IMG/VR virus record: IMGVR_UViG_3300026088_000014
Coordinates: 13,039-77,038 of that record
Source of the DNA: a virus
Lineage: Duplodnaviria; Caudoviricetes
Reading direction: 5' to 3' (one strand)
Length of the DNA stretch: 64,000 nucleotides
Shown: positions 1-64,000 of the stretch, in pieces
How positions within the stretch are numbered: the stretch's first letter is position 1
How the letters are laid out: every line of letters starts with the position of its first letter
Notes under the pieces: generated by a model
Told to the model about the DNA's origin: nothing
The model's database searches: none
The model's input: the letters and a program-made list of their open reading frames with translations, nothing else
Program-made: the position numbers and the translations under genes

Positions 1-439
1 ATTGCTTGGCAATGGTTTGTGCGCCCACGATGTTCTGACCGTGACGAGCATAAACAATATTCTCTAAAGCCTCGGTAGCAGAAAACTGTGGGTCGGTTTG
101 CGAGCAGTCGGTGATGACCTGAAATAATCCTGTCCAACGGTCAGATGCATTGCCACTAAAGGTGGGATTTACTGCCTTGAGAGAGAAGCCATGGATCAAG
201 GCCAGAGGATCAGTGCCGGGGCCGACAGACGGAATGAGCGAGGCCAGCTCATTAAGCGCGGATTGCACGTTATTTGATGTAATTGGCGCAGCCGGGACAT
301 TGGTCACCTCGTTACCGCCAATGCTCCCGGCAATAGTATGCGCAGCATTCCAGTTGTTCGGCACAACCTTTCCGGCTGCGATCGCAGACGACTTGCTGGT
401 AAGGCCGGAGACAAATGGATGCGTAATCGTGTATGGCAT
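1..439 (-). CDS. Tail fibre/tailspike N-terminal portion, runs off the left edge
   Basis: Hand-translated, not in the ORF track. ATG at 439 follows AGGAA. MPYTITHPFVSG...VVPNNWNAAHTI...NVQSALNEL resembles fibre N-terminal anchor motifs. The frame is open to base 1. Confidence 0.6.
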   Translation of the reverse strand, partial: MPYTITHPFVSGLTSKSSAIAAGKVVPNNWNAAHTIAGSIGGNEVTNVPAAPITSNNVQSALNELASLIPSVGPGTDPLALIHGFSLKAVNPTFSGNASDRWTGLFQVITDCSQTDPQFSATEALENIVYARHGQNIVGAQTIAKQ

Positions 440-511
440 GATTGTTCCTAAGTTAAGAAGGAATCGGTCTGAAAGGCATCGGTCTGAAAGGCTCCTGCAT
501 CTGCTGGCGGT

Positions 512-676
512 TTAGGTTTGGAAAGCGTCTTCTTGGAAGGCGTCCGACTGGAACGCCCCTTCGTCCGTGACGCTGGTGACCGGACTTGCCGCCGCACTCG
601 ACGGCGAGATAACCGAGACATTTGCTCTCCTTGCATTGATGCCGCGAACCAAGGCCGGGATGTCAATCTCTGTCAC
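512..676 (-). CDS. Small virion-module protein (54 aa) ending GAFQSDAFQEDAFQT
   Basis: Hand-translated. GTG start overlaps the TGA of the upstream gene; AFQxD repeats. Confidence 0.5.
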   Translation of the reverse strand: MTEIDIPALVRGINARRANVSVISPSSAAASPVTSVTDEGAFQSDAFQEDAFQT

Positions 677-975
677 GGATCAATTACCCGAATCACCCCA
701 AGCTGCGAGGCAGACGACGCGCCTGCGGCTATTATCGACCATAGCACAAGACCGAGCGCAGCGTTGGTGCTCGACCAAGTACCGGTATAAAAGCTGTTAT
801 TGACGCCAAGCGTCACCGTATCTGTCTGCAATATGTTGTTGATATTGGTGTAAGACAGCGACAGAGTGGCTCCAGAGGGAACCGTCAGATTCCCGTTCGA
901 GTCGTAGAACTCAGCAGTAAAGAAGGCCGAGTTGCCATACTGGATGTTAACCGGCCCGAGCGCGACCTGTGTCAT
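673..975 (-). CDS. Ig-like/BppU-N-like virion protein
   Basis: Beta-rich 100 aa (GNSAFFTAEFYDSNG...YTGTWSST); coupled to its neighbours. Confidence 0.45.
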   Translation of the reverse strand: MTQVALGPVNIQYGNSAFFTAEFYDSNGNLTVPSGATLSLSYTNINNILQTDTVTLGVNNSFYTGTWSSTNAALGLVLWSIIAAGASSASQLGVIRVIDP

Positions 976-1337
976 ATGCTGCTGAAGCCTCCTATTGGAT
1001 AGTGTGAGCCGGCAAAGACCGGAGCTACTCCAACATCAGAAATGATTGCCCCAATGTTGTTCTTGACGATATATGGCGGTCCATCACGATCAAGCGCGAA
1101 TTGCAGAGCGGCAGCGTTCAGCAGAACCGGCGCTTGACCCTGTAGAGAGACAATAGCGAACCATCCAGTCAGGAATGTATGCACGCCGCCGACATCCTGT
1201 GACGGACGCCATGCCTGCACGTTTGGCAAAACATGATCGGTGGCCCACTGGTTGCTGATCTGGAATTTCTGCGCAACAGCAAAAGCATCTGCCTTGGCGG
1301 CGGCCTCATCAGTCCATTTGAAAAAATAGTCGATCAT
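972..1337 (-). CDS. Fibre-associated hypothetical protein
   Basis: ATGA overlap with the upstream fibre gene; MIDYFFKWTDEAAAKA N-terminus typical of small genes that follow fibres. Confidence 0.55.
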   Translation of the reverse strand: MIDYFFKWTDEAAAKADAFAVAQKFQISNQWATDHVLPNVQAWRPSQDVGGVHTFLTGWFAIVSLQGQAPVLLNAAALQFALDRDGPPYIVKNNIGAIISDVGVAPVFAGSHYPIGGFSSI

Positions 1338-2587
1338 GTCGTATCGCCCTGCAAAGTCGCATCAGCCAGTTTACTGGTAAACAGCACAAGGCGCGTGATG
1401 TAAGTAAAAACAAAGTTGACTGTACCGGTTGAGCCGAGATGCAAAGTTGAGGACGGGGTTTGCGCGACTGCATCGGTCGCAACAGAGCCGCCATCGAGAA
1501 CAAGACTTCGCCCCGAACCGCTCCAAGCAAGACCCAGTTTTGCGGCTACTGTATCCCTAGTAGCCGTGTTGGCTGTCGTCAGTGTTGAGGTTATCGAAGC
1601 AAGCCCGTGGTTAGTGGCATCAAACCCGAGCAGGTTAGTTCCGTTACTATCAACAATATTGGCGGCAAACCCTGCACCCTCACCGTTATCAGTCCACGCC
1701 ACGATCGAACCTGTTGCAGCTGCAATATCGGTCTGCGCTGCCCCGCTTATGGTTATGACATCGGCTGCCCGAGTTGCCGATGTGCTCGTAGTTGGCACAT
1801 ATGAACTCGGGAAAGCGCCTAGCTCGACTTGTGCGCCCCATAAAAATATTCCGCTCACGCCATCTCCTGCCCAAGTATGATAGGTCGACTGATCCAGAAC
1901 ACCAAAATTCAAAATGAACGAATTTGCCGACGCATCTATAGTTACGGAAGGTCTTACCCAACCATTGGCCAGCACCTCAAATCTTATGGTCTCTCCGGTT
2001 GGTGCAGCACCGAAATCTCGGCGTGTCGAGGTACCGGCAACCAGATCAAAAACCCACCATGAATCAAATGTTGTATTGTTAATAGCTATTGCTCCAAAGT
2101 TGTAACCATTCGGTTTGAAGTAGCAACTTGCTGTCCATTGCGCTGCTGTAGTCGTGCCCGAAGTAGTGCCAACCTTATGTTCGCCAGAGGCTACCGTGGT
2201 AATTATGGAATCGGCTGTTGCTGTGCCATCCGGCGCAGTTGTCGTGTTTGCAGTTACAGTGACGTTAGAAACACTCCATTCGGTTGTATTATCAAATTCT
2301 TGGCTTCTTTTTTGTATGTTTGTCCGAGAATCTTCGGCGAGCAGTCCCAGACTTGTGAGACGCAGCGTATCGTTAGCAAATTGCGTCAGCGTTCCAGCTA
2401 ATGTCTTCGCATAGCCAATAGAGGCGCGCGAACATGATAAGACATCGGTAGCAGCACTTACCCCAAAATACAGAGCAGCCTCGAACCACATATCGATATC
2501 GGCCCCAGCCAACGGGAATGCCGGCTGCTGAAAGGCCGTTGCCGTTTCCGGAATGATCCTGCGGATGAAATCAAAGCTGGCGTACAT
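1334..2587 (-). CDS. Head-spike/fibre domain protein (carbohydrate-binding-like)
   Basis: Motifs LLAEDSRTN..., TAPDGT.TAD and WGAQVELGAFPSSYVPTT...TRAAD are typical of phage spike/fibre proteins. Confidence 0.7.
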   Translation of the reverse strand: MYASFDFIRRIIPETATAFQQPAFPLAGADIDMWFEAALYFGVSAATDVLSCSRASIGYAKTLAGTLTQFANDTLRLTSLGLLAEDSRTNIQKRSQEFDNTTEWSVSNVTVTANTTTAPDGTATADSIITTVASGEHKVGTTSGTTTAAQWTASCYFKPNGYNFGAIAINNTTFDSWWVFDLVAGTSTRRDFGAAPTGETIRFEVLANGWVRPSVTIDASANSFILNFGVLDQSTYHTWAGDGVSGIFLWGAQVELGAFPSSYVPTTSTSATRAADVITISGAAQTDIAAATGSIVAWTDNGEGAGFAANIVDSNGTNLLGFDATNHGLASITSTLTTANTATRDTVAAKLGLAWSGSGRSLVLDGGSVATDAVAQTPSSTLHLGSTGTVNFVFTYITRLVLFTSKLADATLQGDTT

Positions 2588-2589
2588 GG

Positions 2590-3357
2590 CTATGATGACA
2601 CCACATAAGGTGAGGTTGGCGGGGTGAAGTTAGCGGTCCAAGCCGCCGTGTTATTAAGGATACGCAACTCATCGATCCAGCCATCAAAATGCGTTCCACC
2701 GTGATCCTCGTTGCCAACGGTCGGAGTTCCTGGCGATATATCCATCACCTGGGTACTGGTGTAATCCGCAACGGCTTTAGTGCCATCAACGAAGAGCCGC
2801 AGAGTCGTGCCAGCCCGCGTTACAGCGAAGTGATGCCAAACCAAGGTGTCGTTGACGGTGGGGCCAGTAATCGCCGGATCAACCGCGCCGACATCGACAT
2901 AGATGATATTATCGCTGAACCAGAAGATGTTGAGTGATCCAATGTCTCTGGCCGTAATCTCTCCGGTCGAATACATGATCGATGCATGCTGTGAATTTCG
3001 CATGGCCCAGAAATCAACGGTAAAGTCGTTCTGACGCGAGGCCATATCTGCGCTGCCGTCGAGCACCATCCAGCTGAATGGCGGCCCCACATCCGGCCCA
3101 ACCCGCAGCGATGAGACACCGAACTTGGCCTGCGCTTGGTCGAGAAAACAGTCAGCCCCCGACCCGCCGTTGCTGTCGATGGCGGCCCCGTTGCGATGCT
3201 GCCCGGTAGCGTCGACAAAGACCTGCGAGCCCTGCGACCCGTCAAAGTGCATCAGCAGGGTCGGGCTCTTAGTCACATTGGGAAATGACGGAACGACCAG
3301 CTGCGTATCCGAGGCTGGGATAATCCGGGGGACAAACTTTTTCGACTCATAAAGCAT
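2590..3357 (-). CDS. LamG/concanavalin A-like domain virion protein
   Basis: LLMHFDG, DFTVDFW, WHHFAVTRAGTTLRLFVDG and FDGWIDELRI motifs. Confidence 0.85.
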   Translation of the reverse strand: MLYESKKFVPRIIPASDTQLVVPSFPNVTKSPTLLMHFDGSQGSQVFVDATGQHRNGAAIDSNGGSGADCFLDQAQAKFGVSSLRVGPDVGPPFSWMVLDGSADMASRQNDFTVDFWAMRNSQHASIMYSTGEITARDIGSLNIFWFSDNIIYVDVGAVDPAITGPTVNDTLVWHHFAVTRAGTTLRLFVDGTKAVADYTSTQVMDISPGTPTVGNEDHGGTHFDGWIDELRILNNTAAWTANFTPPTSPYVVSS

Positions 3358-6122
3358 TATGTTTCCTCTATCGACACCGAAGCATTGTCGATGGCCGGAA
3401 CCTCTTCGGTCGAGACATCCGCCTGCCGAACTGCTGGTATTTCCTTGATTGAGACAACCGTAGTCGGCACACGCGACACAGCAGGTACTTGATTATAAAC
3501 AGTGATACCGAAGAATGCACTGTCACTGTTAACCTCGGTGGCCGAGATGGTGACAAATACATCCGAAAGAACCTGTTCCTGCGAGGTCTGGAAGAACCGC
3601 TGATACCTAGCGCCAAGACCGATCTTCAGACGCACAGGCTCGTTAAGTGGCGCAAACCACGCAATGGTGCGCACCAGATTGGGGAAGACCGGCGTCTCAG
3701 GTGTGAACGCCCGCTGATACGGCGCATTAAGCCACAGCTTCTTGCGCAACGGCGTCGAGAACGGCTGGTGCCAGGACTCAAAGCGCGAGACATCCGGCGT
3801 GAAAACCGAAGTGGTAAAGCTCTGATATTGGAAGCTGCGCGGATAGATGACGGTCGGCGATACGCTCGACACAAAGACCGGGGTCGGAATGATCGGCGCA
3901 GCGTAAGTCTGCTGCTGGCTGGTCAGCAGTGGCCGGCGAGCACGAACCGGAATCGACCACGGCTGGTGCCAGCCGTCCTCAAAGACTGCAGCAGCAGTTG
4001 GGGTAAACGTGCTCCAACTAAATGACGGCTGGCTGGCAACGCTCGGCTTGCGCCGTGTCGGCTCCGACCACGGTTGATGCCAACGACTCTCGAAGTCCTG
4101 AATGATCTGGGTTTCAGGATTGAGCGTCAGCCCGATGAACGCCTGCTGCAGATTGGCTTTGATGCCAATTTTCTGCCGAACAGGATCGGTCCATGGGTAA
4201 ATCCACTTATCAACCGTGACTGTCTCAAAGACCGAGGTGGCTGGAGCGGTAAACGACGGCTGCTCGGAAACCGGGAAACGACGGAAGCGTACTGGCTCAG
4301 ACCATGGCTGGTGCCAACGGCTCTCGATCGTTCCGGTTAATTGATCGTCACTGAGATGTGGCCAACTCAGCGCTTCCTGTAGCGATGCCCGCAGTCCGAT
4401 CTTCTGTCGAACCGGCTCGGTCCATGGATAGACCCACTTATCAAGTGTGACGACTTCCGGAGTGGAGTTGTCATCAATAAAGGCCGTGACCTGTAGCGCC
4501 GTTGGGATACGCCGAGTTCTGACCGGCTCAGACCATGGGAAGTGCCAGCGGCTTTCAAAGTCTTGGCTGATCTGCGTGTCTGGATTGAGCGTCAGGCCGA
4601 TAAAGGCTTGCTGCAGCCCGGTCCTGAGACCGATCTTCAACCTGACTGGATCGGTCCACGGGTAGATCCATTTATCGACAGTGACCGTCTCGAATACGGA
4701 CGTTGCCGGGGCAGCCGCGGCCTGCTGCTGCGCGGTCAGTAACGGCGGCTTGATGCGAACCGGATCTGACCAAGCGAAGTGCCAGCGACTCTCGATGTCT
4801 TGGCTGATTTGCGTCTCAGGATCGAGGACCGGCGCAATGAACGCTTGCTGCAGGTAGGTCTTGAGACCAATCTTGGTCCTGACCGGATCAGTCCAAGGAT
4901 AGATCCATTTATCCGAAGTAACGAACTCCGGCGTAAAGACCGGCGCGTGGTAGGCAGACTGTTCCGCTGTCGGGAAGCGACGGAAACGAACCGGCTCCGA
5001 CCACGCATACGTCCACTTGTCGACGGTGACGACTTCTGGAGTAAAGAGAGTCTGCGCGACCGCCTGTTGCTCGGCGGTCGGGAATCTCTTGAACCTGACT
5101 GGTTCTGACCACGGATAGTGCCATCTGCTCTCGAACTGATCGACGATCTGCGTCTCGTCATCGAGAACTGGACCGATCGCCGCTTGCTGAAGCGCCGCAC
5201 GCAGTCCGGGCTTTGCTGGCGTTGGTGTTTCAAGCCAATGGAACCAGCTATCAACATCCACGACCTCTGTCGTAAATGGCGTCTGGATTCCGCCATCGGA
5301 TGTTTCCAGCGCGCGGGCTGCCGCCGGATCGCGCTTGAGCCTGACAGGATCGACAAACGCCTTGTACCAACTGTCGATGTCGACATCGGGCTGCGGCGTA
5401 TAGGCAAGGAACGGCTGTTCGCCGGTCGGCAGCTGCCGCTTGGTTCTTACCGGTTCAGACCACGGGAAATGCCAGCGCGACTCAAACTGATCGATGATTT
5501 GCGTTTCATCATCGAGCACAGGGCCGATCGCTGCTTGCTGCAGCGACGCGCGTAATCCTGGCTTCTGCCTGACCGGCTCAGTCCACGGGTAGACCCACTT
5601 GTCGACCGTGACTGTTTCGGCAGTCGTGACAAATGGTGTGTACGCCAGAGACGGGTACTGGAATGCCTGCTGGAATATGACCGCACTGGTCCCGTGCGGG
5701 ACAGCAATTACCTGCGGCGGAGAAAAATCTATCGTGGCATCGAGAGCCAGCGTGATGAATCGCCGCGGATCGATCTTAACGCGAACCGGCTGTTCAAGCG
5801 GTCGATACCAACTATCGACATCTATTGCCGCTGGCGGGATAAACGGCGCTGAGATTAGGCCATCGGATGTTTCCAGCGCGCGAGCACTACGTGGATCACG
5901 ACTGACGCGAACTGGATCGCGCCATGCCGCAAACCACTTATCGACAGTGACGGTCTCAGGTGGAACAAAGGCTGGCTCAGTATGCGACTGATACTGGAAG
6001 CGGCCTTTGTAGGTGACCTGCGAGGAACAGGTGACGTTGATGACAGCAGTAACGACCGGAACGGCGACAACCGCGACGAAGGCTAATTCTTGATATTGTC
6101 GCTGGTTTCTGAAGAAGGGCAC
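3357..6122 (-). CDS. 921-aa tandem-repeat protein, putative virion fibre/shaft
   Basis: About 19 copies of (D/E)-x-W-x-x-P-W-x-(E/D)-P-V-R within the structural operon. Confidence 0.75.
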   Translation of the reverse strand: MPFFRNQRQYQELAFVAVVAVPVVTAVINVTCSSQVTYKGRFQYQSHTEPAFVPPETVTVDKWFAAWRDPVRVSRDPRSARALETSDGLISAPFIPPAAIDVDSWYRPLEQPVRVKIDPRRFITLALDATIDFSPPQVIAVPHGTSAVIFQQAFQYPSLAYTPFVTTAETVTVDKWVYPWTEPVRQKPGLRASLQQAAIGPVLDDETQIIDQFESRWHFPWSEPVRTKRQLPTGEQPFLAYTPQPDVDIDSWYKAFVDPVRLKRDPAAARALETSDGGIQTPFTTEVVDVDSWFHWLETPTPAKPGLRAALQQAAIGPVLDDETQIVDQFESRWHYPWSEPVRFKRFPTAEQQAVAQTLFTPEVVTVDKWTYAWSEPVRFRRFPTAEQSAYHAPVFTPEFVTSDKWIYPWTDPVRTKIGLKTYLQQAFIAPVLDPETQISQDIESRWHFAWSDPVRIKPPLLTAQQQAAAAPATSVFETVTVDKWIYPWTDPVRLKIGLRTGLQQAFIGLTLNPDTQISQDFESRWHFPWSEPVRTRRIPTALQVTAFIDDNSTPEVVTLDKWVYPWTEPVRQKIGLRASLQEALSWPHLSDDQLTGTIESRWHQPWSEPVRFRRFPVSEQPSFTAPATSVFETVTVDKWIYPWTDPVRQKIGIKANLQQAFIGLTLNPETQIIQDFESRWHQPWSEPTRRKPSVASQPSFSWSTFTPTAAAVFEDGWHQPWSIPVRARRPLLTSQQQTYAAPIIPTPVFVSSVSPTVIYPRSFQYQSFTTSVFTPDVSRFESWHQPFSTPLRKKLWLNAPYQRAFTPETPVFPNLVRTIAWFAPLNEPVRLKIGLGARYQRFFQTSQEQVLSDVFVTISATEVNSDSAFFGITVYNQVPAVSRVPTTVVSIKEIPAVRQADVSTEEVPAIDNASVSIEET
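3630..5950 (-). repeat. Coding tandem repeats of about 35-42 aa, alternating VDKW..PWT(D/E)PVR and ESRWH.PWSEPVR types
   Basis: 19 motif copies counted by hand; near-identical DNA repeats, e.g. atcggatgtttccagcgcgcg twice. Confidence 0.9.
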
Positions 6123-6123
6123 G

Positions 6124-6831
6124 TCAGTACCCTAAGATTTCGGTCTTCGTAAAAAAGTCTTGAGGCTGGGTGTCCGGGAGATCTATGCTTCCGCTTACAG
6201 CGACAGCAATCGATGTAGCAAACCAAGCCCCACTGACAGAAAATCCATAGACACCAGGATCGTAGGGATTGCTGGACAGCGGTGTGCTCGACCACGACAT
6301 GGCGATCGTCGTGCTGCGCGTGTCACTACCGGTCGTTGATACCGGCGTAGAAAAGGCTCCGCCGATCCCCGTCACCGTGCTGGCAGATAACGATGCCGCA
6401 CAGGCAACAATAGCAAAGGCTGTCGAGGGCGCGGTTAGCTGCGGCGGGTTCGGGCTGGTGCTGGTTCCGGTTGCCGTCGCCTCAGGGGCATCAACTGCAT
6501 ATCTCTCTGCCCCACGCAGCACCACGTAAGCCGCAGCACATCCATCCTGAGCGTTACCGCTATTGCTACAAACGATGGTGAGATCACCGCCTGTCGAAAT
6601 CTTGGTAAACAAGCCATAATTCAGGTTGCCGCTGACGAACGTCGAGGTGATCGGGGTTATCGCCGTGCCGCCGGATGAATAGGCAACCAGCGTCTGCGCA
6701 CGCGGACACGCCATCGCTACGAATACTTGATCGCCGTTGATGAGGCAGGATGTGGCTGTCGCTATATTAAGCGTGATCGACAGGCCGTTAATGGCGCTGA
6801 CGGCTGAAGTATTGATAAGGGAAATAGCCAC
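6124..6831 (-). CDS. Ser/Thr-rich putative virion protein
   Basis: 235 aa, about 27% S+T, few charged residues, structural operon. Confidence 0.65.
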   Translation of the reverse strand: MAISLINTSAVSAINGLSITLNIATATSCLINGDQVFVAMACPRAQTLVAYSSGGTAITPITSTFVSGNLNYGLFTKISTGGDLTIVCSNSGNAQDGCAAAYVVLRGAERYAVDAPEATATGTSTSPNPPQLTAPSTAFAIVACAASLSASTVTGIGGAFSTPVSTTGSDTRSTTIAMSWSSTPLSSNPYDPGVYGFSVSGAWFATSIAVAVSGSIDLPDTQPQDFFTKTEILGY

Positions 6832-6843
6832 ATCCGGCCTTCC

Positions 6844-7146
6844 TCAGAAGCCATAAGACTTCAACGCCATCTCTCGCTGTTCGGCCATCTCAAGTCTTTT
6901 CTGGAACGGAACGCACGGGCCATCGGCACAGGTCGGGCAGGTCATCTTCATGCAGTTGCGGCACATTGAACCGAATTCACCCATGGGAGCCATCGGTTTG
7001 ACATGGATGATTCGGTTACAATGACAGCAAGTGAAGGTGTCGCGCTCGATGACGCCGGCACCAACTTCCTCGCACCGGAACCTGTCGAAGTTTACCCTCA
7101 CAGGATCAGGCGTAGTAATAACCGCGTAGCCGTGCGGATTCCGCAT
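6844..7146 (-). CDS. Cys-rich putative zinc-binding protein
   Basis: CCHC, CRNC and CPTC...C motifs. Confidence 0.6.
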   Translation of the reverse strand: MRNPHGYAVITTPDPVRVNFDRFRCEEVGAGVIERDTFTCCHCNRIIHVKPMAPMGEFGSMCRNCMKMTCPTCADGPCVPFQKRLEMAEQREMALKSYGF

Positions 7147-7155
7147 TGTGAACTC

Positions 7156-7698
7156 CTACTCGGAGAACAACACGTTTCCGGTGACGGTGGTCGTCAGCGT
7201 GCCGCGGAAGCGCAGCGCCAAGCCGGAGAATGTCGTGGCCGAAGATGTGGCCGGAGACACGATTTCCGATCCCGGAGCGGCGACCCAACGATACGAGGCG
7301 CGCTGGTTGACACCAACGTACCAAGGCTCGGCACCGACCGAGTAGCTGGCCGATGAGCCCTGCGAGGCGTTGATGGTGCAGAAGCACTGGAAGCCGGTAT
7401 CCGCCGGGTCCAGGGTGAATGCACTCGACGCGCTCGACAGCGTGCCGGTCCAGGTCAGCGTCGAACCGATCGTAGTGCGGATGATCGAGTATTCGACGTA
7501 AGAGTCCGCCGGGGTGCCGTTGGTGCCGACAAGCACGTCGTACCACTTGACACGCTTGAGGCCGTTGTTGGCCGGCGGGCTGACCAGTGCGCTGCCGCTT
7601 GACGGCTGCGTCATGATCGCCGGCTGATAAGATGTCGATGCGGTCGTTTGCGCAGAACCAAACGACAGGTTCGAGTTAGAAATTCCATAATTGGGCAT
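7156..7698 (-). CDS. Ser/Thr-rich putative virion protein
   Basis: 180 aa, about 29% S+T. Confidence 0.65.
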   Translation of the reverse strand: MPNYGISNSNLSFGSAQTTASTSYQPAIMTQPSSGSALVSPPANNGLKRVKWYDVLVGTNGTPADSYVEYSIIRTTIGSTLTWTGTLSSASSAFTLDPADTGFQCFCTINASQGSSASYSVGAEPWYVGVNQRASYRWVAAPGSEIVSPATSSATTFSGLALRFRGTLTTTVTGNVLFSE

Positions 7699-7707
7699 AG
7701 ATGGCTC

Positions 7708-8691
7708 CTATCCCTGTTTCTCTGGGTTGCGTGCCTTCGCCAGCAACTGGTCCAGATACCAAGTGCCGCCGTTATCTTGCGTGCCGAGATGAATTTCCGT
7801 GTAGTAGACCGTATCTTCCAGCGCACCTTGCAGGTAGCGAAGGTCGGCGGTCTTCGACGCAACCACGTTCTGTGCTTGCGCCAGTTCCTGATTACAGACG
7901 TTGATGCGGGATTGCAGCTCGGCACGACGCGCGAGCGTCTTTCTGCCGAATTGCGTAACATCAGAATATCCATACAGGCCAGGTGGCTGCATGATATCCG
8001 ACTCGGGTGGTGCCCAGCATTTGATGCCGCGCTTTGCAGCTTCGACGAACAGCGCCTGCGTTCCTTGCCGCTGCACCATGTATTCGTCGTGCGAGGCCAT
8101 ATCGATACCATAGAGGTTAATCTCTTTGGCACCCTGCATCATGGCAAAGCCAAGCATCCAAGCGAACGATGAGGTAAAGAAGTAGGGACCGAATTCCTTT
8201 ATGAGCTCGTCGCGCGGGAAGATCAGCGCATTCTTGACCTGCGACTGATCCTGCATATAGAGCGGGATCTTCAGCTCGCTAAGCCACTTCAGATATGGCT
8301 CGCCGTAGTGCTTACATTCCGGCCACAGCAGGTTGGCATGGATCTCAAACCACACGTCAGCGCGCGGCAGGTTATTCATGTTGCCGGGCGAGCAGGCCCA
8401 GATCTTCCAAGACGGGTCGTTGAACGGAGCCAGCAGACGCGATGACGGCGCAGTACCGATCAAGGCAACCTTGAGCGGAGCAGGCTCAGCCGCAGGGACA
8501 ACCGGCATTTGAAACGTCGGCCCTATTCCGTACATAGGCTGCGGCAGCGCCCCGCCAAGCTCGACAAACGGATTGGCTGTCGTCGGCTCATGCGGCGCAA
8601 CAATGTGTACCGGTGCATTGCCGGTATCTCCCTGCGGAGAAAGCTCCGGTTTCTTGTTCTGGTCGCCGAAGGTTGGCGTAATCAATGACAT
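7708..8691 (-). CDS. Putative glycosyltransferase, Maf/DUF115 or GT29 sialyltransferase-like
   Basis: KVALIGTAPS...IWACS...ADVWFEIH resembles sialylmotif-L/Maf; FTSSFAWMLGFAMMQGAKEINLYGIDM resembles sialylmotif-S/Maf. Confidence 0.6.
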   Translation of the reverse strand: MSLITPTFGDQNKKPELSPQGDTGNAPVHIVAPHEPTTANPFVELGGALPQPMYGIGPTFQMPVVPAAEPAPLKVALIGTAPSSRLLAPFNDPSWKIWACSPGNMNNLPRADVWFEIHANLLWPECKHYGEPYLKWLSELKIPLYMQDQSQVKNALIFPRDELIKEFGPYFFTSSFAWMLGFAMMQGAKEINLYGIDMASHDEYMVQRQGTQALFVEAAKRGIKCWAPPESDIMQPPGLYGYSDVTQFGRKTLARRAELQSRINVCNQELAQAQNVVASKTADLRYLQGALEDTVYYTEIHLGTQDNGGTWYLDQLLAKARNPEKQG

Positions 8692-8692
8692 C

Positions 8693-9079
8693 TCAACTTC
8701 CTATAATCTGCCCGGAGATCAGCGTGACAACCTGACCGACCGTGACCAGCGTACTGTTAAGTCCGTTGGCAATCGTGACGTTTGCCCCAGAAAGCGGAAT
8801 TCCAACGGTCAGGCCAGAAATCATCACAGCTCCTGTCGAATCTTGTATCCTAGCTCCGTCTGCATTTCCAGTTGCGTCCGCCGATATATCTAGCGCCGGC
8901 ACGGTGAACGTGAGTACGCCGGCTGCAGCGACGCCGCATGGCTTAGCAAGTGTAATGGTAGCAAGAGTGACCCCACCATTAAGGAGAAGCATAACTCCGT
9001 TACCAGGGCCTGCATCGATCGCAGTGATGACCCCATTAAGTCGGGCGGTGATGGCTGTTGTGCTGTAAACGATGGCCAC
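8693..9079 (-). CDS. Conserved small virion protein
   Basis: GTG start at 9079 after GGA; MAIVYSTTAITARL...GVLTF...DATGNADGARIQDS pattern seen in phage structural genes. Confidence 0.6.
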   Translation of the reverse strand: MAIVYSTTAITARLNGVITAIDAGPGNGVMLLLNGGVTLATITLAKPCGVAAAGVLTFTVPALDISADATGNADGARIQDSTGAVMISGLTVGIPLSGANVTIANGLNSTLVTVGQVVTLISGQIIGS

Positions 9080-9084
9080 ATTGA

Positions 9085-9807
9085 TTATCCTGTCTGCAGC
9101 ACAGACACACCCAGCTGCGAGGCGTTGGAGGACGATGAAATCAACGTCACGCGCCACGCCGAGATGGGCGAGGTAAAGTTGGCTGTAGTAACCGCATCGA
9201 TCGCGGTGGAGACAAAGGTCGATCCTGGGGTCTGCGAGATAAACGGGGTCGGATACCACGGCACGATCTGTGGATTGCTGCTCGATAAGAGCTTGTTCGG
9301 ACCCGGCACCGTCTGGGTGATATCCTCAAGGGTGCATTCAAAGTTGGCCGATGCAGTCCCGGTGGCGGTGAAGGTAAGCTGAACCGCCATGTCGAACGGA
9401 TTGGCCCACGAATTGGTGGTGATCCACGGGGTTCCTGCCCGTGAAGACGTGCCCATATTCATGCGCACGTTCAGCGACGAGCTGAAGGTCACCGAGGTAA
9501 CTGACTGAAAATCCTGTACCGTGGTGCGAATCGAGCCAGCCGCACTTGAGCCAAGAATTCTCTCGGTGACGGCATCGCCGCTATCGCTGACCCCGGTCAG
9601 TGTGATGATAAGCGAGTCGCTGGCTGCCGCTGAAGACCAGAAGATAATCCGGCGACCGGTATCCAGCAGCGAGGCAACCGCACCCGATGATGTGCCGATC
9701 TGTGCCGACGAGCCCGAGGTATAGAGGACGGTCTGCGACGAGAAAAAGCCCAGCATCCCGCTGGAGGATGTGGTGATCGACTTGTTGAGAAGGGTTGGTT
9801 GCGCCAT
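9085..9807 (-). CDS. Ser/Thr-rich virion structural protein
   Basis: 240 aa, 78 S+T (about 33%); motif ITLTGVSDSGDAVTE.I.G...TVQDFQSVTSV. Confidence 0.7.
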   Translation of the reverse strand: MAQPTLLNKSITTSSSGMLGFFSSQTVLYTSGSSAQIGTSSGAVASLLDTGRRIIFWSSAAASDSLIITLTGVSDSGDAVTERILGSSAAGSIRTTVQDFQSVTSVTFSSSLNVRMNMGTSSRAGTPWITTNSWANPFDMAVQLTFTATGTASANFECTLEDITQTVPGPNKLLSSSNPQIVPWYPTPFISQTPGSTFVSTAIDAVTTANFTSPISAWRVTLISSSSNASQLGVSVLQTG

Positions 9808-9816
9808 ATCCGCCCT

Positions 9817-10023
9817 TTAGTTGGGCCGATACTTGGCGTAGGTGATTGCCAATCGAGCCCTTTTTCCTGCTTTCCCTGGAGAATCCCTATGCTTGTGGGC
9901 GTACTCCATTGTGGACATTCCAGCTCGATGAGCCGCGGTTCGTAGCGCACCGGGTTTATGCACAGCGTTCTGCATCCATTTCCCGGACCCGCCACCGGAT
10001 GCGTAAGCGTCAGATCCTTCTAT
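9817..10023 (-). CDS. -1 frame extension (68 codons) of the 10020-10277 gene, basic KW.QNAV.KPGAL...GKRARLA domain
   Basis: Hand-translated. The frame has no start codon upstream of the KW motif and begins at G GGA AAA just before the TAG of the upstream gene. Confidence 0.55.
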   Translation of the reverse strand: MEGSDAYASGGGSGKWMQNAVHKPGALRTAAHRAGMSTMEYAHKHRDSPGKAGKRARLAITYAKYRPN

Positions 10024-10277
10024 TTTCCCACTGATCCGCCGCGTTTGTGGCCGATACTGGCGCTGGATAGTGGATGCTTGTCGGCACCGACTCCGCCACC
10101 GCGCGCCCGCTTGTCGAGGCGACCACCAGACTTGAAGCCGGCAACCGACCCGCCATCCTTCTTGGCCTTGCCACCACGCTTGATCCCGGCTTCTTTACCG
10201 ATCTCGTCGTCGTGCGCAGCGCGCCGCTTGACTGATCCGCCGCCCGCCTTGGTCTGCACTGTATGACGGTGTGCCAT
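10020..10277 (-). CDS. Small basic protein with repeated xxGG motifs (putative core/DNA-binding protein)
   Basis: K/R/G-rich; KSGGRLDKRARGG is shared with the 14771-15298 protein. Confidence 0.7.
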   Translation of the reverse strand: MAHRHTVQTKAGGGSVKRRAAHDDEIGKEAGIKRGGKAKKDGGSVAGFKSGGRLDKRARGGGVGADKHPLSSASIGHKRGGSVGK

Positions 10278-10288
10278 TTAATTCTCCT

Positions 10289-10627
10289 TTAGGCCGTGAC
10301 GGACTGAAGCGCTTTGAGGGTGAATGTGATCGGCGTGGCGTTGGTCGTTGAGTTAATCCTGACCCCGCCGAGCGGTGAGAGCACCGTCAACAGGTAGCCT
10401 GTGTCAAAAGCCGTATTCGACGAAGTGATACCGACCGCCGAGCTGATGACCGCCCATGTCAGGGTGGGGCCGCCAACGATGGTTGGGTCGTCGAGTGAGG
10501 CTTGAATGGTGAACGCGGCAACCGCCGAAGACGATGCCGTCAGCAGCAGCGTTGTATTCTTGGCTACCGGATTAAGGGCGATTCCGGCGCTGGTGCCTGC
10601 CGATGAAAGGGTTACGGATTGTGCCAT
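10289..10627 (-). CDS. Ser/Thr-rich small virion protein
   Basis: 112 aa, about 30% S+T; RBS AGGAG. Confidence 0.7.
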   Translation of the reverse strand: MAQSVTLSSAGTSAGIALNPVAKNTTLLLTASSSAVAAFTIQASLDDPTIVGGPTLTWAVISSAVGITSSNTAFDTGYLLTVLSPLGGVRINSTTNATPITFTLKALQSVTA

Positions 10628-10801
10628 TTGGCTCTCCTAGCCGTTTGTAACTTGGTAGACACACTGGACCTGCTGTTGTGACGCCACGCTATCATCGTAG
10701 ATCTTTGGCAGTATCGTCGAGATTGGCGTGGCTGAGAACCCGCCGAGCGCAAACAGATTGAAAAGCGGTATAGGCCAAAGATCGATAATCATGTCATGCC
10801 C

Positions 10802-11716
10802 TCACGAAAGCGGGAACGTGCCCCACACAGCGCGCCAGTCATAGTAGGACGGGACGTACCGTTGGTAGCCCTTGACCAGCAGGTTATCGGTGGTGAACTC
10901 AACGCTCATGTCCATCTCAAACGGCTTGCGATTGAACCAGATGAGACCGTCATGATTGGTGAGAATGAACCACGCAAAGGATGATGTCAGGTAGTCCCAC
11001 ACCAGGAATGACTCCTTGAGCGAGTCGTTCATGCCGAGGACGGCGTTGACATCGTTGGTTGCCGTGCCGGGACGCAGCTCGGAGCGCGTAAGACGCAGCG
11101 CTGTCGGCTCCTGTGCCGGCGGTACGATAAGCTTACGGCCACGCGCATGGATCTTCAGACCGGCATTGTCACGCCAAGAGGTGCGAACCGTAATGAGCGC
11201 ATTGAGCAGGGTGGTCTCATTAAGGTCGACATCAGGGCTGGGCTGGTTGGCAATGGTGGAGCCGTCGATCGGGTGAGCTGTTGAGAACAACGCCACACCA
11301 TCACCACCAGTTGCTGCGTTGTAGGTGGTGCCGGTATTGAAGACGTTCGCGGCATAAAGCTCTTCGGTTTCCTTGAACGACTCCATCAGGCCCATGTTCG
11401 ATGGACCGAACTCGGATTTATAGAGGTTGTCGTCGATCGCCTTGCGGGTGATGGCATAGCCAAGCCCAATCTCAAGGTGTTCGGCGTTGTAGACAAAGCG
11501 CTGTCCCGAAGCGTTATCGAAACTGGTCGGCGCACCTTCCTGCTTCAACTGGGCATAGCCGAGGAACCGCATTGCGGCCCGGCGCTCCAGCGACATTGAC
11601 GATTGCGTTTGTCTGAAGACCTTCGGCCACTGCCGCTCGATCATGTCGTACTTGCCGCTGATGCCCCACAGACCGGGAAGCAGAAGATCGCGGATTTGAG
11701 CTAATGCGACAGGCAT
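10802..11716 (-). CDS. Major capsid protein (Mu gpT-like HK97 fold)
   Basis: LLLPGL...KQEGAP..FD...RFVYNAEH...LGYAITRKAIDDNLY...LIVPPA motifs; position after the scaffold and decoration genes. Confidence 0.88.
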   Translation of the reverse strand: MPVALAQIRDLLLPGLWGISGKYDMIERQWPKVFRQTQSSMSLERRAAMRFLGYAQLKQEGAPTSFDNASGQRFVYNAEHLEIGLGYAITRKAIDDNLYKSEFGPSNMGLMESFKETEELYAANVFNTGTTYNAATGGDGVALFSTAHPIDGSTIANQPSPDVDLNETTLLNALITVRTSWRDNAGLKIHARGRKLIVPPAQEPTALRLTRSELRPGTATNDVNAVLGMNDSLKESFLVWDYLTSSFAWFILTNHDGLIWFNRKPFEMDMSVEFTTDNLLVKGYQRYVPSYYDWRAVWGTFPLS

Positions 11717-11805
11717 ATGTTAGTCTCCATTTGCCCGCTTCCCCGAAGCACGGTAGGACCCGCCCTACTCTCGTTAGATGCCAATCAGGGCCGTCAAGAA
11801 TCTCC

Positions 11806-12453
11806 TTAGGTTGTCGGATAGACCAAGCCAGAAGCCTGCTGGAAGGCAAGTCCGACGAGCTGCACGACCGCGACCTGGAATCCTTCAGCGCCGGTTGAGG
11901 TGCCGTTGACGCCAGGAGGCGCGTAATTGCTGTAAAGGTCGACGACGCGAATGACCGCGTTCGAGGACAAACCGGTGGGGAAGCTGGAGGCCAGCGTCAT
12001 GACGCTTTGCCCGGTCGCTTGGTTACCCAACGAAGAGTTCTGCACCGTTGCCGTATAGCCCATGCCGATGCTGGTCGAAGTCAGAACAGCGCCAGAGGTA
12101 CCTTGAACGATGTAGCGCTGCTTGTCGTCGGTGCAGACATAAGCGTTGGCCGGGGAACTAGAGCCCACGTTGCCGGGGAAGTAGCTGCTCCACACGACAC
12201 GACCAACCGTTGCGCTGTAGTATTCACAGCCCAAGAACACACCGGCCATGCCGTACTCGTTGATGATGCCGACGGCAGACGATGGGTTGGTGATGAATGC
12301 GTTGTTGGCAGAACTCCGATTTACGATGTCTCCGGTAAAATAGAGATTCGTATCGCTGGAGTTGATGAACAGCCGATCGAAACCAGCTGTGGGTGCGCCG
12401 CCTTCTGCGCGGCCAAACTGACGAAATCCAAACGGTGCGTTCGTGTTAGCCAT
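11806..12453 (-). CDS. Capsid decoration/cement protein
   Basis: MANTNAPFGFRQ N-terminus, GVFLGCEY and YVCTDD motifs; immediately upstream of the capsid gene; many SS doublets. Confidence 0.65.
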   Translation of the reverse strand: MANTNAPFGFRQFGRAEGGAPTAGFDRLFINSSDTNLYFTGDIVNRSSANNAFITNPSSAVGIINEYGMAGVFLGCEYYSATVGRVVWSSYFPGNVGSSSPANAYVCTDDKQRYIVQGTSGAVLTSTSIGMGYTATVQNSSLGNQATGQSVMTLASSFPTGLSSNAVIRVVDLYSNYAPPGVNGTSTGAEGFQVAVVQLVGLAFQQASGLVYPTT

Positions 12454-12474
12454 GGCGGCTCCTATGCGACATTA

Positions 12475-12566
12475 GCTGCGAGCGTCGCAGCATCAGTCGG
12501 GTTGAACCGTCAAAGCGTTTGCCGGGTTAGGTTTTGGGGAGCGTCCCCGCGGTTCTATACAGAACC
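12475..12566 (-). promoter_or_regulatory. Structured leader with three hairpins sharing an ACGCU loop
   Basis: GGGG-ACGCT-CCCC, CCGgCAA-ACGCT-TTGaCGG, GCTGCG-ACGCT-CGCAGC, plus GGTTCT-GTAT-AGAACC. Confidence 0.6.
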
Positions 12567-12569
12567 GGC

Positions 12570-13124
12570 CTAGTCCTTCGGAATATCAAGTCTCTCAAAC
12601 GACTTGCCTATGCGATTCGTTTGTACAGCGGATGGATGCGCAGCGTCAAGTGTGACAGGCATTCCGCCACCTTTGAGGTCGCGCTCCTTGAGGATGACGC
12701 GCTCTCTGGCTTCCTTGTATTCTCTTGCCTTGATTTTTGCGTAAAGCTCTTTCGGCATCCAGAACAGACCAATGGTGCCGTCGACCGTCAGTGGCTCGCC
12801 CTCATTCTTGTTGTCGTACTTATTGTCGAAGCGGCCATCAATGTCGCCTTTGCACACAGGTCGCCATCCAGCCTGTGTCTTGGCCTGCACGTTGGGATCA
12901 TCCGCCTTGCCCATCGATGACAAGCGAACCCACTGCAGCTCAACACCCTCTGGAATGTCGTTGGAGGCGATGTAAAACCGATCGGTGATGCTGCGGCTGG
13001 TCGGATCGATCGAGTCGATATCGGCCACCATCTTGAACATCGGCCGCTTTGGCTCACGCGCAATGGGTGAGGCAACCTTGGGTGGCCTGCCGCGCCGCTT
13101 GGGGACTTGTACTTCTTCGGTCAT
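12570..13124 (-). CDS. Conserved head-module hypothetical protein
   Basis: Between scaffold and decoration genes; IPEGVELQWVR...GWRPV motif. Confidence 0.7.
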   Translation of the reverse strand: MTEEVQVPKRRGRPPKVASPIAREPKRPMFKMVADIDSIDPTSRSITDRFYIASNDIPEGVELQWVRLSSMGKADDPNVQAKTQAGWRPVCKGDIDGRFDNKYDNKNEGEPLTVDGTIGLFWMPKELYAKIKAREYKEARERVILKERDLKGGGMPVTLDAAHPSAVQTNRIGKSFERLDIPKD

Positions 13125-14158
13125 TTGCGGGTTTCTCCATAGGTGCCATCAGCCAGCGCCTGTTGATATTTGACCAGCTGCCGGGCGTATTCGGCCTCGG
13201 TGATGCCTGAGTCTTTCGCTGCTTCGCGCTGCGCTGCGGTTAATGTGACCTTACCGGTCGGACGTTGCCCACTGGAGCTCGGTGCCTCACGGCTGACGGG
13301 TGCGCTCACTGGAGGGCTCCTTTTCGGTGGTTCGGCAGCGGGTCGACCGCCGCCGCTAAGAAACTCAAGAACTTCCTCGACGCGCGGGAGATAAGCTGGT
13401 TCGCCCACCTTCAGCCCCTCGTTATAGGCAATCTGCGAAGCATTAACGAGATAGCCATACTTTCTGTCGTCTTCGATGTACTCGGGGTGCTGTCGAACCC
13501 ACTCGGCTTCCGCTGCAGGCAAGTTTGCGGTAACCCCCTCGATCGTCCTTTTCTGCGGCTGTTCTTGTGCCTTTGGCTGCTCCGGCACAGCCTTTCTCAG
13601 CTTGTCGCGCTCGTCTCGCAACTCACGTCGCTTGGCCTGAATCTCGGCAATACCGGATTCAAACTTCCCCATATCTGTCTGCGCCGACACAAGCCGGCCC
13701 ATCGCTTCGATCTTGGCGTCCGCATCCCCACTATTCTCGGCATTGCGCAGGTCGGACATTGCCTTCTCTACCGTCGCTTTCGCGGCTGAGTGGCTGCCCT
13801 CAAGCGCCATCCGCTCGGCTTTGAGCCTGTCCCGCTGATTGCTGATGTCCTTAATCGCTTGTTCGGCCCCAAGGCGGTCGAACTTCTGCTTCCACTGAGC
13901 ATCGACCTGCTCCCTTTGGCGGGCTTCGTTGCGCCTGATTTCCTCAATTTGCTTCTTGAGCGCGGCTGCCGCGTCATCGATTGTCGGCTCTTCCACAACG
14001 GGAGCTGGCGGAGATTCCTGGGGTTGTTCAAATGGCTCTGGAGTTTCGCTGACAGCCGCCTCTTTGACCGGCTTTTCCTGTTCCTCGGCAGCCGGTGTAG
14101 CGGCGTCTGAATCGAACAGCTCTTCCTTCTTGGCTGTCGGTTGGCGTAGTCGCGGCAT
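13121..14158 (-). CDS. Capsid scaffolding protein
   Basis: Acidic N-terminus, long coiled coil, AAEWVRQHP and C-terminal LTAAQREAAKDSGITEAEYARQL. Confidence 0.75.
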   Translation of the reverse strand: MPRLRQPTAKKEELFDSDAATPAAEEQEKPVKEAAVSETPEPFEQPQESPPAPVVEEPTIDDAAAALKKQIEEIRRNEARQREQVDAQWKQKFDRLGAEQAIKDISNQRDRLKAERMALEGSHSAAKATVEKAMSDLRNAENSGDADAKIEAMGRLVSAQTDMGKFESGIAEIQAKRRELRDERDKLRKAVPEQPKAQEQPQKRTIEGVTANLPAAEAEWVRQHPEYIEDDRKYGYLVNASQIAYNEGLKVGEPAYLPRVEEVLEFLSGGGRPAAEPPKRSPPVSAPVSREAPSSSGQRPTGKVTLTAAQREAAKDSGITEAEYARQLVKYQQALADGTYGETRK

Positions 14159-14169
14159 ATACCCCTCCG

Positions 14170-14589
14170 CTAAAAGATTGAATTCGGGTCATCCACCTTC
14201 ATCATGATGCTGGCATCCCTCAGCAACCGGCAAGGAAATCCATTAACCATGAGGCTTCTGGCGTCGACCACGTTGTAGACGGCCCACTCCCCGACCTGCA
14301 CCTTGTCTGCATCGGCGAAATGGTATTCCGCGTCATCCTGAAAGGCAGCTGTGCCCCACTTGAGGACGAGGCCGACCTTGCCCTGCCAAACATCCTCTTC
14401 CTTGTTCGCATCGGGGCGAATGATGCCGCCCTTGGTCTTTTCCGGTCGCATGTAGGTGGCGACCAGAACTCGGTTTGAAAGGACGTAGTGGCCGGACAGA
14501 TCACCGACGAAATCGATGATCGCTTTCTTCGGGTCTTTCGCATTGGCAACAATGTCAATCGCCTTATGAGGTACTACAACACCCATCAC
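14170..14589 (-). CDS. groES: GroES/Cpn10-like co-chaperonin
   Basis: NRVLV...EKTKGGIIRPD mobile loop, GKVGLVLKWG, VQVGEW and RLLRDASI. Confidence 0.8.
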   Translation of the reverse strand: MMGVVVPHKAIDIVANAKDPKKAIIDFVGDLSGHYVLSNRVLVATYMRPEKTKGGIIRPDANKEEDVWQGKVGLVLKWGTAAFQDDAEYHFADADKVQVGEWAVYNVVDARSLMVNGFPCRLLRDASIMMKVDDPNSIF

Positions 14590-14771
14590 TCGTATTCCTT
14601 TTCTATTTCGTCAGCAAGTGCGAGGGCATCCATGAGGCCCTTGATGAAACCGACATTTTCCCGGTAAGCCGCGTAGTCCGCACACTGACCGGAGGCGATA
14701 CTGCCTGCTCGCGCCTCTATGGTCTCTTCGATCTTGGCGCGCAGCAGCGCGTGGAATCTGGTTTGCACCAT
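14586..14771 (-). CDS. Small conserved head-module protein
   Basis: 61 aa, ...DYAAYRENVGFIKGL...; coupled overlaps. Confidence 0.7.
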   Translation of the reverse strand: MVQTRFHALLRAKIEETIEARAGSIASGQCADYAAYRENVGFIKGLMDALALADEIEKEYE

Positions 14772-15298
14772 TACTTTGCGTTGTACTTCTTCGCCTTCTG
14801 CAGACGGCCCTCGCCGCTCTCAGCCCCGGCAGTCATACCGAGCTTGCCGCCTCGCGCGAAGCCCTTCACCTTGCCCCCACGCTTCATCATGCCGGGAGGT
14901 TTCGGTGGAAGCCCAGGAGGTCCGCCCGGTGGGAGTCCGGGTGGACCGCCAGCCATTGGAGGAGGTGCGGGAGGCGGAGGCATGGGACCTCCTGGAAGCG
15001 CGCCGGGAACACCGGGGGAGGATTTATCTCCCGGAGCGACATTCACGATATTGATTCGCGTGGCACCCTTATCCTTAGTTCTGCCACCGCGGGCATATTT
15101 GTCGAGACGGCCACCAGATTTCATACCGGGAGGCGGCATCTGCTCGTCGCCACCACCAGCCGCCTGCTGGGCCATCAGATCCTGAAACAGCTTCTTGTCA
15201 GCCGCGGCATCCGCATGCGGTTGACCCTTCATGACGTGGCCGACACGCTTCTTCGACGTGGCATGAGCCTTATGCTGAGCGAATGGATGAGCCATCAC
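14771..15298 (-). CDS. Basic Pro/Gly-rich protein with xxGG motifs
   Basis: MKSGG, YARGG, MKRGG, FARGG and a poly-Pro tract. Confidence 0.65.
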   Translation of the reverse strand: MMAHPFAQHKAHATSKKRVGHVMKGQPHADAAADKKLFQDLMAQQAAGGGDEQMPPPGMKSGGRLDKYARGGRTKDKGATRINIVNVAPGDKSSPGVPGALPGGPMPPPPAPPPMAGGPPGLPPGGPPGLPPKPPGMMKRGGKVKGFARGGKLGMTAGAESGEGRLQKAKKYNAK

Positions 15299-15519
15299 TT
15301 GCTCCCTGATTTGTGCGTATCGAAGTGCGGATATGGACTGCCGACACCGCGCACCCAGCCGCTGGCATCGTTGTCATATTTAGCGCCGTGCTTGTCCTCT
15401 GGGTCCTGCGGTGGCTGCTGACTCTTGGCCGGCGTCACCCCGCTGGCGTCCGGTGTGCCATAGCGTTCTTTTGCGGTCGCGCGACCCCACTTCTCGACAT
15501 TCTGTGCCGGCTTCGCCAT
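15295..15519 (-). CDS. Hypothetical protein
   Basis: Coupled downstream of the portal gene. Confidence 0.55.
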   Translation of the reverse strand: MAKPAQNVEKWGRATAKERYGTPDASGVTPAKSQQPPQDPEDKHGAKYDNDASGWVRGVGSPYPHFDTHKSGSK

Positions 15520-15521
15520 GA

Positions 15522-17957
15522 CTACTTGTCCTTTGGTTTGGCTTTCAAGATAGCCTGTTTCTTCGCTTGAGCAAGTTCATTGGTGTGTTCAAGCTTTTGC
15601 CTGTGCAATTCGGCGTTCCTGTCCATCGCATCCTTGTGGCTTTCGTCGGCCCGCTGCATCTCGGCCTGGTGATGCTGTGTCTCCATGCCGACATCAATGG
15701 CCTTGAGCGCCGCGCTCGACTGCATCTTCTGCTGCGCCTGCGCCTGCTGTGACTGAATCTTCTGCTGTGTCGTCGCCTGATCGAGCTGCATCTTATGCTG
15801 TGTCTGTGCTTCGATGCGCTGCTGATCGAACTGATGGATGATATGCTCTTCGATGACCCTGAGCTTTTCCAGCTCGATCTTCATCTGCTCGATCTTCTCG
15901 CGAGACGCCCGGTCGGCAGCCTTGTCCTGAAGGATTGCCTCCTGCGACTTCGCCTTGATTTGCGCTTCAAGGAGAGCGATCTGGCTCTTGACCTGCTCGG
16001 CCTGTGCTTTTTGGCCGATGGCCACCATACGCGGATCGGGCGGTTGTGGTGCAGGAGTAGCCCGGAATAGGCCCTCCGGGTCAATATCAACAATGCGCAT
16101 GATGCGCATATCAACAGCAATCGGATCATAGAGATCTGGACTCGCCTGCTGCAGAGTCTTGATCGCCATCGCCTTGGCAATGCGATGCAGACTCGTTGGG
16201 TTATTCGGATCGGCGACCGGGACCAACTCACAGTTATTCAGTGCTTCGAGGAATTGTTCTTTCTTCCACGGGATCGTTGGCCGCTTGTTCTGTCGCCAGA
16301 AGGCTTCAGGATCTTCACGGAAGCGTTTTTTAATGAGCTGGAACTCTTCGGCTTGGGCAGCATGGAGCCGCTTGTGGGCCGAGTCCAGAACCTTCGAATT
16401 CTGTTCGATAAGTGCAAGAGTAGTCCCAACCGGCGCATCTTGCTTGCCCTCCCCAACCTGGGTGTTGGCGGTATTGCCGAGTCGAGCGACAACTTCCTCG
16501 ATATGCTGTGTGAAGGCGGTGAATGACGGCCCGACTTCCTTGTATGGCAACGGCATGATCGCCTTGCGGATATCGTCAAGCGCACCGATGTCGAATGGCT
16601 GGCTCGTGCCCGGAGCAACGCGGAATGTATTGGTATTCTGCCGCCCGGCACTCTTGGCGTGCAGCGAGCCGGGGAAGTTGGCAAACATGCCGGCATCGAG
16701 CATCAACCGCCACGCCGCGGTCAGCGCGTTCGTCGAGTTACCGAGTAGATGAATATAACCAAGGCCATAGAAACCAAGTCCACGTATAAAGGGAAATTGC
16801 ACGAAAAACTGTTTTGCCAAGCACTGATCGTCATCTTCTTCCCAATTACGCCTGATATCGAGAACCTGCTTGCTGTCTTTCTCGATTGTTACACGATAGG
16901 GCAGCGGCAGCCCCTTATCCTTGAATTCATCCGGCGCAAACTGATTGAGATCGAGCTCGCAGTAAACTTCATAAATCGTATAATCTTGGTCCTCTGGCCT
17001 AGTCGGGGCCTTAACGCCAGCCAGCTCCTGCTTCTTCTTTTCGACCTCATCCGCAAACGGATTCTGCGGCAGGCTTAGCTCGACATCACGATAGACACCG
17101 AGGATCTGCATGCGCCGCAGAATCGACCGACGCATCTTGATGCGATGCGTAACCCGCCCGCAGTTCTGGATATCGGTCGCCGCGTTGGAGATAATCAAGT
17201 CTTCGGCATCGATTGATTCCGATACTGGCCGCCGCCGCAGCGGGCAGTTGTAAACCTTCTTGAAACCGTCGCCACCGAAACCGATGTAGAACAGCATGCG
17301 ATCGGTATCGGGAACGTATTCCGTCGCAATCGCCGTCAGGTAGTGATTCATGTCGCGCTCAAGCGCCTGGGCTAGTTCATCCTTGCCCTGCAGGCTATCG
17401 GCAAGATCGCGCGCTGCATTGGTCTGCTGAACCTCTTTCGGTGGGACCGTCGCATCGTTGCGCACCTTGACCGGCCCAGCGGCTGGCAAAAGCTCGGCCC
17501 TGGCCGTTGCCTGAAAGCGAACCGTTGCTTCAAGCAACGCCGGATGACGGACAACCGACATGCCCTCAAGCGGAGCAGAAGATGTCCCGGCGTCTGTGCG
17601 CGGCTTCTCCAGCCTGAGACCGAGCAGCGTGATACCCAAGGCGCGAGTATCGAGCCACTCCTTGCGCGATTGTTCATCACGATCAATACCTTCCATGATG
17701 TCCGAGGCGATGCTTGACAGCTCGCTCGCATCCATGTCGGCAGCAAGGTTGCGGCTGAAGTCAGTATCGTCCGGACCCGCATCCTCATGCTCCGGATTCA
17801 GATCGATAGTGACGGAGCCATCGGCGTTCTCGACCGTGATGACATCATCGTCGGTGATTTTGACGTTTGTATCGCCGACCAGAGATAGCGGACGCGGAGG
17901 CGTTATTTGCCCGAATGGATCATCGGTGAGTGGCAGGCTATTGCTGCGGATAGCCAT
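15522..17957 (-). CDS. Portal protein (P22-like podoviral)
   Basis: 811 aa next to terL; DEQSRKEW, HPALLEATVRFQA, GDGFKKVY, YGLGYIHL, DAGMFANFPG; C-terminal coiled coil. Confidence 0.9.
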   Translation of the reverse strand: MAIRSNSLPLTDDPFGQITPPRPLSLVGDTNVKITDDDVITVENADGSVTIDLNPEHEDAGPDDTDFSRNLAADMDASELSSIASDIMEGIDRDEQSRKEWLDTRALGITLLGLRLEKPRTDAGTSSAPLEGMSVVRHPALLEATVRFQATARAELLPAAGPVKVRNDATVPPKEVQQTNAARDLADSLQGKDELAQALERDMNHYLTAIATEYVPDTDRMLFYIGFGGDGFKKVYNCPLRRRPVSESIDAEDLIISNAATDIQNCGRVTHRIKMRRSILRRMQILGVYRDVELSLPQNPFADEVEKKKQELAGVKAPTRPEDQDYTIYEVYCELDLNQFAPDEFKDKGLPLPYRVTIEKDSKQVLDIRRNWEEDDDQCLAKQFFVQFPFIRGLGFYGLGYIHLLGNSTNALTAAWRLMLDAGMFANFPGSLHAKSAGRQNTNTFRVAPGTSQPFDIGALDDIRKAIMPLPYKEVGPSFTAFTQHIEEVVARLGNTANTQVGEGKQDAPVGTTLALIEQNSKVLDSAHKRLHAAQAEEFQLIKKRFREDPEAFWRQNKRPTIPWKKEQFLEALNNCELVPVADPNNPTSLHRIAKAMAIKTLQQASPDLYDPIAVDMRIMRIVDIDPEGLFRATPAPQPPDPRMVAIGQKAQAEQVKSQIALLEAQIKAKSQEAILQDKAADRASREKIEQMKIELEKLRVIEEHIIHQFDQQRIEAQTQHKMQLDQATTQQKIQSQQAQAQQKMQSSAALKAIDVGMETQHHQAEMQRADESHKDAMDRNAELHRQKLEHTNELAQAKKQAILKAKPKDK

Positions 17958-19532
17958 TTAGACCTGATACAATGGTGCGGTGTCCGATGGAGATCTATAC
18001 ATCATATCGTCCTCTCTTGCGATGGCGCTCTCTTCTCGCCTGAGTGCGAATCCGGTGTCGCGCAGATAACGAACTGCCATCGACACGCAGTCCACCAAGT
18101 CGTCATGCGCGCCGCGCGGAAACACAGACACTTGGTTAATCACCATGTCGGCCCATGAGCGATCCGGCGCATAAACCATGTTGTCGGCGAAGATGTGCTG
18201 AATGGAGTGAACACGGGCAACCTTGTCGCCGTAGCGCTTGGGGTCGACCGTCTCAATACCGAACTTGGACTGACCCAGGAGTCGATAGAGCTCTTGGGCG
18301 ACCGACAGTCCGCTGGCCTTGCCTTCGATCAACAGCCGGTCAATGGCATAACGCGGGTGGGACGCCGGGGCCGGGCTGACCACGCAGGTATTGATGACCT
18401 TCTGCACCAGATCGTAGAACTGCAGCCGCTCCTGCCATGCGTACATCAGCATCAGCTTGGGGTTGCCGGCCTCGTCGCGAAATACGCCCCATATGGTTAA
18501 GGCACTGGGATCGTTCTCCTTTTTCTCGGTATAGGCGGTATCCAAGGAAGCCAGGATATATTCGAAGTCGGGAAACTTGTCGGGCTTCCATTCCTGCCAA
18601 TAGGCATCTTTGATGATCGCCCCACCACGCGGCGCGGGCATCTGCTGGTACTGCCCGGCCCAGGCGTAAGGACCCTTATCCCTTTCTAATTCCTGGGATA
18701 TTTCCTCCGAAAAGCGCTCTTCCCATGCCAGCTCGCCATCCTCTTCCCGCCAGTCAGTCCAGGTCTTGGTCCCGTAAGTTGTGGTGCAATGGCGGGCGGA
18801 ATCATACCGCATGGGTATCATAAGGTGTGTGTAGCCCATTTCTCGCGTAATAGCTGTACCGCTGACATCTTCCTCATGCGTCCGCTGCTGGATCACGACG
18901 ATGGCTGACTCGGCTTGGTTGTTGAGGCGATCAGGGATAATTTCGGTGAACCACATATTGGTGGTTGCTCTGATCGTTTCGGATTCCATTTCCATAGGGT
19001 TATTGGGGTCGTCGATGATGACCCGATCGGCTCGCTCCCCGGTTCCGATGCCGGAAACCGAGGTTGCCAGCTTCCACCCGGTACAATCGTTGGCGAACTT
19101 GACCTTAGTGAATTGCTCATTGGAGATGCCGAATCTGTTGCCCCACAGCGCTCGATAGCGATCGGAGATAACCACGTTGCGGCAACGCATATTATCACGC
19201 TCGGTCAGGTGGTTAGAGTAGGCGGCACACATATAGCGCAGCCACGGGCGGCCCTTAGGACCCCACTCCCAGGCCGGCCAGAACACATCCGTCATCAGCG
19301 ACTTGGTGAACCCCGGCGGCACGTTGATGAGCAGCCGGCGAATCTGGCCATCGGTTACAGCCTGTAGGTGTTCGGCTACAGCCTCAATGGCATACCCCTT
19401 GATAAAGGGGATGGCTGGCTCGACCACCGGCCACACATATTTCGCAAAATTGAGCAAACTGTCTTCGTAAGGCTGGCGTATCTTCACCAGTTTTAGGCCG
19501 CGAGCAGCGACATCAAGCAGTTCTGCGGTCAT
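17958..19532 (-). CDS. terL: Terminase large subunit
   Basis: LLINVPPGFTKS (Walker A), VIIDDP (Walker B), C-terminal nuclease SLDTA...IEGKASG...HDDLVD. Confidence 0.95.
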   Translation of the reverse strand: MTAELLDVAARGLKLVKIRQPYEDSLLNFAKYVWPVVEPAIPFIKGYAIEAVAEHLQAVTDGQIRRLLINVPPGFTKSLMTDVFWPAWEWGPKGRPWLRYMCAAYSNHLTERDNMRCRNVVISDRYRALWGNRFGISNEQFTKVKFANDCTGWKLATSVSGIGTGERADRVIIDDPNNPMEMESETIRATTNMWFTEIIPDRLNNQAESAIVVIQQRTHEEDVSGTAITREMGYTHLMIPMRYDSARHCTTTYGTKTWTDWREEDGELAWEERFSEEISQELERDKGPYAWAGQYQQMPAPRGGAIIKDAYWQEWKPDKFPDFEYILASLDTAYTEKKENDPSALTIWGVFRDEAGNPKLMLMYAWQERLQFYDLVQKVINTCVVSPAPASHPRYAIDRLLIEGKASGLSVAQELYRLLGQSKFGIETVDPKRYGDKVARVHSIQHIFADNMVYAPDRSWADMVINQVSVFPRGAHDDLVDCVSMAVRYLRDTGFALRREESAIAREDDMMYRSPSDTAPLYQV

Positions 19533-19611
19533 TAAAATACCTGTGTACAAAAGTGAAAAAATTTCTTGGCGACGCCATCAGCACCCCTTAGGCATGGAGC
19601 GGGAGGATCAC

Positions 19612-19797
19612 ATGACGCGCGATCAACTCATCCTGCTGTCCACCAGAATATATGACGAGGGCAAAAAGCGCGAGGGCTTAGGCGGCTACAGCGCCGACGC
19701 CGACTCACTGCTGTTCCTCCACTCGGCTCTGTACAACGTCGTTCAGCACCTCATCGAGAAAGAAAAGAAGCCAAGAAAGCGCAAGAAGAAGCGATGA
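19612..19797 (+). CDS. Hypothetical protein, first gene of the sugar operon
   Basis: GGAGG RBS; stop overlaps the next start. Confidence 0.6.
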   Translation: MTRDQLILLSTRIYDEGKKREGLGGYSADADSLLFLHSALYNVVQHLIEKEKKPRKRKKKR

Positions 19798-20291
19798 GCA
19801 TCCTCGTAGCCCACCGAATTCTTCTCACCAAGCACACCGAGCCAAAGCACCTCAAGACCATGGTGCGCTGGCTCAATGACCCAGATGTCGTCCAATTCTC
19901 CGAACAAAGACACCACCGCCACGACGAAGAAAGCCAAGCCCACTACATTACCGACGGATGCTCAATCTTCCGCGAGATCCATACCGAGAAGCGGTTCATC
20001 GGCACCATTACTGCAGATATTGATCGCGCTAACTCAGTTGCCAATGTCGGCATCCTCATCGGCGAAAAGAAGGAATGGGGCAAAGGCTACGGCACGGAAG
20101 CGTGGAAAACCTTCTGCGACCACCTTCTCACCCATGGCATCCGCAAGATCGAGGCAGGCACCATGGCGTGCAACTACGGAATGCTGAACATCTTCCGGCG
20201 CACTGGAATGCATCACGAAGGGCAGCGCTACAACCACTTCCTGCTCGGCAATGAACTCTTTGACCTGCTGCAATGGGCGAGGTTCGCATGA
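19794..20291 (+). CDS. GNAT (RimJ/RimL) N-acetyltransferase, PseH-like
   Basis: WLNDPDVVQFSEQR, FIGTI, VGILIGEKKEWGKGYGTEAW and GMHHEG. Confidence 0.85.
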   Translation: MSILVAHRILLTKHTEPKHLKTMVRWLNDPDVVQFSEQRHHRHDEESQAHYITDGCSIFREIHTEKRFIGTITADIDRANSVANVGILIGEKKEWGKGYGTEAWKTFCDHLLTHGIRKIEAGTMACNYGMLNIFRRTGMHHEGQRYNHFLLGNELFDLLQWARFA

Positions 20292-21085
20292 AGGTGCAGT
20301 TAGTGGGCAGCAACGAAGAAGCCATAAAGGAATTCTGGGATGGTCAGGCCAAGCAGCATGGCGCATCCGACAAGGCCACCGCACCAGACTCGGCCTACCG
20401 GCAGCTGGAGATCGACGCCATCATCCCACACATCGAGGGGCGCTGGATTTGCGATGTCGGCTGCGGCAACGGCTATTCGACCTTCAAGTTCAAGGATGCT
20501 TATCCCCACAAGGCATTCCTCGGCGTCGACTACTCACAGGCGATGGTCACGGCAGCCAATGTTGCGGCCATCGTCATACACTCGGACGTATCGTTCGTTA
20601 CCTGCGACGTGCGGAAGCTGTCGCGGCTGAAAGTCGCCAAGTTCCACACCATCATCTCCGAGCGCTGCCTGATTAACCTGCAGACGTGGGAAGAACAGCA
20701 GCAGGCCATTCTGGAAATGAAGCAATGCCTGCTACCGGAGGGCAAGCTGATTCTGGTAGAAAACTTTATCGATGGGCTGAATAACTTAAACAAATTACGC
20801 GAGCAATTTGCCTTACAGCAAATCCTTGTCCGCTGGCATAACCGCTACCTGCATTCCGCTGAATTTCACAAATTCATTGAAAAAGAATTTTATATCAAAC
20901 ACCAAGAAAACATCGGCAACCTCTACTACATCATATCGCGTGTGGTTTATGCCAAACTCTGTCAACTAGATGGCACAGAACCGCAATATGGTGCCGAGAT
21001 AAATCGCATCGCCGCCAAGCTGCCGCCACTCGGCGTCTACAACTATTCCCCAAACATGATGTATGTGCTGGAGGCCAAGGGGTGA
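20288..21085 (+). CDS. Class I SAM-dependent methyltransferase
   Basis: ICDVGCGNG, GVDYSQAMV and FHTIISERCLINL. Confidence 0.9.
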   Translation: MKVQLVGSNEEAIKEFWDGQAKQHGASDKATAPDSAYRQLEIDAIIPHIEGRWICDVGCGNGYSTFKFKDAYPHKAFLGVDYSQAMVTAANVAAIVIHSDVSFVTCDVRKLSRLKVAKFHTIISERCLINLQTWEEQQQAILEMKQCLLPEGKLILVENFIDGLNNLNKLREQFALQQILVRWHNRYLHSAEFHKFIEKEFYIKHQENIGNLYYIISRVVYAKLCQLDGTEPQYGAEINRIAAKLPPLGVYNYSPNMMYVLEAKG

Positions 21086-21681
21086 AACAGGTCCGCGCCT
21101 TTATGCAAAGCGAAGGGGCGGCATGGCTTGAGCGCAATGAAAGCAAGCTGCCGCCGGTCATTGATCCTGTCATTGAAGCCATCAAGTCCGCCGACATCTC
21201 CCCGCACCATACGGATGTCATAGAGGTTGGCTGCGCTAATGGCTGGCGCTTGGAACGGATGAAGCGGCTGTACAACACTCGCGGCATCGGCGTTGACCCC
21301 GCGGCCCCGCGCAACGTGCCGCATCTGTTTCAAGGCGGTGCCGATAGTTTACCGGCAGCAACCGATGAGTACGATTTTGTCATCTACGGGTTCTGCCTCT
21401 ATCTGGTCGATCGCGAAGACTTGTTCAAGGTAGCCGCCGAAGGCGATCGCGTACTGCGCAACTTCGGTCACATCGTCATCTACGACTTCCTGCCAGATTA
21501 CCCGCACAAGGTGCCGTACAAGCATCTCGACGGACTCTTCAGCTACAAGATGGATTACGCCAACCTGTGGCTCGGCAGTCCGGCCTACAGCGTCGTGCAT
21601 CGTCAGTTATGGCCGGAACAAGGGGAAGCGGTCACCATTCTGCAGAAAGACATCAACAGAGGATGGCCGCTCGATGAGTGA
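21082..21681 (+). CDS. Class I SAM-dependent methyltransferase, type associated with sugar-biosynthesis clusters
   Basis: VIEVGCANG, GVDP and YDFVIYGFCLYLVDR...DRVL. Confidence 0.85.
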   Translation: MKQVRAFMQSEGAAWLERNESKLPPVIDPVIEAIKSADISPHHTDVIEVGCANGWRLERMKRLYNTRGIGVDPAAPRNVPHLFQGGADSLPAATDEYDFVIYGFCLYLVDREDLFKVAAEGDRVLRNFGHIVIYDFLPDYPHKVPYKHLDGLFSYKMDYANLWLGSPAYSVVHRQLWPEQGEAVTILQKDINRGWPLDE

Positions 21682-21805
21682 CATGAAGGAATTGCTTAGC
21701 CTGCTTGCTCTGTCTGGGTTCATCGGAAATATCCATGCACAGTTTGGCTGGGCGTTTTTAATGGCTGGTAGCCTAACGATGCTTTTCATTGGATATTTCA
21801 AATGA
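21674..21805 (+). CDS. Small hydrophobic membrane peptide (43 aa)
   Basis: Hand-translated; fills the gap and its stop overlaps the next ATG. Confidence 0.45.
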   Translation: MSDMKELLSLLALSGFIGNIHAQFGWAFLMAGSLTMLFIGYFK

Positions 21806-22647
21806 GCAAGACAATCGGCGTTATCGGCATTGGCTCTATTGGCGAAAGACATGCCACAAATCTAATTAAACTGCGCAAGGCCATCACCGTTCTTACACAC
21901 GACCCAAAGAGCGGAGACGAGGAAGATAACTTAAGGCACCTCATTTATAGGAGCGATGCGATTGTCATCGCCAGCCCAACGCCGACGCACCTCGATTACA
22001 TCTTCAAGGTCTCGCACGCATCAAAGCCGATGTTCGTGGAGAAGCCGGTTGCCGACAAGTATGACGAGATCTGCAACGCAGCAACGATGGTCGGCTACAA
22101 CCTGCGCTTCCATGCCTGCGTCAAGAAGGCGAAGGAGTGGATGCAATCCGACGTGATTGGAGAACCCGTCTGGGCCAACTTCACCGTCGCCCAGTTCAAC
22201 GACAAGTTAGACTACCTGCGCGATGGCGTCATCCTCAACTGGTCACATGAGATCGATCTGGCGCTCTATCTGCTTGGCGACGCATCGGTAAGAAGCTGTG
22301 TTAGCGACACACCGATGCTGGCTGACATTATCCTTATGCATGAAAATGGTTGCCATTCGGTTGTTCACCTTGACTACCTCACACGACCGGAAGTTCGGCA
22401 AACAATCATTTCTGGACTAGATGCAACAATCATTCTCGATCTAGTCAACCGACAGGCATGGCTGCGGGATGCGGATGGATCAATCTTGGATCATTTGGAT
22501 GCAGACGACTCTTGGGATGAGAACTATGTGGAAGAGATGGCGGCTTTTCTGGCTCGCGTTGATGGCCAGGAAACGATCGGCTGCACCGGGGAAGAGGGGT
22601 TAAGGGTTCTGGAATTATGTCTCAAGGCAATAAAGTTGTCGCAATAG
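21802..22647 (+). CDS. Gfo/Idh/MocA family NAD-dependent oxidoreductase
   Basis: IGIGSIG Rossmann motif, IASPTPTH, FVEKP, VGYNLRFH and SHEIDL. Confidence 0.9.
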   Translation: MSKTIGVIGIGSIGERHATNLIKLRKAITVLTHDPKSGDEEDNLRHLIYRSDAIVIASPTPTHLDYIFKVSHASKPMFVEKPVADKYDEICNAATMVGYNLRFHACVKKAKEWMQSDVIGEPVWANFTVAQFNDKLDYLRDGVILNWSHEIDLALYLLGDASVRSCVSDTPMLADIILMHENGCHSVVHLDYLTRPEVRQTIISGLDATIILDLVNRQAWLRDADGSILDHLDADDSWDENYVEEMAAFLARVDGQETIGCTGEEGLRVLELCLKAIKLSQ

Positions 22648-24641
22648 CCCAGGCGCGCATGGGCAGTACGCGATTCCCCGGCAAGGTCATGACCGACCTT
22701 GAGGGGATTCCGGTGCTGCAATGGACGGTCAACGCGCTGTGGGACTCGCACGGGCTTGACGATGTTGTCATCGCTACCTCGACGCTGCCGGCGGACGACA
22801 TTATTGCCCACTACTGTTCAATGCACGGCATCAACTGTTTCCGCGGCAGCGAAACGGATGTGCTCGACCGCTTCTATCAGTGTGCCAAAGAATACAAGGC
22901 CGACATCATCCTGCGGCTGACCTGCGACTGCCCATTCCTTGACCCATCCGTCATCAGCGAAGTCATCAGGCTAAGGGAGATGACCAATGCAGAATATGCA
23001 ACAAATACAGATCCTCCTACTTATCCTGATGGTCTGGATGTTGAGTGTTTTACTTTTGCTGCTCTTGAGTGTGCTCACAAAGAAGCAATCCGCAGCAGCG
23101 ACCGCGATTGCGTTACTCGTTTTATTGTACGCAACCGGCATCGCTTTCCTGCTGCCAACCTGAGGTGTCCACTTCCGGGATTAGAGAAGGAGCGCTGGGT
23201 TCTCGACACCAAGGATGACTTTAGCTTCTGTCTGGAGATTGCCAAGCGCATTGGCACCAGCACATCCTATCTGGAGATTCTCGATATTCTTGCTACCGAG
23301 CCGGAGCTGCGACAGCTTAATCCGGGAATCCGCAACGAGCGCTTCTATGAGGGAATATCCGATGAGCAACTACCCACACGAACATTTACACGATCACAGC
23401 GACTATACGAGCGAGCATCCCAAACAATTCCATTTGCCGCACAAACCTTCTCCAAGTCACACCTCGTTTTCCCACCGGGAAGAAGTCCGCTGTTTGTGTC
23501 TCACGGTGACGGGGCTTATGTTTATGACGTTGATGGCAATGATTATGTTGATCTCGTTAGCGCCCTACTTCCTGTCGTCCTGGGTTACCGCGATCCTGAC
23601 GTTGACGGTGCTGTCCGCCGCCAGCTGGATAGCGGTATTTCATTCTCCTTGGCGACGGAAATGGAAGCGCAACTTGCCGAGACACTCTGCCGGCTCATTC
23701 CGTGTGCCGAGAAAGTCAAGTTCGGAAAATCAGGAACCGATGTAACAACCGCAGCGGTGAGGCTGGCCCGTGCTTATACCGGTAGAGATCACGTCTTGGT
23801 CGGTGGTTATCATGGGTGGGCTGATTGGAGCATGTCTGTTACTGATCGCAATCTGGGAATCCCGGAAGATGTAAGAAAATTAAGTCGCCGGATTCCTGAC
23901 GGCTTTTCCTCTGTCAATGATATTGGTTTGCTGCCAAGTCAGGTAGCCGCCATTATCATTGAGCCGAATGGCGACCCTGAGTATTTGCGGTGGCTGCGTG
24001 ACTACTGTACGGAACGCGGCATCGTTCTAATCTTCGACGAGATAATCACCGGGTTTCGCTACGATCTCGGTGGTGCTCAGAAACTGTTTGGTGTTACGCC
24101 AGACCTTGCGTGTTTCGGCAAGAGCATGGGGAATGGCATGCCAATCTCGGCTGTCGTTGGACGTGCAGAGCTGATGAGTAAATGTGAGCCACCAGGTAAC
24201 ATTTTCTACTCGGGCACATTTTTCGGTGAGACACTGGGGATCGCTGCAGCTCTCGCAACGATTGACAAGATGGAGCGGGACGATGTTATCGAACACCTGT
24301 GGTCGTTTGGCACGCGGCTGAGGGCTCATATCAATACTATCGTTACTCAGTTGGGGTTGCATGATGTCGTGCGCCTCAGCGGTGAGGCTCCACTCATCAA
24401 AATAGATTTCCTCGGCGAGCACAAGGAAAAGTTACGTTCGCTGTTCATCGAGCAGATGGCGCAGAACGGCGTGCTAATCATCGGCTCCAACAATCTATCG
24501 TTCGCGCACAAGGACCCGCAGCTCAAGCGCATTGTAACAGCCTACGGGGCAACACTGATCGCGATCAGGGTGGCGATTGACAGCGGCTCCATCAGTCAGG
24601 TCGAGGCTTCAGCTGGACTGCCGATACGAGCCAGCGCATGA
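22617..24641 (+). CDS. Fusion: SpsF/PseF-like cytidylyltransferase plus class III PLP aminotransferase (glutamate-semialdehyde aminomutase-like)
   Basis: N-terminal IAQARMGSTRFPGKVM...RGSETDVLDRF...RLTCDCP; C-terminal DVDGNDYVD, FGKSGTD, FDEIITGFR and FGKSMGNG. Confidence 0.9.
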   Translation: MSQGNKVVAIAQARMGSTRFPGKVMTDLEGIPVLQWTVNALWDSHGLDDVVIATSTLPADDIIAHYCSMHGINCFRGSETDVLDRFYQCAKEYKADIILRLTCDCPFLDPSVISEVIRLREMTNAEYATNTDPPTYPDGLDVECFTFAALECAHKEAIRSSDRDCVTRFIVRNRHRFPAANLRCPLPGLEKERWVLDTKDDFSFCLEIAKRIGTSTSYLEILDILATEPELRQLNPGIRNERFYEGISDEQLPTRTFTRSQRLYERASQTIPFAAQTFSKSHLVFPPGRSPLFVSHGDGAYVYDVDGNDYVDLVSALLPVVLGYRDPDVDGAVRRQLDSGISFSLATEMEAQLAETLCRLIPCAEKVKFGKSGTDVTTAAVRLARAYTGRDHVLVGGYHGWADWSMSVTDRNLGIPEDVRKLSRRIPDGFSSVNDIGLLPSQVAAIIIEPNGDPEYLRWLRDYCTERGIVLIFDEIITGFRYDLGGAQKLFGVTPDLACFGKSMGNGMPISAVVGRAELMSKCEPPGNIFYSGTFFGETLGIAAALATIDKMERDDVIEHLWSFGTRLRAHINTIVTQLGLHDVVRLSGEAPLIKIDFLGEHKEKLRSLFIEQMAQNGVLIIGSNNLSFAHKDPQLKRIVTAYGATLIAIRVAIDSGSISQVEASAGLPIRASA

Positions 24642-25555
24642 ATATTCTTGTTACAGGCGGCACAGGCTCGTTCGGGCAGGCTTTCGTCAAGCGTCTGCTG
24701 AACAGCATCGATGTAACAAGAATCGTCGTCTACTCGCGAGGCGAACATGCGCAAGAAGAGATGGAGCATCGCTACCGGGATGATCGTCTCCGCTTCTTTA
24801 TTGGCGACGTTCGCGACATTAGCCGTCTTGAGCTGGCACTTCATGGTATCGACACGGTTGTTCACGCCGCTGCATTAAAGATCGTGCCGATCGCTGAGTA
24901 CAATCCGACCGAGTGCGTCGCGACCAACGTGCTGGGGGCGCAGAACATAGTAAAGGCAGCACTGCATACAGGAGTGAAACGTGTTGTTGGACTCTCCACT
25001 GACAAGGCTGTTAATCCGATCAACCTCTATGGAGCCACCAAGCTGGCCGCCGAGAAGATTTTTGTCGCGGCTAATGCTCTGGCTGCGGGTCGGACTGCTT
25101 TTAGCGTGGTGCGCTATGGGAACGTTGCTGGCAGCCGTGGCTCTGTTGTTCCTCTTTTTAAGCGGTTAGCTGCGGAGGGCAAGCCGCTGCCGCTGACGCA
25201 TCCAGACATGACCCGGTTCTGGATCACAATGGATCAGGCAATCGATCTGGTCATGTATGCAATTTATCACTCGCATGCGCGCGAGATTCTCGTTCCCAAG
25301 ATTCCATCGATTAAGATTACCGATCTGATTGCCGCGATGTCGAACCTGCCACCAACGCTGGTCGGCATCCGTCCCGGTGAGAAGATTCATGAAACACTGA
25401 TTACCGCCGACGAGGCGAGAGTGACCGCGGATATGGTCAACTTTTACCTTATCAATGCACCGGAGAAGTACCCCAAGGTGGAGCAGGGGTTTTGTTACAC
25501 CAGCGACACTAACACCGAATGGCTCACCGTAGAACAGTTGAGGGCAATGACATGA
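24638..25555 (+). CDS. pseB: UDP-N-acetylglucosamine 4,6-dehydratase (inverting)
   Basis: VTGGTGSFG, HAAALKIVPIAEYNP, LSTDKAVNPINLYGATKL, RYGNVAGSRGSV and GIRPGEKIHE. Confidence 0.93.
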   Translation: MNILVTGGTGSFGQAFVKRLLNSIDVTRIVVYSRGEHAQEEMEHRYRDDRLRFFIGDVRDISRLELALHGIDTVVHAAALKIVPIAEYNPTECVATNVLGAQNIVKAALHTGVKRVVGLSTDKAVNPINLYGATKLAAEKIFVAANALAAGRTAFSVVRYGNVAGSRGSVVPLFKRLAAEGKPLPLTHPDMTRFWITMDQAIDLVMYAIYHSHAREILVPKIPSIKITDLIAAMSNLPPTLVGIRPGEKIHETLITADEARVTADMVNFYLINAPEKYPKVEQGFCYTSDTNTEWLTVEQLRAMT

Positions 25556-25749
25556 GAGGACCTGGGAGACCGCTGAAAGACTTGCCGAAGAAGACGATCA
25601 TGAATCACATCATTCGGCTGCGCGGTCGCAACAACCGTCACTTTGGAGCCTTGTGGGCCGAGGGATTGAAGACCGCCAAGGGCCGCAAGGCGTGGAAGGC
25701 CATACAAGAAAACGACACACAGATAACAAAATGGATGAGCCGCATTTAG
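25552..25749 (+). CDS. Small helical protein within the sugar cluster
   Basis: ATGA overlap with pseB; I..LRGRNN..F...I.END..I pattern. Confidence 0.6.
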   Translation: MRGPGRPLKDLPKKTIMNHIIRLRGRNNRHFGALWAEGLKTAKGRKAWKAIQENDTQITKWMSRI

Positions 25750-26843
25750 AGCGCATGCCGCGCTTCTCGACGATCGCCTTTGCCGAGAAGGTTGCCGTAT
25801 CCGACACGCTGCGCCGGCCGCTCAGCGGCTATCTCGGCGGCGTTGACAAGTCGGAGGGCTATTACGTCAACCGACTTATCGACAAGTGGTGCGAGGAATT
25901 CCGCTGCAAATATGCGATCCCCTGCAACTCTGCTACAAGCGGACTGCTCGCCGCGTGCATGGCGATCGGCATCAAGCCGGGAGATACGGTATGGGTCTCC
26001 GCGATGGGTATGTCTGCTACGGCTGCCTGTGCGAAGGTGTTAGGAGCACATATTGTATTCATCGATGTCGAGACGATCAGGTTCTCGATGAATATGAATA
26101 TGATGCCGAGGGATGTGCCAAGATGCGTTATTATCACCAGCTTGTTTGGCCATCCTGCCTACCTTTCGAGCATTCGGTCCTGGTGCGACTCCAATGACGT
26201 ATGGATGATCGAAGATGCCGCACAAGCACCATTCGCCATGGAGGCGGGCAAATACGCGGGCACCATCGGACACATCGGCGTCTTCTCATTCAACGTCCAC
26301 AAGCACATCCAGGCCGGGGAGGGTGGGATCTGTGTTACCGACGATCATGCACTCGCAGAGAAGCTGGCTGGTGCTATTAACCACGGTGAGCTTGCTCATC
26401 GCAGCGCTGGCCTTAATCTTCGGATGACCGAGCCGACCGCGGCGATTGCCTGTGCCCAGCTCGCCCGCGCGTCGCATATCATCGAGAGCCGCCGGCACAT
26501 TGCCTATGAACTGACCGAGATGGTTGCCGGCATCCCATGGATCACGGCGCAGACCGATGATGTCGACTGCAAGCACGTCTATTATCGCTGGGTAGCGCGG
26601 GTCGATCCCGTCAAGCGGCACAGCTTCGTCGGCAACCTGAACGCGCGCGGATTCCCCATGGTGTCGGGCTACTCACCGACACTCAACCGCATCTTCAATG
26701 GCTACACCTTTGAATGTCATGTGGCACAGGACATGGAGGATCGCGAGCTTATCAGCTTCGGTGTCTGCGAGTGGGAGCCGAAGACCCGGCACTTCAACCA
26801 GATGCGCGAGATCATCAAGCGAGTCGCGGAGGGGCTGACATGA
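25731..26843 (+). CDS. pseC: DegT/DnrJ/EryC1/StrS aminotransferase (PseC-like); start may be 25755
   Basis: NSATSGL, MIEDAAQA, FSFNVHKHIQAGEGG and LNLRMTE. Confidence 0.85.
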   Translation: MDEPHLERMPRFSTIAFAEKVAVSDTLRRPLSGYLGGVDKSEGYYVNRLIDKWCEEFRCKYAIPCNSATSGLLAACMAIGIKPGDTVWVSAMGMSATAACAKVLGAHIVFIDVETIRFSMNMNMMPRDVPRCVIITSLFGHPAYLSSIRSWCDSNDVWMIEDAAQAPFAMEAGKYAGTIGHIGVFSFNVHKHIQAGEGGICVTDDHALAEKLAGAINHGELAHRSAGLNLRMTEPTAAIACAQLARASHIIESRRHIAYELTEMVAGIPWITAQTDDVDCKHVYYRWVARVDPVKRHSFVGNLNARGFPMVSGYSPTLNRIFNGYTFECHVAQDMEDRELISFGVCEWEPKTRHFNQMREIIKRVAEGLT

Positions 26844-27841
26844 AGATCGCCAACCGACGCATCGGGCTGATCGAGCCGCCCTTTGTGGTGGCGGAAATTT
26901 CCGGCAATCACTCGGGCTCGCTGGAGTTTGCCAAGCGGCTGGTCAAGGCAGCAAAGCGGGCCGGCGCGCATGCAGTAAAGACGCAGTGCTATGAGCCCGA
27001 CACCATCACGCTGAACATCAGCAAGCCTGACTTCATCGTGCAGGACGGCCTCTGGCGCGGGCGCACGCTGTACGAGCTCTACCAGAAGGCGCACACCCCC
27101 TTTGCCTGGCACAAGGATCTGTTCCATGTCGCCCACCATGAGGACATTGCGATCTTTTCTTCTGTGTTCGACTTCAGTTCGGTCGATTTCCTGGAGAAGC
27201 TGGGTTGCCCAGCCTACAAGATTGCTTCCTTTGAGATCGTCGACCTGCCGCTCATCGAGCACGCCGCATCGACCGGCAAGCCGCTCATCATCTCGACCGG
27301 CGGGGCAACCGATGCGGAAATCCTAGAGGCCAACGAGGCAGCCGGCGGCAAGGCGGCCTTCCTGCATTGTCCGGTGGGCTACCCGGGAAACGAGAAGACG
27401 GCTGACCTGCGCCGCATCAGCATGATTAGCGCGATGTTCGGCTTCGAGAACCCGGTGGGCATTTCCGATCATACCAGGGGGGATATCGTGCCGGTGGCAG
27501 CGACGGCCATAGGGGCGACCATCATCGAGAAGCATCTCAAGCTCGACGCCAACAGCAAGTCGGAGGATGCGGCCTTCTCCCTGGTGCCTGGCGAGTTCGC
27601 GCACATGGTCAAGGCGGTAGAGCTGACCTATCAGGCGCTGCAGAGTCAGCCGCACTCGACGGCCAACCGGCAGTTCCAGCGTTCACTATATGCGGTGGCT
27701 GACATCAAGAAGGGTGAGACCTATAGCCTTGAGAACATCCGTTCGATCCGTCCCGGCTATGGTCTGCCGCCGAAGATGCTGGAGGATCTGCTCGGGCGCA
27801 AGGCGACACGCGACTGGCGCAAGGGCGACCCGCTGTCATGA
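26840..27841 (+). CDS. pseI: Pseudaminic acid synthase (NeuB/PseI family, C-terminal SAF domain)
   Basis: PFVVAEISGNHSG, KTQCYEPDTIT, AHTPFAWH, YKIASFE, GISDHT, IIEKH and RSIRPGYGLPP. Confidence 0.93.
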   Translation: MKIANRRIGLIEPPFVVAEISGNHSGSLEFAKRLVKAAKRAGAHAVKTQCYEPDTITLNISKPDFIVQDGLWRGRTLYELYQKAHTPFAWHKDLFHVAHHEDIAIFSSVFDFSSVDFLEKLGCPAYKIASFEIVDLPLIEHAASTGKPLIISTGGATDAEILEANEAAGGKAAFLHCPVGYPGNEKTADLRRISMISAMFGFENPVGISDHTRGDIVPVAATAIGATIIEKHLKLDANSKSEDAAFSLVPGEFAHMVKAVELTYQALQSQPHSTANRQFQRSLYAVADIKKGETYSLENIRSIRPGYGLPPKMLEDLLGRKATRDWRKGDPLS

Positions 27842-28155
27842 CCGACCAGCAGATCATCATTCCCAAGCCGGAGCAGGAGGTTCGTCCTAGCTGGCGCGAG
27901 GAGTGGTTCAAGAAGATGGAGGATACCTGGAATCCTCCCTTCGAGATTCCCAATATCGAGTTTCATTATTACAAGGAAGACTTCATCAACCGGCACCTGA
28001 GCGTGCGGGCGGCACGCGACTGGAGGAACCATCCGTTCTGGTTCTACGTCTGCGTGCTGTTCTTATTGGGACAAATGGCGGCGCTGGGACTTGGGGTCTC
28101 ATTCAGGATACTCAAGCCGTTCATCCCGGCGCTTGATTTGCCGAATCTGAGCTAA
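27838..28155 (+). CDS. Hypothetical protein with C-terminal TM segment
   Basis: ATGA overlap with pseI; hydrophobic C-terminus. Confidence 0.55.
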   Translation: MTDQQIIIPKPEQEVRPSWREEWFKKMEDTWNPPFEIPNIEFHYYKEDFINRHLSVRAARDWRNHPFWFYVCVLFLLGQMAALGLGVSFRILKPFIPALDLPNLS

Positions 28156-28257
28156 GTGAAAGCTGCGCCGCCAGTCCAGGATCACTCACAGGACCACTGT
28201 CATCCGCTGTGCGGTTGATGACAGCAAAGGAGTCGACGCAGCTTCCGTTGCCTCAAA

Positions 28258-28566
28258 TCAGGTATTGGCTGCGACCGCAGCTGCCAGCTTGGCTTTCTGC
28301 GCATCGAGTGCATCGGACAGCGCCTGCAGCTTGGCCGGGTCGCCGGAGGCGATGGCGGCATCGAGCCTTGCTTTGATGTCGGTGAGCAGCGCGATCACGC
28401 TGTCTTCAACGGTACCAAGGTCAGTTACCTTGGCAACGATATCATCGAGGATTGGCATGATTTTATTCTCCAGTTGAGTGATGTGTTTATCCAGTTCAAT
28501 CGCCCAGGATGGTGCGTTCCACCATGGGTTATAGTACCAGCCTGTCAGTTTTTGTCTGAGATTCAT
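28258..28566 (-). CDS. Helical hypothetical protein
   Basis: C-terminal LDDIVAKV...GDPAKLQALSDAL...AAVAANT. Confidence 0.6.
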   Translation of the reverse strand: MNLRQKLTGWYYNPWWNAPSWAIELDKHITQLENKIMPILDDIVAKVTDLGTVEDSVIALLTDIKARLDAAIASGDPAKLQALSDALDAQKAKLAAAVAANT

Positions 28567-28570
28567 CCCG

Positions 28571-29152
28571 CTACAGATGCCCACGATGTGTCCGGCTTAC
28601 AAGCTTTCTTTGGTATCGCTTGGTCGATAGATTGCCGTTGTCCAGATGAAAGTGGACTGGACCATTAGCACGCACACCATGACCGGCGAATGACTGTCCG
28701 CCCATGGTGTAGCCGATGTAGTTGATATTGCCGATGGGCGGAGTCGGATAGCCGCCGCCGACACCAGTCCATTCAGACGATATGACGCAACTGACTGTGT
28801 GCGTTCCTGGGGTGAGATCGGTACGCGATGTCGGGCACCACCAGCGGGTGGTGCCGGAGGGATCGGAGGCGACGAACAGGCGCAAGGTGGCGGGCGGAGA
28901 GTCGGCAGACTCGACGGGATACAATGTGCCGGAGCCGCTGATGGTAAAGGTCAGGCTGATGGTCTGCCCGACCTGGGCGCGCTGCTGCTTGACGCAATAG
29001 TGCAGCTCACCGAAGTTGAAGTCGTCGCAGGGGCCGATGCCGACCGAGTAGAGCGCGGTCCAGCCCGGAGCCGATACGATCGGTGGGCTGCCGCCGCCGG
29101 AGGAACAGGCGGACAGCAAGAGGGTGGCGAGGATGAGATGGGTTTTAGCCAT
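28571..29152 (-). CDS. Lipoprotein, beta-rich
   Basis: MAKTHLILATLLLSAC lipobox. Confidence 0.65.
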   Translation of the reverse strand: MAKTHLILATLLLSACSSGGGSPPIVSAPGWTALYSVGIGPCDDFNFGELHYCVKQQRAQVGQTISLTFTISGSGTLYPVESADSPPATLRLFVASDPSGTTRWWCPTSRTDLTPGTHTVSCVISSEWTGVGGGYPTPPIGNINYIGYTMGGQSFAGHGVRANGPVHFHLDNGNLSTKRYQRKLVSRTHRGHL

Positions 29153-29321
29153 CGCGGCCCAGTTCTTTCGCAAGCTCGCGCGATGTCTGCAGGTCGACGG
29201 CAAACTCGGCGGCCTCTCTCGCCTCATCTTCGGTGGCAAAGTCCATGAGCTGCACCGCGGCCACCGGGTCAGCCGAGCGATAGAGCGCCTTCCTGATCGC
29301 CTCACTCAGCTTGACGATCAT
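29145..29321 (-). CDS. Hypothetical protein
   Basis: Coupled overlaps in a minus-strand run. Confidence 0.5.
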   Translation of the reverse strand: MIVKLSEAIRKALYRSADPVAAVQLMDFATEDEAREAAEFAVDLQTSRELAKELGRDG

Positions 29322-29476
29322 GGCTTGGGCCCCTCCTGGGTATCGCGCAGCTTCTCGATCAGCACCTGCAGCGCCCACTCGATGTTCATCAGCCGGTTCT
29401 GCGTCTCCATCTTGGGATGGTCGACCCCGGTGACGCGGCGGCTGTTGAACTCGACCAGCAGTTCCTGAAAGGTCAT
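29318..29476 (-). CDS. Hypothetical protein
   Basis: 52 aa from the internal ATG; coupled stop. Confidence 0.5.
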   Translation of the reverse strand: MTFQELLVEFNSRRVTGVDHPKMETQNRLMNIEWALQVLIEKLRDTQEGPKP

Positions 29477-29565
29477 GTCATTTCCCCATGCTGATGTTGG
29501 ACAAAAGCCAGCCGATGGCAAAGGCGATGAGAAAGGCGAGAGCGTACTCCTGAACCGTCGACAGC

Positions 29566-29811
29566 TCACGCACCGTGCAGGCGGCCCCAGATCAGCACCT
29601 GCTCGGGCTTCTTGGCTGCCTTGATCGGCTTAGGCTCTTCCGTCTTTGGCTCCGTCTTGGCGAGATTCTTCAGCGCTGGCTCATAGACCTTCACGGCCTC
29701 ATCCATGGCCTGCTCAGATGTGGGCTCAACCTGTTTCTTCTGCGTCACGGCCGTCTTCCTCTTCGGTTTGTGGACCTTGGCTACCTTGGCTCTTTTCTTC
29801 GTCTTTGTCAT
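29566..29811 (-). CDS. Lys-rich hypothetical protein
   Basis: ORF track; coupled overlaps. Confidence 0.5.
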   Translation of the reverse strand: MTKTKKRAKVAKVHKPKRKTAVTQKKQVEPTSEQAMDEAVKVYEPALKNLAKTEPKTEEPKPIKAAKKPEQVLIWGRLHGA

Positions 29812-30035
29812 TGCAGTCGCTCCTGCTTTACATCCTCCCGTATAGCTAAGCCGCGGTTAATGAGAATGGTTTCAATAGCAGTCAGCCGATCCTGCATCCT
29901 CCCCACGATCTCGACCGTCAACAGCAGATTCTTGGAAATCTCAGTGACCCGATCCGTCAGCAGCGCAAGCTGCCTGACCTGCCTCTCATGCAGCTCCATC
30001 TCCCCGCTGCCGGGTAGCCAGTCGCGCCAGCTCAT
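29808..30035 (-). CDS. Hypothetical coiled-coil protein
   Basis: ATGA overlaps at both ends. Confidence 0.5.
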   Translation of the reverse strand: MSWRDWLPGSGEMELHERQVRQLALLTDRVTEISKNLLLTVEIVGRMQDRLTAIETILINRGLAIREDVKQERLQ

Positions 30036-30265
30036 TTGCCAGTCTCCCTCCGCCGCCTCCGCCACGTCTTCATATACTCCCGCATGTAGGCACGATGCGA
30101 TGCCCAGCCCTCGTCACCCTTGCGGACCTTGCCCTCAACAAGAGGCTTGGGCGGTTCCGAGTACTCTTTTAGTCCAAGGATGAAGTCGCAGATCCCCACA
30201 ACGTCAGGCATGCGAGTCTGCCGCCGAATGGATGATGCCAGCCTCTTGGCTTCCTGAAGTGTCAT
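30032..30265 (-). CDS. Hypothetical protein
   Basis: First gene of the leftward run; RAYMREYMKTWR motif. Confidence 0.55.
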   Translation of the reverse strand: MTLQEAKRLASSIRRQTRMPDVVGICDFILGLKEYSEPPKPLVEGKVRKGDEGWASHRAYMREYMKTWRRRRRETGK

Positions 30266-30268
30266 GAA

Positions 30269-30313
30269 CGTAAACTAACACATGCAGTGTTAACTAACAA
30301 GTGTTAACTAACA
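30269..30313. repeat. Tandem 14-bp direct repeat AGTGTTAACTAACA x2 plus a degenerate copy
   Basis: Copies at 30286-30299 and 30300-30313; GTAAACTAACA at 30270-30280. Confidence 0.85.
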
Positions 30314-31060
30314 GACCCCCCTACTTTTTATAGAAATTTTTGAGACATAGGCCTGGGTGGAGGAAGATAAATAATCGAAGGACCCTTTCTATTAGGGCCC
30401 TCTACCCTCCTTGTACCGGACCCAGTTATGGCTTTGGGGACTAGATGCCCTAAGCATCTAGCCCCAATAGACCAGTCCTAATGCCTTGTCTTTACAGCGT
30501 TGCTGTAAGGGAACAGCTGACTGGCGTGATGGAAGGCGTGAGTCAGATAACCCAACCAAATCCCCTTGGATTTAACTGAGCTTGGATAATCCCAATGAAA
30601 TGGGAAGAGGGGAGAGTAAGAGAGGGAAGATAGGTCAATCCTTCCTTTCTCGCTCTCTTGCTTCGCTTTGTAAGAGCTCGAAATGGTTTCCGGCTCGACA
30701 AACAGCGGAGTTCGACGATGCGAGTTTCCGAATGGAAGGCCAAAGCGAAGGTTGCGAAGCAACGGAATCCCAAGTCTTTAGCGACGTTTCGGCCGAAGTC
30801 ACCGAAGGTGACGACCCCGATGATTCGTCCAGTCAATAGACTGGATGATGATGGCAGCACGATGTTGTTTGCACTGGATACAGTGCAACAACTGAGGCTT
30901 TGGGCGGCAGCCAATAGGCTGCTCGGCAAGTCCGGCTACTTCGTTCACGGCAAAGCCGTGGAGAAAGACGAATGTCTGGCAGAGCCAGACATGCTGACAG
31001 CCTTTGGCCTTCGGCCAATCTGGCATGGCCGGGTGTAATCCGGTCAAGTTCCCCAACCAC

Positions 31061-31108
31061 TACTCTCTCGTCTCCACCCCTCACGAAGTGAGGGTGGAGA
31101 CAGAGAGT
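31061..31108 (+). promoter_or_regulatory. Long bulged hairpin, core CCCCTCAC-GAA-GTGAGGG (copy 1)
   Basis: Core at 31077-31094 with complementary flanks. Confidence 0.8.
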
Positions 31109-31144
31109 AAACCACCGAACCACCAACCTGAAAGGAATAGGATC

Positions 31145-31564
31145 ATGACCAAGCAAGCTTGGAATCAACAGCAAATCGCTCAGGCCTTCAAGATGCTTCA
31201 GCATCTTGCCCAGCAGGCTGAGGCTTCGCCTCAGACCTTCGGCAACATCTCGGCCTCCTTGGCCAAGAAGGATCAACAGATCCTTCGTGGCTTCAAACGG
31301 CTCGGCATCAAGGATGTCGTGTTGATGGATCGGTCTGATAAGACCCGATCCTTCAACGTCAAGCCTTTCAAGGCTTGGGTCGCCGAGGGTCGTGTTGTCC
31401 GGAAGGGACAACACGGAGTCAAAGGGCTGTTTCACGTCTCTCAGACCGATCCTCTGGATCAGGCTGAGAAGCCAGTGGCTCAGCCAAAGGCTGAGAAGCC
31501 GAGTGTCGTCAAGTCCTTTGCGGACTTGGCGAAGCTCGTCACCAACGACAACCAGCCGGCCTAA
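31145..31564 (+). CDS. ArdC-N-like ssDNA-binding domain protein
   Basis: FNVKPFKAWVAEGRVVRKGQHG...LFHVSQT; RBS AAGGA. Confidence 0.55.
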   Translation: MTKQAWNQQQIAQAFKMLQHLAQQAEASPQTFGNISASLAKKDQQILRGFKRLGIKDVVLMDRSDKTRSFNVKPFKAWVAEGRVVRKGQHGVKGLFHVSQTDPLDQAEKPVAQPKAEKPSVVKSFADLAKLVTNDNQPA

Positions 31565-31636
31565 TAAGGCCGACTCTTGCAGGGAGAGGCTTTGCCTCTC
31601 CCTGTTCCCTTTAATCCCAAACGATGGAGAACACCG

Positions 31637-31828
31637 ATGAAATCGGTGAAAACTCGGGTTTATCTCGAAGATGAAGCGCCGCGGCTTGGCTGCGGCTGGC
31701 GAACCCTGCTGATTAAAGTCGGCAGGAAATGGGTACATTTCCTCGATCCCTATAATGGCAACCGGGCCAAGCTCAGGATAAGCAAGGCCGAGCCGATTAT
31801 CCGCTCGCTCTCTCCCCTCACGAAGTGA
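31637..31828 (+). CDS. Hypothetical early protein
   Basis: RBS GGAG; RLGCGWR...VGRKWV motif. Confidence 0.6.
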   Translation: MKSVKTRVYLEDEAPRLGCGWRTLLIKVGRKWVHFLDPYNGNRAKLRISKAEPIIRSLSPLTK

Positions 31829-31845
31829 GGGAGAGAGCAGAGCGC
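31802..31845 (+). promoter_or_regulatory. Long bulged hairpin (copy 2)
   Basis: Identical 18-nt core at 31814-31831; different but complementary arms. Confidence 0.8.
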
Positions 31846-31948
31846 CGCTAAACCCCGCCGCTCAAATACCGCCATTTCAGTGATAATTGCCGTGCGCTTT
31901 TAGGTTATTGCCTGACGCTATCTTTAACACAAACCGTGGAGAAATGCC

Positions 31949-32110
31949 ATGATTGTCAAGTCGTTTACCGCTGCCATGATCGACTATTTCGGCAAGAAGC
32001 CGGGACAGTCGAACACCGAGTTTATTCTGGAAATGAAGAAACTCGATGCGGCCTGCCGGGCCTATTTCACCAAGCTGCTGGAAGCCGAAGGCTTCCAGAT
32101 CACCAACTAA
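31949..32110 (+). CDS. Hypothetical early protein (53 aa)
   Basis: Hand-translated MIVKSFTAAMIDYFGKKPGQ...; RBS GGAG; followed by a terminator. Confidence 0.55.
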   Translation: MIVKSFTAAMIDYFGKKPGQSNTEFILEMKKLDAACRAYFTKLLEAEGFQITN

Positions 32111-32114
32111 TACC

Positions 32115-32140
32115 AATGGGGAGCGAAAGCTCCCCATTTT
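32115..32140 (+). terminator. Rho-independent terminator
   Basis: ATGGGGAGC-GAAA-GCTCCCCAT followed by TTT. Confidence 0.8.
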
Positions 32141-32485
32141 CATTTAACCGGGGGAATCATCATGCCAGTAATTAACATTATCGTCCTGACGTTATCTTTA
32201 ATGTGCGCCGTCAATGGCATTGTCCTGGCCATTATGGCAATGGGACTGCCGCAATAAATCCGACGAAAAGCGTTAATATCAGATTAGCAACGGAGCAAGT
32301 CATGGCACGGCACAAGAACAAAGGCGGACGAAAACCAAGGTCCGGATCGAAGCGTCAATTAAAGTTGCATCTGGACGGAATGCGAAAAGCCGACGACGCG
32401 CGGGCAGTAATAAAAGGGGCCATGACACACGCTGAATTTGAGGCAATCCACGGCAAGCATTAATCCCTAATTAGGAACGGAACCC

Positions 32486-32695
32486 ATGCTAACAAATATA
32501 GACTGGTGTGAGCGCTACATAAGCCGCATTAAAAACAATGGCAAAAAAGCTTATGCACGCGCCTATCTAAATTTTAAGTCTAATCATGCCGATATGCCAA
32601 ACCATCATTCTTTCGGTATTGGCGGCATGGCAGCACAGGCGGTGCGCCAGAATATCGACCACGCCACGCTGACCGTAATCACATCCCGTCGTTAA
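32486..32695 (+). CDS. Hypothetical protein
   Basis: ORF track; AGGA upstream. Confidence 0.5.
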   Translation: MLTNIDWCERYISRIKNNGKKAYARAYLNFKSNHADMPNHHSFGIGGMAAQAVRQNIDHATLTVITSRR

Positions 32696-32772
32696 CACTC
32701 AGACTGGTTATCCCATAAGGGACTTGACGGGGCGCAAATGCCCTTAACCAACACATCCAACGGAGCATCGCC

Positions 32773-33000
32773 ATGACACAGACCGAGGCTAATCACCTCA
32801 AAAATGGTTACTATAAGCTGCGAAGTGAGTCCTCTGTCCTTAAGGATGGAGGTAGACGCTTTGAAGGTACGCGCTGGCTTATACGAGAAAGCTGTATTGA
32901 GCGTTACGCCGATAGCTGGGTCTTGCGAGTTTATAATATCGAAGGCAACGTAGAAGCCTGCCTGATCTCCCCTAATGGAACGCAGCGCAATTACTGCTAA
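32773..33000 (+). CDS. Hypothetical protein
   Basis: RBS GGAG; convergent with terS. Confidence 0.5.
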   Translation: MTQTEANHLKNGYYKLRSESSVLKDGGRRFEGTRWLIRESCIERYADSWVLRVYNIEGNVEACLISPNGTQRNYC

Positions 33001-33569
33001 TTCACCGCATCACTGGCGGCTTTTTGAATCAAGAGGCCGTCAGCATCAGGCTCTGGGACCTCTTGTAGTGGCTCCACATTCGCCGGCTGCCAGTCGGTGA
33101 TCCCGAAGTGCCTTGCTAGCTCCAAAGCTGCTGTACGACCTTTTCTGGCCGCTACAGCGTTGAGGATTTCGTTGGCATCCTCCATTTGCGCCACATCGGT
33201 TGTATCGCTGATGTCAACACGATCGCGCAGGAGTCCAACCAGTTTAGCCTGAGCGGTCGCCGCATTGGTTAGATCGTTCGGCTTGGCTTGTGCCCGAGCC
33301 ATCGTGATCGCTTCCTCGTAATTGCTGAGGATCTTATCCTCGGTGATGTCAGCGCGCTTTGCCATGCGATCCCTCAATTCCTCGATGCGCCGCCTAACCT
33401 CAGGCCGTCGTTTGATGTCCCAACCGATAACCTTAAAGCTTTGCGGCAGTATCTCTGCCTTCTTGGGATAGAACTCCCACACCTTGACATAAGCTTCCTT
33501 GGAGTTGCCGCCATTGCGAACATACTCGCGCGCAAAAAGCTCATGGCTTAATCGTTTCAATCGGGCCAT
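32997..33569 (-). CDS. terS: Terminase small subunit
   Basis: HELFAREYVRNGGNSKEAY HTH, PEVRRRIEELR...ITEDKIL and AAT.QAKLVGL pattern. Confidence 0.75.
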   Translation of the reverse strand: MARLKRLSHELFAREYVRNGGNSKEAYVKVWEFYPKKAEILPQSFKVIGWDIKRRPEVRRRIEELRDRMAKRADITEDKILSNYEEAITMARAQAKPNDLTNAATAQAKLVGLLRDRVDISDTTDVAQMEDANEILNAVAARKGRTAALELARHFGITDWQPANVEPLQEVPEPDADGLLIQKAASDAVN

Positions 33570-33607
33570 GACGCATGGATATACCATTACCGCTAAGGCA
33601 CCGCAAA

Positions 33608-33653
33608 CTCTCTCTTTTCTCTCTCGCTTCGCTTCGAGAGAGAGAAAAGAGAG
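33608..33653 (+). promoter_or_regulatory. Pyrimidine/purine long hairpin
   Basis: CTCTCTCTTTTCTCTCTCG-loop-CGAGAGAGAGAAAAGAGAG directly before an AAGGAG RBS. Confidence 0.75.
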
Positions 33654-33666
33654 AAAGGAGGCCCCG

Positions 33667-33840
33667 ATGAATTGGATCGTCATGTCCTATGAACTCACCA
33701 GCGATAATACGATCGCCAATGTTGCACAAATGGTGTTTGGACCATTTCAAACAATTCAGTCCGCCGAAGAATATGCCGATGAATTTGGCGGAGCATGGGA
33801 AGGCTACAGCGTAATCGAATTGCAAAAACCTAAGTTCTAA
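33667..33840 (+). CDS. Hypothetical protein (57 aa)
   Basis: AAGGAGG RBS; VFGPFQT...AEEYA motif. Confidence 0.6.
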   Translation: MNWIVMSYELTSDNTIANVAQMVFGPFQTIQSAEEYADEFGGAWEGYSVIELQKPKF

Positions 33841-33855
33841 GCACCCCGCAAAACT

Positions 33856-33900
33856 CCTCTTCTCCGCTGCCCCTCACGAAGTGAGGGCAGCGGGAAGAGG
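33856..33900 (+). promoter_or_regulatory. Long bulged hairpin (copy 3)
   Basis: Identical core at 33870-33887. Confidence 0.8.
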
Positions 33901-33934
33901 AACGCCGCCCCGCCACCAAACAAAGGAGATCGTT

Positions 33935-34294
33935 ATGGATGATGCAAAACTCATGGCTCTCTTAACGCAGCTACTTGAGGGCCAAAACAAAGCGCCACGC
34001 AAAGGCAAGGGCAAAGGCAAGAAAGGCAAGCGTGTTGCCTCAACGCCGGAGCTCAAGGCCGAGCGAATGGCTGCCAATGATGCCGAGTGCATCAAGGTGT
34101 TCACCGCCGCTGGCTATCAGGACGTTCAGCCTCGCATCAACGTTCTGACCTACGGTCGCATCAAGCCGGACGGCACCATTACCGGCTGGCTCAGCAAAGG
34201 CCGCAAGGTCAAAGCCGGTGAGCATGGTCATCGGGTTGGAGTGTTCAACCTGTTCCACATTGACCAAACCGCAGAGCTGGAGGCTGTCCAGTAA
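33935..34294 (+). CDS. ArdC-N-like ssDNA-binding domain protein (paralogue of 31145-31564)
   Basis: VLTY...GWLSKGRKVKAGEHG...LFHIDQT; RBS AAGGAG. Confidence 0.55.
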   Translation: MDDAKLMALLTQLLEGQNKAPRKGKGKGKKGKRVASTPELKAERMAANDAECIKVFTAAGYQDVQPRINVLTYGRIKPDGTITGWLSKGRKVKAGEHGHRVGVFNLFHIDQTAELEAVQ

Positions 34295-34306
34295 GCGGCC
34301 GCCAGC

Positions 34307-34349
34307 CTGTCTCTCCCCCCTCTCCGCTCTGCGGAGGGGGGAGAGACAG
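34307..34349 (+). promoter_or_regulatory. Pyrimidine/purine long hairpin
   Basis: CTGTCTCTCCCCCC-T-CTCCGC-TCT-GCGGAG-GGGGGAGAGACAG. Confidence 0.75.
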
Positions 34350-34484
34350 AAGATAAATGCCCCTCCGAATTGTCGGAAGCCTGTCCCGGTTTCTGGCCTG
34401 ATGCGGCGCTACCCCTCCCCGTCCCCCGACAAGCTGGTGAGTGCCGTATTGGAGCAGAAATCTTATTCAACATAGGAGGACGCT

Positions 34485-34805
34485 ATGTTTGAACAATTTT
34501 ACGCACTAAGTATCCGACACGACAGAGAGCTAGGAGTCAGTTGGAGCATTAGCCCACACGCTGAGAATGAATTCATGTTTCACTCTTTTTACCGTCGCGG
34601 ATCTCGCAAAGGAAATGGAGCCGCTGCCCTTAATGAGGTCTGCAATCTTGCTGACCGGAATAACGTAACATTGCGTCTGTGGACCATATATCCCCAGTTG
34701 CATTCATATTATGAGCGGTTTGGTTTTATCCGCGCTGCTGAGAATCCAACTAGCTCGGTTGATTTTGTACGCCAGCCTCAACTGATGCAAGCACAAGCAG
34801 CTTAA
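34485..34805 (+). CDS. GNAT-fold acetyltransferase
   Basis: RKGNGAAAL (motif A) and LHSYYERFGF; RBS AGGAGG. Confidence 0.7.
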   Translation: MFEQFYALSIRHDRELGVSWSISPHAENEFMFHSFYRRGSRKGNGAAALNEVCNLADRNNVTLRLWTIYPQLHSYYERFGFIRAAENPTSSVDFVRQPQLMQAQAA

Positions 34806-34814
34806 TCACCTCAA

Positions 34815-34892
34815 CTTCCCATCGTCTAGCGGCCCAGGACGCTTGCCCTCTCGGGCAGGAAACGTGTGGTTCAAATCCCGCTGGGAAGGCCA
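34815..34892 (+). tRNA. tRNA-Glu(CTC)-like gene with aberrant anticodon and T arms
   Basis: Acceptor CTTCCCA/TGGGAAG plus G-CCA; Glu-type D arm GTCTAGCGGCCCAGGAC; GTTCAAATCC; anticodon arm is 18 nt instead of 17. Confidence 0.65.
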
Positions 34893-34924
34893 ATCCAACC
34901 TGAAAATCCACGAAAGGGACGCCG

Positions 34925-35761
34925 ATGAATTTTCAGATCATGCAGCATGCTGGTGGACGTAACTTTGTCCCCGCTGTTGACGCAAAGGGACATCCCCTCG
35001 TCTTTGACGACGCCAAACAGGCCGCCGATGCAGCGGCTCAGTTGTCTTTGCTCAAAGGCATCAAATTCCAGCCACGCCCCGTTAAAAGCAAGAACGATTG
35101 GCGTGACCGGGAGCGTAACCGATTCAAGGCCGGCGATTACAAGCATGTGCTTTGGATCAACGAGCCGTGGTGGAAGGAAATTCCCGATCACTTCGCTCAT
35201 GTCGGCATCAAGGACAAAACGCGAATTGCTTTCACTCCCGATGCCGACAAGGGCCAAGCCGACAAGCAGACGGCGATGTTGCCGGGAAAGTATCTGCAGA
35301 AATTCTTTGCCGACGTTCTGACGCCAAACCAAATCCGTGATTATGCCATGCAACACAACAATGAATTCGAGAAAACCGAGCTCAAATATGCTCGCACCGT
35401 CGAGGAAATCGAGCACATCTACAAAGTGGGACCAACCGGATCGTGCTTTGCCAAGACCACCAAAGCCAACCTCTATGGCTCGGGTGATTTTGCCGTCGCT
35501 TATCTTGAGGACGAAAAGGGCAAGGTCACGGCACGAACGCTGTGTGTGCCGGAACGCAAAGTCTATGTGCGCCCTTACGGCGACTATTATCGCTTGCAAG
35601 ATGCGATGAATAAAGCCGGTTATCGCTGCTCCACATCAAGTCACGATTATGCCGGGCTGCGTCTGCTGAAAAAGTGGATGTGGGTCGGCTATTACACCGA
35701 TTGGTATCCCGGAGATTGGGATGACGATCCTGACAACAAGGAATTTCTTATCGTTACATAG
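34925..35761 (+). CDS. Conserved phage early protein (paralogue of 35773-37389)
   Basis: Shared blocks RIAFT...GKYLQKFF and SCF...GDFAVAY...ARTL...RPYGD. Confidence 0.75.
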   Translation: MNFQIMQHAGGRNFVPAVDAKGHPLVFDDAKQAADAAAQLSLLKGIKFQPRPVKSKNDWRDRERNRFKAGDYKHVLWINEPWWKEIPDHFAHVGIKDKTRIAFTPDADKGQADKQTAMLPGKYLQKFFADVLTPNQIRDYAMQHNNEFEKTELKYARTVEEIEHIYKVGPTGSCFAKTTKANLYGSGDFAVAYLEDEKGKVTARTLCVPERKVYVRPYGDYYRLQDAMNKAGYRCSTSSHDYAGLRLLKKWMWVGYYTDWYPGDWDDDPDNKEFLIVT

Positions 35762-35772
35762 GGACAACGATT

Positions 35773-37389
35773 ATGCCGACAATCTATCAAATCCTTAGAA
35801 TGGATGTCGCCGGCACTCCGCCAGTAATGGAGCTTGGTGGTGCGCCAAGACTGTTTACCGACCCGCAATTGGCTGCGGCTTTTGCCAAAGCTATGGCGCG
35901 CATGATAGGCGAAAAGTTGTGCGTCAAGCCGGTGGTCAACGATGAATGGCGCAACCGTGAGCACACGCGAGTCATTAACGGCGAATACCGGCAACTGCCG
36001 TGGCATGCCGCGGCGTGGTGGGCTGCGGCCTATCCGATCTGGAAGGATCACTTTCCGCATGCCGCCTTGGAGAAACCGGGCTGGATTGCCTACACCAAGA
36101 GCCCTGAGGATGGCGCAAGGGACAAGCAATCCCTGCTGCGTCCTGGCGCTTACCTGAGCAAATACTTCGAGCGCCACTTGGACAATTACGGCATCAGCAA
36201 TCGAAAGTGTGTCGAGGATTTCATGCGCATGTATGGTCCGATCGACATAAAGTTTGCCACCACCGAAGAGGAAATTTCCAAGGTTTATGATCGTGGGCCA
36301 AACACCTGCCTTGTCGGCAAGGATTGGCGCGATGACTTTCACCCGGCACGAATCTATGCCGCTGGCGATTTGTCGGTTGCCTATATGGGCGACCTCAATG
36401 TCAAGGTGTCGGCACGAACCTTGGTGTGGCAGGACAAGAAAATCCACAGTCGAGTCTATGGCGACATTGCCCGTTTGACGACGGGCTTGCAACGGCTTGG
36501 CTACATGTGGGGCGCACCGATTGGTGCCAAGCTAAAGCGCATCCAGCTGAGGCCCGCCGAATACAAGAATGGCCGGATACCGCAAGGCTGCTTTGTCGCG
36601 CCTTATATCGACAAAAAGAATCAGCAAGGCGGCGGCCACCTGGCCGTTGTCGACAAGGGCGATCATCTTGAGATCGTCATGGACAATACTCCCGGCTCGC
36701 ATCATTGCTCTTCCGCCGATGGGGTTAGCGGTAACTACGTCCCGCGCGAGGATGAATTTCCTCAGTATTTCTGTGAGAGGTGCGCAAAGAAAGGCCGCGA
36801 GGTTAATCCGGTTTTTGTCGTAGGCCCCGATAACGAAGATGGCGACGACGGCCAAACCGAGCAATGGTGTAGGCCCTGCCTCCATGCCCATGCATGGCAC
36901 TGCAATTACAGCGGCAACAACTACACGGATGAGATCAATAGGGAGCTGGTCAGCGGCGAATATTGGCACCCATATTATGCCGAAATGTATGCGGTGCGCT
37001 GTGAAGGCTCCCACAAGCTCTTCAACCAGCGGGATGTGAGACAAGTTCACTTCCACGATGGCAAAGCACAAACGCTGTCACTCGAATATATCGAGCAAAA
37101 AATTGGTCGGATCTTTCTATCCGACATGACAAACCGTTACTGGTCACTGGCGCAGAAAGCATACGTCTATTCCGGCGGTAGCTACTGCTCAGCCGCCAAA
37201 GCCGAGCTGAAGCATCACGCCTTTGAGTGTAACGGCTGTGACAGGAATTGGCTGCTGCAACTGCGCTATCAGGTCAAGGACGACAACCTTCTCTGTCCTG
37301 ACTGCTACAAGCAATTCAGACTCACAAAAGATTTGAAACTTACCGACAGAGCCCGCCAGCGGGCTCTTCCCTTAATTGCCGCCGAATAA
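35773..37389 (+). CDS. Conserved phage early protein with Cys-rich C-terminal zinc ribbons
   Basis: WIAYT...GAYLSKYF, GDLSVAY...ARTLVW...RVYGD; CERC, CRPC, CNGC and CPDC. Confidence 0.75.
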   Translation: MPTIYQILRMDVAGTPPVMELGGAPRLFTDPQLAAAFAKAMARMIGEKLCVKPVVNDEWRNREHTRVINGEYRQLPWHAAAWWAAAYPIWKDHFPHAALEKPGWIAYTKSPEDGARDKQSLLRPGAYLSKYFERHLDNYGISNRKCVEDFMRMYGPIDIKFATTEEEISKVYDRGPNTCLVGKDWRDDFHPARIYAAGDLSVAYMGDLNVKVSARTLVWQDKKIHSRVYGDIARLTTGLQRLGYMWGAPIGAKLKRIQLRPAEYKNGRIPQGCFVAPYIDKKNQQGGGHLAVVDKGDHLEIVMDNTPGSHHCSSADGVSGNYVPREDEFPQYFCERCAKKGREVNPVFVVGPDNEDGDDGQTEQWCRPCLHAHAWHCNYSGNNYTDEINRELVSGEYWHPYYAEMYAVRCEGSHKLFNQRDVRQVHFHDGKAQTLSLEYIEQKIGRIFLSDMTNRYWSLAQKAYVYSGGSYCSAAKAELKHHAFECNGCDRNWLLQLRYQVKDDNLLCPDCYKQFRLTKDLKLTDRARQRALPLIAAE

Positions 37390-37414
37390 TTCACTCAACA
37401 CAAGGAAGATCGTT

Positions 37415-38755
37415 ATGACTTCGCTCAACAACGAGACGAAGCCTGCTGATGATACAAAGCAGGAAGAGTCCCAGGCGATTATTGTTGCTCCAGAACCGCC
37501 GCCACAGATGCCAAAGCTCAAAGCCGATGCCAAGCTTTGGAATGAGGTTTCCGTGCTGGCCGACATGCTCTCGTATTGCCGGCCGCATAACTCGAAAACC
37601 GAACGCGGTTTCATCGGCAAGTATCTCACGCCGGTTGGCGTCAAGTTCGACAAGAAAGGCAACGCTCACAAGATCATTGGCGATGCCCCGGTTATCTGGT
37701 CAAGCCACACCGACACCGTTCACGACAAGAAAGGCATGCACAAAGTCGTCTATTGGGTCGACAAGGACGGCGATACTTATCTTGGCACCGACACCGGCTC
37801 CTGCCTTGGTGCCGACGATACCGCCGGCATCTGGATCATGCTGAACATGATTAAGGCGAAGATACCCGGACATTACATCTTTCACCGCGGCGAAGAGTGT
37901 GGCGGCGTTGGTTCACGCTGGATCGCCCAAGAAACCAAAGAACTGTTAAAGAGCATGCGATTTGCCATTGCTTTCGATCGCAGGGATCTCAAGTCGATCA
38001 TCACCCATCAAGGCAGCAAGAAATGTTGCTCCGATGAGTTCGCCAAGGCTTTGGCCGAGCAGATCGGCATGGGCCATGAATGTGATGCAACCGGTGCTTG
38101 GACAGACACCGCAGCATATACCGACAACATTGCAGAATGCACCAACATCTCGGTTGGTTACTTCAACGCCCACAGCAAAATGGAGAAACTCAATATCGAT
38201 TATCTGTTCAAGCTGCGTGATGCGATGTGCAAGATCGACGTAACCAAGTTCGTCGCAGTCCGCAAGCCGGGAGACAACAGCTATCGTTACTCTGGCCGCA
38301 CCGTTTGGCACAGCTATGGCTATGACGGATGGACGGATGACTTCGGAGTCGGCGGCGGATATGCTTGGCCCAAAGAAAGCAACCGGCCAGAGGGCGGCTT
38401 TACGTCTGCCGAACTCGACCGCAAGTATGGTTACAATTCCTGGTATCAATGGTTCAACTACCACGGCGTGAGTGGATACTGGGTGCCGATCAAGGGCGTC
38501 GTAGCCCCTAATCCTGACAAGTGGCGCAAGAAGCGAGACCGCAAGCGAGACCAAGGCGTCGTCAAGGGTTGGGTGCAAAAGCAGGCTGAGATGTTTGCTG
38601 GCGCAGCCGAGCTGCGTGAGATGCGAATGTTGATCGCAGACAATAACGGCATCATTGCCGACCTGCTCGACTCGCAAGGCTACGGACCACTTGAGTTGAG
38701 AGAATACATCCGTGGCTGCGGCGGAACAATCTACGACGACATTCCCGGTTACTGA
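37415..38755 (+). CDS. M20/M28-like zinc peptidase
   Basis: SHTDTVH, LGADD, FHRGEECGGVGS, AFDR and TNISVGYFNAHS. Confidence 0.85.
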   Translation: MTSLNNETKPADDTKQEESQAIIVAPEPPPQMPKLKADAKLWNEVSVLADMLSYCRPHNSKTERGFIGKYLTPVGVKFDKKGNAHKIIGDAPVIWSSHTDTVHDKKGMHKVVYWVDKDGDTYLGTDTGSCLGADDTAGIWIMLNMIKAKIPGHYIFHRGEECGGVGSRWIAQETKELLKSMRFAIAFDRRDLKSIITHQGSKKCCSDEFAKALAEQIGMGHECDATGAWTDTAAYTDNIAECTNISVGYFNAHSKMEKLNIDYLFKLRDAMCKIDVTKFVAVRKPGDNSYRYSGRTVWHSYGYDGWTDDFGVGGGYAWPKESNRPEGGFTSAELDRKYGYNSWYQWFNYHGVSGYWVPIKGVVAPNPDKWRKKRDRKRDQGVVKGWVQKQAEMFAGAAELREMRMLIADNNGIIADLLDSQGYGPLELREYIRGCGGTIYDDIPGY

Positions 38756-38844
38756 TGCTTTCCGACCTTGGGGCTGGCGCGTTGCCGGCCCTAATACGGA
38801 ACGCATTACCGCGTTTCTACCCTTGAAAGGTGGTGAGAAGCACA

Positions 38845-39210
38845 ATGAAGGGACTCGATAAGCTTGCCAAGGCCGCTGAGGATTTTTCGAACGCACTTCG
38901 CAATCTCAATGTTGACGGCAACGCCGGGGACGGCGAGTACGCCGATCACGACGTGGATGTGTTTGCAGATGACGATGACGACAACGATAATGTTGTCGCC
39001 ATTGCTCAAGCGGCCAACCGACGGCGTGACGGCATCGACGACGCCACAGAGATCACCATGAAAAGTGGTGACTTGCGGAAGGTGATTGATTCCTACCGCA
39101 AGTTCACTCGTTACGCTCGCGAAGGACGTATTCCCACGTCGGATGAGCGTTGCAAGTGGCACGAAAGCGTTCGCGCCGTGAAGCATCTGATTCGCCAGCC
39201 GAATCGCTAA
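38845..39210 (+). CDS. Hypothetical protein with acidic tract
   Basis: ORF track; DDDDDND tract. Confidence 0.55.
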   Translation: MKGLDKLAKAAEDFSNALRNLNVDGNAGDGEYADHDVDVFADDDDDNDNVVAIAQAANRRRDGIDDATEITMKSGDLRKVIDSYRKFTRYAREGRIPTSDERCKWHESVRAVKHLIRQPNR

Positions 39211-39289
39211 TACCAGTTTTACAAATAATACCCCTCGGCGTCCATCAGCGCCGAGGGGAGTATTGCGTTTAGCTGAAAGGAGAGACTCT

Positions 39290-39724
39290 ATGGGCAGAAC
39301 GCTCAAAATCAATGGCCTGAAGGTCACTGATGCTACCAAGTCGATCATCCTGCACGTCACTCAGCGGGACATCGCAAATGCCAAGAAGAAGGACCAAGCC
39401 GAATGTGCTGCCGCTGTGGCATGCCGTCGGCAACTCGGTGCGAGTGAGGTCCGCGTCCACTTGGGACGAACCTATGTTCGTTTCAATGGAGAGTGGAAGC
39501 GGTATATCACCTCTTACGCATTGCGTGACGAGCTCATTGCCTTCGATCGCGGCGGTGAATTCATGGCGGGGGACTACACCCTCGTCAAGATGCAACCATC
39601 CCGGCAATGGGAAAGAAAGTATCGCAAGAACCTGAAAAACAGGCGCGTTAGAAAGCAGCTGATTACGCGGCAACCGCGGCGGCACGTTGCCGCCAACGTG
39701 CGGCCAGTCGGCATTTATGCGTAA
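39290..39724 (+). CDS. Hypothetical protein
   Basis: RBS AAGGAG; CAAAVACRR...VHLGRTYV motif. Confidence 0.65.
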   Translation: MGRTLKINGLKVTDATKSIILHVTQRDIANAKKKDQAECAAAVACRRQLGASEVRVHLGRTYVRFNGEWKRYITSYALRDELIAFDRGGEFMAGDYTLVKMQPSRQWERKYRKNLKNRRVRKQLITRQPRRHVAANVRPVGIYA

Positions 39725-39731
39725 TACTATT

Positions 39732-39758
39732 GCGGCACGCTAATGTGCCGCGTTTGTT
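39732..39758 (+). terminator. Probable rho-independent terminator
   Basis: GCGGCAC-GCTAAT-GTGCCGC followed by GTTTGTT. Confidence 0.55.
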
Positions 39759-39766
39759 AATTTATA

Positions 39767-39843
39767 GAGCAGGTGTCCAGAATGGTTACGGATGTGTACT
39801 GCAAATCCGCAATATGTGGGTTCGACTCCCATCCTGCTCTCCA
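39767..39843 (+). tRNA. tRNA-Cys(GCA)
   Basis: Acceptor GAGCAGG/CCTGCTC, U73 discriminator, encoded CCA, loop CTGCAAA, GGGTTCGACTCCC; anticodon stem has a G-U pair and a U-C mismatch. Confidence 0.85.
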
Positions 39844-39856
39844 TGGAGGATGACGA

Positions 39857-40057
39857 ATGACAGAATGTCACCGATGCGGAAAGAAAACCCACTGCACAAT
39901 CATGTCTAAGTTTAATTTAGATATAATCTGCATGGATTGTAAACAGAAAGAGCGCAACCACCCTGATTACGACAGAGCCGATAAAGCCGAGTGTGATGCC
40001 GTCAGAAGTGGCAACTATAATTTTCCAGGTATCGGCAAACCGGGAGACCTCTCATGA
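39857..40057 (+). CDS. Small Cys-rich zinc-binding protein
   Basis: CHRC...C and CMDC; RBS GGAGG. Confidence 0.7.
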   Translation: MTECHRCGKKTHCTIMSKFNLDIICMDCKQKERNHPDYDRADKAECDAVRSGNYNFPGIGKPGDLS

Positions 40058-40521
40058 CATTAGAAGAAATCTTTAACCACGGAGTGAAAGCCGCAACGAT
40101 GCTTTTCCATAAGCAAGGCACGGTCATGCCGATGTGGATCGCCGAGACAGCCGAAGGCGACATCCTTCCAACCATAGCCAAGATGGAAACTACGGAGCAG
40201 AAGGATTCCGTAGCGAAGGAGCTCAAGAAGTTTTTCAAGGAACAGAATGTCGTTCGTTATGTCTCGATACTGGAAGCGTGGTCCATAGAACCCAAAGGGA
40301 ATGGTGGCGTTCCGCCAAGCCTGCAGCTTGGTGCCTCTCTTGCCAGTCACCCCGATCGGCGCGAGATCATTGCGATTCAAGCCGAGGAAGTAAACAAACA
40401 TGAACTGTGCGGAGTGCTGTATATCCTGCGTCCAGAATATGGCGAAGCGACGCTCTCGCCGCTCAAGAGAAGTCCTCATGACGCTCTGGCTGAGGGTCGA
40501 TTTGTTGGTTTATTGTCATAA
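40054..40521 (+). CDS. Hypothetical protein
   Basis: Coupled ATGA; YVSILEAW and HPDRRE motifs. Confidence 0.7.
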   Translation: MTLEEIFNHGVKAATMLFHKQGTVMPMWIAETAEGDILPTIAKMETTEQKDSVAKELKKFFKEQNVVRYVSILEAWSIEPKGNGGVPPSLQLGASLASHPDRREIIAIQAEEVNKHELCGVLYILRPEYGEATLSPLKRSPHDALAEGRFVGLLS

Positions 40522-41065
40522 TTGTTTCCGGCAGTAGTTTCATTCCAGAAATCTTCCTGCCAGCTTCAGCCGCACTTTCGAGTGCGGCTTTTTTTTCGTC
40601 CTCGGTCAAAGCCTTTGGCCTTTGCCTTGATAATTGTTGAGCCTTTGGATCAGTGCGATCCAGCCACGCCTTAGCCTTGGCCCTTAGGCTTTCCGACGGC
40701 TCCAGTTTTAACCAAGCGTCGGTATCCTCAATTTGCTTGGCAACCCTAGCGTCATGCTCAATCCTAGCAGCTATCCTGTCATTACAGTTGCTAAACCACT
40801 TTTCAATCTCGCCAACGCTAGGCAACCATTTAGGCGTATCATACGAGATTCCACTTAGAGATACCGCTTTACGAACTAAATCTGGTGGATGCTGCATAAA
40901 TATGCCCATGATGAGGGCGGTATAGCCTTGCTCGTCAGATGGGGTCGAGTTTGGGTATGACGCGAGCAACATCCTCGCGAACCTCTCCGCTTCCAAGCGA
41001 CTGCAGAAAATCGCTGTATCTCTCTTTGTGAGATTTTTCTCTTCCATATCCTGATCCATTGCCAT
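40463..41065 (-). CDS. Putative helicase loader/replication protein P-like (start uncertain)
   Basis: Follows the replication initiator; LLASYP...Y...KWLPSVGEI pattern. Confidence 0.5.
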   Translation of the reverse strand: MAMDQDMEEKNLTKRDTAIFCSRLEAERFARMLLASYPNSTPSDEQGYTALIMGIFMQHPPDLVRKAVSLSGISYDTPKWLPSVGEIEKWFSNCNDRIAARIEHDARVAKQIEDTDAWLKLEPSESLRAKAKAWLDRTDPKAQQLSRQRPKALTEDEKKAALESAAEAGRKISGMKLLPETIMTINQQIDPQPERHEDFS

Positions 41066-41765
41066 TTCCTTTCCAGTCTTTTTCGTTTCGACACCATTTA
41101 CGCCAAGTTCGACTCCAATCCAGTTTCAGGCCGTCCTTACCCGGCTTTGCAATCCAGTAATCCTTGAAATCCTCCATGGCCGCCGCGGCGCGGCTTTCAC
41201 CCAGCAGGCCAACCGAGTACAGACTATCCTCATTACTGGGAATCCAGTCAGATGGAAGTCTCGTCCCCCTGCTTCCATCGGAAGTCCGCTTTTTTGTTTC
41301 ACGTGGAACAAGTGGTAGCTGAGCCGAAGGCGAAGCTGCCTCTTTCTTACTTACTTCTTCTTCTTTGTAATTGTGGTTGTGGTTAGCATTGCGGTCGCAC
41401 CATCTCCGCATAGCCGCCCGCTGTGCGGACGCAATGCGGTCGCATGACCTAAGTAGCTCAGATTCCACTCTCTTGTGGTATAAATACCCCTCTCTTTCTT
41501 CAAAGAAATCAAGTAATATTTTTGAATGATATCGCCATGAATTTCCGTGTAGACCTGTGACCTGTCTGAGAAACTTGGCGTCGTTAGGAAGGGGGCCACC
41601 GCGAGCCCAATAGGCCGAAATCAGCAGCAGATAGGCCCCATGCTGCAGCGTGTTGAGGTGCCTAGTGTCTCCGAGATAGTCATGCCAGTATATTGGCATC
41701 CACAATGGGCGATTGCGTCGGTGTTGCAACGATTCGGTGGGAATGTTATTTATATTGTCAGTCAT
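40935..41765 (-). CDS. Replication initiator, YdaU/DUF1376 family
   Basis: WMPIYWHDYLGDTRHLNTLQHGAYLLLISAYW; C-terminal FKDYW...DWSRTWRKW. Confidence 0.85.
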   Translation of the reverse strand: MTDNINNIPTESLQHRRNRPLWMPIYWHDYLGDTRHLNTLQHGAYLLLISAYWARGGPLPNDAKFLRQVTGLHGNSWRYHSKILLDFFEEREGYLYHKRVESELLRSCDRIASAQRAAMRRWCDRNANHNHNYKEEEVSKKEAASPSAQLPLVPRETKKRTSDGSRGTRLPSDWIPSNEDSLYSVGLLGESRAAAAMEDFKDYWIAKPGKDGLKLDWSRTWRKWCRNEKDWKGNGNGSGYGREKSHKERYSDFLQSLGSGEVREDVARVIPKLDPI

Positions 41766-41827
41766 GGCTGACTTTCCCTTTCATCAGTTATGGCGAGTCG
41801 CCGGCTGGTAACCGACGCGATCTTAGG

Positions 41828-41860
41828 AAAGGCTCCGGACTCGTCTGCCGGAGCCTTTTT
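41828..41860. terminator. Bidirectional-looking hairpin
   Basis: AAAGGCTCCGG-ACTCGTCTG-CCGGAGCCTTTTT. Confidence 0.55.
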
Positions 41861-41869
41861 CTATGTCAA

Positions 41870-42229
41870 TCAGGTTACAAAGGAACTGATGGTCAGTCGA
41901 GCCCCAAGCGGTGCCGCATCTTTCCCGCCATAAGACACAACTAATAGACGGCAGAGGCAATCATCCTCTACTAATCCGACTCGTTGCGCCAAATCGAGCA
42001 AAACTTTCACGCGGTTGTCCACATCAATTTTTCGCTTGTTGGGTGGGTTGAGGACAATGGTGGCACTAAACTCTCCCCTAACCTGCTGATGCTTTCCGAG
42101 CTTGGCCAGCCAGCCGGCTTGGTCGATCCAGCGGACGTATTTGGGGTCGCGATAGACCACCTTGCCTTTCGATCGCCAGATGCGATTAAGCGACGGGGGC
42201 CACGGTAGATCCACAATGATCTGGCTCAT
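41870..42229 (-). CDS. rusA: RusA Holliday junction resolvase
   Basis: LPWPPSLNRIW, DVDNRVKVLLD and EDDC motifs. Confidence 0.88.
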   Translation of the reverse strand: MSQIIVDLPWPPSLNRIWRSKGKVVYRDPKYVRWIDQAGWLAKLGKHQQVRGEFSATIVLNPPNKRKIDVDNRVKVLLDLAQRVGLVEDDCLCRLLVVSYGGKDAAPLGARLTISSFVT

Positions 42230-42716
42230 GGGGGCACAATAGGCGGCTTTCCAACTCGCGTATATCGGCGACGATCTCTTGGTTGATCAGCACAAGTTCT
42301 TCGATTTTCCAGATTGCGTTCAGGACCGCTGTGTGGTCGCGGTTAAAGCGCATGCCGATGGCCGGGTAACTGAGCCTTGGGTTAGTATGCTTCCTGGCGA
42401 GATACATGGCCACGTGACGAGCCATCGTGATTCGTGCGGTCCTTTCCCGACTCATCATGTCCTCAATCAGAACCCCATAGTAATTGGATACCTCGTGGGT
42501 AATGTTTGAAAACGCTACACGTCCGTCGGGTCGATTGGGGATTTTGACGATTTCACGAATAAATACCCGGATGATGGGGTGTTCTAGTACCTCATCCTCT
42601 ACTGGTATTTGTTTAGGGTGAAGGTCGATTCCTTTGTCGGCCACAGCATTGGCTGGATACATCAATCGTTGCCGGACTTCCTTGGCGTGCTGAATCATAT
42701 CGGTGGCTAGCGTCAT
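42186..42716 (-). CDS. DnaA C-terminal (domain IV) HTH protein
   Basis: ARHVAMYLAR...SYPAIG.RFNRDHTAVLNAIWKI. Confidence 0.85.
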   Translation of the reverse strand: MTLATDMIQHAKEVRQRLMYPANAVADKGIDLHPKQIPVEDEVLEHPIIRVFIREIVKIPNRPDGRVAFSNITHEVSNYYGVLIEDMMSRERTARITMARHVAMYLARKHTNPRLSYPAIGMRFNRDHTAVLNAIWKIEELVLINQEIVADIRELESRLLCPHEPDHCGSTVAPVA

Positions 42717-42718
42717 GA

Positions 42719-43153
42719 CTACCTCCGGTGTGGGATGCAGTAGAGTTGCTTGTGACCCTCGCACCACGGTTTGTTCTCTTCCGTGGGTGCCGCGCACATG
42801 ACCGCCAAGCCCTTCGGGTCGCCGCTGAGGTCGATAACAGCCCGGCACCTGTCATGTCCTACCTCAAGGATGGATAGGCCCTTCCCGAGCCACGGCTGGG
42901 GCTCTACGGCCATGATTGGTTGCGTGGCTAATTGAGAAGGCGGCGGCGTAAAACGCAGACTTTGTGGATGTGCCGGTTTACGGCGTTGCCCTGGCGGCAA
43001 CAGGCGCGCCTTTAGTTCGAGGCGATGCACCTTGCCTAAGACAGAGCAGCGGCTTTTCTTCAAAACTGCAGAAATCTGTGAACCAGAGCGTCCGTCGCGC
43101 CACATTTCTCGCAGCGTTGCGATTTCATCGTCAGTCCAATTTGTCTTTGCCAT
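42719..43153 (-). CDS. gcrA: GcrA cell-cycle regulator homologue
   Basis: NWTDDEIATLREMWRDGRSGSQIS...SVLGKVHRL; C-terminal CR...C...WCEGH. Confidence 0.85.
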   Translation of the reverse strand: MAKTNWTDDEIATLREMWRDGRSGSQISAVLKKSRCSVLGKVHRLELKARLLPPGQRRKPAHPQSLRFTPPPSQLATQPIMAVEPQPWLGKGLSILEVGHDRCRAVIDLSGDPKGLAVMCAAPTEENKPWCEGHKQLYCIPHRR

Positions 43154-43340
43154 GTCCATCCACCCAGTCAGCAATGCTGACCCTGTTCTTGGTTGCTTTG
43201 GATATTTTCAGAATCCACTCGGCTCTTGGTTTGCGTCCATTGATCCGCCACTTGCAGACCGCCGAGTAGGATGCGCCGATTTGTGTCGCGAATTCTTGTG
43301 ACGTTATTTCCTTATCGATCAAGTATTTGTCGAATTTCAT
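43131..43340 (-). CDS. Cro-like HTH repressor
   Basis: 69 aa; ITSQEFATQIGASYSAVCKWR...P; RBS GGAG. Confidence 0.8.
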   Translation of the reverse strand: MKFDKYLIDKEITSQEFATQIGASYSAVCKWRINGRKPRAEWILKISKATKNRVSIADWVDGHGKDKLD

Positions 43341-43359
43341 AAAAATCTCCAGAAATTCC

Positions 43360-43394
43360 TTGACGGAGTTTCACGGTCGTACTATCACGATCGT
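43360..43394 (+). promoter_or_regulatory. Sigma70-like promoter TTGACG-N17-TATCAC with overlapping direct repeats TCACGRTCGT (putative operators)
   Basis: -35 at 43360-65, -10 at 43383-88; repeats at 43371-80 and 43385-94. Confidence 0.55.
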
Positions 43395-43427
43395 CGGGAG
43401 ATTACAACACGAAAGAATTCGCAGGCT

Positions 43428-43470
43428 TTCTTTTTTCTCTCTCACCTCCGGTGAGAGAGAGAAAAAAGAA
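43428..43470 (+). promoter_or_regulatory. Pyrimidine/purine long hairpin upstream of the RAMP gene
   Basis: TTCTTTTTTCTCTCTCACC-TCC-GGTGAGAGAGAGAAAAAAGAA. Confidence 0.75.
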
Positions 43471-43510
43471 CCCCGGCGATCCCGCTGGCGCTCTCTACAA
43501 GGAGATTACG

Positions 43511-44173
43511 ATGCTTGATAAAGTAAAACCGAGGGCCACGTCGGTCATTCCGACAACGAGAGTTACGATTACCCCTCCGAAACTAGGAAGAGCCAAGGTT
43601 AGAATCGTCGGCACCGCTCCATATATTCAAAATCGTTTTAGTTCTGACAACCGCGACAAGATGCTTGCGGCTCAAAAGGAGGGATCGGGAGCAAAAAGAA
43701 CTCGCAAGGCAAAGGCCCCCAAAGACTTCGAGAAGATTTTTAAGGCTTCAATGCACATTTCCCAAAAAGGCTGGATTGGTATTCCGGCCACTGCATTGCG
43801 GAACGCAATGATCGATGCTTGTCGGCTGACCGAAATGGACATGGTGCGGGCAAAGATGTGCATCAAAATCATTCCTCAAGGATTGGATACCGAAAACCTA
43901 GAGGGACTTGTTGAAATCAAAGGCACGCCAAGAATGCACATTGAGCGTGTAAAAGTTGGCATCGCGTCAACAGATTTAGCGTCGCGAGCGATGTTCGAGA
44001 AGTGGGAATCGACGTTCGAGATCGAGTGGGACGATGATGTGTTCAAGGCTCAGGATATCGTTAACCTTCTTGCCAGAGCCGGATGGCAAGTTGGCATAGG
44101 CGCTGGTCGCCCCCTCTCAAAGATGAGCGGCGGCACTGGTAAAGGCACATTTGAAGTCGATATGAAAGGATAA
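43511..44173 (+). CDS. Stand-alone Cas7/RAMP-superfamily protein (Vipr-like)
   Basis: RIVGTAPYIQNRF, IGIPATALRNAMIDAC (RAMP IP.x.s.lk motif), DLASRAMF, C-terminal G-rich loop AGWQVGIGAGRP...GTGKGTFEV; RBS AAGGAG. Confidence 0.75.
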   Translation: MLDKVKPRATSVIPTTRVTITPPKLGRAKVRIVGTAPYIQNRFSSDNRDKMLAAQKEGSGAKRTRKAKAPKDFEKIFKASMHISQKGWIGIPATALRNAMIDACRLTEMDMVRAKMCIKIIPQGLDTENLEGLVEIKGTPRMHIERVKVGIASTDLASRAMFEKWESTFEIEWDDDVFKAQDIVNLLARAGWQVGIGAGRPLSKMSGGTGKGTFEVDMKG

Positions 44174-44178
44174 GACAA

Positions 44179-44634
44179 ATGAGCATTCAAGACGAACTCC
44201 TTCTCATCAAAGGCGACAGCGAACTCCTTACCGGAGAAGAGGTTGTAAAGTGGGCACGCGCTCATCCAGACTCAGAACTCTATAACGACCCCATCTTCTG
44301 TGGCTGGGATGAAAAGAAATCGGCCTATGAACACTGGCTATGGGGCGCAAGACGTTTGATTGCGCTGCATGTCGTCTACGAGGATGGTGAGCGAAAATTT
44401 GTCTCACTGTCTGTTGACAGGGCCAGAGATGGCGGCGGCTACCGGGATATGGACGAGGTGCTCCGCAGCAAGGCCCTGCATGAAGTCATGTTGGCCGATG
44501 CGTTGCGCGAACTTGAGAGGATGGAAGCAAAGTACAATAGACTTCTACAGCTCAAGCCAGTTTGGCGGGCAGCCGCCAGAGTACGTGGAGCGCAACGGAA
44601 GGGGAAAGGAGGGGGTGCAGGAAAGGCAGCTTAG
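44179..44634 (+). CDS. Helical accessory protein co-transcribed with the RAMP gene
   Basis: LTGEEVV..AR.HPDS.L...F.WD.K.AYEH.L..AR.LI...GGYR...EVL...ALREL. Confidence 0.75.
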   Translation: MSIQDELLLIKGDSELLTGEEVVKWARAHPDSELYNDPIFCGWDEKKSAYEHWLWGARRLIALHVVYEDGERKFVSLSVDRARDGGGYRDMDEVLRSKALHEVMLADALRELERMEAKYNRLLQLKPVWRAAARVRGAQRKGKGGGAGKAA

Positions 44635-44876
44635 CAGGCCCAGCTCAGCACAGCTTAGCCGAGTCAAGCCCGGCACAACCCAGCGCAGCATAGCAAAGCA
44701 GGCCAAGCGGTGCAGAGCGAAGTGTAGCTTGGAGAAGCCGAGTGTGGCATGGCAAAGCAGGCGCGGCCCAGCGAAGCTTAGCTTAGTCAAGACCGGCCCA
44801 GTATTGCCCAGCAAAGCAGGCAAAGCAAAGCCAAGTGTAGCGGGGCGAAGCATAGAAAAGTGAAGCACAGCGAGAA
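44633..44876 (+). ncRNA. Pentamer-periodic array (RGY-NN)n: four 53-64 nt units delimited by AGCAGGC; putative guide RNAs
   Basis: 48 in-register triplets: 32 AGY, 10 GGC, 6 other. Boundaries at 44633, 44697, 44756 and 44815. Confidence 0.8.
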
Positions 44877-44885
44877 ATAAAGACA

Positions 44886-45617
44886 ATGAGTGAAGTTGGT
44901 CATAACCTTCCGCCAAGCATGACAACTACAGCCGGAGAGATCATGCGCGATCTCTCTGGCTGGCTTTCTGAGCATCCTGTCATTCAGGATGAAACCGAAG
45001 CTAAAGAAGCAAAGATTTTTATTGATAGAGCAAGATTGGGATTAAAGGATTTAGAGGATGAACGGGTAAATCTAGTTAAACCGCTTAATCAGCAATTGGA
45101 GCAAATCAATGAGCATTACCGACAACCACGAGACACTCTCAGAAAAGTCCTCGATGAGCTCGAACGTCGAGTTACCGGATTTCTCACAGCTGAAGAGGCG
45201 AGACATAGACAGGATATTGCAGAAGCTAAGCGAGTTGCGGAGGCTGCTGAAGTCGCTGCGCGGGAAGCTGAGCGGCAAGAGTTGGCTGTCTTTGAACAAG
45301 CTAAGGCTGGAGAGCTTGGACTTGACGTTGCAGCTGTTACACTGGAAGCGAATGCAAAGTTTGAAACGTGGAAAAAAGCCAAGCGCGCGGAAATCCGCGA
45401 GGAAAGGGAAAAGGTAACACTTCCCAAAGGACTCACCCGCCCCAAGCGGATGCGAGATTATGAGACGCTTGTTGTCACAGACGTTGTTGCGGCAGTGCAG
45501 GTGATGAAGGATAGTGACCGCATCATCGAGGCCGTGCGAAAATCCGCACGGTCATACCAGAAAGTCTACGGTCATTATCCGCCGGGAATTGAAGTCAAGA
45601 TAGAGCGGAAGTTATAA
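44886..45617 (+). CDS. Coiled-coil phage protein (Gp157/Gam-like character)
   Basis: GHN.PP N-terminus; LEDERVNLVKPL...INEHYR; long coiled coil. Confidence 0.6.
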   Translation: MSEVGHNLPPSMTTTAGEIMRDLSGWLSEHPVIQDETEAKEAKIFIDRARLGLKDLEDERVNLVKPLNQQLEQINEHYRQPRDTLRKVLDELERRVTGFLTAEEARHRQDIAEAKRVAEAAEVAAREAERQELAVFEQAKAGELGLDVAAVTLEANAKFETWKKAKRAEIREEREKVTLPKGLTRPKRMRDYETLVVTDVVAAVQVMKDSDRIIEAVRKSARSYQKVYGHYPPGIEVKIERKL

Positions 45618-45708
45618 TCGTTAACCGCGAGTAAATGTCGATGCAGGACATCATAATTTGGGCAGTATCAATGATTGCTGTGATTGCTCTTATAGGGGCG
45701 CTAGGTCC

Positions 45709-45855
45709 ATGAGAGACGAGTTGCTCGCCATTGCGATTTGCGTCTGCTGCTTCGCCATCATACTCACGGCTTGCAGCAGCAATCCGGTGGACGATCCAAA
45801 TATCGTTGACTGCGGCAACGGATACTATGCACGAACAAAGGCACAATGCCGATGA
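45709..45855 (+). CDS. Small lipoprotein
   Basis: Hydrophobic signal ending ILTAC. Confidence 0.5.
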   Translation: MRDELLAIAICVCCFAIILTACSSNPVDDPNIVDCGNGYYARTKAQCR

Positions 45856-46106
45856 CAATAGACCAGATTATCAGAGCGGCCCTCCCGGGAGCCGACGATG
45901 CCACCGTTGAGCATGTTCTGTGGGGGCGAACCCATTTTCCTTTCGGTCCCATGACGCCGCAATATTTATTCAAAAAGGCTGACGGGTTTAGGAGAGCCGA
46001 GAAAAACGGCCGCCGTCTCTGTGACTTTTGCCACCGGCTGGCGGTTGACGGATGGAATTGTCGGCAATGCAAAGATGCCCTGAGGGCGGTGATAACCACG
46101 GGTTAA
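45846..46106 (+). CDS. Hypothetical protein with C-terminal zinc finger
   Basis: CDFC...CRQC. Confidence 0.6.
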   Translation: MPMTIDQIIRAALPGADDATVEHVLWGRTHFPFGPMTPQYLFKKADGFRRAEKNGRRLCDFCHRLAVDGWNCRQCKDALRAVITTG

Positions 46107-46113
46107 GAACGCG

Positions 46114-46377
46114 ATGGTCGATCAAGTAGCGAGGGCATTATGCGAGGCCGCTGGTCGTTCAATATATCACGATCCAGATACGCAGCTTTTGGCTTGCTCT
46201 TGTTGCGACAAACTGCCGAACGGTACAAGGCGTTGCATCTATTGGGAGACGTTTAGGGGCGAAGCACGGGCGGCGAATGCCGTTAAAGACAAAACGCTGA
46301 GAGAAATCGCGTATCACTCTATCTTGCGTCACCTTTATGAGCTTCCGCGTAAACGTCGCCCTAAAAGGACTAGATAA
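46114..46377 (+). CDS. Cassette gene, hypothetical
   Basis: VARALCEAAG motif; ends in the AGGACTAGATAATG junction. Confidence 0.55.
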   Translation: MVDQVARALCEAAGRSIYHDPDTQLLACSCCDKLPNGTRRCIYWETFRGEARAANAVKDKTLREIAYHSILRHLYELPRKRRPKRTR

Positions 46378-46547
46378 TGCCGCGAGCAAAGAACGCAGAC
46401 GTATTCGACGTGTGGGGCAAGCCGCCCCCGTTGCTTCGCACTCTGACGGAAAGGCAAGAGCGGGCACTGAGGCGATACGTCGATAAAGTGGTCCGCATCG
46501 CATACGATTGCGGAGTCGCGGCAGTAACGCCCGAGAAGAAGGACTAG
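46377..46547 (+). CDS. Cassette gene (56 aa) ending TPEKKD
   Basis: Hand-translated between two junctions. Confidence 0.55.
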   Translation: MPRAKNADVFDVWGKPPPLLRTLTERQERALRRYVDKVVRIAYDCGVAAVTPEKKD

Positions 46548-46550
46548 ATA

Positions 46551-46802
46551 ATGCCGCCAGTCCCACCGATGACACTGCGAGAAATGCTTGAGCACATCGA
46601 GTCCTGTCCAGATGGCTGCGGAGTATGTCGTGAACTGGCGCGTCGGGCTCTCTCTCTCTTGGATGGCGACAAATACGAAACCGAGATTGAGCGGCTGCAA
46701 AAACTAATTAGTGACGTGGCGGTGCATGTCCGCCCCGGCGATTTGCCCCCTGCGCTTTTCTACCGGCTGACTGCCCAAGCCATAACGCCCGAGAAGGACT
46801 AG
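46551..46802 (+). CDS. Cassette gene ending TPEKD
   Basis: Junction start and stop; CPDGCGVC. Confidence 0.6.
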   Translation: MPPVPPMTLREMLEHIESCPDGCGVCRELARRALSLLDGDKYETEIERLQKLISDVAVHVRPGDLPPALFYRLTAQAITPEKD

Positions 46803-46885
46803 ATAATGCCGCTAACACAATCTGAGATGTTTTTCATGATTATTCTTCTTGCAATAGGCGCATGGAATATTGCCGTGAGGCTTCC

Positions 46886-47107
46886 ATGACTGAACTAATG
46901 CCGGAACCAACACCAGAACAAATCGATGCGGCGGCTCGGGCAATCTTTGAGCACATGACCGACATCAACGGAGACGAGAAAGCCGCTGCGGCGCTAACGC
47001 CCGAGAAGAAGCTACAAACAACTCAGGAACCGACACAAGAGCAGATCGAGGCGGCGGCTCGGGCGCTGAAAGCATTGGCGGCGCTAACGCCCGAGAAGAA
47101 GGACTAG
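46886..47107 (+). CDS. Cassette gene with two EQI(D/E)AAARA repeats
   Basis: Internal duplication; ends TPEKKD. Confidence 0.55.
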   Translation: MTELMPEPTPEQIDAAARAIFEHMTDINGDEKAAAALTPEKKLQTTQEPTQEQIEAAARALKALAALTPEKKD

Positions 47108-47110
47108 ATA

Positions 47111-47200
47111 ATGATCGAAGTGCCAACATGGCTGTTTGTCTTGATGTGCGTTCTGCTGTTCGTAAATTCAGCAATCGTTCTGATGCGCTATAGGGACTAA
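47111..47200 (+). CDS. Cassette gene, 29-aa membrane peptide
   Basis: MIEVPTWLFVLMCVLLFVNSAIVLMRYRD between junctions. Confidence 0.5.
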   Translation: MIEVPTWLFVLMCVLLFVNSAIVLMRYRD

Positions 47201-47203
47201 ATA

Positions 47204-47317
47204 ATGCCGGGGCGAATTTGGTGTTTCCTATTTCACTGGCGCGGAAGAACCTATGCCGATGGATGGATTTGTCGTCGGTGCGGTCGAATGTGGCTTAGGC
47301 CAGAGAGGACTAGATAA
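47204..47317 (+). CDS. Cassette gene, 37-aa Cys/His peptide (DUF1660-like)
   Basis: IWCFLFHW...WICRRCGR. Confidence 0.5.
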   Translation: MPGRIWCFLFHWRGRTYADGWICRRCGRMWLRPERTR

Positions 47318-47700
47318 TGCCGGAACCAACACGAGAGCAGATCAGGGCGGCGGCCAAGGCTATGGCGGCGCGGCGCGGCATTGAGTTGGACAAGATACCG
47401 CTTGCATGCCTCGTTGACTGGCTTGAATCGGCGGAGGACGCCCTCACCGCCGCTGCGGCAGTATCGCCCGAGACAACGCAAGAGCAGATAGAGGCGGCGG
47501 CTAGAGCAATATGGCAAACACTCTTTCCGCACCTTCCTTATCAAACCGGATGTAGCGCCGCCGCCCAAGCCGCACTCAAGGCCGCTGCGGCGCTAACGCC
47601 CGAGAAGGACACCGCCCCCGGTCACACTGATCTGATGGTGTCGCCCGAGAGCATAGAAGAATATTTCGCGGCGTTGCCGCCCGAGCAGGAACGCAAATGA
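47317..47700 (+). CDS. Cassette gene with EQI.AAA repeats
   Basis: Junction start; two repeats. Confidence 0.6.
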   Translation: MPEPTREQIRAAAKAMAARRGIELDKIPLACLVDWLESAEDALTAAAAVSPETTQEQIEAAARAIWQTLFPHLPYQTGCSAAAQAALKAAAALTPEKDTAPGHTDLMVSPESIEEYFAALPPEQERK

Positions 47701-47954
47701 CGAAGAAACCTGAAAAACATTTTCTTATGTACGGGCGCCTCATTGGCGAGAATGACGCTTGGGTTAGTTGCGCCTGTGGTTGGGAGGAATCGGCTTCAGT
47801 CAGAGACATAAAAATGGTTGGAGAACTTCACCTAAATCAAGCGGCGTTTGCACCCGAGAAACGCCGGGACGAAATAGGGTACGTGCCAAAAGACGATCCG
47901 AGGCTAAACACAATAATTGGACCGCGTTCGCTCGATAAACGCCGGGAGGAATGA
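47697..47954 (+). CDS. Hypothetical protein
   Basis: ATGA overlap; CACGW. Confidence 0.5.
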   Translation: MTKKPEKHFLMYGRLIGENDAWVSCACGWEESASVRDIKMVGELHLNQAAFAPEKRRDEIGYVPKDDPRLNTIIGPRSLDKRREE

Positions 47955-48150
47955 GATGGAATGGTTGCTAATTCTCTGGCCAATCATCGGATGGGTAAGC
48001 GGCTATTGCTCAACTCCAAAATGGATGTTTCAAGCCGACCCAAATGGATATCTTGTCTTGTTCTTCTGCGGGGGAGTTGCCGGACCATTTGGGCTGCTTT
48101 GGTTTCTGCCCGACGATAATGATTGAACACACGCCCGATAAACGCCGGGA

Positions 48151-48348
48151 ATGACGGAGTGCGAGCAACAACATGACTGGCGAAAAACCGGAGAAGTACG
48201 AAAGTACATCAATGATGATGGGCGACTTTTCCGGCATGGCAACAAGCCGGTGGCAATTCTTAGATGCGCCAGATGCAGCCAATCGGGGTTTCGTCACTTG
48301 GATGGTGTCGTGGTTTACACCTGGGCGAAACTTAAACAACGGCGTTAA
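48151..48348 (+). CDS. Hypothetical protein
   Basis: ORF track; CARC. Confidence 0.45.
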   Translation: MTECEQQHDWRKTGEVRKYINDDGRLFRHGNKPVAILRCARCSQSGFRHLDGVVVYTWAKLKQRR

Positions 48349-48376
48349 TGATTGATTAACACTGAAAGGAAGAAAC

Positions 48377-48856
48377 ATGCCAGTCGCTACAGTTACAGTT
48401 GCCGGTAAGGCAGCCCCGGAGTTGGGAAAGAAGCGCGGGAGAATCAAAGGTATTGATGGAATGCTTTTCCAAGCTGATCCCTCCCTTCTCGACGCAATCT
48501 CGGTAGGTGCTACATATCAGATCACCTACAAGGATGATGAGTTTAATGGAAATAAGTTTCGTGTCGTTGAAGGTGCGATGCCGGCAACTCCAGGAATGGC
48601 AATGCAGCCAGCAGCGCAAGCACCTCAAGCCGGCAGACCAATGTCGTCTCAGCAATCAATGCCAACGACCAAGGATGAGGACATCGCGACACTGGCGATC
48701 GCTAAAGAGCAGCTGAACAAGATCAATCCCGGCGATATAGAGATGGGATTTCACGTTCTCAAGTCCTCAGCAATGATGTGGCGCAAGTTCAAAAGCTGGC
48801 AGAAGCTAGGACCGCAGACGGTCAAAGAGGATATGGAAGATGACATCCCTTACTAA
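48377..48856 (+). CDS. Putative ssDNA-binding protein
   Basis: Beta-rich N-terminus, Q/P/A linker, acidic tail MEDDIPY; RBS AAGGA. Confidence 0.55.
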   Translation: MPVATVTVAGKAAPELGKKRGRIKGIDGMLFQADPSLLDAISVGATYQITYKDDEFNGNKFRVVEGAMPATPGMAMQPAAQAPQAGRPMSSQQSMPTTKDEDIATLAIAKEQLNKINPGDIEMGFHVLKSSAMMWRKFKSWQKLGPQTVKEDMEDDIPY

Positions 48857-49166
48857 TGATCGCCCCCTCAGTGAGATCTACAAAGAGGCCGGAGATGATT
48901 GGGTTGAGAAGGATGCCATTGCCAGGTTAAGAGAAGAAACCAAGTCACTGCGCTTTGCCCAACGCTGTCAAACCTTGGGTGACATTCCGGTTAACCGCGC
49001 TGAACAGACAATAAAAGGAAGCACGGATTGGTATGAAGAAGTTATTCAAGACGTTGGAGCGAGAACGGCAGCCAATAAAGCCAAAGTCTACATGGAATCA
49101 GTGAAGATGCGGCACAGCGAGCATATGAACGACGAGGCCAACCACCGAGCGGAGTCAAGATTATGA
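48840..49166 (+). CDS. Helical recombination-associated (UvsY-like) hypothetical protein
   Basis: W...DA.AR..EETK...AE..IK.S..W pattern; low certainty. Confidence 0.4.
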   Translation: MTSLTNDRPLSEIYKEAGDDWVEKDAIARLREETKSLRFAQRCQTLGDIPVNRAEQTIKGSTDWYEEVIQDVGARTAANKAKVYMESVKMRHSEHMNDEANHRAESRL

Positions 49167-49208
49167 CCAGACCCAAGCGGGTAGTGCCCGCAACCATGGA
49201 GTGGTCAT

Positions 49209-49478
49209 ATGAGAAATCGTGCGTTTCGACGCCATCAAGCCTATCGGCATATGTGGCGCAGGCTAAAGGAAGATAGAAACCAGCATTACAATGATTTGAG
49301 CTGCCCTTGTTGGACCGATGGAAAGGCAATGGCTCGTTTTAAGGAGCAGCCCACCGTTTGTTCTGGACCATGCTGTGGCAAGCCGCGGCGTTGGTACAAA
49401 GGCCAAGAGCGCTTTACCACGCAAGAGCGGAGGCTGAAAAATGTCCCGATCGGTCCCCGAATGGATTGGAGCGAGTGA
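49209..49478 (+). CDS. Basic Cys-containing hypothetical protein
   Basis: CSGPCCGKPRR. Confidence 0.55.
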   Translation: MRNRAFRRHQAYRHMWRRLKEDRNQHYNDLSCPCWTDGKAMARFKEQPTVCSGPCCGKPRRWYKGQERFTTQERRLKNVPIGPRMDWSE

Positions 49479-49809
49479 TGACACACCGATACCTCCTAGA
49501 GTGCGGTTACGGATTTTTGACCGATATAAAGGAAGGTGCAATCATTGTGGCCTGTCTATTTGTGGCCGTCTACTTCCTGCTTTCGATCACATCGTCTCTC
49601 TCATTAACGGAGGACAGAACCGCGAACAAAACATCCAGCTGTTATGCTCCGCGTGTCATCGACCCAAAACAGCCGCCGATGTTCATACCAAATCTGTCAC
49701 CTACACCAAGAGAGCAAGGCGTCTGAAGCTGAAGAATAGAAAGCCGATGCTTGGCAGCAAGGATAGCGGCTGGAAGAAAACATTTAACCACGGATGGGTG
49801 AAACGATGA
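49441..49809 (+). CDS. HNH endonuclease
   Basis: CNHCG...FDHIVSLINGG.N...NIQLLCSACH. Confidence 0.85.
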   Translation: MSRSVPEWIGASDDTPIPPRVRLRIFDRYKGRCNHCGLSICGRLLPAFDHIVSLINGGQNREQNIQLLCSACHRPKTAADVHTKSVTYTKRARRLKLKNRKPMLGSKDSGWKKTFNHGWVKR

Positions 49810-49874
49810 ACCTACGCATTAGCATAATGGCGGTGCTCGTCATCGGCTTCATCTTGATTTTGGGGGTTTAAGCC

Positions 49875-50057
49875 ATGACACCGACCGTTTGGGTATTATT
49901 GCTGTGGGTGCAAGGCATGGCAAGACAGGAAATCACCGTGTCCAACATTTCAACAGAAGCCGAGTGCCATCGCCTTGCGGCTGAAATCCAGCGGTTGACA
50001 AGGGGCAGCGCACTTTATCACTGCATTTCCTACCAAACATTGAAGGATAAGCCATGA
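49875..50057 (+). CDS. Small hypothetical protein
   Basis: WVLLLW...FSTEAEC-like pattern. Confidence 0.45.
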   Translation: MTPTVWVLLLWVQGMARQEITVSNISTEAECHRLAAEIQRLTRGSALYHCISYQTLKDKP

Positions 50058-50311
50058 CATTCCACAAACCGTACCACTTAAGACATCGGACCAATATACC
50101 ATCTTATACCTCTCCGATTGCTACCGTGGCTATCGTGCTGGTGGTTGCTTGCGCTCTCATCGCGGCCTCGGCATTAGGCGCGGTGGTTGCGTTCGCGTTC
50201 AGGTGGTGATTTAGTTTGTTAACCGTAAAATCAAGAGGGAGGAAACAGCCACTATCCCCACCGCTCAACTGAGCGTGCAAGCCTTACCCAGCCCATTCCC
50301 AGGAGCAAGTA

Positions 50312-50824
50312 ATGCCGAACATTCTCCGTCTCGCGGCAGCCGTAGTGGCTGTCCTCCTCTTCACAGACTCGTCTGCATCAGCACGACATCACCGACAGCA
50401 ATATAACTACCAACAGCCCCAATCAGTTCAGCCAGATTACCAGCGGCGGCACCGTCGAAATTATTACCAAGAACACTATTATACGAATAAGCATTACGCG
50501 CAGGTTGTCGGTCATCCCTCCGGCTGTCCGGGCCGTTCATTCTGCGGATGTGGTGTCAGCAAGATGGTATTTGGCCGCCCGGTGCGTGAGCTCTATCTGG
50601 CAAGAAACTGGTACAAATTCCCGCGCGCTCATGCGGCGGCTGGCATGGTCGCCGTGCGCAGGCATCATGTCATGTATATTCAAAGCGTGGACGCTAACGG
50701 CAACGCCACCGTCTACGATCCGAACAGCGGCGGGCATCAGACGCGCATTCATACGCGCAGCCTTGCCGGTTTCACTGTGGTCAATCCGCGCACAGTATTG
50801 TCGATGATGCCGACGAGTCTCTAG
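50312..50824 (+). CDS. Secreted CHAP/NlpC-P60-like cysteine amidase
   Basis: Signal peptide; GCPGRSFCGCG (Cys), AGMVAVRRHHV (His) and VYDPNSG. Confidence 0.55.
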   Translation: MPNILRLAAAVVAVLLFTDSSASARHHRQQYNYQQPQSVQPDYQRRHRRNYYQEHYYTNKHYAQVVGHPSGCPGRSFCGCGVSKMVFGRPVRELYLARNWYKFPRAHAAAGMVAVRRHHVMYIQSVDANGNATVYDPNSGGHQTRIHTRSLAGFTVVNPRTVLSMMPTSL

Positions 50825-50838
50825 CTTGCCGGATTTTT

Positions 50839-51297
50839 TTATCTTTTCTCGGGAGCCATGATGTTGGGTAGGCTAAAACTAGAGAACGACTTTGTGCCGC
50901 CGCCCAACAGCGCCGCTGCTGCCAAGAGCAGAAGACAGATAATGGCGATGACGGTGATGATGTAACGGATTGCCGATACAATTGGCTCTCCCGCTCCCAT
51001 GGCCGCTCCTATCCAACCAAGCACCAGATCAACAATGTAGAGGACGGCAATTAGCACCAAGATGCCTACCGCGAAGGTGATGATGCCTTGTGGCGTTGCA
51101 GCAAAGGCAGTGCCATCGAAACCTAGCGCCGCGGCAACGGAGAGGATGAAAGCAATTAGCAGGCAACAACCTACGGCAATCTTAGCGATCTTGGCGAGTA
51201 AAGCATCCTTGGCGATGCCGTCGATAGTGATGAAGAAGATAGCACCAACGCCCAGAAGCAGAATCATGCTTACTATAAAAGCTATGAGACCCGACAT
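50839..51297 (-). CDS. Four-TM membrane protein with internal duplication
   Basis: Two hairpin-like hydrophobic halves. Confidence 0.65.
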   Translation of the reverse strand: MSGLIAFIVSMILLLGVGAIFFITIDGIAKDALLAKIAKIAVGCCLLIAFILSVAAALGFDGTAFAATPQGIITFAVGILVLIAVLYIVDLVLGWIGAAMGAGEPIVSAIRYIITVIAIICLLLLAAAALLGGGTKSFSSFSLPNIMAPEKR

Positions 51298-51345
51298 TGT
51301 CGCCTCCTGTTTTCATCGTTGCAACTCTTTACCCGGTGGATTCGT

Positions 51346-51819
51346 TCAGTGCAGAAATCTTACAGCAAAAGCTATGCTACCCAGCACACCGTAAATGATG
51401 CCGACTGCACCTACGATGAGCCCCCAACTCTGACCTATACCGGTTGACTTCCCTTCTCCTGAATCCATCCTCGCTTTAAGATCGTCAACCTTCTGCTCCA
51501 AAGCCCTATGGCCGATAGCGTATTCTTCCCGGTTCATGAAGGTTCTGGCTTGGTCGGATAGTGTCTGTCTGAACTCGTTGACGCCTTCAAACCTGCGCTC
51601 GGTAGCCAACTCAGCCTTGTCGATTGCCTTAGCTGCAGCCTGCATTGCAGCGTTGCTCTGCTCCTTCACCGCCTCCAAAGCTGCGGCCACAGCTTCCTTT
51701 GACGCCCTTGACTCTGCGGTAGTGAAGTTGGAAAGCGCGCTTATCTTGCTACTGAGAAATTCCTCAAGGGTGTCTAGCGTCCATCCGTGAGGACTGGTGT
51801 CGCACTCTTTCCTGGCCAT
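51346..51819 (-). CDS. Coiled-coil protein with C-terminal TM (lysis-cassette associated)
   Basis: AIDKAELATERRFEGVNEFRQTLSDQ; terminal hydrophobic helix. Confidence 0.65.
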   Translation of the reverse strand: MARKECDTSPHGWTLDTLEEFLSSKISALSNFTTAESRASKEAVAAALEAVKEQSNAAMQAAAKAIDKAELATERRFEGVNEFRQTLSDQARTFMNREEYAIGHRALEQKVDDLKARMDSGEGKSTGIGQSWGLIVGAVGIIYGVLGSIAFAVRFLH

Positions 51820-51823
51820 CGAT

Positions 51824-52327
51824 TTATCCAAACCTTGCATATTCACCGCGCAATTCTTTGGCGGCTTGACAGTATGCCAGATATGCTTCTTCCTTAGTCT
51901 CAAAGGAGCCAAGATATTTTTGTTTATTATTTATGGATAATTGTGCCCGCCATTTTTTATTTTGACTCTGCCAAGTAACCCCCTTGAGGCCGCTTGTGTT
52001 TGTTACGGGTATCTTGCTGTTGGCATTGTTTTGTAGACCGGTTGCTTCGCGTAGATTGATCCATCTGTTGTCTGACCTATTACCATTGATGTGGTCAATT
52101 TGATCTTTTGGCCACCCTTTGGTCATATAAAACCAAATGATGCGGTGGGCTAAATAACGCTTTCGATCAATCATGAGTTCTAAATAACCTTTACTTTGTG
52201 GAGTGCCGACCTTACTTCCGGCACTTGCCCCAGGAACTCCAAGAATGCGAGAAAGTGCGCCAGTAATTGGATTATATTCCAACGTCTGACGCAATCTTTC
52301 ATACGTTAGCGAAGTCCGCCTGTTCAT
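51824..52327 (-). CDS. HNH-AP2 homing endonuclease
   Basis: YLAHRIIW...IDHINGNRSDNRWINLREAT...NTSGLKGV...KWRAQ...LGSFET. Confidence 0.92.
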   Translation of the reverse strand: MNRRTSLTYERLRQTLEYNPITGALSRILGVPGASAGSKVGTPQSKGYLELMIDRKRYLAHRIIWFYMTKGWPKDQIDHINGNRSDNRWINLREATGLQNNANSKIPVTNTSGLKGVTWQSQNKKWRAQLSINNKQKYLGSFETKEEAYLAYCQAAKELRGEYARFG

Positions 52328-52330
52328 CGT

Positions 52331-52645
52331 TCACCGTATAAAGCGGCCATGTATGACGACGCCTGCTACGGTCGGCGGAGCAGCACCTCTCCTTGCCGCT
52401 GCTGGCGGCAGGTTGGCTACAGCAGCACAAATCGCCGCGGCAACACCTGAAGCGGTGGCAACGATCGGATTACCCGAGGCAAGAATCTGCGCTACGGTAT
52501 TGATCGTGGGCAAGAATCCGCAGGCAGCAACAGCCGCTTCCCGAATCTGCTTGATGACATCGGTATTGCTGGTGCCGCCTGTAGTGGCGCAGCCGCTCAG
52601 CATGAAAGCGGCAACCAACGGGGCCGCCAAGAGAATTTTGCGCAT
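52331..52645 (-). CDS. Lipoprotein (possible spanin component)
   Basis: Lipobox FMLSGC. Confidence 0.7.
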   Translation of the reverse strand: MRKILLAAPLVAAFMLSGCATTGGTSNTDVIKQIREAAVAACGFLPTINTVAQILASGNPIVATASGVAAAICAAVANLPPAAARRGAAPPTVAGVVIHGRFIR

Positions 52646-52823
52646 CAGATAACCCTCCCTGTTCTATAGTCTTCAACAGCGATAACGACTTCATTGGCGA
52701 CAGCACGGCACTCGGCATCACTGATGAACTTGCCGTACATGCTTTTATCGGCGTGATCCCTGACAGCCCGGAAGGCAACGTCAAGCTCAGCCTGATCGAT
52801 CTCCTGGCCTTCAATCTTAGGCA

Positions 52824-53393
52824 TCAGCGCTCTCCTTCATCCAGAACCAGCCCGGCGATCGGGCTCCAAAAGGTATCTCGATTGACCCAACGCTCATCCA
52901 TCAGCAGCAGTAATAGCAGGTCTGTAGGAGAAACGCGATTTTTGGGCCACATCAGCTGCCTAGGGGTGAAAAACCCGGCCTTCTCCAAGGCATAGATCTT
53001 CAGCTCAGCACAGAACCAAGCATCCGGGTTCTTCCAGTCACGCTCGCCGGGGAAGTGATCGGTCAGAAAGTCCCATAAAGATGTGCTGTCAAAAGGCTTA
53101 CCGAGTTGATCTACTGCAGCCTGTATGACCGCCTCAGCCAAAGGGGTCTTCAGGATCATGTCCCGGCGGTAGCCAAACTTCTGGTAGTTGTGCGGTCTAA
53201 TGGCTACCCCTTGTGGATTGCCAACCATGTAGGGCGATTCCAGCCCCATGTCAGAAGCCCCCAGTAACTGACCATTAGGCAGAACGAAATCACAGTGGGA
53301 GAACGGGGAGTGATTCAATCGCCGGATAGCAGCCGAGGCCCAGTTCTTGCGGCTGGCGGCGCTGGTCGAAAAGCGGATTGTCAGCGTGTCCAT
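52824..53393 (-). CDS. Permuted papain-like NlpC/P60 (YiiX/YebB-like) enzyme
   Basis: FSHCDFV (His first), GKPFD and WFCAEL (Cys later). Confidence 0.75.
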   Translation of the reverse strand: MDTLTIRFSTSAASRKNWASAAIRRLNHSPFSHCDFVLPNGQLLGASDMGLESPYMVGNPQGVAIRPHNYQKFGYRRDMILKTPLAEAVIQAAVDQLGKPFDSTSLWDFLTDHFPGERDWKNPDAWFCAELKIYALEKAGFFTPRQLMWPKNRVSPTDLLLLLLMDERWVNRDTFWSPIAGLVLDEGER

Positions 53394-54157
53394 TATGCCG
53401 AATTGAGTGAGCGCAGAAAGCTGATTAGCGCATCAGCTGCAAAGCCTTCCGGCGAGAGTTTGTCGCGCAGAATCTCGATCGACAGATAGCCCAAAGCCTC
53501 GTCACTATACGCTCTGTAGAATGCTGGCGTCATGGCCTGAATCCGCCCCCAGCTAATGACAAGGAAGTTGCCGGCCGAGTTGCGGCCAATGCAGGGAATG
53601 TAGTGGCCACCTTTGATGTGCGCGTTGCTGGATGTGTAGTCCCACGGCATCTTCTTCTCGAACTGCCGGTCAGCCGTCTCGGGAAAGCGGATACCGATAC
53701 CAGCGGCTCCTGTGTAGTAGGTGGCATACGCCAGATCCTTGGGGTCTCCCGGTTGCAGCGCAACGTAGGCGTCAATCTTATGACGATTGCCGTTGCTATC
53801 GATGATTCCGGTTCTGCGCCGGTAGGCGGCGGCATCCGACATATCGGTGCCGGAGTCGGTGGCTTGCGTACCGTCATAGCCGGTTGCCGCTGAGTAGTCG
53901 GACAGGACATTCTTGGCCGTGAAGTCAACGCCGGGTCCGCGTGACCCCATATGCGACCAGACCATGTGTTCGTGTGCCGCTCCAGCCCAAACACAATCGC
54001 CCACCTTGTCGTTGCCGAGCATACCCCAGTCGTGGCCAATTAGCTCATGACCAAAGCGCGGCGGCGGAATCGGCATCGATGTGATGTCAAAGAACGTGCC
54101 GAACTTGAGCTTAACGGCACCCGGCCGGGCGGGCAGTTTGCCGAGCTTGTAGCTCAT
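53393..54157 (-). CDS. Papain-like cysteine peptidase
   Basis: GND.VGDCVWAG, GGHYIPCIG and VISWG. Confidence 0.75.
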   Translation of the reverse strand: MSYKLGKLPARPGAVKLKFGTFFDITSMPIPPPRFGHELIGHDWGMLGNDKVGDCVWAGAAHEHMVWSHMGSRGPGVDFTAKNVLSDYSAATGYDGTQATDSGTDMSDAAAYRRRTGIIDSNGNRHKIDAYVALQPGDPKDLAYATYYTGAAGIGIRFPETADRQFEKKMPWDYTSSNAHIKGGHYIPCIGRNSAGNFLVISWGRIQAMTPAFYRAYSDEALGYLSIEILRDKLSPEGFAADALISFLRSLNSA

Positions 54158-54327
54158 CGGCACCACCGGCGGCCATGTCGCCCCCAGCAATTGCGCTGTC
54201 CCGGAGGCACCCAATAGTACGGGCGCGGCTGGTTGGTGAACGAGTTCACGTCAGAGGCGATGCCGGCAATGGTGCCGCATCCAGACAGGCTGACGGCAAA
54301 CAGGATAAGTGCCAGAATCTTTGTCAT
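54154..54327 (-). CDS. Small lipoprotein, entericidin A/B-like (57 aa)
   Basis: Hand-translated MTKILALILFAVSLSGCGTIAGIASDV...; its TGA overlaps the next ATG. Confidence 0.6.
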   Translation of the reverse strand: MTKILALILFAVSLSGCGTIAGIASDVNSFTNQPRPYYWVPPGQRNCWGRHGRRWCR

Positions 54328-54569
54328 ATCGTTCTCGCTCCCGGATTGTTAACGGCGTCTGTAACATTCGGATCGTCATGCGCTACGGTCAGGGTCTGCA
54401 GCGCATCATCGAGAATCCCATCCTTGTTCAGCTCCGGCCAGCGTTGCTTGATGACCGGCAACACCGCGGCAAAAAGTTCGAGGACAGCCCCCGAGTTTTT
54501 TGGGTTAATCATGTCGGCAATCTGCTGATGCCGGCGCAGCCAGAACTCAACCAGCGGGACGACCTTCAT
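54324..54569 (-). CDS. Hypothetical protein
   Basis: Coupled ATGA overlaps. Confidence 0.55.
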   Translation of the reverse strand: MKVVPLVEFWLRRHQQIADMINPKNSGAVLELFAAVLPVIKQRWPELNKDGILDDALQTLTVAHDDPNVTDAVNNPGARTI

Positions 54570-55090
54570 GGTTGCAACCTCGCGACTTCAGCAACGGTGC
54601 GGCGATGCAAGGCCATGTCAGTTTGCACGGCAAGATGCTGCTCGCGGATGGTGATGGTCTGAATATCGGTATCGCCGCCAAGCCTGCCGCCGCCAAGTCC
54701 GAACATCCAAGGCGCAGCATTGTAGTAGCAGACAGCGCGCTTGACGTTCTTCCCGAGCAGTTGCACCGAACCAGCAGGAGACGGGTCATAGGCGACCAGC
54801 AGATCGATGTTTGGGCGCTTCAGATAGATGATGCCATGAGCACCGAGAACACAGCCGTTAGCGACCCACGTTTCTTTCATCGCCCCGCCGCTAAAGCCGA
54901 TAATCGCAACCTTCTCATCCTTCGCTGCCATGACATCGTTGTAGCACTGTGTCCAAGACGCCCACAAATAAGTTTTGATCGACACGTTTGGCAGCTTGCT
55001 CAGCATCGAGCGCAGCATGTACATGCCGCTCGACGTGACCGGGCCATCGAAAGACCAGATGCCGCCAAGCAGGATGAAGATGTTAGTCAT
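54566..55090 (-). CDS. Alpha/beta-hydrolase (esterase/lipase-like)
   Basis: AIIGFSGG nucleophile elbow and LLVAYDP. Confidence 0.7.
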   Translation of the reverse strand: MTNIFILLGGIWSFDGPVTSSGMYMLRSMLSKLPNVSIKTYLWASWTQCYNDVMAAKDEKVAIIGFSGGAMKETWVANGCVLGAHGIIYLKRPNIDLLVAYDPSPAGSVQLLGKNVKRAVCYYNAAPWMFGLGGGRLGGDTDIQTITIREQHLAVQTDMALHRRTVAEVARLQP

Positions 55091-55374
55091 GACGCCCAGT
55101 GTATAACCTTGTCGCTGGGTATAGCCGCTGCGACTTCTGGTTTATTGAGGACAACCTTATCGACGGTTGGAGACTTAGCAACCTCGGCAATCTTGGCATT
55201 GATGCGGTTGCCATAGATCGTCCATCCTAGACTGGCGAGGGCGACACAGACACCGATGGTCGGCTCCAGCCAAGAGGCATCAGGCGTAATCATTCCGCGC
55301 GTGACCAGAAACGAAGCCAGCCATTGCAGGGCGATACGTACATAGCGCTGGAAATCTTCGCTGGTTAGATTCAT
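55087..55374 (-). CDS. Putative holin
   Basis: Two TM segments, RBS AAGGAG, directly after the endolysin. Confidence 0.65.
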   Translation of the reverse strand: MNLTSEDFQRYVRIALQWLASFLVTRGMITPDASWLEPTIGVCVALASLGWTIYGNRINAKIAEVAKSPTVDKVVLNKPEVAAAIPSDKVIHWAS

Positions 55375-55384
55375 GACAGGCTCC

Positions 55385-55957
55385 TTACGTTTCTCGCTGA
55401 GCCAGAGTCGTATTTGGATCAAGTCGAGCAATCGTCGCGATCATCGGCGCGACACCCGGTTGTGTATCCCACGCCGTTCGACTGAACCTTCCGTCACCAA
55501 CGTACTTGCCGCGCTTCTGGATATTCGTTCCTCCCCAGACATACGGCGATGGTAGTCCCATATTGTTGTATCCGGTGCCGTTATAGATCTCTGCGTAGTA
55601 CAGAATCTTTTCGAGCCGCCAGTCACGCACCGACGAGAGACCATCTAGGCGCAGGGCATCGATCGCCCCTTCCGCGAAGGTATCGAACGGACCACGCCCT
55701 CTTGGAACGTGGGTGGTCACTTCATGCAGCGGATCGCCATTGCCGAGATAAGTATTAAAGTCGGCGTCACTTTCCCGGCGATGCAGGGCGGCAATCAGAT
55801 ACCAAGGGACGCCAGTCTTAGCCTCGATCTTGAGATACTCTGCTTTGTGGTTAATGGCAAACTTCGCTATCCAGGCGAAATCCTTCAAGCGGTCAGGCTT
55901 GACGACCATCGCATCCCACTGCTTGGCATACTCAGGCCATTTGAGTCCGTATCTCAT
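55385..55957 (-). CDS. Endolysin, lysozyme-like
   Basis: GVPWYLIAALHRRES, LGNGDP, YNGTGY and SPYVWGGT. Confidence 0.85.
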   Translation of the reverse strand: MRYGLKWPEYAKQWDAMVVKPDRLKDFAWIAKFAINHKAEYLKIEAKTGVPWYLIAALHRRESDADFNTYLGNGDPLHEVTTHVPRGRGPFDTFAEGAIDALRLDGLSSVRDWRLEKILYYAEIYNGTGYNNMGLPSPYVWGGTNIQKRGKYVGDGRFSRTAWDTQPGVAPMIATIARLDPNTTLAQRET

Positions 55958-58900
55958 TGGTAGTATCGCCTCACCATGTCCATGACATCCTGATTGCCTT
56001 TAGCCAGCTTGGCAGCCTTTGGATAGTATCTCTTGAAATCTTGCGGACCTAATCCCAATAGAAATTGTGTCTGGATAGTAAAAGGCAGCCGGCTAAACTG
56101 ATAGATATCCGCAGACCCAGGAAGAACCTTCCGCCCCTTCCCGCTAATCCCTGCCTCCGCCATGCGCTTGGTTGCCGCCGCCATGCCCTGTTCATCATTC
56201 TGCTGGCGGGCCAACTCCAGGGCATTACGCGCATCCTTGCGCTCTTCCATGATCTTCCGCTCGGCTTGTGGCCGTTCAATAGGAGAAACGTAATGAGCGA
56301 ACAGATAGGACAGCTGATTCTGTGCTGGAGTCTTGGATACATAAGCCGGAGCTGGGCCGAAGCCGAGCATAGCCAGCTGACCCTCAGGCTGCGTCAGGAT
56401 GTTCATGTAACTGTGGACCTGGTTCTTGTCGTCCCATTTGCCGGAAGCTTTAAGCGCCCGCTTGGCCCCCATGATGGTGATTGGATTGAACTGATCTGAC
56501 AGGATGTACTTCGTCATCTGCTGAACTTTTGTGTAAAGCGGAGAAGCCGGGTCCATGATGTTGTAGCCGTAGTAATCCTTGTTCTCGTACATCTCCTTCA
56601 CCGGCTGCAGCAGCATCTTGTTCCAGATCATCTCACCGACACCGGCAATCGGATTGCCGTATTGCTCTTCAACATGCTTCTTCAGCATCGGCACTTCGCG
56701 GGTGTAGTACATATTCGACAACCGCCGCGGCGAGCCGTCAGGGTTAGTGCCGCCGAAACGCGGCATGAAGTAATCCATCCCTTCCGGATTATCGCCGGTC
56801 ATGCCCTTGGTCATGGCAGCGTTAAGCGCCATCGCCGTCGTCATGTAGAACAGTGCAAACGATGTCTTGCTCTTGGCGGCATTGACCGCCTCTTGCGTCG
56901 GCGTCATCAGGGCGCGGTTGAGGAATGGCTCCAGAGCTCCACCACCGAACTCACGCACGAAGCCGAGATTCCACCCAAGCGACAGGAACGAGCCAATGCC
57001 GGCATCCTTGAGCGTCCGATTCCAGAACAGGTTGGAATAAAACATCTCACCGAAGCGGTTATCGACGCTCTTGGCGATCGTGCCGAGTGCTGCGCCACGC
57101 AACTTGGAATCGGCCTGAATGTCGGGACGGCGCTCAAACAGCGCCTGTGCTTCCCGCACATAGGCCGCGCTCTTCAGGTTGGGAATCCACTTCTCGAACA
57201 GCTGCTTCTGGAGAAAGCTAAGGCCCTGCAAGGCTCCGCGCGGGACATACTGCAGCGGATTGTTCTGCGCCCAGGCTTCCTTGAATTTAGTCGCACCTTG
57301 GGAGCGCAGCTGCTCTGACAGCTGTGGAGAAAATCCACCCTCGATGGCGAGCTGATTAAGGGCTTTCTGCTCCGGTGTCTGCCGCCACTCAGGCGTCAGC
57401 CAAGCCTCGCGCAGCTTCTGTCCTTCCGGAAAATGAAACCAGCCGGTGAATCCCTGTGCGGTCGCACCGATCGCTCCGGTGATGTCGCCGGTCTTAGCCT
57501 TGGTCCAGCCTCGCGCGGCAGCATCATTTAGGGCGATATGAGCGACGTGCAGCAAGTGGAAGGCGCTCAACCCAAGCTTGATCGGCACCCAATGGTTCTT
57601 CAGGAACATCCATTTGCGGAACACGTTGCCGATCGCATCGTCTCTATTCCATAGCCCCTTGGCGTCGACGGCGTTCTTCCAGATCGGAGTAACGTCCGGA
57701 TGAATGGCATAAAGATCCCCGGCCGGATTCTTGATGATCTGCCAGCCGGCCTTCTCAAAGTTGGAGCGCTGACCGTCATTCTCCAGCTTCTTGGCCGCAC
57801 CCATATCGGATAGCTGATTAACGAGCTCCATCTTGGCGCGCATCTCCGAACCGGCGATGAGACGGTTCTGCGCAAGATCGATCGGATTGGCGTTGCCTTT
57901 TAACTTGTAGCCGGCATCGAGCGCCTGCTGCAGATAGTCGAATGTCCTGCCCTTGAGGAAGTTGGCCCGTCCCAGATTGGTAATCTGCTGGTTGATGAAG
58001 CTCTGAACATTCTCCGGCTTCTCGTATTCGCGCGGCAGATAGTCTTCCTTGTAGCCGAACTTCAAACCGGCATCGCGATCAGCATCGTTTGTCCAAGCCA
58101 TTAACCTACGTAATATGTCGGAATGCGGCTGCAGGTCTGGTGGCAGGGGAGCTTGCGACTCCCTTGTATGCGACTTGATGAAGTCGACATTGGCGTCATA
58201 GGGGCGGGCGACGAAGGCGTAACGTATTTTATCCATCTCATGCGTGATGGAATCTCTGCCTTGTGCCTTTGCGGCGTTGTAGGCACGGAATGGTGCCTGC
58301 GAGTCAAACGACAGGTTGCTTATCATCTCCGGCATGAAGGTGCGCTTGAAGCCCTCGACCCTCTCGCGCAACCACGGTCCAGCAACGGGTATCTTTTCAA
58401 ACAACATCGGATCTGGCTTGGCGGGAGTAGCAATGTCGGTGAAGTCAGCATTGGCCTGACGCAGATTTTCCTCATGCTGAGACAGCTTGTAGTTTGCATA
58501 CTTGGATTCCGGCGAATCGAGACCCCACTTGTCGTAGGCTTCCTGCGCATCGCGATGCAGCTTTGGCGTCTCCTTGGCCAAAGCACTGATGTTGTCTTGC
58601 GCGCCCTTAAGCGCCGCCTCGTCGATCGAGGGGGCGGCTGGCCTGACCTGAATGGGGTCAATGGCTCGACTGACCAAGCGATGCCCAAGCGCCGGTACAG
58701 CCGTGCCTAGCACCTGCTGTGGATAGCTTTCGGCTAATCCAGTTTCGACCGGTTTACCTTGCAGGACATTCTGCGCTGCCTCACCGGCAGTCCCAATCGC
58801 CGGCTGAACACCGAAGGCTTGGAAGGCAAGGTTCTTGAGTGGCCCTTGAGCGATCTTGAGCGGAAAGGCCGCCCAGCCTAATGCAGAAAAGACTCCCGAT

Positions 58901-59412
58901 GTGCTCGCTCTGCTGACCGCTCTATTCCATGCCCCGTCAGGATCGTTAGGAGACTTCCTCAGCTCTTCGCCAAAGACCGGGCCGATTGCCTGAAATGCTG
59001 CTCCCAAGCCTGCGCCGCCAGCACCACCAGCAATAGCGCCAGGAGGACCTGCCGCTGCGCCACCAGCTATACCCCCGGCAATGCCGCCGCCGAGCGTAGG
59101 AGCGCTTGCACCAAGCTGATACATGCCCTTGGAAGCCAAGGTAGAGGGGTGCAGCACGTCACCCCACTGCATGGGTTCTGCTGCAGGACTTGGAGTAACC
59201 GACGAGGGGACTGTCGGCTTTTGGCCACGCAGAACCCCGGCGCTCTCGCCAGACTCTTCGATGCTTCTTTGCAGGCCGGCAATCAGCGAATCGAGCGGTC
59301 CCGGCATAGGGCCAGCCGCCGGCTTGTGCTTAGTCCAAGGGGCATCCGGCACGTCTACAGGGGCGGCTTTGGCTTCCGTCCACGGTGCATCTGGCAAGTC
59401 GTCTTCGGCCAT
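55954..59412 (-). CDS. Large internal virion/DNA ejection protein
   Basis: 1152 aa; N-terminal DLPDAPW, Gly/Ala-rich hydrophobic segment; last gene of the ejection cluster. Confidence 0.7.
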   Translation of the reverse strand: MAEDDLPDAPWTEAKAAPVDVPDAPWTKHKPAAGPMPGPLDSLIAGLQRSIEESGESAGVLRGQKPTVPSSVTPSPAAEPMQWGDVLHPSTLASKGMYQLGASAPTLGGGIAGGIAGGAAAGPPGAIAGGAGGAGLGAAFQAIGPVFGEELRKSPNDPDGAWNRAVSRASTSGVFSALGWAAFPLKIAQGPLKNLAFQAFGVQPAIGTAGEAAQNVLQGKPVETGLAESYPQQVLGTAVPALGHRLVSRAIDPIQVRPAAPSIDEAALKGAQDNISALAKETPKLHRDAQEAYDKWGLDSPESKYANYKLSQHEENLRQANADFTDIATPAKPDPMLFEKIPVAGPWLRERVEGFKRTFMPEMISNLSFDSQAPFRAYNAAKAQGRDSITHEMDKIRYAFVARPYDANVDFIKSHTRESQAPLPPDLQPHSDILRRLMAWTNDADRDAGLKFGYKEDYLPREYEKPENVQSFINQQITNLGRANFLKGRTFDYLQQALDAGYKLKGNANPIDLAQNRLIAGSEMRAKMELVNQLSDMGAAKKLENDGQRSNFEKAGWQIIKNPAGDLYAIHPDVTPIWKNAVDAKGLWNRDDAIGNVFRKWMFLKNHWVPIKLGLSAFHLLHVAHIALNDAAARGWTKAKTGDITGAIGATAQGFTGWFHFPEGQKLREAWLTPEWRQTPEQKALNQLAIEGGFSPQLSEQLRSQGATKFKEAWAQNNPLQYVPRGALQGLSFLQKQLFEKWIPNLKSAAYVREAQALFERRPDIQADSKLRGAALGTIAKSVDNRFGEMFYSNLFWNRTLKDAGIGSFLSLGWNLGFVREFGGGALEPFLNRALMTPTQEAVNAAKSKTSFALFYMTTAMALNAAMTKGMTGDNPEGMDYFMPRFGGTNPDGSPRRLSNMYYTREVPMLKKHVEEQYGNPIAGVGEMIWNKMLLQPVKEMYENKDYYGYNIMDPASPLYTKVQQMTKYILSDQFNPITIMGAKRALKASGKWDDKNQVHSYMNILTQPEGQLAMLGFGPAPAYVSKTPAQNQLSYLFAHYVSPIERPQAERKIMEERKDARNALELARQQNDEQGMAAATKRMAEAGISGKGRKVLPGSADIYQFSRLPFTIQTQFLLGLGPQDFKRYYPKAAKLAKGNQDVMDMVRRYYQ

Positions 59413-59415
59413 TCA

Positions 59416-62034
59416 TTATGTCCCAACCTTGGACCATGTTGAGGAATCGCTATCGGGGCCGTCTTTCACCTTCTTGAAGGTGCCTGACTTGAATTTTCTG
59501 ATTGTATCAACCGGAGTAACATTGACGGATGCCCGCGACGGATCACTCTGCATGATCTGAATAGCTGCCTGATGCAAAGCCTGCGGGTTGCCGACAAGCC
59601 CAGGGTTATTCTCGCGCGCTTCCTTGAGTGCATCCTTATAAGCGATTGGCGCACTCTCCTTGATTCTGGTTTCTTTCTCGCCCAAGCGCTTCTCTCGCTC
59701 TTCGGCAATGCGGGTTCTGATGTCGGCATAATCAGACTTGCGTTGATATTCCCTGAGGTGCTGATCCGCACGCTCCATGAGCATATCGCTCTTCAGATTC
59801 AAAAGTTCCTCGCTGTCGAGCGCCTTGCGCTGTCCTGCCAGCGTCTGTGCCCCGGCACTCAGACCCGCACCAATGACTGAGCCAATCGGCCCCGGTGTTG
59901 ACATCATTGCAGCGCCGGCACCGACCAAGCTCAGCCACGGGCTGCGAACCATCCTCTGTCCCCAATCAAGCGGCTCTCTCCCCTGCGCCAGGTAGCGATC
60001 CATAGCCGGCTGATAGTCGGCAACCATCGAGCGTGCCGGACCAGCACCGGCCCCGGCACCGGCCCCAGCATTCTCGAAATTGCCGGAATGAAATTGCGTA
60101 GCCAGCCGCTGCGCTTGATCCAAGCCAAGCGGGCGTCCTTGCGTCGTACCGGCGGGACGCTCGAACTCGGTGCGGAAGATGCGCGCTGCCTCAGCCGGGC
60201 TACCTGCTGCCTGCATGCGCTTGACCATATCGGCATATTGCGGATTTGTCTGGATCTCATGTTGAAGAAAGGCCAGCTGCGTGCGTCGATCGATGGGATC
60301 GAGGCCATTCTTTCCGGCGAAGTCATAGAGCGCATCTCTGCGTTCATTGCGCCAGCCGGCAATGCCAAGACCAGTCCCTTGGTCGTGCGATTCTGCCGGG
60401 TCAAGTCCAGGACTTTCTACACCAAGATTGCCCATAATGGCTGACGCCACCTGCGGACCATAAGCCTTGCCCAATTCACTGTGCCCACCACGATAGACAT
60501 CAGACAGACTCGCTGACGGGTCCGTCAGACTCGCCTCTTGTGGCCTTGATGTCGGCATAGCAGGGGCAAAGACATTTGGTTCAGCCGGAGTAACGGCGGC
60601 CGGAGCAGACTTAGGCCCACCGAATAGGCCAGAGAGTCTTCCACGGATTGGGTCGTCGGACTGCCCCGCTTCAAGCACTCCACTTACCTTCGGCGCATAG
60701 TAATTCTGCGCCTTCGACAGGACATCGCTTAATGTCAAATGCGGCTGGTCAACCGCAAACGGATTGTCCGTGTCGCCGCCCTCCTGCATGGGCTGACCGA
60801 TATCAAAAGGGCTTACCCCTCCGCCTCGCGCCAGAAGAAATGGTGCTACAGCCGATGCGATCTTGGCAACATCACCTATACCGCCGCTTCCTTTGCCGCC
60901 ACCACTGCTCGGTTGCTTTGGCGAAAGATCCATCTTGGCGGCATATTGCATACCGCTACCGCCGGTAGGGAGATCAATCTTCGGAATGATATCCTTTGCC
61001 CCCACCTCTGGTTGATCGGAAACAAAGGGACTGCCCGGCAGATTGCCACCACCTTGATAGGCAAGGCGACCGCCGCGGCGGAAGGTCGGATAACTAATGC
61101 CGCCATATGATCCGTAAGAGCCGGACGGGGCTCCATAGGTTGATCCATATGGAGTGGTGTCACCAAAGCCAGCAGATGTACCGGGGAACGCATTATAAAG
61201 ACCAATGCCGGCGACTCCCGCGCCAAGCGCCTGCGAAAACGGGCTCGGTTGCGGTGGCGTGTAAGTCCCGCTTCCGGTTCCATAAGTCGTTCCACCCAAG
61301 GCCGGGGCAAGGCCGCCGGTAATGCCGGCAAGGTATTGCGCGGTCTGGAAGGGATAAGCGATCTGCGCTAATTGCTGCTGATAAGGAGCGTTCAATTGCG
61401 CTTGCGCAAGCTGCTGTTGCTGGTTGCCGGCAGCGCCCAAAGCTCCAATACCCTGCAGCTGAGCGCTCTGAGCCGCCGATCCGATATTGGCGATGCCATA
61501 GCCGGCACCAGCCATCATCTGTTTCTGCTGTTGTGCGCCCGCCAACGCTTGCTGCCACAGCGAGGCAGCAACCTGTCCTTGTCCTAACTGCTGCTGTCTT
61601 GCCAATTCCGATTGACCGACGGCGATGCGATCGGCACCAACACCACCGGCCTGTCCGGTCAACCCCCTTGTCGTCTCGCCCATTTGCTGGCCATACAGGT
61701 CCTTCATGGCAGCAAAGACGTTTTGCGACATTGGATTGTAATAATTTGCTACATCGTTATCGCTGATTGGCGCAGCACTTCCTTGCAGCAACCCTTGCCC
61801 AGTGTTGAAGTATGGCTGCGCCATACCCTGCACGCCCTGAATCGCATTGAAGTATTGCTCCTGGAACGGCGTGAAGCCGGCAACGGGGGCTTGTGGCTGC
61901 TGGAAGGGTTGCTGCGATGCGCTGGTGGCACTCAACAGTGCGGCCTGACCAGCAGCTGAAATATACGGACTTGGCGTATATTGCTGCGTCTGATTCTGGG
62001 TGGTCGTACTCTGGCCTTTGCCGCCGCCGCACAT
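59416..62034 (-). CDS. Ejection/DNA-transfer protein with phage tail lysozyme domain
   Basis: MCGGGKG...TTT N-terminus, Q/G-rich; AIMGNLGVES...GLGIAGW...TQLAFLQHE...FERP. Confidence 0.8.
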   Translation of the reverse strand: MCGGGKGQSTTTQNQTQQYTPSPYISAAGQAALLSATSASQQPFQQPQAPVAGFTPFQEQYFNAIQGVQGMAQPYFNTGQGLLQGSAAPISDNDVANYYNPMSQNVFAAMKDLYGQQMGETTRGLTGQAGGVGADRIAVGQSELARQQQLGQGQVAASLWQQALAGAQQQKQMMAGAGYGIANIGSAAQSAQLQGIGALGAAGNQQQQLAQAQLNAPYQQQLAQIAYPFQTAQYLAGITGGLAPALGGTTYGTGSGTYTPPQPSPFSQALGAGVAGIGLYNAFPGTSAGFGDTTPYGSTYGAPSGSYGSYGGISYPTFRRGGRLAYQGGGNLPGSPFVSDQPEVGAKDIIPKIDLPTGGSGMQYAAKMDLSPKQPSSGGGKGSGGIGDVAKIASAVAPFLLARGGGVSPFDIGQPMQEGGDTDNPFAVDQPHLTLSDVLSKAQNYYAPKVSGVLEAGQSDDPIRGRLSGLFGGPKSAPAAVTPAEPNVFAPAMPTSRPQEASLTDPSASLSDVYRGGHSELGKAYGPQVASAIMGNLGVESPGLDPAESHDQGTGLGIAGWRNERRDALYDFAGKNGLDPIDRRTQLAFLQHEIQTNPQYADMVKRMQAAGSPAEAARIFRTEFERPAGTTQGRPLGLDQAQRLATQFHSGNFENAGAGAGAGAGPARSMVADYQPAMDRYLAQGREPLDWGQRMVRSPWLSLVGAGAAMMSTPGPIGSVIGAGLSAGAQTLAGQRKALDSEELLNLKSDMLMERADQHLREYQRKSDYADIRTRIAEEREKRLGEKETRIKESAPIAYKDALKEARENNPGLVGNPQALHQAAIQIMQSDPSRASVNVTPVDTIRKFKSGTFKKVKDGPDSDSSTWSKVGT

Positions 62035-62060
62035 GATGGTTATCCGATCGTGTTAAGTTC

Positions 62061-62579
62061 CTATGAACTCGCAGCAACAAGGGCAGGAGAAGCCGTGCTT
62101 CCCTTTGCCCCAACAAAGAAGAACTCGCCAACCTTCGGCAGCATCCGTCGATAGAGACGACACTTGGCTTCCGTCCGCACATTGGAGATGATGCCAGTCA
62201 ACAGCGGCAATCCAGTTGTCGTTACCTGATCCTTCATCCATTGCACCAGTGCCTGAACGTGATGCGACTTTCTGTGTTCGGGATCGGTGTAGATGAGATA
62301 CTCTTCAAGGTGCATATCGTTGGTGTACCAGTAGCTGCCGAGCATCAGGAACACCAAAGCCTCCAGCTTGCCGACTGGGCCGATAACGCCGATCACTCCA
62401 CGCGGTCCTGTATCACCCTCGAAGATCAGATCTGGTCTTAGGACGCGGGCCAGAAACCACTGCACCTTCTCCGGCGCTAGGGTGAAGAGCCCATTCTCGT
62501 TATGGCCCTGCAGGAAGAGTCGCCATATCTCGAAAGAATCATCAGGGACAGCAAGCCTAACAACAGATGGACTGCTCAT
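62061..62579 (-). CDS. GNAT-like protein of the tail/ejection module
   Basis: VRLAVPDD..., YTDPEHRKS...LVQWMK and EAKCRLY. Confidence 0.65.
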   Translation of the reverse strand: MSSPSVVRLAVPDDSFEIWRLFLQGHNENGLFTLAPEKVQWFLARVLRPDLIFEGDTGPRGVIGVIGPVGKLEALVFLMLGSYWYTNDMHLEEYLIYTDPEHRKSHHVQALVQWMKDQVTTTGLPLLTGIISNVRTEAKCRLYRRMLPKVGEFFFVGAKGSTASPALVAASS

Positions 62580-63046
62580 GATGGCCTCCTAAATTCGCCA
62601 AAGTAATCTAATGCTGCCTTGCTATAAGCAGCTTTTGCTTCTTTCCTTGTAGAGAACTGTCCTAAATGAATGGACTTGTAGTTGACCATTATCTGAGCTC
62701 GATACCGGCCGCCTCTTGCGGTATAAACCCCTCTTGTTATTTTTGATTTTGAATTAGCTATATTCTGGCTTTGAGTCGCTTCTCTTAAATTATCAATTCT
62801 ATTGTCAGACGGATTTCCGTTAATATGATCGATGTTAATCTTTGGCCACGTTCCGTGAGTAATTGCCCAAGCAATGCGATGGACATAGTAATCCTTTTTA
62901 TTTATCCCGACTCGCATGTATCCATCCTTTCTCACTGTCCCGGCGGACAAACCAACAAGCCGTTTCTTCCCGGTATTTATTTTCCAGGTTAATATGCCAC
63001 TACCGGAATCGTAGTTAAAAATGCGCTTAAGTTCCTTTATTTCCAT
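62576..63046 (-). CDS. HNH-AP2 homing endonuclease
   Basis: YYVHRIAW...IDHINGNPSDNRIDNLREAT...RYRAQI...LGQFST. Confidence 0.92.
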   Translation of the reverse strand: MEIKELKRIFNYDSGSGILTWKINTGKKRLVGLSAGTVRKDGYMRVGINKKDYYVHRIAWAITHGTWPKINIDHINGNPSDNRIDNLREATQSQNIANSKSKITRGVYTARGGRYRAQIMVNYKSIHLGQFSTRKEAKAAYSKAALDYFGEFRRPS

Positions 63047-63052
63047 CTTGTT

Positions 63053-63730
63053 CTACTTTTTTGGTCCTGGGAGACTCTTCAGCGTTTGAATATTTTTCTT
63101 TCTTACCGAAAGAACGAATTTGTCTAGAACCTTGTGGCCGGCTTTAATGTCACCGTGCCCGATATCCTTTACGGCGTCTGGATGAATGATGTACTCGCCG
63201 CCCGCGGCGATAATGGGTACATGGCCATCGTCGCCATCCTCGCTTGTCTCGCCTCCGTCCTGTTTACGGGGCGGCCGAAGGTTTAGGTTCATGCGCGGCA
63301 TATGCGGACGACCGCTGCGAATATGCGGTGCCGGGAGCCCATAAGGACCGCTGGTAAACATCTTTTTCAGAATCTCACCGCCCGCCATGGTATTGCCCTG
63401 CCCCAAGGCACTGGGAATATCCGCTGGCAGAACATAAGACCCAGCCGGGACATTCAATGGCAGCTTATCGGTACGACCGGGTATGGATGAGTGCAGCATA
63501 CCCTCTCTTTGCAGGCTGCGCGAGGCACCCAACGTCACCATGCGCTCCATGTCGACGCCGCCGCCTCCGGCCTTGTATTTGCGGGCTGTGCTGAGGGCTA
63601 CGGCAATTGCTTGCCTGTTTGCCTTGGCCTTGCCGAACTTGGCCTTGGTCTTGGCGTAGGTCTTTCCAGTGTGAAACTCGCTGATGTTCTGCGAGACAGT
63701 TTCCTTACTGGAGCCGGGCTTGAGCGGCAT
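63053..63730 (-). CDS. Conserved basic virion-module protein
   Basis: PLKPGSSKETVSQNISE...QAIAVAL; GRTD.L...GSYVLPAD; GGEYII.P. Confidence 0.7.
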   Translation of the reverse strand: MPLKPGSSKETVSQNISEFHTGKTYAKTKAKFGKAKANRQAIAVALSTARKYKAGGGGVDMERMVTLGASRSLQREGMLHSSIPGRTDKLPLNVPAGSYVLPADIPSALGQGNTMAGGEILKKMFTSGPYGLPAPHIRSGRPHMPRMNLNLRPPRKQDGGETSEDGDDGHVPIIAAGGEYIIHPDAVKDIGHGDIKAGHKVLDKFVLSVRKKNIQTLKSLPGPKK

Positions 63731-63741
63731 GATTCACCTAT

Positions 63742-63951
63742 CTATCGGCTGTTGAGGCCATAAAGCTTGTCGAGCAATTCATCGGAAGTACCGTACTTGC
63801 TCTTAGCCCTTTGTCTTGTTTTGCGCAAAAGACGGGCTTCGGCTGCCGGTTCGATGCCGGCAAGAACATGCTCGTGCCATCCCTCAGGATCGTCATTCTG
63901 TGACGAGCTTTGGTTTCTTGGGTTTTCCGATTTGTCGTTTGTAGTAGGCAT
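63742..63951 (-). CDS. Hypothetical protein
   Basis: ORF track; start uncertain. Confidence 0.4.
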   Translation of the reverse strand: MPTTNDKSENPRNQSSSQNDDPEGWHEHVLAGIEPAAEARLLRKTRQRAKSKYGTSDELLDKLYGLNSR

Positions 63952-64000
63952 TGAATCTCTCCATGCTTTCCGCATTCTTCAGATTGAGCTGGCCGGCCCA

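Follow-up and report, generated by a model that had tools for sequence, protein, structure and literature searches.

Mycobacteriophages that glycosylate their particles are said to rely on host sugar nucleotides and to install ordinary hexose-type glycans. Their phage-encoded glycosyltransferases reportedly modify the phages' own capsid and tail proteins (Freeman et al. 2023). On the bacterial side, the group I polar flagellin glycosylation islands of Aeromonas follow the order pseB-pseC-[aldo/keto reductase]-pseF-[class III aminotransferase]-(pseG)-(pseH)-pseI and also contain methyltransferases; whether pseG and pseH are present varies, and the subgroups ID and IE are devoid of pseG (PMC7874193). 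An LPS locus of L. pneumophila Sg6 displays the succession GNAT-PseG-class III aminotransferase-cytidylyltransferase (PMC3694923). The EpaA/EpaB pair, found in prophages of A. baumannii, consists of an SpsF-type cytidylyltransferase-reductase fusion and a dehydrogenase, which re-work the C8 of pseudaminic acid (Pse) (PMC12053666).

In this study, we focus on an eight-gene operon carried by an uncultured tailed phage of 77 kb, and on a gene located at 7708-8691, within the virion genes. Virion glycosylation is most likely the best reading of the two together, and this phage and many of its relatives probably sugar-coat their own particles.

The operon belongs to the phage

The source record is a virus genome of 77,038 bp with a CheckV completeness of 100%, from which we analyzed a stretch of 64,000 nucleotides (the window); the genes on either side of the operon encode TerL, an SU10-type portal, the major head protein and proteins of the tail. 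An earlier note on this DNA had described a nonulosonic acid operon on the + strand, from 19794 to 27841, and we recovered all eight genes at these positions, with stops and starts that overlap (-4, -19, -4, -31 and -4 nt) so that the genes are translationally coupled. The operon is divergent from the large terminase gene (17958..19550, - strand; phrog_38, 9.3e-82), and this arrangement recurs in the related loci whose contigs extend to the terminase. Two small ORFs of the + strand border it. The leader ORF (19543..19797, 84 aa as listed) runs 4 nt into the start of the GNAT gene and more likely starts at ATG 19612, judging from the GGAGG site upstream; it has no match in Pfam or NCBIfam, and weak homologues occupy the same position in four related loci (L005, L006, L011 and L012). 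The other one (27838..28155, 105 aa) shares 4 nt with the stop of the PseI gene and has neither a family match in Pfam or NCBIfam nor a homologue among the related loci.

The order TerL (leftward), then rightward GNAT, (MT1), MT2, GFO, fusion, PseB, DegT and PseI, is kept in 13 distinct viral contigs at 35-65% identity, three of which are complete genomes and two of which have terminal repeats. Because the same synteny is found across all these contigs, the operon is the phage's own and is conserved in its clade; the possibility, raised along with the initial description, of a host flank or an assembly chimera is thereby removed. No GenBank phage carries the module, and neither an integrase, nor another glycosyltransferase, nor a DNA-modification enzyme was detected in the phage genome.

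The core of a pseudaminic-type pathway

Two of the proteins pass curated NCBI equivalog cut-offs. The first is PseB, the inverting UDP-GlcNAc 4,6-dehydratase (24638..25555, + strand), with 426.8 bits on TIGR03589 for a cut-off of 407.75, and 1.6e-95 on Polysacc_synt_2; two PseB types coexist in the clade, and their distribution does not follow TerL. The second is the pseudaminic acid synthase PseI (26840..27841, + strand), with 394.9 bits on TIGR03586 for a cut-off of 340.25, while it stays under that of the NeuB model (238.8 bits against 399.65). Its ORF is listed from 26714, and its start is most likely ATG 26840, which is preceded by a GGAGG ribosome-binding site and overlaps the stop of DegT within an ATGA.

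The other core steps would be filled by less specific enzymes. The candidate for the PseC step is a DegT/DnrJ/EryC1 sugar aminotransferase (25653..26843, + strand; DegT 2.1e-53), which probably starts at 25731 or 25755; it reaches 146 bits on the PseC model (cut-off 423.5) and 140 bits on LegC (cut-off 420), and H. pylori PseC (2fn6) is a distant PDB match (3e-11). The GNAT N-acetyltransferase (19794..20291, + strand; Acetyltransf_3 1.8e-15) is found in almost all related loci and is a candidate either for PseH-like N-acetylation or for the capping of an extra amine. It does not match the PseH model TIGR03585 in G000-G002, and the G003 orthologue alone matches it, weakly (22.7 bits), which leaves the label pseH-like that it had been given with no support beyond GNAT membership. 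None of the PseH, PseC and PseF equivalog models accepts the GNAT, the DegT protein or the cytidylyltransferase. PseG is absent from 4/4 complete genomes of the clade, which may leave the pathway dependent on outside help. The pseudaminic-type pathway of the earlier note is therefore borne out in part, by PseB, PseI and the cytidylyltransferase described below, and it is weakened by the absence of PseG and by the models left unmatched; as for rhizobia and rkp-3, which that note mentions, we found no link.

From family membership, PseB is expected to convert UDP-GlcNAc into a 4-keto-6-deoxy sugar, which the DegT enzyme would aminate at C4 and the GNAT would then acetylate on the new amine. The hydrolysis step of PseG would fall to the host or to an enzyme not recognised as such, after which PseI is predicted to condense the 6-deoxy-hexose with PEP into a nine-carbon acid, to be activated with CMP by the cytidylyltransferase domain.

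A fused cytidylyltransferase and its putative tailoring enzymes

The fusion announced in the earlier note is confirmed, since CTP_transf_3 (1.2e-28) and Aminotran_3 (1.7e-51) are recognized in one protein (22617..24641, + strand). Residues from about 1 to 235 form a cytidylyltransferase of the SpsF/KdsB type, which scores 21.8 bits on the PseF model for a cut-off of 205.7 and has 6oew as its nearest solved relative, and residues from about 255 to 674 form a HemL-like class-III PLP aminotransferase. The catalytic motifs of both halves of the fusion are intact, namely the P-loop (RMGSTRFPGK) of the cytidylyltransferase and, in the aminotransferase, the PLP lysine (within FGKSMGNG) and FDEIITGFR; those of the oxidoreductase and PseB are intact as well. 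The phage aminotransferase domains group as one clade (SH-aLRT 100), and their divergence weakly tracks that of TerL (rho 0.35, p 0.0035).

Upstream lies the NAD(P)-dependent oxidoreductase of the Gfo/Idh/MocA family (21802..22647, + strand; GFO_IDH_MocA 4e-9), the N-terminus of which carries a GxGxxG motif. Its best NCBIfam matches, both under their cut-offs, are UDP-GlcNAc 3-dehydrogenase (8e-20) and inositol 2-dehydrogenase (2.7e-20). It is present in every related phage locus, versus 6/80 cellular loci. Two SAM methyltransferases complete the set. The small MT2 (21082..21681, + strand; Methyltransf_11 6e-6, 27.3 bits for a cut-off of 21.2) is nearly universal in the clade (12/14 related loci) and had no match among PDB sequences. 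The class-I enzyme MT1 (20273..21085, + strand; Methyltransf_25 6e-14) occupies a variable tailoring slot: it is restricted to the window and to L009, L010 and L015, and a formyltransferase takes its place in other relatives. Counted by content, this N-capping slot holds a formyltransferase in four distinct relatives, MT1 in four genomes and a second GNAT in one, which suggests that the sugar bears an extra amine with variable N-caps. The best solved relative of MT1 is a protein lysine methyltransferase (1.8e-6), so its substrate may be a protein, and the sugar may not be what the methyltransferases modify.

The oxidoreductase could turn a leftover hydroxyl, borne by the sugar (at C8 or C4) or by its N-acyl chain, into a ketone, and the class-III aminotransferase of the fusion could turn this ketone into the extra amine, which would be capped with a methyl here (MT1/MT2), and with a formyl or an acetyl in relatives. 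The product is probably such a further-aminated, N-capped derivative, and not Pse5Ac7Ac.

A candidate transferase among the virion genes

The gene at 7708..8691 (- strand) encodes a protein of 327 aa without a match in Pfam, PHROG or NCBIfam, and neither PF01973 nor PF06002 is detected from its sequence. Its AF2 model (pLDDT 77) comprises a disordered N-terminus of 70 residues, a well modelled core (residues 71-236) and a long C-terminal helix, and has the fold of a cut-down Maf or GT42 enzyme, a sort of "mini-Maf". The best VIA-align matches are Maf 5mu5 (Z 10.9 over 152 aa, rmsd 2.9) and Cst-I 2p56 (Z 10.5), and Foldseek finds CstII 1ro7 (E 9.5e-5, probability 1.0). A Gly-x-x-Pro-Ser-type motif, IGTAPSS, stands at the first strand-helix turn, and it may be the counterpart of the Maf/Cst motif. 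Orthologues are found in three complete relatives (53-62% identity). Furthermore, in the metagenomic proteins P0384 and P0390, a domain of this family (35% identity, E 2e-37) is naturally fused to an SpsF-type cytidylyltransferase that is 42% identical to that of the operon (E 6e-43), which ties the family to CMP-sugar chemistry. Fold and fusion family together make the protein a candidate nonulosonate transferase.

It lies in a conserved block whose position is kept in relatives. Directly upstream is a protein of the PHROG "virion structural protein" category (8693..9259, - strand; phrog_3758, 4.9e-7), which probably starts later than listed and whose orthologues have 128-130 aa and 20-26% Ser and Thr. 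Directly downstream is a conserved candidate acceptor (7156..7698, - strand) with a Ser and Thr fraction of 0.29, for a genome mean of 0.133; its orthologues in G001-G003 have 20-25%, and it belongs to virus-only ESM Atlas clusters. Another candidate acceptor of the late module (9085..9807, - strand; 33%) is genome-specific, with no homologue in G001-G003 and no PHROG match, and a small protein encoded just after the major head gene (10289..10627, - strand; 30%, 27% in orthologues) is a candidate for a decoration or an acceptor protein. A high Ser and Thr content is in any case common in the fibre and decoration proteins of phages. The enrichment is limited to five proteins, and the late module as a whole is not significantly enriched (Mann-Whitney p 0.28).

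On balance, we are inclined to think that, in the course of infection, the phage makes its own CMP-activated pseudaminic-type nonulosonate, a bacterial sugar resembling sialic acid, further aminated and capped, and that the 7708-8691 protein most likely uses it to O-glycosylate the Ser/Thr-rich particle proteins whose genes surround its own.

Where else the sugar could go

The earlier note had assigned the sugar either to virion glycosylation, with the 7708-8691 gene, or to remodeling of the host surface receptor; the model fold and the fusion with the cytidylyltransferase type of the operon agree with a transferase, which could serve either target. The host surface is an unlikely target, yet the strongest of the alternatives: phage or host transferases would decorate the flagellin, pili, S-layer, LPS or capsule of the infected cell, and receptors would then be masked against superinfection, or the progeny kept from being trapped on debris. 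Indeed, the characterised Maf, FlmG and Cst enzymes reportedly all target bacterial surface molecules (PMC7874193; PMC7591256), EpaA/EpaB alter the capsule sugar of A. baumannii, and the lack of PseG is compatible with a host in which a Pse pathway is already present. However, the transferase gene sits in the virion block, away from the early genes, and keeps this place in relatives; no lysogeny gene, integrase included, was seen, and the terminal repeats of relatives are typical of lytic packaging; and the 327 aa leave out the flagellin-binding extra domains of full-length Maf (632 residues in the 5mu5 chain).

It is rather improbable that the operon is a set of auxiliary metabolic genes topping up the rate-limiting steps of a host Pse pathway, with an unrelated 7708-8691 protein, for instance pyrophosphokinase-like or structural. 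The pathway without PseG is incomplete, the fold is common to MptE-type HPPK (Z 9.8, just 1.1 under Maf) and thiamine pyrophosphokinase (Z 8.2), and 11 kb separate the gene from the operon start. Such a booster, however, would not be expected to conserve and diversify in phages a fusion, a GFO enzyme and variable formyl, methyl or acetyl caps; the natural fusion described above ties the domain to CMP-sugar chemistry, and the GenBank phages that have no operon also have no 7708-8691 gene, with one exception.

A very improbable reading makes the 7708-8691 protein the missing PseG equivalent, a nucleotide-sugar hydrolase with water as the acceptor, leaving the final acceptor of the sugar to host enzymes. 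PseG, absent throughout the clade, is itself a glycosyltransferase-fold hydrolase, and the fused cytidylyltransferase is also consistent with two steps of one pathway, but the fold is that of CMP-dependent transferases rather than of UDP-sugar-binding GT-B enzymes, and a biosynthetic enzyme would be expected within the tightly coupled operon and not in the virion block. Finally, phage glycosyltransferases reportedly hypermodify DNA with diverse glycans (Pyle et al. 2024), but a decoration of the phage DNA that blocks restriction is hardly credible here, as the 72 further proteins include no thymidylate-synthase-like hydroxymethylase, no DNA glycosyltransferase and no DNA polymerase of the phage's own, and no precedent is known for a nonulosonate on DNA.

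Comparison with known systems

Virion glycosylation, the reading that we favour, would draw on parts seen elsewhere. The phage shares with the Aeromonas group I islands pseB, a pseC-type gene, an oxidoreductase, a cytidylyltransferase, a class-III aminotransferase, pseI, methyltransferases and a Maf-type transferase. It differs from them in that the cytidylyltransferase and the aminotransferase are a single polypeptide, the oxidoreductase is of the Gfo/Idh/MocA family instead of an aldo/keto reductase, the transferase is a cut-down version of 327 aa without a PF01973 sequence match, flagellin is absent and the genes are viral. The PseB-C-H-G-I-F pathway of Campylobacter and Helicobacter has its equivalents here in PseB and PseI at the equivalog level, with the other roles filled by the DegT, GNAT and CTP_transf_3 enzymes; unlike it, the phage has no PseG and leaves the PseC, PseH and PseF models unmatched, and it adds four tailoring activities (the oxidoreductase, the class-III aminotransferase and the two methyltransferases).

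A parallel in design is EpaA/EpaB, also phage-borne, in which a tailoring enzyme is joined in one protein to a CTP_transf_3 domain of the SpsF type and works alongside a separate dehydrogenase, and the corresponding pair is predicted to act on pseudaminic acid in our phage too. EpaA, however, contains an aldo-keto reductase, the product is the 8-epimer and the Pse comes from the host, whereas here the fusion partner is an aminotransferase, the predicted product is an amine, and the phage brings PseB, DegT and PseI of its own. The model of the 7708-8691 protein has the central nucleotide-sugar-binding fold in common with the M. magneticum Maf (5mu5) and with the C. jejuni GT42 enzymes Cst-I/CstII, in contrast with its sequence, which has no detectable similarity to theirs, and with the missing flanking domains of Maf. 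As in mycobacteriophages, a phage-encoded glycosyltransferase would act on the particle proteins of the phage itself; unlike them, this phage has genes for making the donor as well, and a nonulosonate would be the sugar attached.

The operon and its phage lineage

A large phage lineage of wide occurrence appears to produce an activated nonulosonate derivative by itself and to encode a matching transferase among its particle genes. The pseudaminic-type operon (19794-27841) lies in a 77,038-bp record that CheckV rates as complete, the window being its bases 13039-77038. Between 19543 and 28155, ten ORFs are found on the + strand, eight of which could be assigned to a family through Pfam and NCBIfam: a GNAT, two class-I SAM methyltransferases (MT1 and MT2), a Gfo/Idh/MocA oxidoreductase (GFO), a 674-aa fusion (22617-24641) of a CTP_transf_3 cytidylyltransferase with a class-III HemL-like aminotransferase, PseB, a DegT aminotransferase and PseI. 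These assignments bear out the gene-by-gene description of the locus in an earlier note. At most junctions the stop of one gene overlaps the start of the next (-4, -19, -4, -31, -4 and -4 nt), and the sequence makes the ATG at 26840, preceded by a GGAGG site, the most likely start of PseI. The catalytic motifs are intact (P-loop, PLP lysine, class-III FDEIITGFR, and the Rossmann motifs of GFO and PseB), and scans for promoters and terminators across the operon gave chance-level signals only. Beyond the divergent large terminase (TerL) come the portal, a GroES-like protein, the major head protein and the tail genes. The GroES/Cpn10-like co-chaperonin is encoded at 14170-14589 on the minus strand, within the head-morphogenesis block (phrog_3188, 8e-8; Cpn10, 7.2e-6). 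A single tRNA-Cys (GCA) gene is found at 39767-39843, and upstream of the window a 925-aa protein (G000:C1:30-2807, minus strand, in the genome of the whole record) carries an inorganic pyrophosphatase-like InPase domain (PF18823, 8e-38) near its N-terminus.

Queried with the fusion protein, IMG/VR yielded 14 loci, of which 13 are distinct. Wherever the contig extends far enough, the order is kept, with TerL diverging from GNAT, (MT1), MT2, GFO, fusion, PseB, DegT and PseI, at 35-65% amino-acid identity. Among these related records are three complete genomes (65-76 kb), two of them with direct terminal repeats. In the protein database, homologues of the fusion at 57-68% identity number in the hundreds, and many of them lie on contigs of 60-77 kb. 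The earlier note had allowed that the cluster might be flanking host DNA or an assembly chimera; the synteny shared by 13 distinct viral contigs, together with the three complete relatives, rules this out. The 13 phage aminotransferase domains form one clade (SH-aLRT 100 in a quick maximum-likelihood tree), whose nearest cellular neighbours come from several phyla without any host signal, and cellular homologues of the fusion are scattered across many phyla at no more than 37% identity over the whole protein. For the rhizobial rkp-3 link mentioned in the earlier note, and for the identity of the host, we found no evidence in either direction. The fusion is absent from every record of the GenBank phage collection, in which a NeuB-family gene, even a distant one, occurs in only two records. 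TerL is at most 44% identical to that of any GenBank phage, and the phage shares portal and adaptor proteins of the SU10 type with SU10/Kuravirus-like podophages (SU10_portal, 1.5e-13; SU10_adaptor in two proteins, 2.5e-22).

The identities of the fusion and of TerL are weakly correlated (Spearman 0.35, p 0.0035), and PseB (24638-25555 and its orthologues in the related loci L002-L015) comes in two types, about 45% identical to each other and 55-85% identical within each. As these types ignore the TerL grouping, members of the clade have swapped parts of the module with one another. In two relatives, HNH homing-endonuclease genes sit inside the operon (L010:11887-12438 and L015:9495-10001), in the fusion-PseB gap in one and in the GFO-fusion gap in the other; two HNH_3 proteins are also encoded in the window's own genome.

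Departure from the canonical CMP-pseudaminic acid pathway

The earlier note had set the operon beside the PseB-C-H-G-I-F pathway, of which only the PseB and PseI assignments reach the level of the curated models. PseB scores 426.8 bits on TIGR03589 (cut-off 407.75) over a full-length alignment, and PseI scores 394.9 bits on TIGR03586 (cut-off 340.25), while reaching 238.8 bits on the NeuB/NnaB model, under its cut-off of 399.65. The DegT enzyme, however, falls short of the PseC model TIGR03588 (146 bits against 423.5) and does as poorly on LegC (140.5 bits), so that DegT-family membership alone is established; among solved structures, H. pylori PseC is not close to it. The PseH model TIGR03585 has no match in this genome and two of its complete relatives (G000-G002), and only a weak one in the orthologue of the third, G003 (22.7 bits against a cut-off of 93.1); the operon does encode a generic GNAT according to Pfam. 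No PseG (TIGR03590) was detected anywhere in the 77-kb genome at E<=1 or in the three complete relatives at E<=0.1. Finally, the cytidylyltransferase domain scores 21.8 bits on the PseF model TIGR03584, against 205.7, and is instead of the SpsF/KdsB-type CTP_transf_3 kind (1.2e-28), with 6oew as its closest solved relative. Judged by its sequence, then, the operon is not the canonical Pse pathway. Because a true PseF is likewise missing from five bacterial genomes that carry this module, the SpsF-type cytidylyltransferase is probably the activating enzyme.

Tailoring enzymes and the predicted sugar

By analogy with the bacterial and prophage loci compared below, the Gfo/Idh/MocA enzyme would oxidise a surviving hydroxyl, at C8, at C4 or on an N-acyl chain; the position derived from hexose C3 is ruled out as its target because it becomes the ring oxygen. 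The fused aminotransferase would, on the same reasoning, convert the oxidised position to an amine, and a formyltransferase, MT1 or a second GNAT, depending on what occupies a variable slot, would cap the free amine. MT1 is present in the window and in three relatives. Its place is taken by a sugar-type formyltransferase (PF00551) in four distinct related loci, or five as listed (L004:19-591, L005:8541-9146, L012:8536-9150 and L014:7321-7902), while in another a second GNAT lies between PseB and DegT (L008:8904-9359). Such a variable capping slot agrees with the predicted extra amine. The methyltransferases may also act on a protein, because the nearest solved relative of MT1 is a protein lysine methyltransferase. 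A triamino nonulosonate was not found in the full-text literature searched. It is possible, if on balance doubtful, that GFO and the fused aminotransferase put a third amino group on pseudaminic acid, giving an undescribed triamino nonulosonic acid with a methyl, formyl or acetyl cap according to lineage, and that a cut-down Maf-fold enzyme attaches it to proteins of the phage's own particle.

A candidate transferase among the particle genes

The gene at 7708-8691, on the minus strand, encodes a protein of 327 aa without a match in Pfam, PHROGs or NCBIfam; its close homologues number 831, and not one carries a name. An AlphaFold2 model built from 34 sequences reached a mean pLDDT of 77, residues 71-236 forming its confidently predicted core. 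This modelled core has the catalytic-domain fold common to Maf and to the GT42 CST-I transferases: it matches Maf of M. magneticum (5mu5; Z 10.9, 152 aa, rmsd 2.9), C. jejuni Cst-I (2p56; Z 10.5) and, with Foldseek, C. jejuni CstII (1ro7; E 9.5e-5, probability 1.0). The activity cannot be read from the fold alone, since an MptE-type pyrophosphokinase (HPPK) scores close behind (Z 9.8). PF01973 gave no match at E<=1 in the genome and its three complete relatives, and none in ten distant family members; PF06002 gave none at E<=1 in the same four genomes, and the PF06002 control likewise went without a match. A profile of the protein searched against PDB sequences found nothing, and the ESM Atlas provided a weak lead, namely a viral cluster in which 16% of members carry PF01973 (score 0.80).

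A connection to the sugar comes from a natural fusion. When 1.84 billion representative proteins were searched with a profile, 4,014 clusters of this family emerged, mostly of 225-330 aa. One of these, the metagenomic protein P0384 (492 aa; two near-identical sequences on separate contigs), has at its N-terminus an SpsF-type cytidylyltransferase that is 42% identical to the domain of the operon (E 6e-43) and at its C-terminus a domain 35% identical to 7708-8691 (E 2e-37), a tie between the particle-module gene and the sugar operon that does not depend on the fold. The orthologues in the three complete relatives are 53-62% identical and keep the same position, flanked by a PHROG 'virion structural protein' on one side and by a conserved Ser/Thr-rich protein on the other. 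Indirectly, the fusion to an SpsF-type cytidylyltransferase suggests that the protein may pass a nonulosonate from its CMP donor to Ser/Thr or to a glycan. Another metagenomic protein, P0377 (504 aa), joins a weak PhyH-like dioxygenase match at its N-terminus (E 0.0014) to a C-terminal domain of the 7708-8691 type. The only homologue in a GenBank phage (L107:5902-6705, Microcystis phage Mvi-Yong1342-1, PP496355.1; 34% over the core) is annotated 'type 11 methyltransferase' and lies immediately upstream of the small terminase gene, in a phage without a NeuB-family gene.

As for acceptors, Ser+Thr make up 24-33% of five late-module proteins, compared with 13.3% (sd 6.3) on average in the genome, and three of the five have orthologues in relatives that are Ser/Thr-rich as well. 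The major head protein is 82-86% conserved and shows no such enrichment. These are individual outliers, the late module as a whole not being significantly enriched (p 0.28), and a Ser/Thr-rich composition is usual in fibre and decoration proteins; for both reasons this richness is only suggestive of acceptors. The listed ORFs 8693-9259 and 9085-9807 (minus strand) overlap by 175 nt, and the former probably starts near 9080, because its orthologues are only 128-130 aa long. The latter contains 33% Ser+Thr and has no homologue in the three relatives.

Possible roles of the sugar

Besides decoration of the particle, the reading that we prefer, remodelling of the host surface is a possible role, and a host that has a Pse pathway itself would fit with the lack of PseG; the location of the transferase among the particle genes argues against it, as does the fact that lysogeny genes were not seen. 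Lysogenic conversion was set aside, no integrase having been seen in the genome. The 7708-8691 product could instead substitute for the missing PseG, although its fold and genomic position speak against this. An operon acting purely to boost flux fits poorly with tailoring enzymes that are both conserved and diversifying, and with the P0384 domain fusion. DNA glycosylation was dropped, as not one supporting gene was found in the genome.

Significance and comparison with known systems

Nonulosonic acids are cell-surface sugars of bacteria and animals that govern recognition by immune systems, lectins and phages. Freeman et al. 2023 reportedly described mycobacteriophage virions glycosylated by phage enzymes. 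A phage encoding both a nonulosonate donor pathway and the matching transferase was not described in the full-text literature searched. Were the triamino sugar indeed placed on the particle, a bacterial virus would for the first time be seen to carry sialic-acid-like glycosylation, with donor and transferase genes all encoded by the virus. If a self-made activated sugar with its matching transferase is confirmed in this lineage, nonulosonate chemistry would extend to virus particles, and the stability of phages, their adhesion or their escape from recognition by the host could be explained in a new way. The lineage also provides a compact, naturally fused enzyme set for new CMP-nonulosonates, and the 7708-8691 family, with some 4,000 sequence clusters and no Pfam model, forms a sizeable part of viral 'dark matter' for which a function can now be tested.

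Taken together, the enzymes are the phage counterpart, bearing a new fusion, of a type of bacterial island whose own product is uncharacterised. SpsF-type cytidylyltransferases and class-III aminotransferases, fused or adjacent, recur beside PseB, DegT and PseI in cellular genomes of candidate-phyla bacteria, Acidobacteriota, Spirochaetota and others (at most 37% identity over the whole fusion). The group I flagellin islands of Aeromonas read pseB-pseC-[aldo/keto reductase]-pseF-[class III aminotransferase]-(pseG)-(pseH)-pseI plus methyltransferases, two subgroups being without pseG (PMC7874193). By gene content, this description and the phage operon share pseB, pseC (in the phage, the DegT candidate), an oxidoreductase, a cytidylyltransferase, a class-III aminotransferase, pseI and a methyltransferase. 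In the LPS locus of L. pneumophila serogroup 6, the order is GNAT-PseG-class III aminotransferase-cytidylyltransferase (PMC3694923). The phage lineage could also clarify the pairing of a class-III aminotransferase with an oxidoreductase that turns up repeatedly, still uncharacterised, in glycan loci of Aeromonas, Legionella and candidate phyla. Pse-modifying enzymes of prophages are already known: the epaA/epaB pair, in which an SpsF-cytidylyltransferase/reductase fusion works with a dehydrogenase, was shown to turn Pse into its 8-epimer (PMC12053666), and a fusion of this kind is coupled with a dehydrogenase in a Moritella cluster (PMC7371886). The phage operon resembles the EpaA type in that CTP_transf_3 is fused to a sugar-tailoring enzyme and in that a partner dehydrogenase, GFO, is encoded by a gene overlapping the start of the fusion; it differs in the fused partner, which is Aminotran_3 in the 674-aa phage protein and an aldo-keto reductase in EpaA.

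Follow-up and report, generated by a model that had tools for sequence, protein, structure and literature searches.

[quoted passage not shown] In its description, a RAMP protein named Vipr is accompanied by a vap gene and by GGY/NN vrRNAs, which recognize double-stranded DNA and skip one base in three. For SUSP1 and P. fulva, the VIPR preprints report that vrRNAs of 9–16 repeats co-purify with Vipr, that one Vipr protomer is bound per repeat, that the GGY triplet is flipped out and held while NN pairs with DNA and every third target base is skipped, and that rival satellites and prophages are transcriptionally silenced. The discovery preprint further sets out seven types (I–VII), staggered arrays and the repeat variants NNNGG, YNNNG, NNNNG and “a related consensus”, and it describes internal degeneracy as frequent in vrRNAs. 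A later preprint applied a genomic language model and reported 21 clusters whose triplet is other than GGY (bioRxiv 10.64898/2026.10.21.760802).

Here, a locus with these traits was analyzed in a window of 64,000 nucleotides, the whole stretch of DNA under study, which belongs to a linear virus record (77,038 bp) rated 100% complete and carrying one vipr. We conclude with confidence that the locus is a VIPR system, carried in the early region of an uncultured phage whose genome is complete. It shows every testable definitional feature of VIPR apart from one, the canonical G in the first scaffold position. The kind of system is already known, since the family was published in 2026 and non-canonical scaffolds have been reported. 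A preliminary description of this DNA had pointed to the VIPR family, and the literature describes the family as stated there (discovery preprint). The features of the locus are as follows.

43511..44173, plus strand: vipr, predicted vrRNA-binding filament subunit, RAMP (Cas7-like), 220 aa (from SUSP1/SUSP2 Vipr homology and the fold model)
44179..44634, plus strand: vap, accessory protein, 151 aa (from tblastn synteny, alignment and the AF2 model)
44633..44639, plus strand: first AGCAGGC junction and array start, overlapping the vap stop codon at 44632–44634 (from the sequence and clade motif counts)
44637..44701, plus strand: vrRNA unit 1, 13 pentamers (from the guide caller and pentamer parsing)
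44701..44760, plus strand: vrRNA unit 2, 12 pentamers (from the guide caller)
44760..44819, plus strand: vrRNA unit 3, 12 pentamers (from the guide caller)
44819..44873, plus strand: vrRNA unit 4, 11 pentamers, without a closing junction (from the guide caller)

Vipr, Vap and their genomic setting

The vipr open reading frame is preceded by AGGAG 8 nt upstream of its ATG. The sole PDB sequence match of the 220-aa protein was the SUSP1 Vipr (36pp_D), obtained with a single-sequence query over nearly the full length (E 0.014). With a 31-sequence profile, the same match reached an E value of 9.3 × 10−7, and the next PDB matches stood at 0.7. Alignment of the profile by hhalign with SUSP2 Vipr, for which the protein was taken from GenBank KT454806.2, gave 94.4% probability (E 8.6 × 10−8, 172 columns), and identity to the SUSP Vipr was ~24% across aligned columns. 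The motifs GIPATALRNAM and the Gly-rich GIGAGRP...GGTGKG loop were both located in conserved blocks of the 31-sequence alignment. By sequence comparison, the 220-aa protein is a homologue of the characterized Vipr.

The preliminary description had called this protein RAMP-like, and the fold check agreed with a Csm3-type assignment. The AlphaFold (AF2) model (pLDDT 86.4) showed one RRM-type core (beta-alpha-beta-beta-alpha-beta) and no second RRM, with a helical insert after strand 1, a beta-hairpin “thumb” and a Gly-rich loop preceding the last strand. Csm3, Cmr4 and type VII Cas7 took the top Foldseek ranks (E 2 × 10−5, probability 1.0), and VIA-align superposed the model on Csm3/Cas7 with a Z of 11.5 and an rmsd of 3.5 Å over 148 residues; the structure library used for the ranking is older than the Vipr entries, so that the Csm3/Cas7 ranks exclude Vipr. 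The Cas7 backbones of types III and VII (Csm3, Cmr4, Cas7) share with this protein the RAMP fold (Z 10–11.5, ~150 residues) and a mode of assembly in which each subunit covers an RNA step of constant length. The Cas7 step is 6 nt, whereas the step here is 5 nt, and the published VIPR target is double-stranded DNA read with gaps.

No Pfam family and no PADLOC model matched Vipr, and PHROGs returned a function-unknown family only. The Vipr family comprised 2116 clusters at 50% identity (E below 1 × 10−3) and was present in more than 542 IMG/VR contigs as well as in prophage-like loci of many phyla. Its nearest relative among named phages was that of Cyanophage Cy-LDV1 (41% identity).

The vap gene starts 5 nt past the vipr stop, where the preliminary description had placed a 151-aa partner gene. 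In at least 70 of the 134 related loci, tblastn placed it immediately after vipr, which makes it an accessory gene (vap) as the discovery preprint uses the term. The AF2 model of Vap (pLDDT 86.8) consisted of an N-terminal domain (residues 1–96), a long 45-residue helix (98–143) and a basic Gly-rich tail. For the N-terminal domain, Foldseek matched forkhead domains (E 0.17–1) and VIA-align matched the winged-helix domains of ESCRT-II, SelB, Z-alpha and histone H5 (Z 5.0–5.6). These matches are consistent in type and their scores lie below a trustworthy fold level, weakly suggesting that the modeled residues 1–96 are winged-helix-like. Winged-helix-like and HTH-like Vap proteins are described for types II, VI and VII in the discovery preprint.

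The Vap profile showed no similarity to SUSP2 Vap1 by hhalign (0.1% probability) and no match among PDB sequences; Pfam contained no family for it and PHROGs a function-unknown family only. To our knowledge, tests have covered the type II VIPR of SUSP1 and P. fulva only, and Vap1 is the only tested accessory protein. The lack of detectable similarity between Vap and Vap1 is a point against assigning the locus to VIPR.

CRISPR class 1 systems possess a repeat-spacer array and other Cas subunits, whereas the locus showed neither such an array nor Cas10, Cas5, Cas6 or Cas1. Tandem Repeats Finder detected no CRISPR-like array in the window, no Cas1 was found in the 77-kb genome, and defence-system and Cas models run against three proteins yielded no Cas match. 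The sole defence-system match among these three proteins was a weak JetA match for Vap. As far as screened, the statement of the preliminary description that CRISPR parts are missing therefore holds. Like the published VIPR, the locus is viral, has no cas genes and contains a single RAMP gene (vipr) followed by a small vap and by 5-nt arrays on the same strand.

The locus stands at the head of a plus-strand operon, with a divergent block on the minus strand. This block (41870–43340) encodes a Cro/CI-type HTH repressor-like protein, a GcrA-like cell-cycle regulator, a protein with a DnaA C-terminal domain, and RusA; DUF1376 lies beyond these. The GcrA-like gene hints at an alphaproteobacterial host. 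A tRNA-Cys (GCA) at 39767–39843 was the sole Rfam or ARAGORN match in the window.

The vipr leader, which separates this gene from the divergent HTH gene, contains a near-perfect polypyrimidine/polypurine hairpin of 17–18 bp (43428..43468, plus strand). The predicted RNA fold of 43415–43480 had −33 kcal/mol, compared with −16.0 ± 3.1 for shuffled sequences (z −5.4), and the closest relative (L002) carries a like hairpin of different sequence at the same place. As the hairpin has no T-run, it is not a plain terminator, and it may lie outside the VIPR system.

On the other side, a 243-aa gene (44886–45617) begins ~10 nt past the last guide unit, and its ribosome-binding region overlaps the end of unit 4. 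Its product matched phrog_10477, annotated as exonuclease (E 1.3 × 10−10). Since the gene was found only in the closest relatives and lies apart from vipr in one of them (L010), it is assigned to the phage backbone and not to the system.

The pentamer array and its linkage to vipr

About 240 nt downstream of vap had been described in the preliminary account as a fixed triplet plus a variable dinucleotide. The 5-nt period was confirmed: identity at a lag of 5 nt in 44624–44876 was 0.52, compared with 0.28 ± 0.027 for shuffled sequences (z = 9), and was 0.47 at 10 nt and 0.18–0.28 at other lags. The array was the sole place in the 64 kb where a 60-nt window reached 0.6 at the 5-nt lag. The tract is, however, not a plain run but a series of four register-shifted units.

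The information content at pentamer positions 1–5 was 0.94, 1.84, 1.03, 0.09 and 0.09 bits, respectively, for the 44 whole pentamers. The triplet was AGC in 21 units, GGC in 10, AGT in 7 and another one in 6; G occupied position 2 in 43/44, and position 1 was A in 31/44. The scaffold consensus is R-G-Y, mostly A-G-C, followed by an unconstrained dinucleotide. The canonical G-G-Y scaffold named in the preliminary description was not the one found here.

The heptamer AGCAGGC shifts the register by 1 nt at 44633, 44697, 44756 and 44815, so that the first three units measure 64, 59 and 59 nt and the fourth ~55–63 nt. Each unit follows the grammar GGC-NN, repeated AGY-NN and AGC-AA-AGC-AG, in which the closing G doubles as the first G of the next unit. 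The layout is four head-to-tail units of 11–13 pentamers each with a 1-nt overlap, and unit 4 extends into the ribosome-binding region of the gene that follows, whose ATG lies at 44886; the tract ends ~10 nt short of this ATG. The repeat number per vrRNA falls within the 9–16 given in the discovery preprint, and the 5n−1 spacing and 1-nt overlap fit the staggered vrRNA arrays in the legend of its fig. S18.

Folding of the tract as RNA revealed no more structure than in shuffled sequences (z +0.31), and Rfam returned no known RNA family and no hammerhead or other ribozyme in or near the array. A consensus scan for promoters and terminators found no sigma-70-type promoter and no terminator bounding the array, which speaks against the VIPR interpretation.

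Compared with type II SUSP1/SUSP2 (PDB 36pp; locus L174, KT454806.2), the order vipr-vap-array is the same, and the homologous Vipr shares the RRM core, the thumb Arg and the G-loop ...G-x-G-x-x-R-P. The type II vrRNAs are separate ~100-nt units with a structured 3′ tail and a pseudoknot and are accompanied by Vap1, whereas the units here abut and are tail-less. The features of type II (the SUSP1 clade), vap1 and structured 3′ tails, are absent here.

The preliminary description had also asked whether homologues adjoin similar arrays. Of 80 viral loci, ~60 had RGY-NN runs beside vipr on the same strand and 1 had them on the opposite strand, and a motif-free periodicity scan detected arrays in most of 134 loci. 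When a guide caller was applied to 135 sequences, 526 of the guides lay on the same strand as vipr and 2 on the opposite one; in the 77-kb genome it called only the four units described. Across 14 same-clade loci, 150 copies of AGCAGGC were counted on the strand of vipr and 9 on the complementary strand, with spacing peaks at 44, 49, 54, 59, 64, 69, 74 and 79 nt, that is, 5n−1. Homologues do therefore adjoin pentamer arrays on the same strand in most loci. Together with the homology, the fold and the array grammar, this strand-specific linkage of protein, helper and array in more than 100 loci is what the analysis establishes.

The four guides resembled none of the 522 guides of relatives, as expected for hypervariable NN positions. 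Larger arrays were observed in close relatives with 75–83% Vipr identity (L008:5529-8053, L007:5574-8286 and L013:1335-3004), where 13 to 26 AGCAGGC junctions are spread over 1.7–2.7 kb, compared with four units in the window, indicating a fast turnover of guide number within the clade.

These data bear on two other explanations of the tract. It could act as DNA (iterons, a protein-binding array or an origin) or be a repeat, coding or of low complexity, that has nothing to do with the RAMP protein, and open frames do cross it (44360–44863 on the plus strand, 44545–44925 on the minus strand). A 5-nt period with 1-nt register shifts cannot hold a reading frame, however, and unit numbers vary between close relatives. 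The strict strand bias (526 vs 2 guides, 150 vs 9 junctions) is unlike a duplex DNA site, and the array tracks the vipr gene across phyla. We regard a DNA-level or RAMP-unrelated role as extremely improbable.

The second explanation is a decaying or inactive VIPR remnant, with intact genes and an array without functional guides. Both open reading frames are intact and conserved, G is retained at position 2 in all but one of the 44 units, the unit lengths obey the 5n−1 rule of the clade, and internal vrRNA degeneracy is described as frequent in the discovery preprint. Decay would account for the six triplets off consensus, for the last unit lacking a closing junction and for the negative target searches reported below, but it appears very unlikely given the former observations. 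For a functional VIPR system, the same 6/44 triplets off R-G-Y remain an unfavorable point, as some units may bind poorly.

The G-loop residue and the first scaffold base

The published VIPR scaffold is G-G-Y, whereas the scaffold here is R-G-Y with A at position 1 in most units. Because the discovery preprint allows “a related consensus” and YNNNG, R-G-Y is read as a variant that does not exclude membership. The non-canonical arrays described in bioRxiv 10.64898/2026.10.21.760802 are likewise 5-nt arrays with a non-GGY triplet beside Vipr-like folds; the triplets named in the text of that preprint are GAC, CAC, WGT and TGH, and AGC, AGY or RGY does not figure there.

In the published account of SUSP1 Vipr, G1 is read by H17 and by D177 of the G-loop through a hydrogen bond, and G2 by R138 and W178. 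In the alignment with the window Vipr, the thumb residue R138 corresponds to the invariant R159, while D177 is replaced by Ala (GIGAGRP, Ala198), W178 by Gly and H17 by N41. The acidic G-loop residue is Asp in SUSP1 and Glu in most relatives. Among the 93 loci with G[IV]GEGRP, position 1 was G in 89% and A in 3% of chained repeats. The 15 loci with the G-loop Ala and Asn at the N41 position, mostly of the window's clade, had a mean of 55% A, and the window itself had 70% A and 24% G.

A-rich arrays were confined to one tree clade of 13 rows, within which L006–L008 were mixed (14–38% A). Two other origins of the G-loop Ala keep G or are mixed (42% A in L040, 8% in L119 and 0–18% in the remaining four). 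As the G-loop Ala has only three origins, that is, three independent contrasts, no statistical test is possible.

We hypothesize from these sequence comparisons that the G-loop residue and scaffold base 1 are linked. A tentative extension, to which we give a little less credence than to its opposite, is that the clade relaxed or shifted position-1 recognition from G to A/G through the G-loop Ala. This would give a natural R-G-Y/NN scaffold, perhaps orthogonal to GGY, paired with an accessory family unrelated to Vap1.

Target searches and proposed mode of action

Target patterns of the form NNx were scanned on both strands, and large collections were scanned for exact matches, which misses targets at 80–95% identity. 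In the phage's own 77-kb genome, the best matches were 15–16 of 22–24 bases per guide, equal to those of shuffled-guide controls; this lack of a self-match agrees with the VIPR finding of the discovery preprint. Guide matches in the 134 related loci were at the control level, those in five genomes with relatives were at chance level, and no rule stood out when 459 unique guides were searched against ~1 Mb with skip rules 0–3.

The exact full-length patterns of the four guides gave 0 matches each in IMG/VR (2.9 million viral contigs), the exact unit 1 pattern gave 0 in metagenome contigs, and the four guides gave 0 in five related phage records at up to 3 mismatches. In 401 sampled alphaproteobacterial genomes, unit 1 produced 3-mismatch matches only, 13 compared with 5 for the reversed-pattern control. 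The finding of no target for the four guides in the searched collections weighs against the VIPR interpretation; since the collection scans were exact-only, this absence says little.

A 9-dinucleotide core of unit 2 matched 39 metagenome contigs and was rejected, as the matches fell in unrelated abundant genes, the flanking dinucleotides mismatched and the count was close to chance. Judged from the peptides by eye, the genes under these matches appear to carry motifs of SAM-methyltransferase and OppC-type permease kind.

The same searches are relevant to a third explanation, a working VIPR whose guides would target the chromosome of the host or the developmental control of the phage itself instead of rival elements. 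The locus adjoins a Cro/CI-like switch region, and no guide matched the viral contigs (exact) or the related phage records. Against this, no match in the own genome exceeded the shuffled controls, the alphaproteobacterial matches (13 vs 5) all carried three mismatches, and the missing viral matches come from collection searches that took exact matches only. Such targeting is considered unlikely, although less so than decay of the system.

In a related GGY-type locus, one guide matched a rival's vipr at 20/22 bases, in frame and with skip 1 (L027:5192-5246, L029:4319-4350), whereas L027's own vipr matched at only 17/22 at this site. About 0.1 such matches are expected by chance after multiple testing. 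It looks like one VIPR aimed at the vipr of a rival, as is reported for SUSP1-family phages in an October 2026 preprint.

For the window locus, a functional VIPR system aimed at rivals is the preferred explanation, and its mode of action can be proposed from SUSP1. By homology, one subunit would occupy each 5-nt step and the NN bases would specify the target; transcription, processing, Vipr-RNA binding, DNA silencing, the skip rule of the clade and the kind of target are proposed by analogy. Most likely, vipr, vap and the four-unit array would be transcribed as one operon, divergent from the Cro/CI-like HTH gene. The array would be cut at or near AGCAG|GC into RNAs of ~59–64 nt carrying 10–11 variable dinucleotides each. 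Each pentamer would be bound by one Vipr protomer, with the R-G-Y triplet sequestered and the two variable bases exposed. The resulting ribonucleoprotein filament would bind double-stranded DNA matching NNxNNx..., with one base in three skipped, and Vap probably aids DNA binding. Once bound, the filament would block transcription there, and the DNA concerned would most likely belong to a rival phage, a satellite or a prophage in the same host.

As the family is published and non-canonical scaffolds are known, the advance is modest. The locus contributes a complete and compact case from another clade, with two genes and four abutting, tail-less guides in 1.37 kb, and it suggests that a single residue of the G-loop may be tied to the scaffold base it reads, a link that can be tested. 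If true, this link could help explain how Vipr discriminates its own guides from those of rivals, and could yield orthogonal scaffolds with which to multiplex silencing.

Follow-up and report, generated by a model that had tools for sequence, protein, structure and literature searches.

The stretch of DNA analysed here (the window, 64,000 nt of a 77,038-bp virus genome) contains a single 5-nt-periodic array. The array occupies positions 44633-44876 on the plus strand, between the stop of a 151-aa open reading frame (44179-44634) and the start codon of the gene that follows (ATG, 44886). The question that it raises is whether a repeat whose constant triplet is AGY, and not GGY, can be part of a VIPR system. 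VIPR is a CRISPR-related, RNA-guided silencer of rival mobile DNA. As described in 2026, it comprises a stand-alone RAMP protein (Vipr), a vap gene and guide RNAs made of GGY/NN pentamers, in which the NN bases pair with DNA and every third base of the target is skipped (10.64898/2026.04.26.720920). This class of RNA-guided DNA recognition is only months old, and what is known of its rules comes mostly from two type II systems that are closely related. Taken as a whole, the data are best explained if the array encodes the guide RNAs (vrRNAs) of a VIPR system carried by the phage, an identification in which we place high confidence.

The array and the genes beside it

Self-match within 44633-44876 reaches 0.53, 0.48 and 0.45 at lags of 5, 10 and 15, where other lags give approximately 0.22. 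The lag-5 rhythm has a z value of 9.0 relative to 2000 shuffles, and the array is the top 244-nt window for lag-5 self-match in the whole 77-kb genome (0.536; the best value outside the array is 0.356). Tandem Repeats Finder recovered only fragments of it because just three of every five bases repeat. The AGCAGGC motifs on which the original prediction had anchored its units were found again at 44633, 44697, 44756 and 44815 (spacing 64, 59 and 59 nt), and a new parse returned four NN strings identical to those given before. Reading from each AGCAGGC yields 11, 10, 10 and 10 pentamers (NN plus triplet) without phase errors. The features of the locus are as follows.

43175-43510, plus strand: intergenic region separating vipr from a divergent GcrA-like gene
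43511-44173, plus strand: vipr, 220-aa RAMP (Cas7-like) protein, guide-RNA-binding subunit by homology
44179-44634, plus strand: vap-like gene for a helical accessory protein of 151 aa, lying between vipr and the array
44633-44639, plus strand: boundary 1, AGCAGGC, overlapping the vap stop codon TAG (44632-44634)
44640-44694, plus strand: unit U1, 11 pentamers, NN = CC TC AC TT CG CA CC AC CC GC AT
44695-44703, plus strand: boundary 2, AAAGCAGGC, with a 4-nt unit A-GGC (register shift -1)
44704-44753, plus strand: unit U2, 10 pentamers, NN = CA GG AG GA GT TT GA CG GT AT
44754-44762, plus strand: boundary 3, AAAGCAGGC
44763-44812, plus strand: unit U3, 10 pentamers, NN = GC CC GA TT TT CA CC CC AT CC
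44813-44821, plus strand: boundary 4, AAAGCAGGC
44822-44871, plus strand: unit U4, 10 pentamers, NN = AA AA CA GT GG GA AT AA GA AC

The 41 in-register pentamers lie in tandem on one strand, where VIPR arrays are expected to have at least four, and combine a constant triplet with hypervariable NN: the two NN positions carry 0.08 bits of information each, and the three triplet positions 1.07, 1.83 and 0.98 bits. Position 1 is A in 32 cases, G in 7 and T in 2; position 2 is G in 40 of the 41; position 3 is C in 31, T in 7 and A in 3. The array departs from the canonical GGY, its in-unit triplets being AGC (22), AGT (7), GGC (6), TGC (2), AGA (2), AAC (1) and GGA (1). When boundary triplets are included, the recount gives 33 AGY, 10 GGC and 6 others out of 49; the mixture reported initially (32, 10 and 6 of 48) differs from it because one boundary triplet was counted differently.

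Two open frames overlap the array, one of 167 aa on the plus strand (44360-44863) and one of 126 aa on the minus strand (44545-44925), so that the region might be thought to encode a low-complexity peptide repeat. A 5-nt period, however, cannot be a codon repeat, and the array has no excess self-match at lags 3, 6 and 9. Furthermore, the plus-strand frame overlaps the well-supported vap gene out of frame, and in relatives the arrays have undergone indels and exchanges of units, of 5n-1 nt, that would break any frame. We give virtually no credence to a coding function. As for the RNA, its predicted structure does not exceed that of shuffled sequences (z = +0.33), and an Rfam scan that included hammerhead ribozymes matched no family to it; both results are as expected of an extended guide bound by protein. 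Promoter and terminator scans returned nothing in or beside the array.

The product of the 43511-44173 gene matches no family in Pfam or NCBIfam and corresponds to phrog_4652, of unknown function. When a profile of its family was aligned with phiSUSP1 Vipr using hhalign, the two matched over 171 columns (Prob 94.6%, E 6.7e-8); in an hmmsearch of the profile against all PDB sequences, the sole match was 36pp, 'SUSP1 Vipr protein' (E 1.2e-6). These two results identify the protein as Vipr. The phiSUSP1 locus (KT454805) used in the comparison was located by the same lag-5 scan as was applied to the window. An in-frame GTG at 43451 would extend the protein to 240 aa; its relatives are mostly about 215-230 aa long. 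The window Vipr has 143 homologues, the nearest of which are encoded on viral and other metagenome contigs, and it contains a glycine-rich C-terminal loop (GIGAGRP...GGTGKG).

An AF2 model of the protein, built on 32 homologues, has a pLDDT of 86, and the best Foldseek PDB matches listed are CRISPR RAMP/Cas7-type effector chains (Cmr, Csm3, type VII Cas7; E about 5e-5, prob 1.0). With class 1 CRISPR Cas7 proteins (Csm3, Cmr4, type VII Cas7), which are thus its best structural matches, the system would share the logic of a RAMP filament laid along a guide whose bases are flipped at a fixed period. The period itself is different: 5 nt of guide for 3 nt of target in VIPR-type guides, where the information is discontinuous, versus 6 and 6 in class 1 CRISPR. 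Also unlike class 1 CRISPR systems, the window has no CRISPR repeats or spacers (no 20-50-nt direct repeats of this kind), no other cas genes or modules and no adaptation genes; no cas gene or CRISPR repeat lies near vipr and no cas family was found among its neighbours. Vipr is thus a stand-alone RAMP of the build expected in VIPR (RRM core, G-loop and thumb), located outside any CRISPR-Cas locus.

The vap-like gene completes a minimal virus-borne locus. In at least 30 loci, a homologue (29-100% identity) is the immediate neighbour of vipr. The protein is modelled by AF2 with a pLDDT of 91; searches of the model with Foldseek and VIA-align gave only generic helical matches and no informative fold. 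It belongs to no Pfam family, weakly matches phrog_15946 and has no similarity to SUSP1 vap1. Upstream of vipr, the 43175-43510 interval contains no open frame with a family match and no 5-nt array, and a sigma-70 consensus scan found no site in it; judging from gene order, it is probably the promoter of a vipr-vap-array operon. Replication-type genes (DnaA-like HTH, DUF1376) are found 1-3 kb upstream on the opposite strand. Elsewhere in the window, a phage sugar-pathway gene (26714-27841) shows at most 55% identity across 301 alphaproteobacterial genomes.

The proximity of the replication-type genes would fit a role of the repeats as DNA, whether as iteron-like sites, as an origin or as a recombination hot spot. 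We consider this extremely unlikely in view of what is found in relatives. One or more 5-nt-periodic arrays adjoin vipr, on the same strand, in almost every one of 46 bacterial loci (35-47% identity), and the 21 further loci inspected (11 viral and 10 from metagenomes) likewise carry 5-nt arrays beside vipr. Across phyla and contexts it is the RAMP gene that the repeats accompany, and not replication genes; they always lie on the strand of the RAMP gene in the R-G-Y sense, as in phiSUSP1. Hypervariable NN between fixed triplets and the exchange of whole units (see below) have no rationale in an iteron, and the homologous elements of SUSP1 are proven RNAs.

The nearest known relative of this guide array and its vipr gene is type II VIPR (Escherichia phage SUSP1 and a Pseudomonas fulva prophage; Vipr, vap1 and vrRNAs; 10.64898/2026.04.26.720920 and 10.64898/2026.04.26.720927; PDB 36pp). 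Both systems reside in phages. Each encodes one small RAMP protein, and profile and fold show the two to be homologous; a small accessory gene is likewise present in both, and the pentamer arrays lie on the same strand, in units of about 10-12 repeats. They further share, as far as the clade of the window Vipr is concerned, the 1-nt-skip, wobble-aligned rule and guides aimed at rival vipr genes. They differ in the constant triplet (A>G>T, G, C>T in the window versus G-G-Y) and in the residues of the binding pocket (N41/A198 and G199 versus H17/D177 and W178). In addition, the accessory protein of the window is unrelated to vap1, its array lies only downstream of vap, and its units are tail-less and abut through AAAGCAGGC, whereas SUSP1 units carry structured or pseudoknot 3' tails. 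The two marks of type II VIPR, vap1 and a structured 3' tail after each tract, are thus both absent from the window locus.

By analogy with SUSP1, a working scheme can be drawn. The array is most likely co-transcribed with vipr and vap from the plus strand. One Vipr protomer would bind each pentamer, burying the constant triplet and leaving the variable dinucleotide exposed; a unit, with its 10-11 NN, would then pair with a DNA target, every third base being skipped, and transcription of the target would be silenced. The targets would probably be found in competing phages or other mobile elements, in genes that the guide reads in codon register. Transcription, processing into RNAs of the roughly 50-100 nt expected of VIPR, filament assembly and silencing, as well as the existence of targets for U1-U4, are what we infer from this analogy.

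The constant triplet and the residues contacting it

The AGY triplet, noticed initially in this array alone, turned out to be a trait of a whole Vipr clade rather than noise. All 13 non-redundant loci with at least 65% Vipr identity have A as the dominant base at position 1, and they form one branch with support 100/100. Conversely, in 29 loci with at most 48% identity, G occupies position 1 in 85-100% of periodic xGC words; the distant relatives are of the GGC type, with the exception of one CGC locus and one GTC locus (L037). The AGC clade comprises 65 distinct units and 651 pentamers. A comparison of NN turnover with triplet fixity in related phages had been suggested along with the original prediction and bears it out: NN are near-uniform in the clade, and the triplet is A.63, G.17, T.15 and C.05 at position 1, G.89 at position 2, and C.82 and T.12 at position 3. 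Resemblance between guides of different loci is confined to two pairs.

In the cryo-EM structure of the SUSP1 complex, the first base of the triplet (G1) is read by H17 and the G-loop residue D177, the second (G2) by R138 and W178, and the pocket for the third (Y3) includes R179 (10.64898/2026.04.26.720927). Alignments by hhalign and MAFFT concur in pairing H17 with N41, D177 with A198, R138 with R159 and R179 with R200 of the window Vipr. GGC-type loci have the sequence GIG-E-GRP, with an acidic residue (E198) at the D177 position; one GGC-type subclade (L036, L041, L042 and L044) has A at this position and E at that of H17. The AGC clade, with N41 and A198, has no acidic residue at either of the two G1 contacts. 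R159 and R200 are retained in it, consistent with the near-invariant G2 and with a pyrimidine at position 3. In the GTC-type locus, the arginine equivalent to R138 is missing. For the CGC locus, substitutions at the G1 and G2 contacts leave the triplet change unexplained.

These pairings suggest that the AGC clade would read A>G>T at position 1 because its Vipr lacks an acidic residue at both G1 contacts. The covariation between triplet and residues is correlative, and the AGC clade represents a single origin. A broader proposal is that the clade is a natural re-tuning of the VIPR repeat code, in which the choice of the first constant base would be changed or loosened by E198A in combination with N41, the missing arginine of L037 would go with the change of G2 to T, and E41 would compensate for the missing acidic residue in the GGC-type subclade; we put this forward tentatively, as a possibility falling somewhat short of probable. 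If the pairings are causal, they amount to a small protein-RNA specificity code, predicting mutually orthogonal Vipr/vrRNA pairs. The natural series of constant triplets (GGC, AGC, CGC, GTC) makes the determinants of repeat recognition directly testable and suggests a route to orthogonal Vipr/guide pairs for multiplexed silencing.

In SUSP1, GGY to AGY is reported among the changes that abolish silencing (legend to fig. S12B). This result, along with the persistence of GGC at 17% of in-unit positions, could be taken to mean that the array is the decaying, non-functional remnant of a GGY array, in which G-to-A drift at position 1 has destroyed binding. Yet A dominates in 13 loci whose proteins range from 65 to 100% in identity and whose NN sets all differ. 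Drift would not keep position 1 at A while the NN turn over completely. Positions 2 and 3 have been kept too, with 89% G and 82% C. Moreover, Vipr carries a matching substitution at the G1 contact, and function of the AGY repeat despite its loss in SUSP1 would rest on this altered pocket. Decay of the array strikes us as very improbable, also on account of the unit structure and the guide match described below.

Some variation in the repeat is already on record. The primary description mentions 'NNNGG, YNNNG and NNNNG repeats' and 'staggered arrays' (10.64898/2026.04.26.720920, Methods and legend to fig. S18), and the C-NN-A-G of the window fits the YNNNG form. A later report lists 21 clusters with other triplets, for example GAC/NN, CAC/NN, WGT/NN and TGH/NN, and with Vipr-like neighbours (10.64898/2026.10.21.760802). 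AGC/NN is not named in the text consulted of the VIPR papers, and neither section 5 of the structure paper nor term searches in the other VIPR papers yielded a statement tying triplet changes to substitutions at the G1 and G2 contacts. Since the publications admit 'a related consensus' (10.64898/2026.04.26.720920; 10.64898/2026.10.21.760802), the AGC triplet makes the array a variant and does not exclude it from VIPR. The locus is an ordinary, well-formed member of the family with a variant repeat code. VIPR itself, the skip rule, an alternative repeat consensus, staggered arrays and clusters with other triplets are all in print; what this locus adds is the protein-RNA covariation, the boundary grammar and the exchange of units.

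Unit boundaries and whole-unit exchange

Besides defining the units, AAAGCAGGC had been suspected of being a processing or boundary signal. The comparison of near-identical phages supports the boundary role. In a relative whose Vipr is 97% identical (L058), the array is the same as in the window, which speaks against decay. A second relative (L059, 93% identity) retains U2, U3 and U4, in which a single base of a constant triplet is substituted, and has U1 replaced by two unrelated units of 13 and 14 pentamers. The junctions fall exactly at GCAGGC; this exchange of a whole unit at the motif identifies GC-A-GGC as the unit boundary. Within the AGC clade, the distance between motifs equals 5n+3 in 81 of 110 cases, so that each boundary amounts to a repeat one base short. 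A register kept in 81 of 110 units is, again, not what a decaying array would be expected to show.

Those distant arrays of the GGC and GTC types that were inspected have the core of the motif, triplet-A-triplet, as well: the boundaries are GGC-A-GGC in L027 and L005 and GTC-A-GTC in L037, and a longer motif, GGCACCGCAGGC, is found in L008 and L043. In the window the motif precedes each unit and none follows U4, which lacks a closing boundary and merges with the ribosome-binding region preceding the ATG at 44886. One locus (L048) shows the reverse arrangement, and some relatives have no opening boundary motif. The one-base-short, tail-less boundary fits the published legend on staggered arrays, in which the end of one unit is the start of the next with a 1-nt offset (10.64898/2026.04.26.720920, fig. 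S18).

It would thus be a one-base-short repeat (GC-A-GGC), not a structured 3' tail, that delimits units in this locus. By breaking the register of one protomer per pentamer, the short repeat probably ends the filament and marks the site where the transcript is cut or trimmed. Across the family, triplet-A-triplet could serve as a structure-free unit terminator or processing signal. The interest of the locus in this respect lies in the tail-less delimiting of guides and in the turnover of whole units between near-identical phages.

Guides and their targets

A search of IMG/VR and alphaproteobacterial genomes for the gapped patterns of U1-U4 had been proposed as a check on the array; it brought to light no convincing target for these four guides. 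The exact 1-nt-skip patterns of U1-U4 have 0 matches each in IMG/VR, and the 9-NN core of U1 likewise has 0. Partial patterns were scanned as well. The 8-NN core of U2 gave 8 matches, none above 17/20, which is the chance level. That of U3 gave 14 matches, and three homologous contigs among them reach 19/20, in frame. This site lies in an open frame of about 1055 aa, which we take, from sequence alone, to be a tail protein. It was rejected as a target: the three contigs count as one independent event with approximately even odds of arising by chance, their GC content is 44% as compared to 54.7% here, and no other guide of the window converges there.

For U1, allowing up to 3 mismatches in 401 genomes of Bradyrhizobium's order, 34 matches were obtained versus 14 with the reversed control; many of the 34 are mutual orthologues. 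The best of the bacterial matches (20/22, in frame) falls in a DUF2232 membrane gene beside rplI and was judged to be due to chance or, at best, a weak lead. Five related phage genomes contain no match to a window guide at up to 3 mismatches, and none above shuffles when taken as whole genomes. In the phage's own genome, the best matches are 14-16 of 20-22 NN bases; since no self-match exceeds the shuffled controls, the guides do not appear to be directed against the phage itself. That no targets were found for U1-U4 would also fit with a remnant array; a guide from another locus of the clade provides evidence to the contrary.

To cover the clade, 49-65 guides were searched against 0.44-0.69 Mb of related phage DNA with skips of 0 to 3 nt, using shuffled-NN controls and with the arrays masked. 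Only the 1-nt skip gave an excess over the controls. The excess includes a guide (L067:198-255) that matches the vipr gene of another locus (L066:170-201) at 21 of 22 NN bases, with a skip of 1 only; we estimate the chance expectation of such a match at about 3e-4 over all guides and positions searched. The same guide matches ten further relatives at 19-20 of 22. Its match to the vipr gene of its own locus is 18/22, as against up to 21/22 for rivals. A guide that still finds a rival vipr gene at 21 of 22 bases argues further against decay of the AGC-type arrays.

The target site codes for the Vipr G-loop, GIGAGRPLSK, and the skipped bases are third codon positions in 10 of 10 cases. An alternative in which position 1 of the triplet also pairs with the target (an NNN reading of the pentamer) was rejected for the clade: of ten position-1 bases in the guide, only one is identical to the base skipped in the target, and the pentamer is therefore read as NN plus a skip. 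A rule of the NN-x-NN type with the skipped base at codon wobble positions, as it had been proposed for this array, is the published VIPR rule (10.64898/2026.04.26.720920). It stood for the clade, through the 21/22 match and the ten wobble skips. For U1-U4 the searches found no target, and the peptide decoding offered for U2 is a translation only. Support for the 1-nt-skip rule comes from one guide lineage, namely the L067 guide and its homologue in L068.

Guides against the vipr genes of relatives have been reported in SUSP1-like phages (10.64898/2026.10.15.759431). Judging from this one guide lineage, the AGC clade appears to display the same behaviour although unrelated to those phages, so that phage-against-phage targeting of vipr itself would be found here outside Enterobacteria. 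The homologous L068 guide differs at the NN matching Arg, Leu and Ser codons, and at these very codons the vipr genes of the clade switch between CGN and AGR, CTN and TTR, and TCN and AGY. Anti-vipr guides together with this codon switching could reflect an arms race that a wobble-tolerant code has pushed onto six-fold degenerate codons. When the guides were read as peptides and compared with 120 Vipr homologues, the L067 guide alone was picked out.

Guide matches in rival vipr genes and a probable chance match in a bacterial gene

Guides were compared with possible targets under a 1-nt-skip rule, by which the variable dinucleotides pair with the target and every third base is passed over. Related metagenome phages carry two guides, homologous to each other (L067:198-255 and L068:10674-10735), that spell out codon positions 1 and 2 of the stretch of rival phages' vipr encoding the G-loop (GIGAGRPLSK), with up to 21 of 22 variable bases matched; the target site of the L067 guide lies at L066:170-201, in another phage of this group. 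Guide and vipr sequences diverge from one another chiefly at the codons for Arg, Leu and Ser, amino acids whose synonymous codon families are distinct in positions 1 and 2. These differences look like the trace of escape and counter-escape.

Unit U1 of the window array matches positions 7585-7616 of locus L103, from an alphaproteobacterial genome (G639), at 20/22 and in codon register. The site falls in a DUF2232 membrane-protein gene adjoining rplI, orthologues of which in two other genomes match U1 at 19/22. The L103 site was judged to be a chance match, or at best a lead.

Exchange of units and constant triplets

In the close relative L059, whose Vipr is 93% identical, two different units (L059:3075-3221) stand in place of the window's U1 (44640-44694), while U2 to U4 are retained. 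Relative to the window, the vap-proximal end of the array has gained or lost whole guides, and the junctions lie at GCAGGC.

Other arrays carry other triplets. In a Gemmatales MAG, a ~1.9-kb array of ~290 GTC/NN pentamers (L037:4498-6430), with GTC-A-GTC boundaries, adjoins a Vipr homologue lacking an arginine at the position aligned to R138, the G2 contact of SUSP1 Vipr. CGC/NN arrays on two IMG/VR contigs (L056 and L057; ~1940-2331 and ~3140-3531) lie upstream of the gene for a Vipr homologue with 44% identity, in which the D177 position retains an acidic residue (E) and the H17 position is occupied by C. The pocket residues examined do not account for the switch from G1 to C in these arrays.

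Surroundings of the array

The first gene past the array (44886-45617) matches phrog_10477, annotated as an exonuclease (E 1.3e-10). L058 has this gene after its array too, whereas L048 does not, so it is probably outside the system. On the other side, a replication and regulation block is divergent from vipr, and a single tRNA gene is present:

40935-43174, minus strand: DUF1376 protein; DnaA C-terminal HTH protein; GcrA-like cell-cycle regulator
39767-39843: tRNA-Cys (GCA)

The GcrA-like regulator points to an alphaproteobacterial host.

The sole further lag-5 signal in the window, a weak one at 47324-47397, was rejected as a guide array and attributed to coding repetition; it lies within the region of two small ORFs (46862-47107 and 47317-47700) that have repeated EQI(E/R)AAA...ALTPEKK segments in common.
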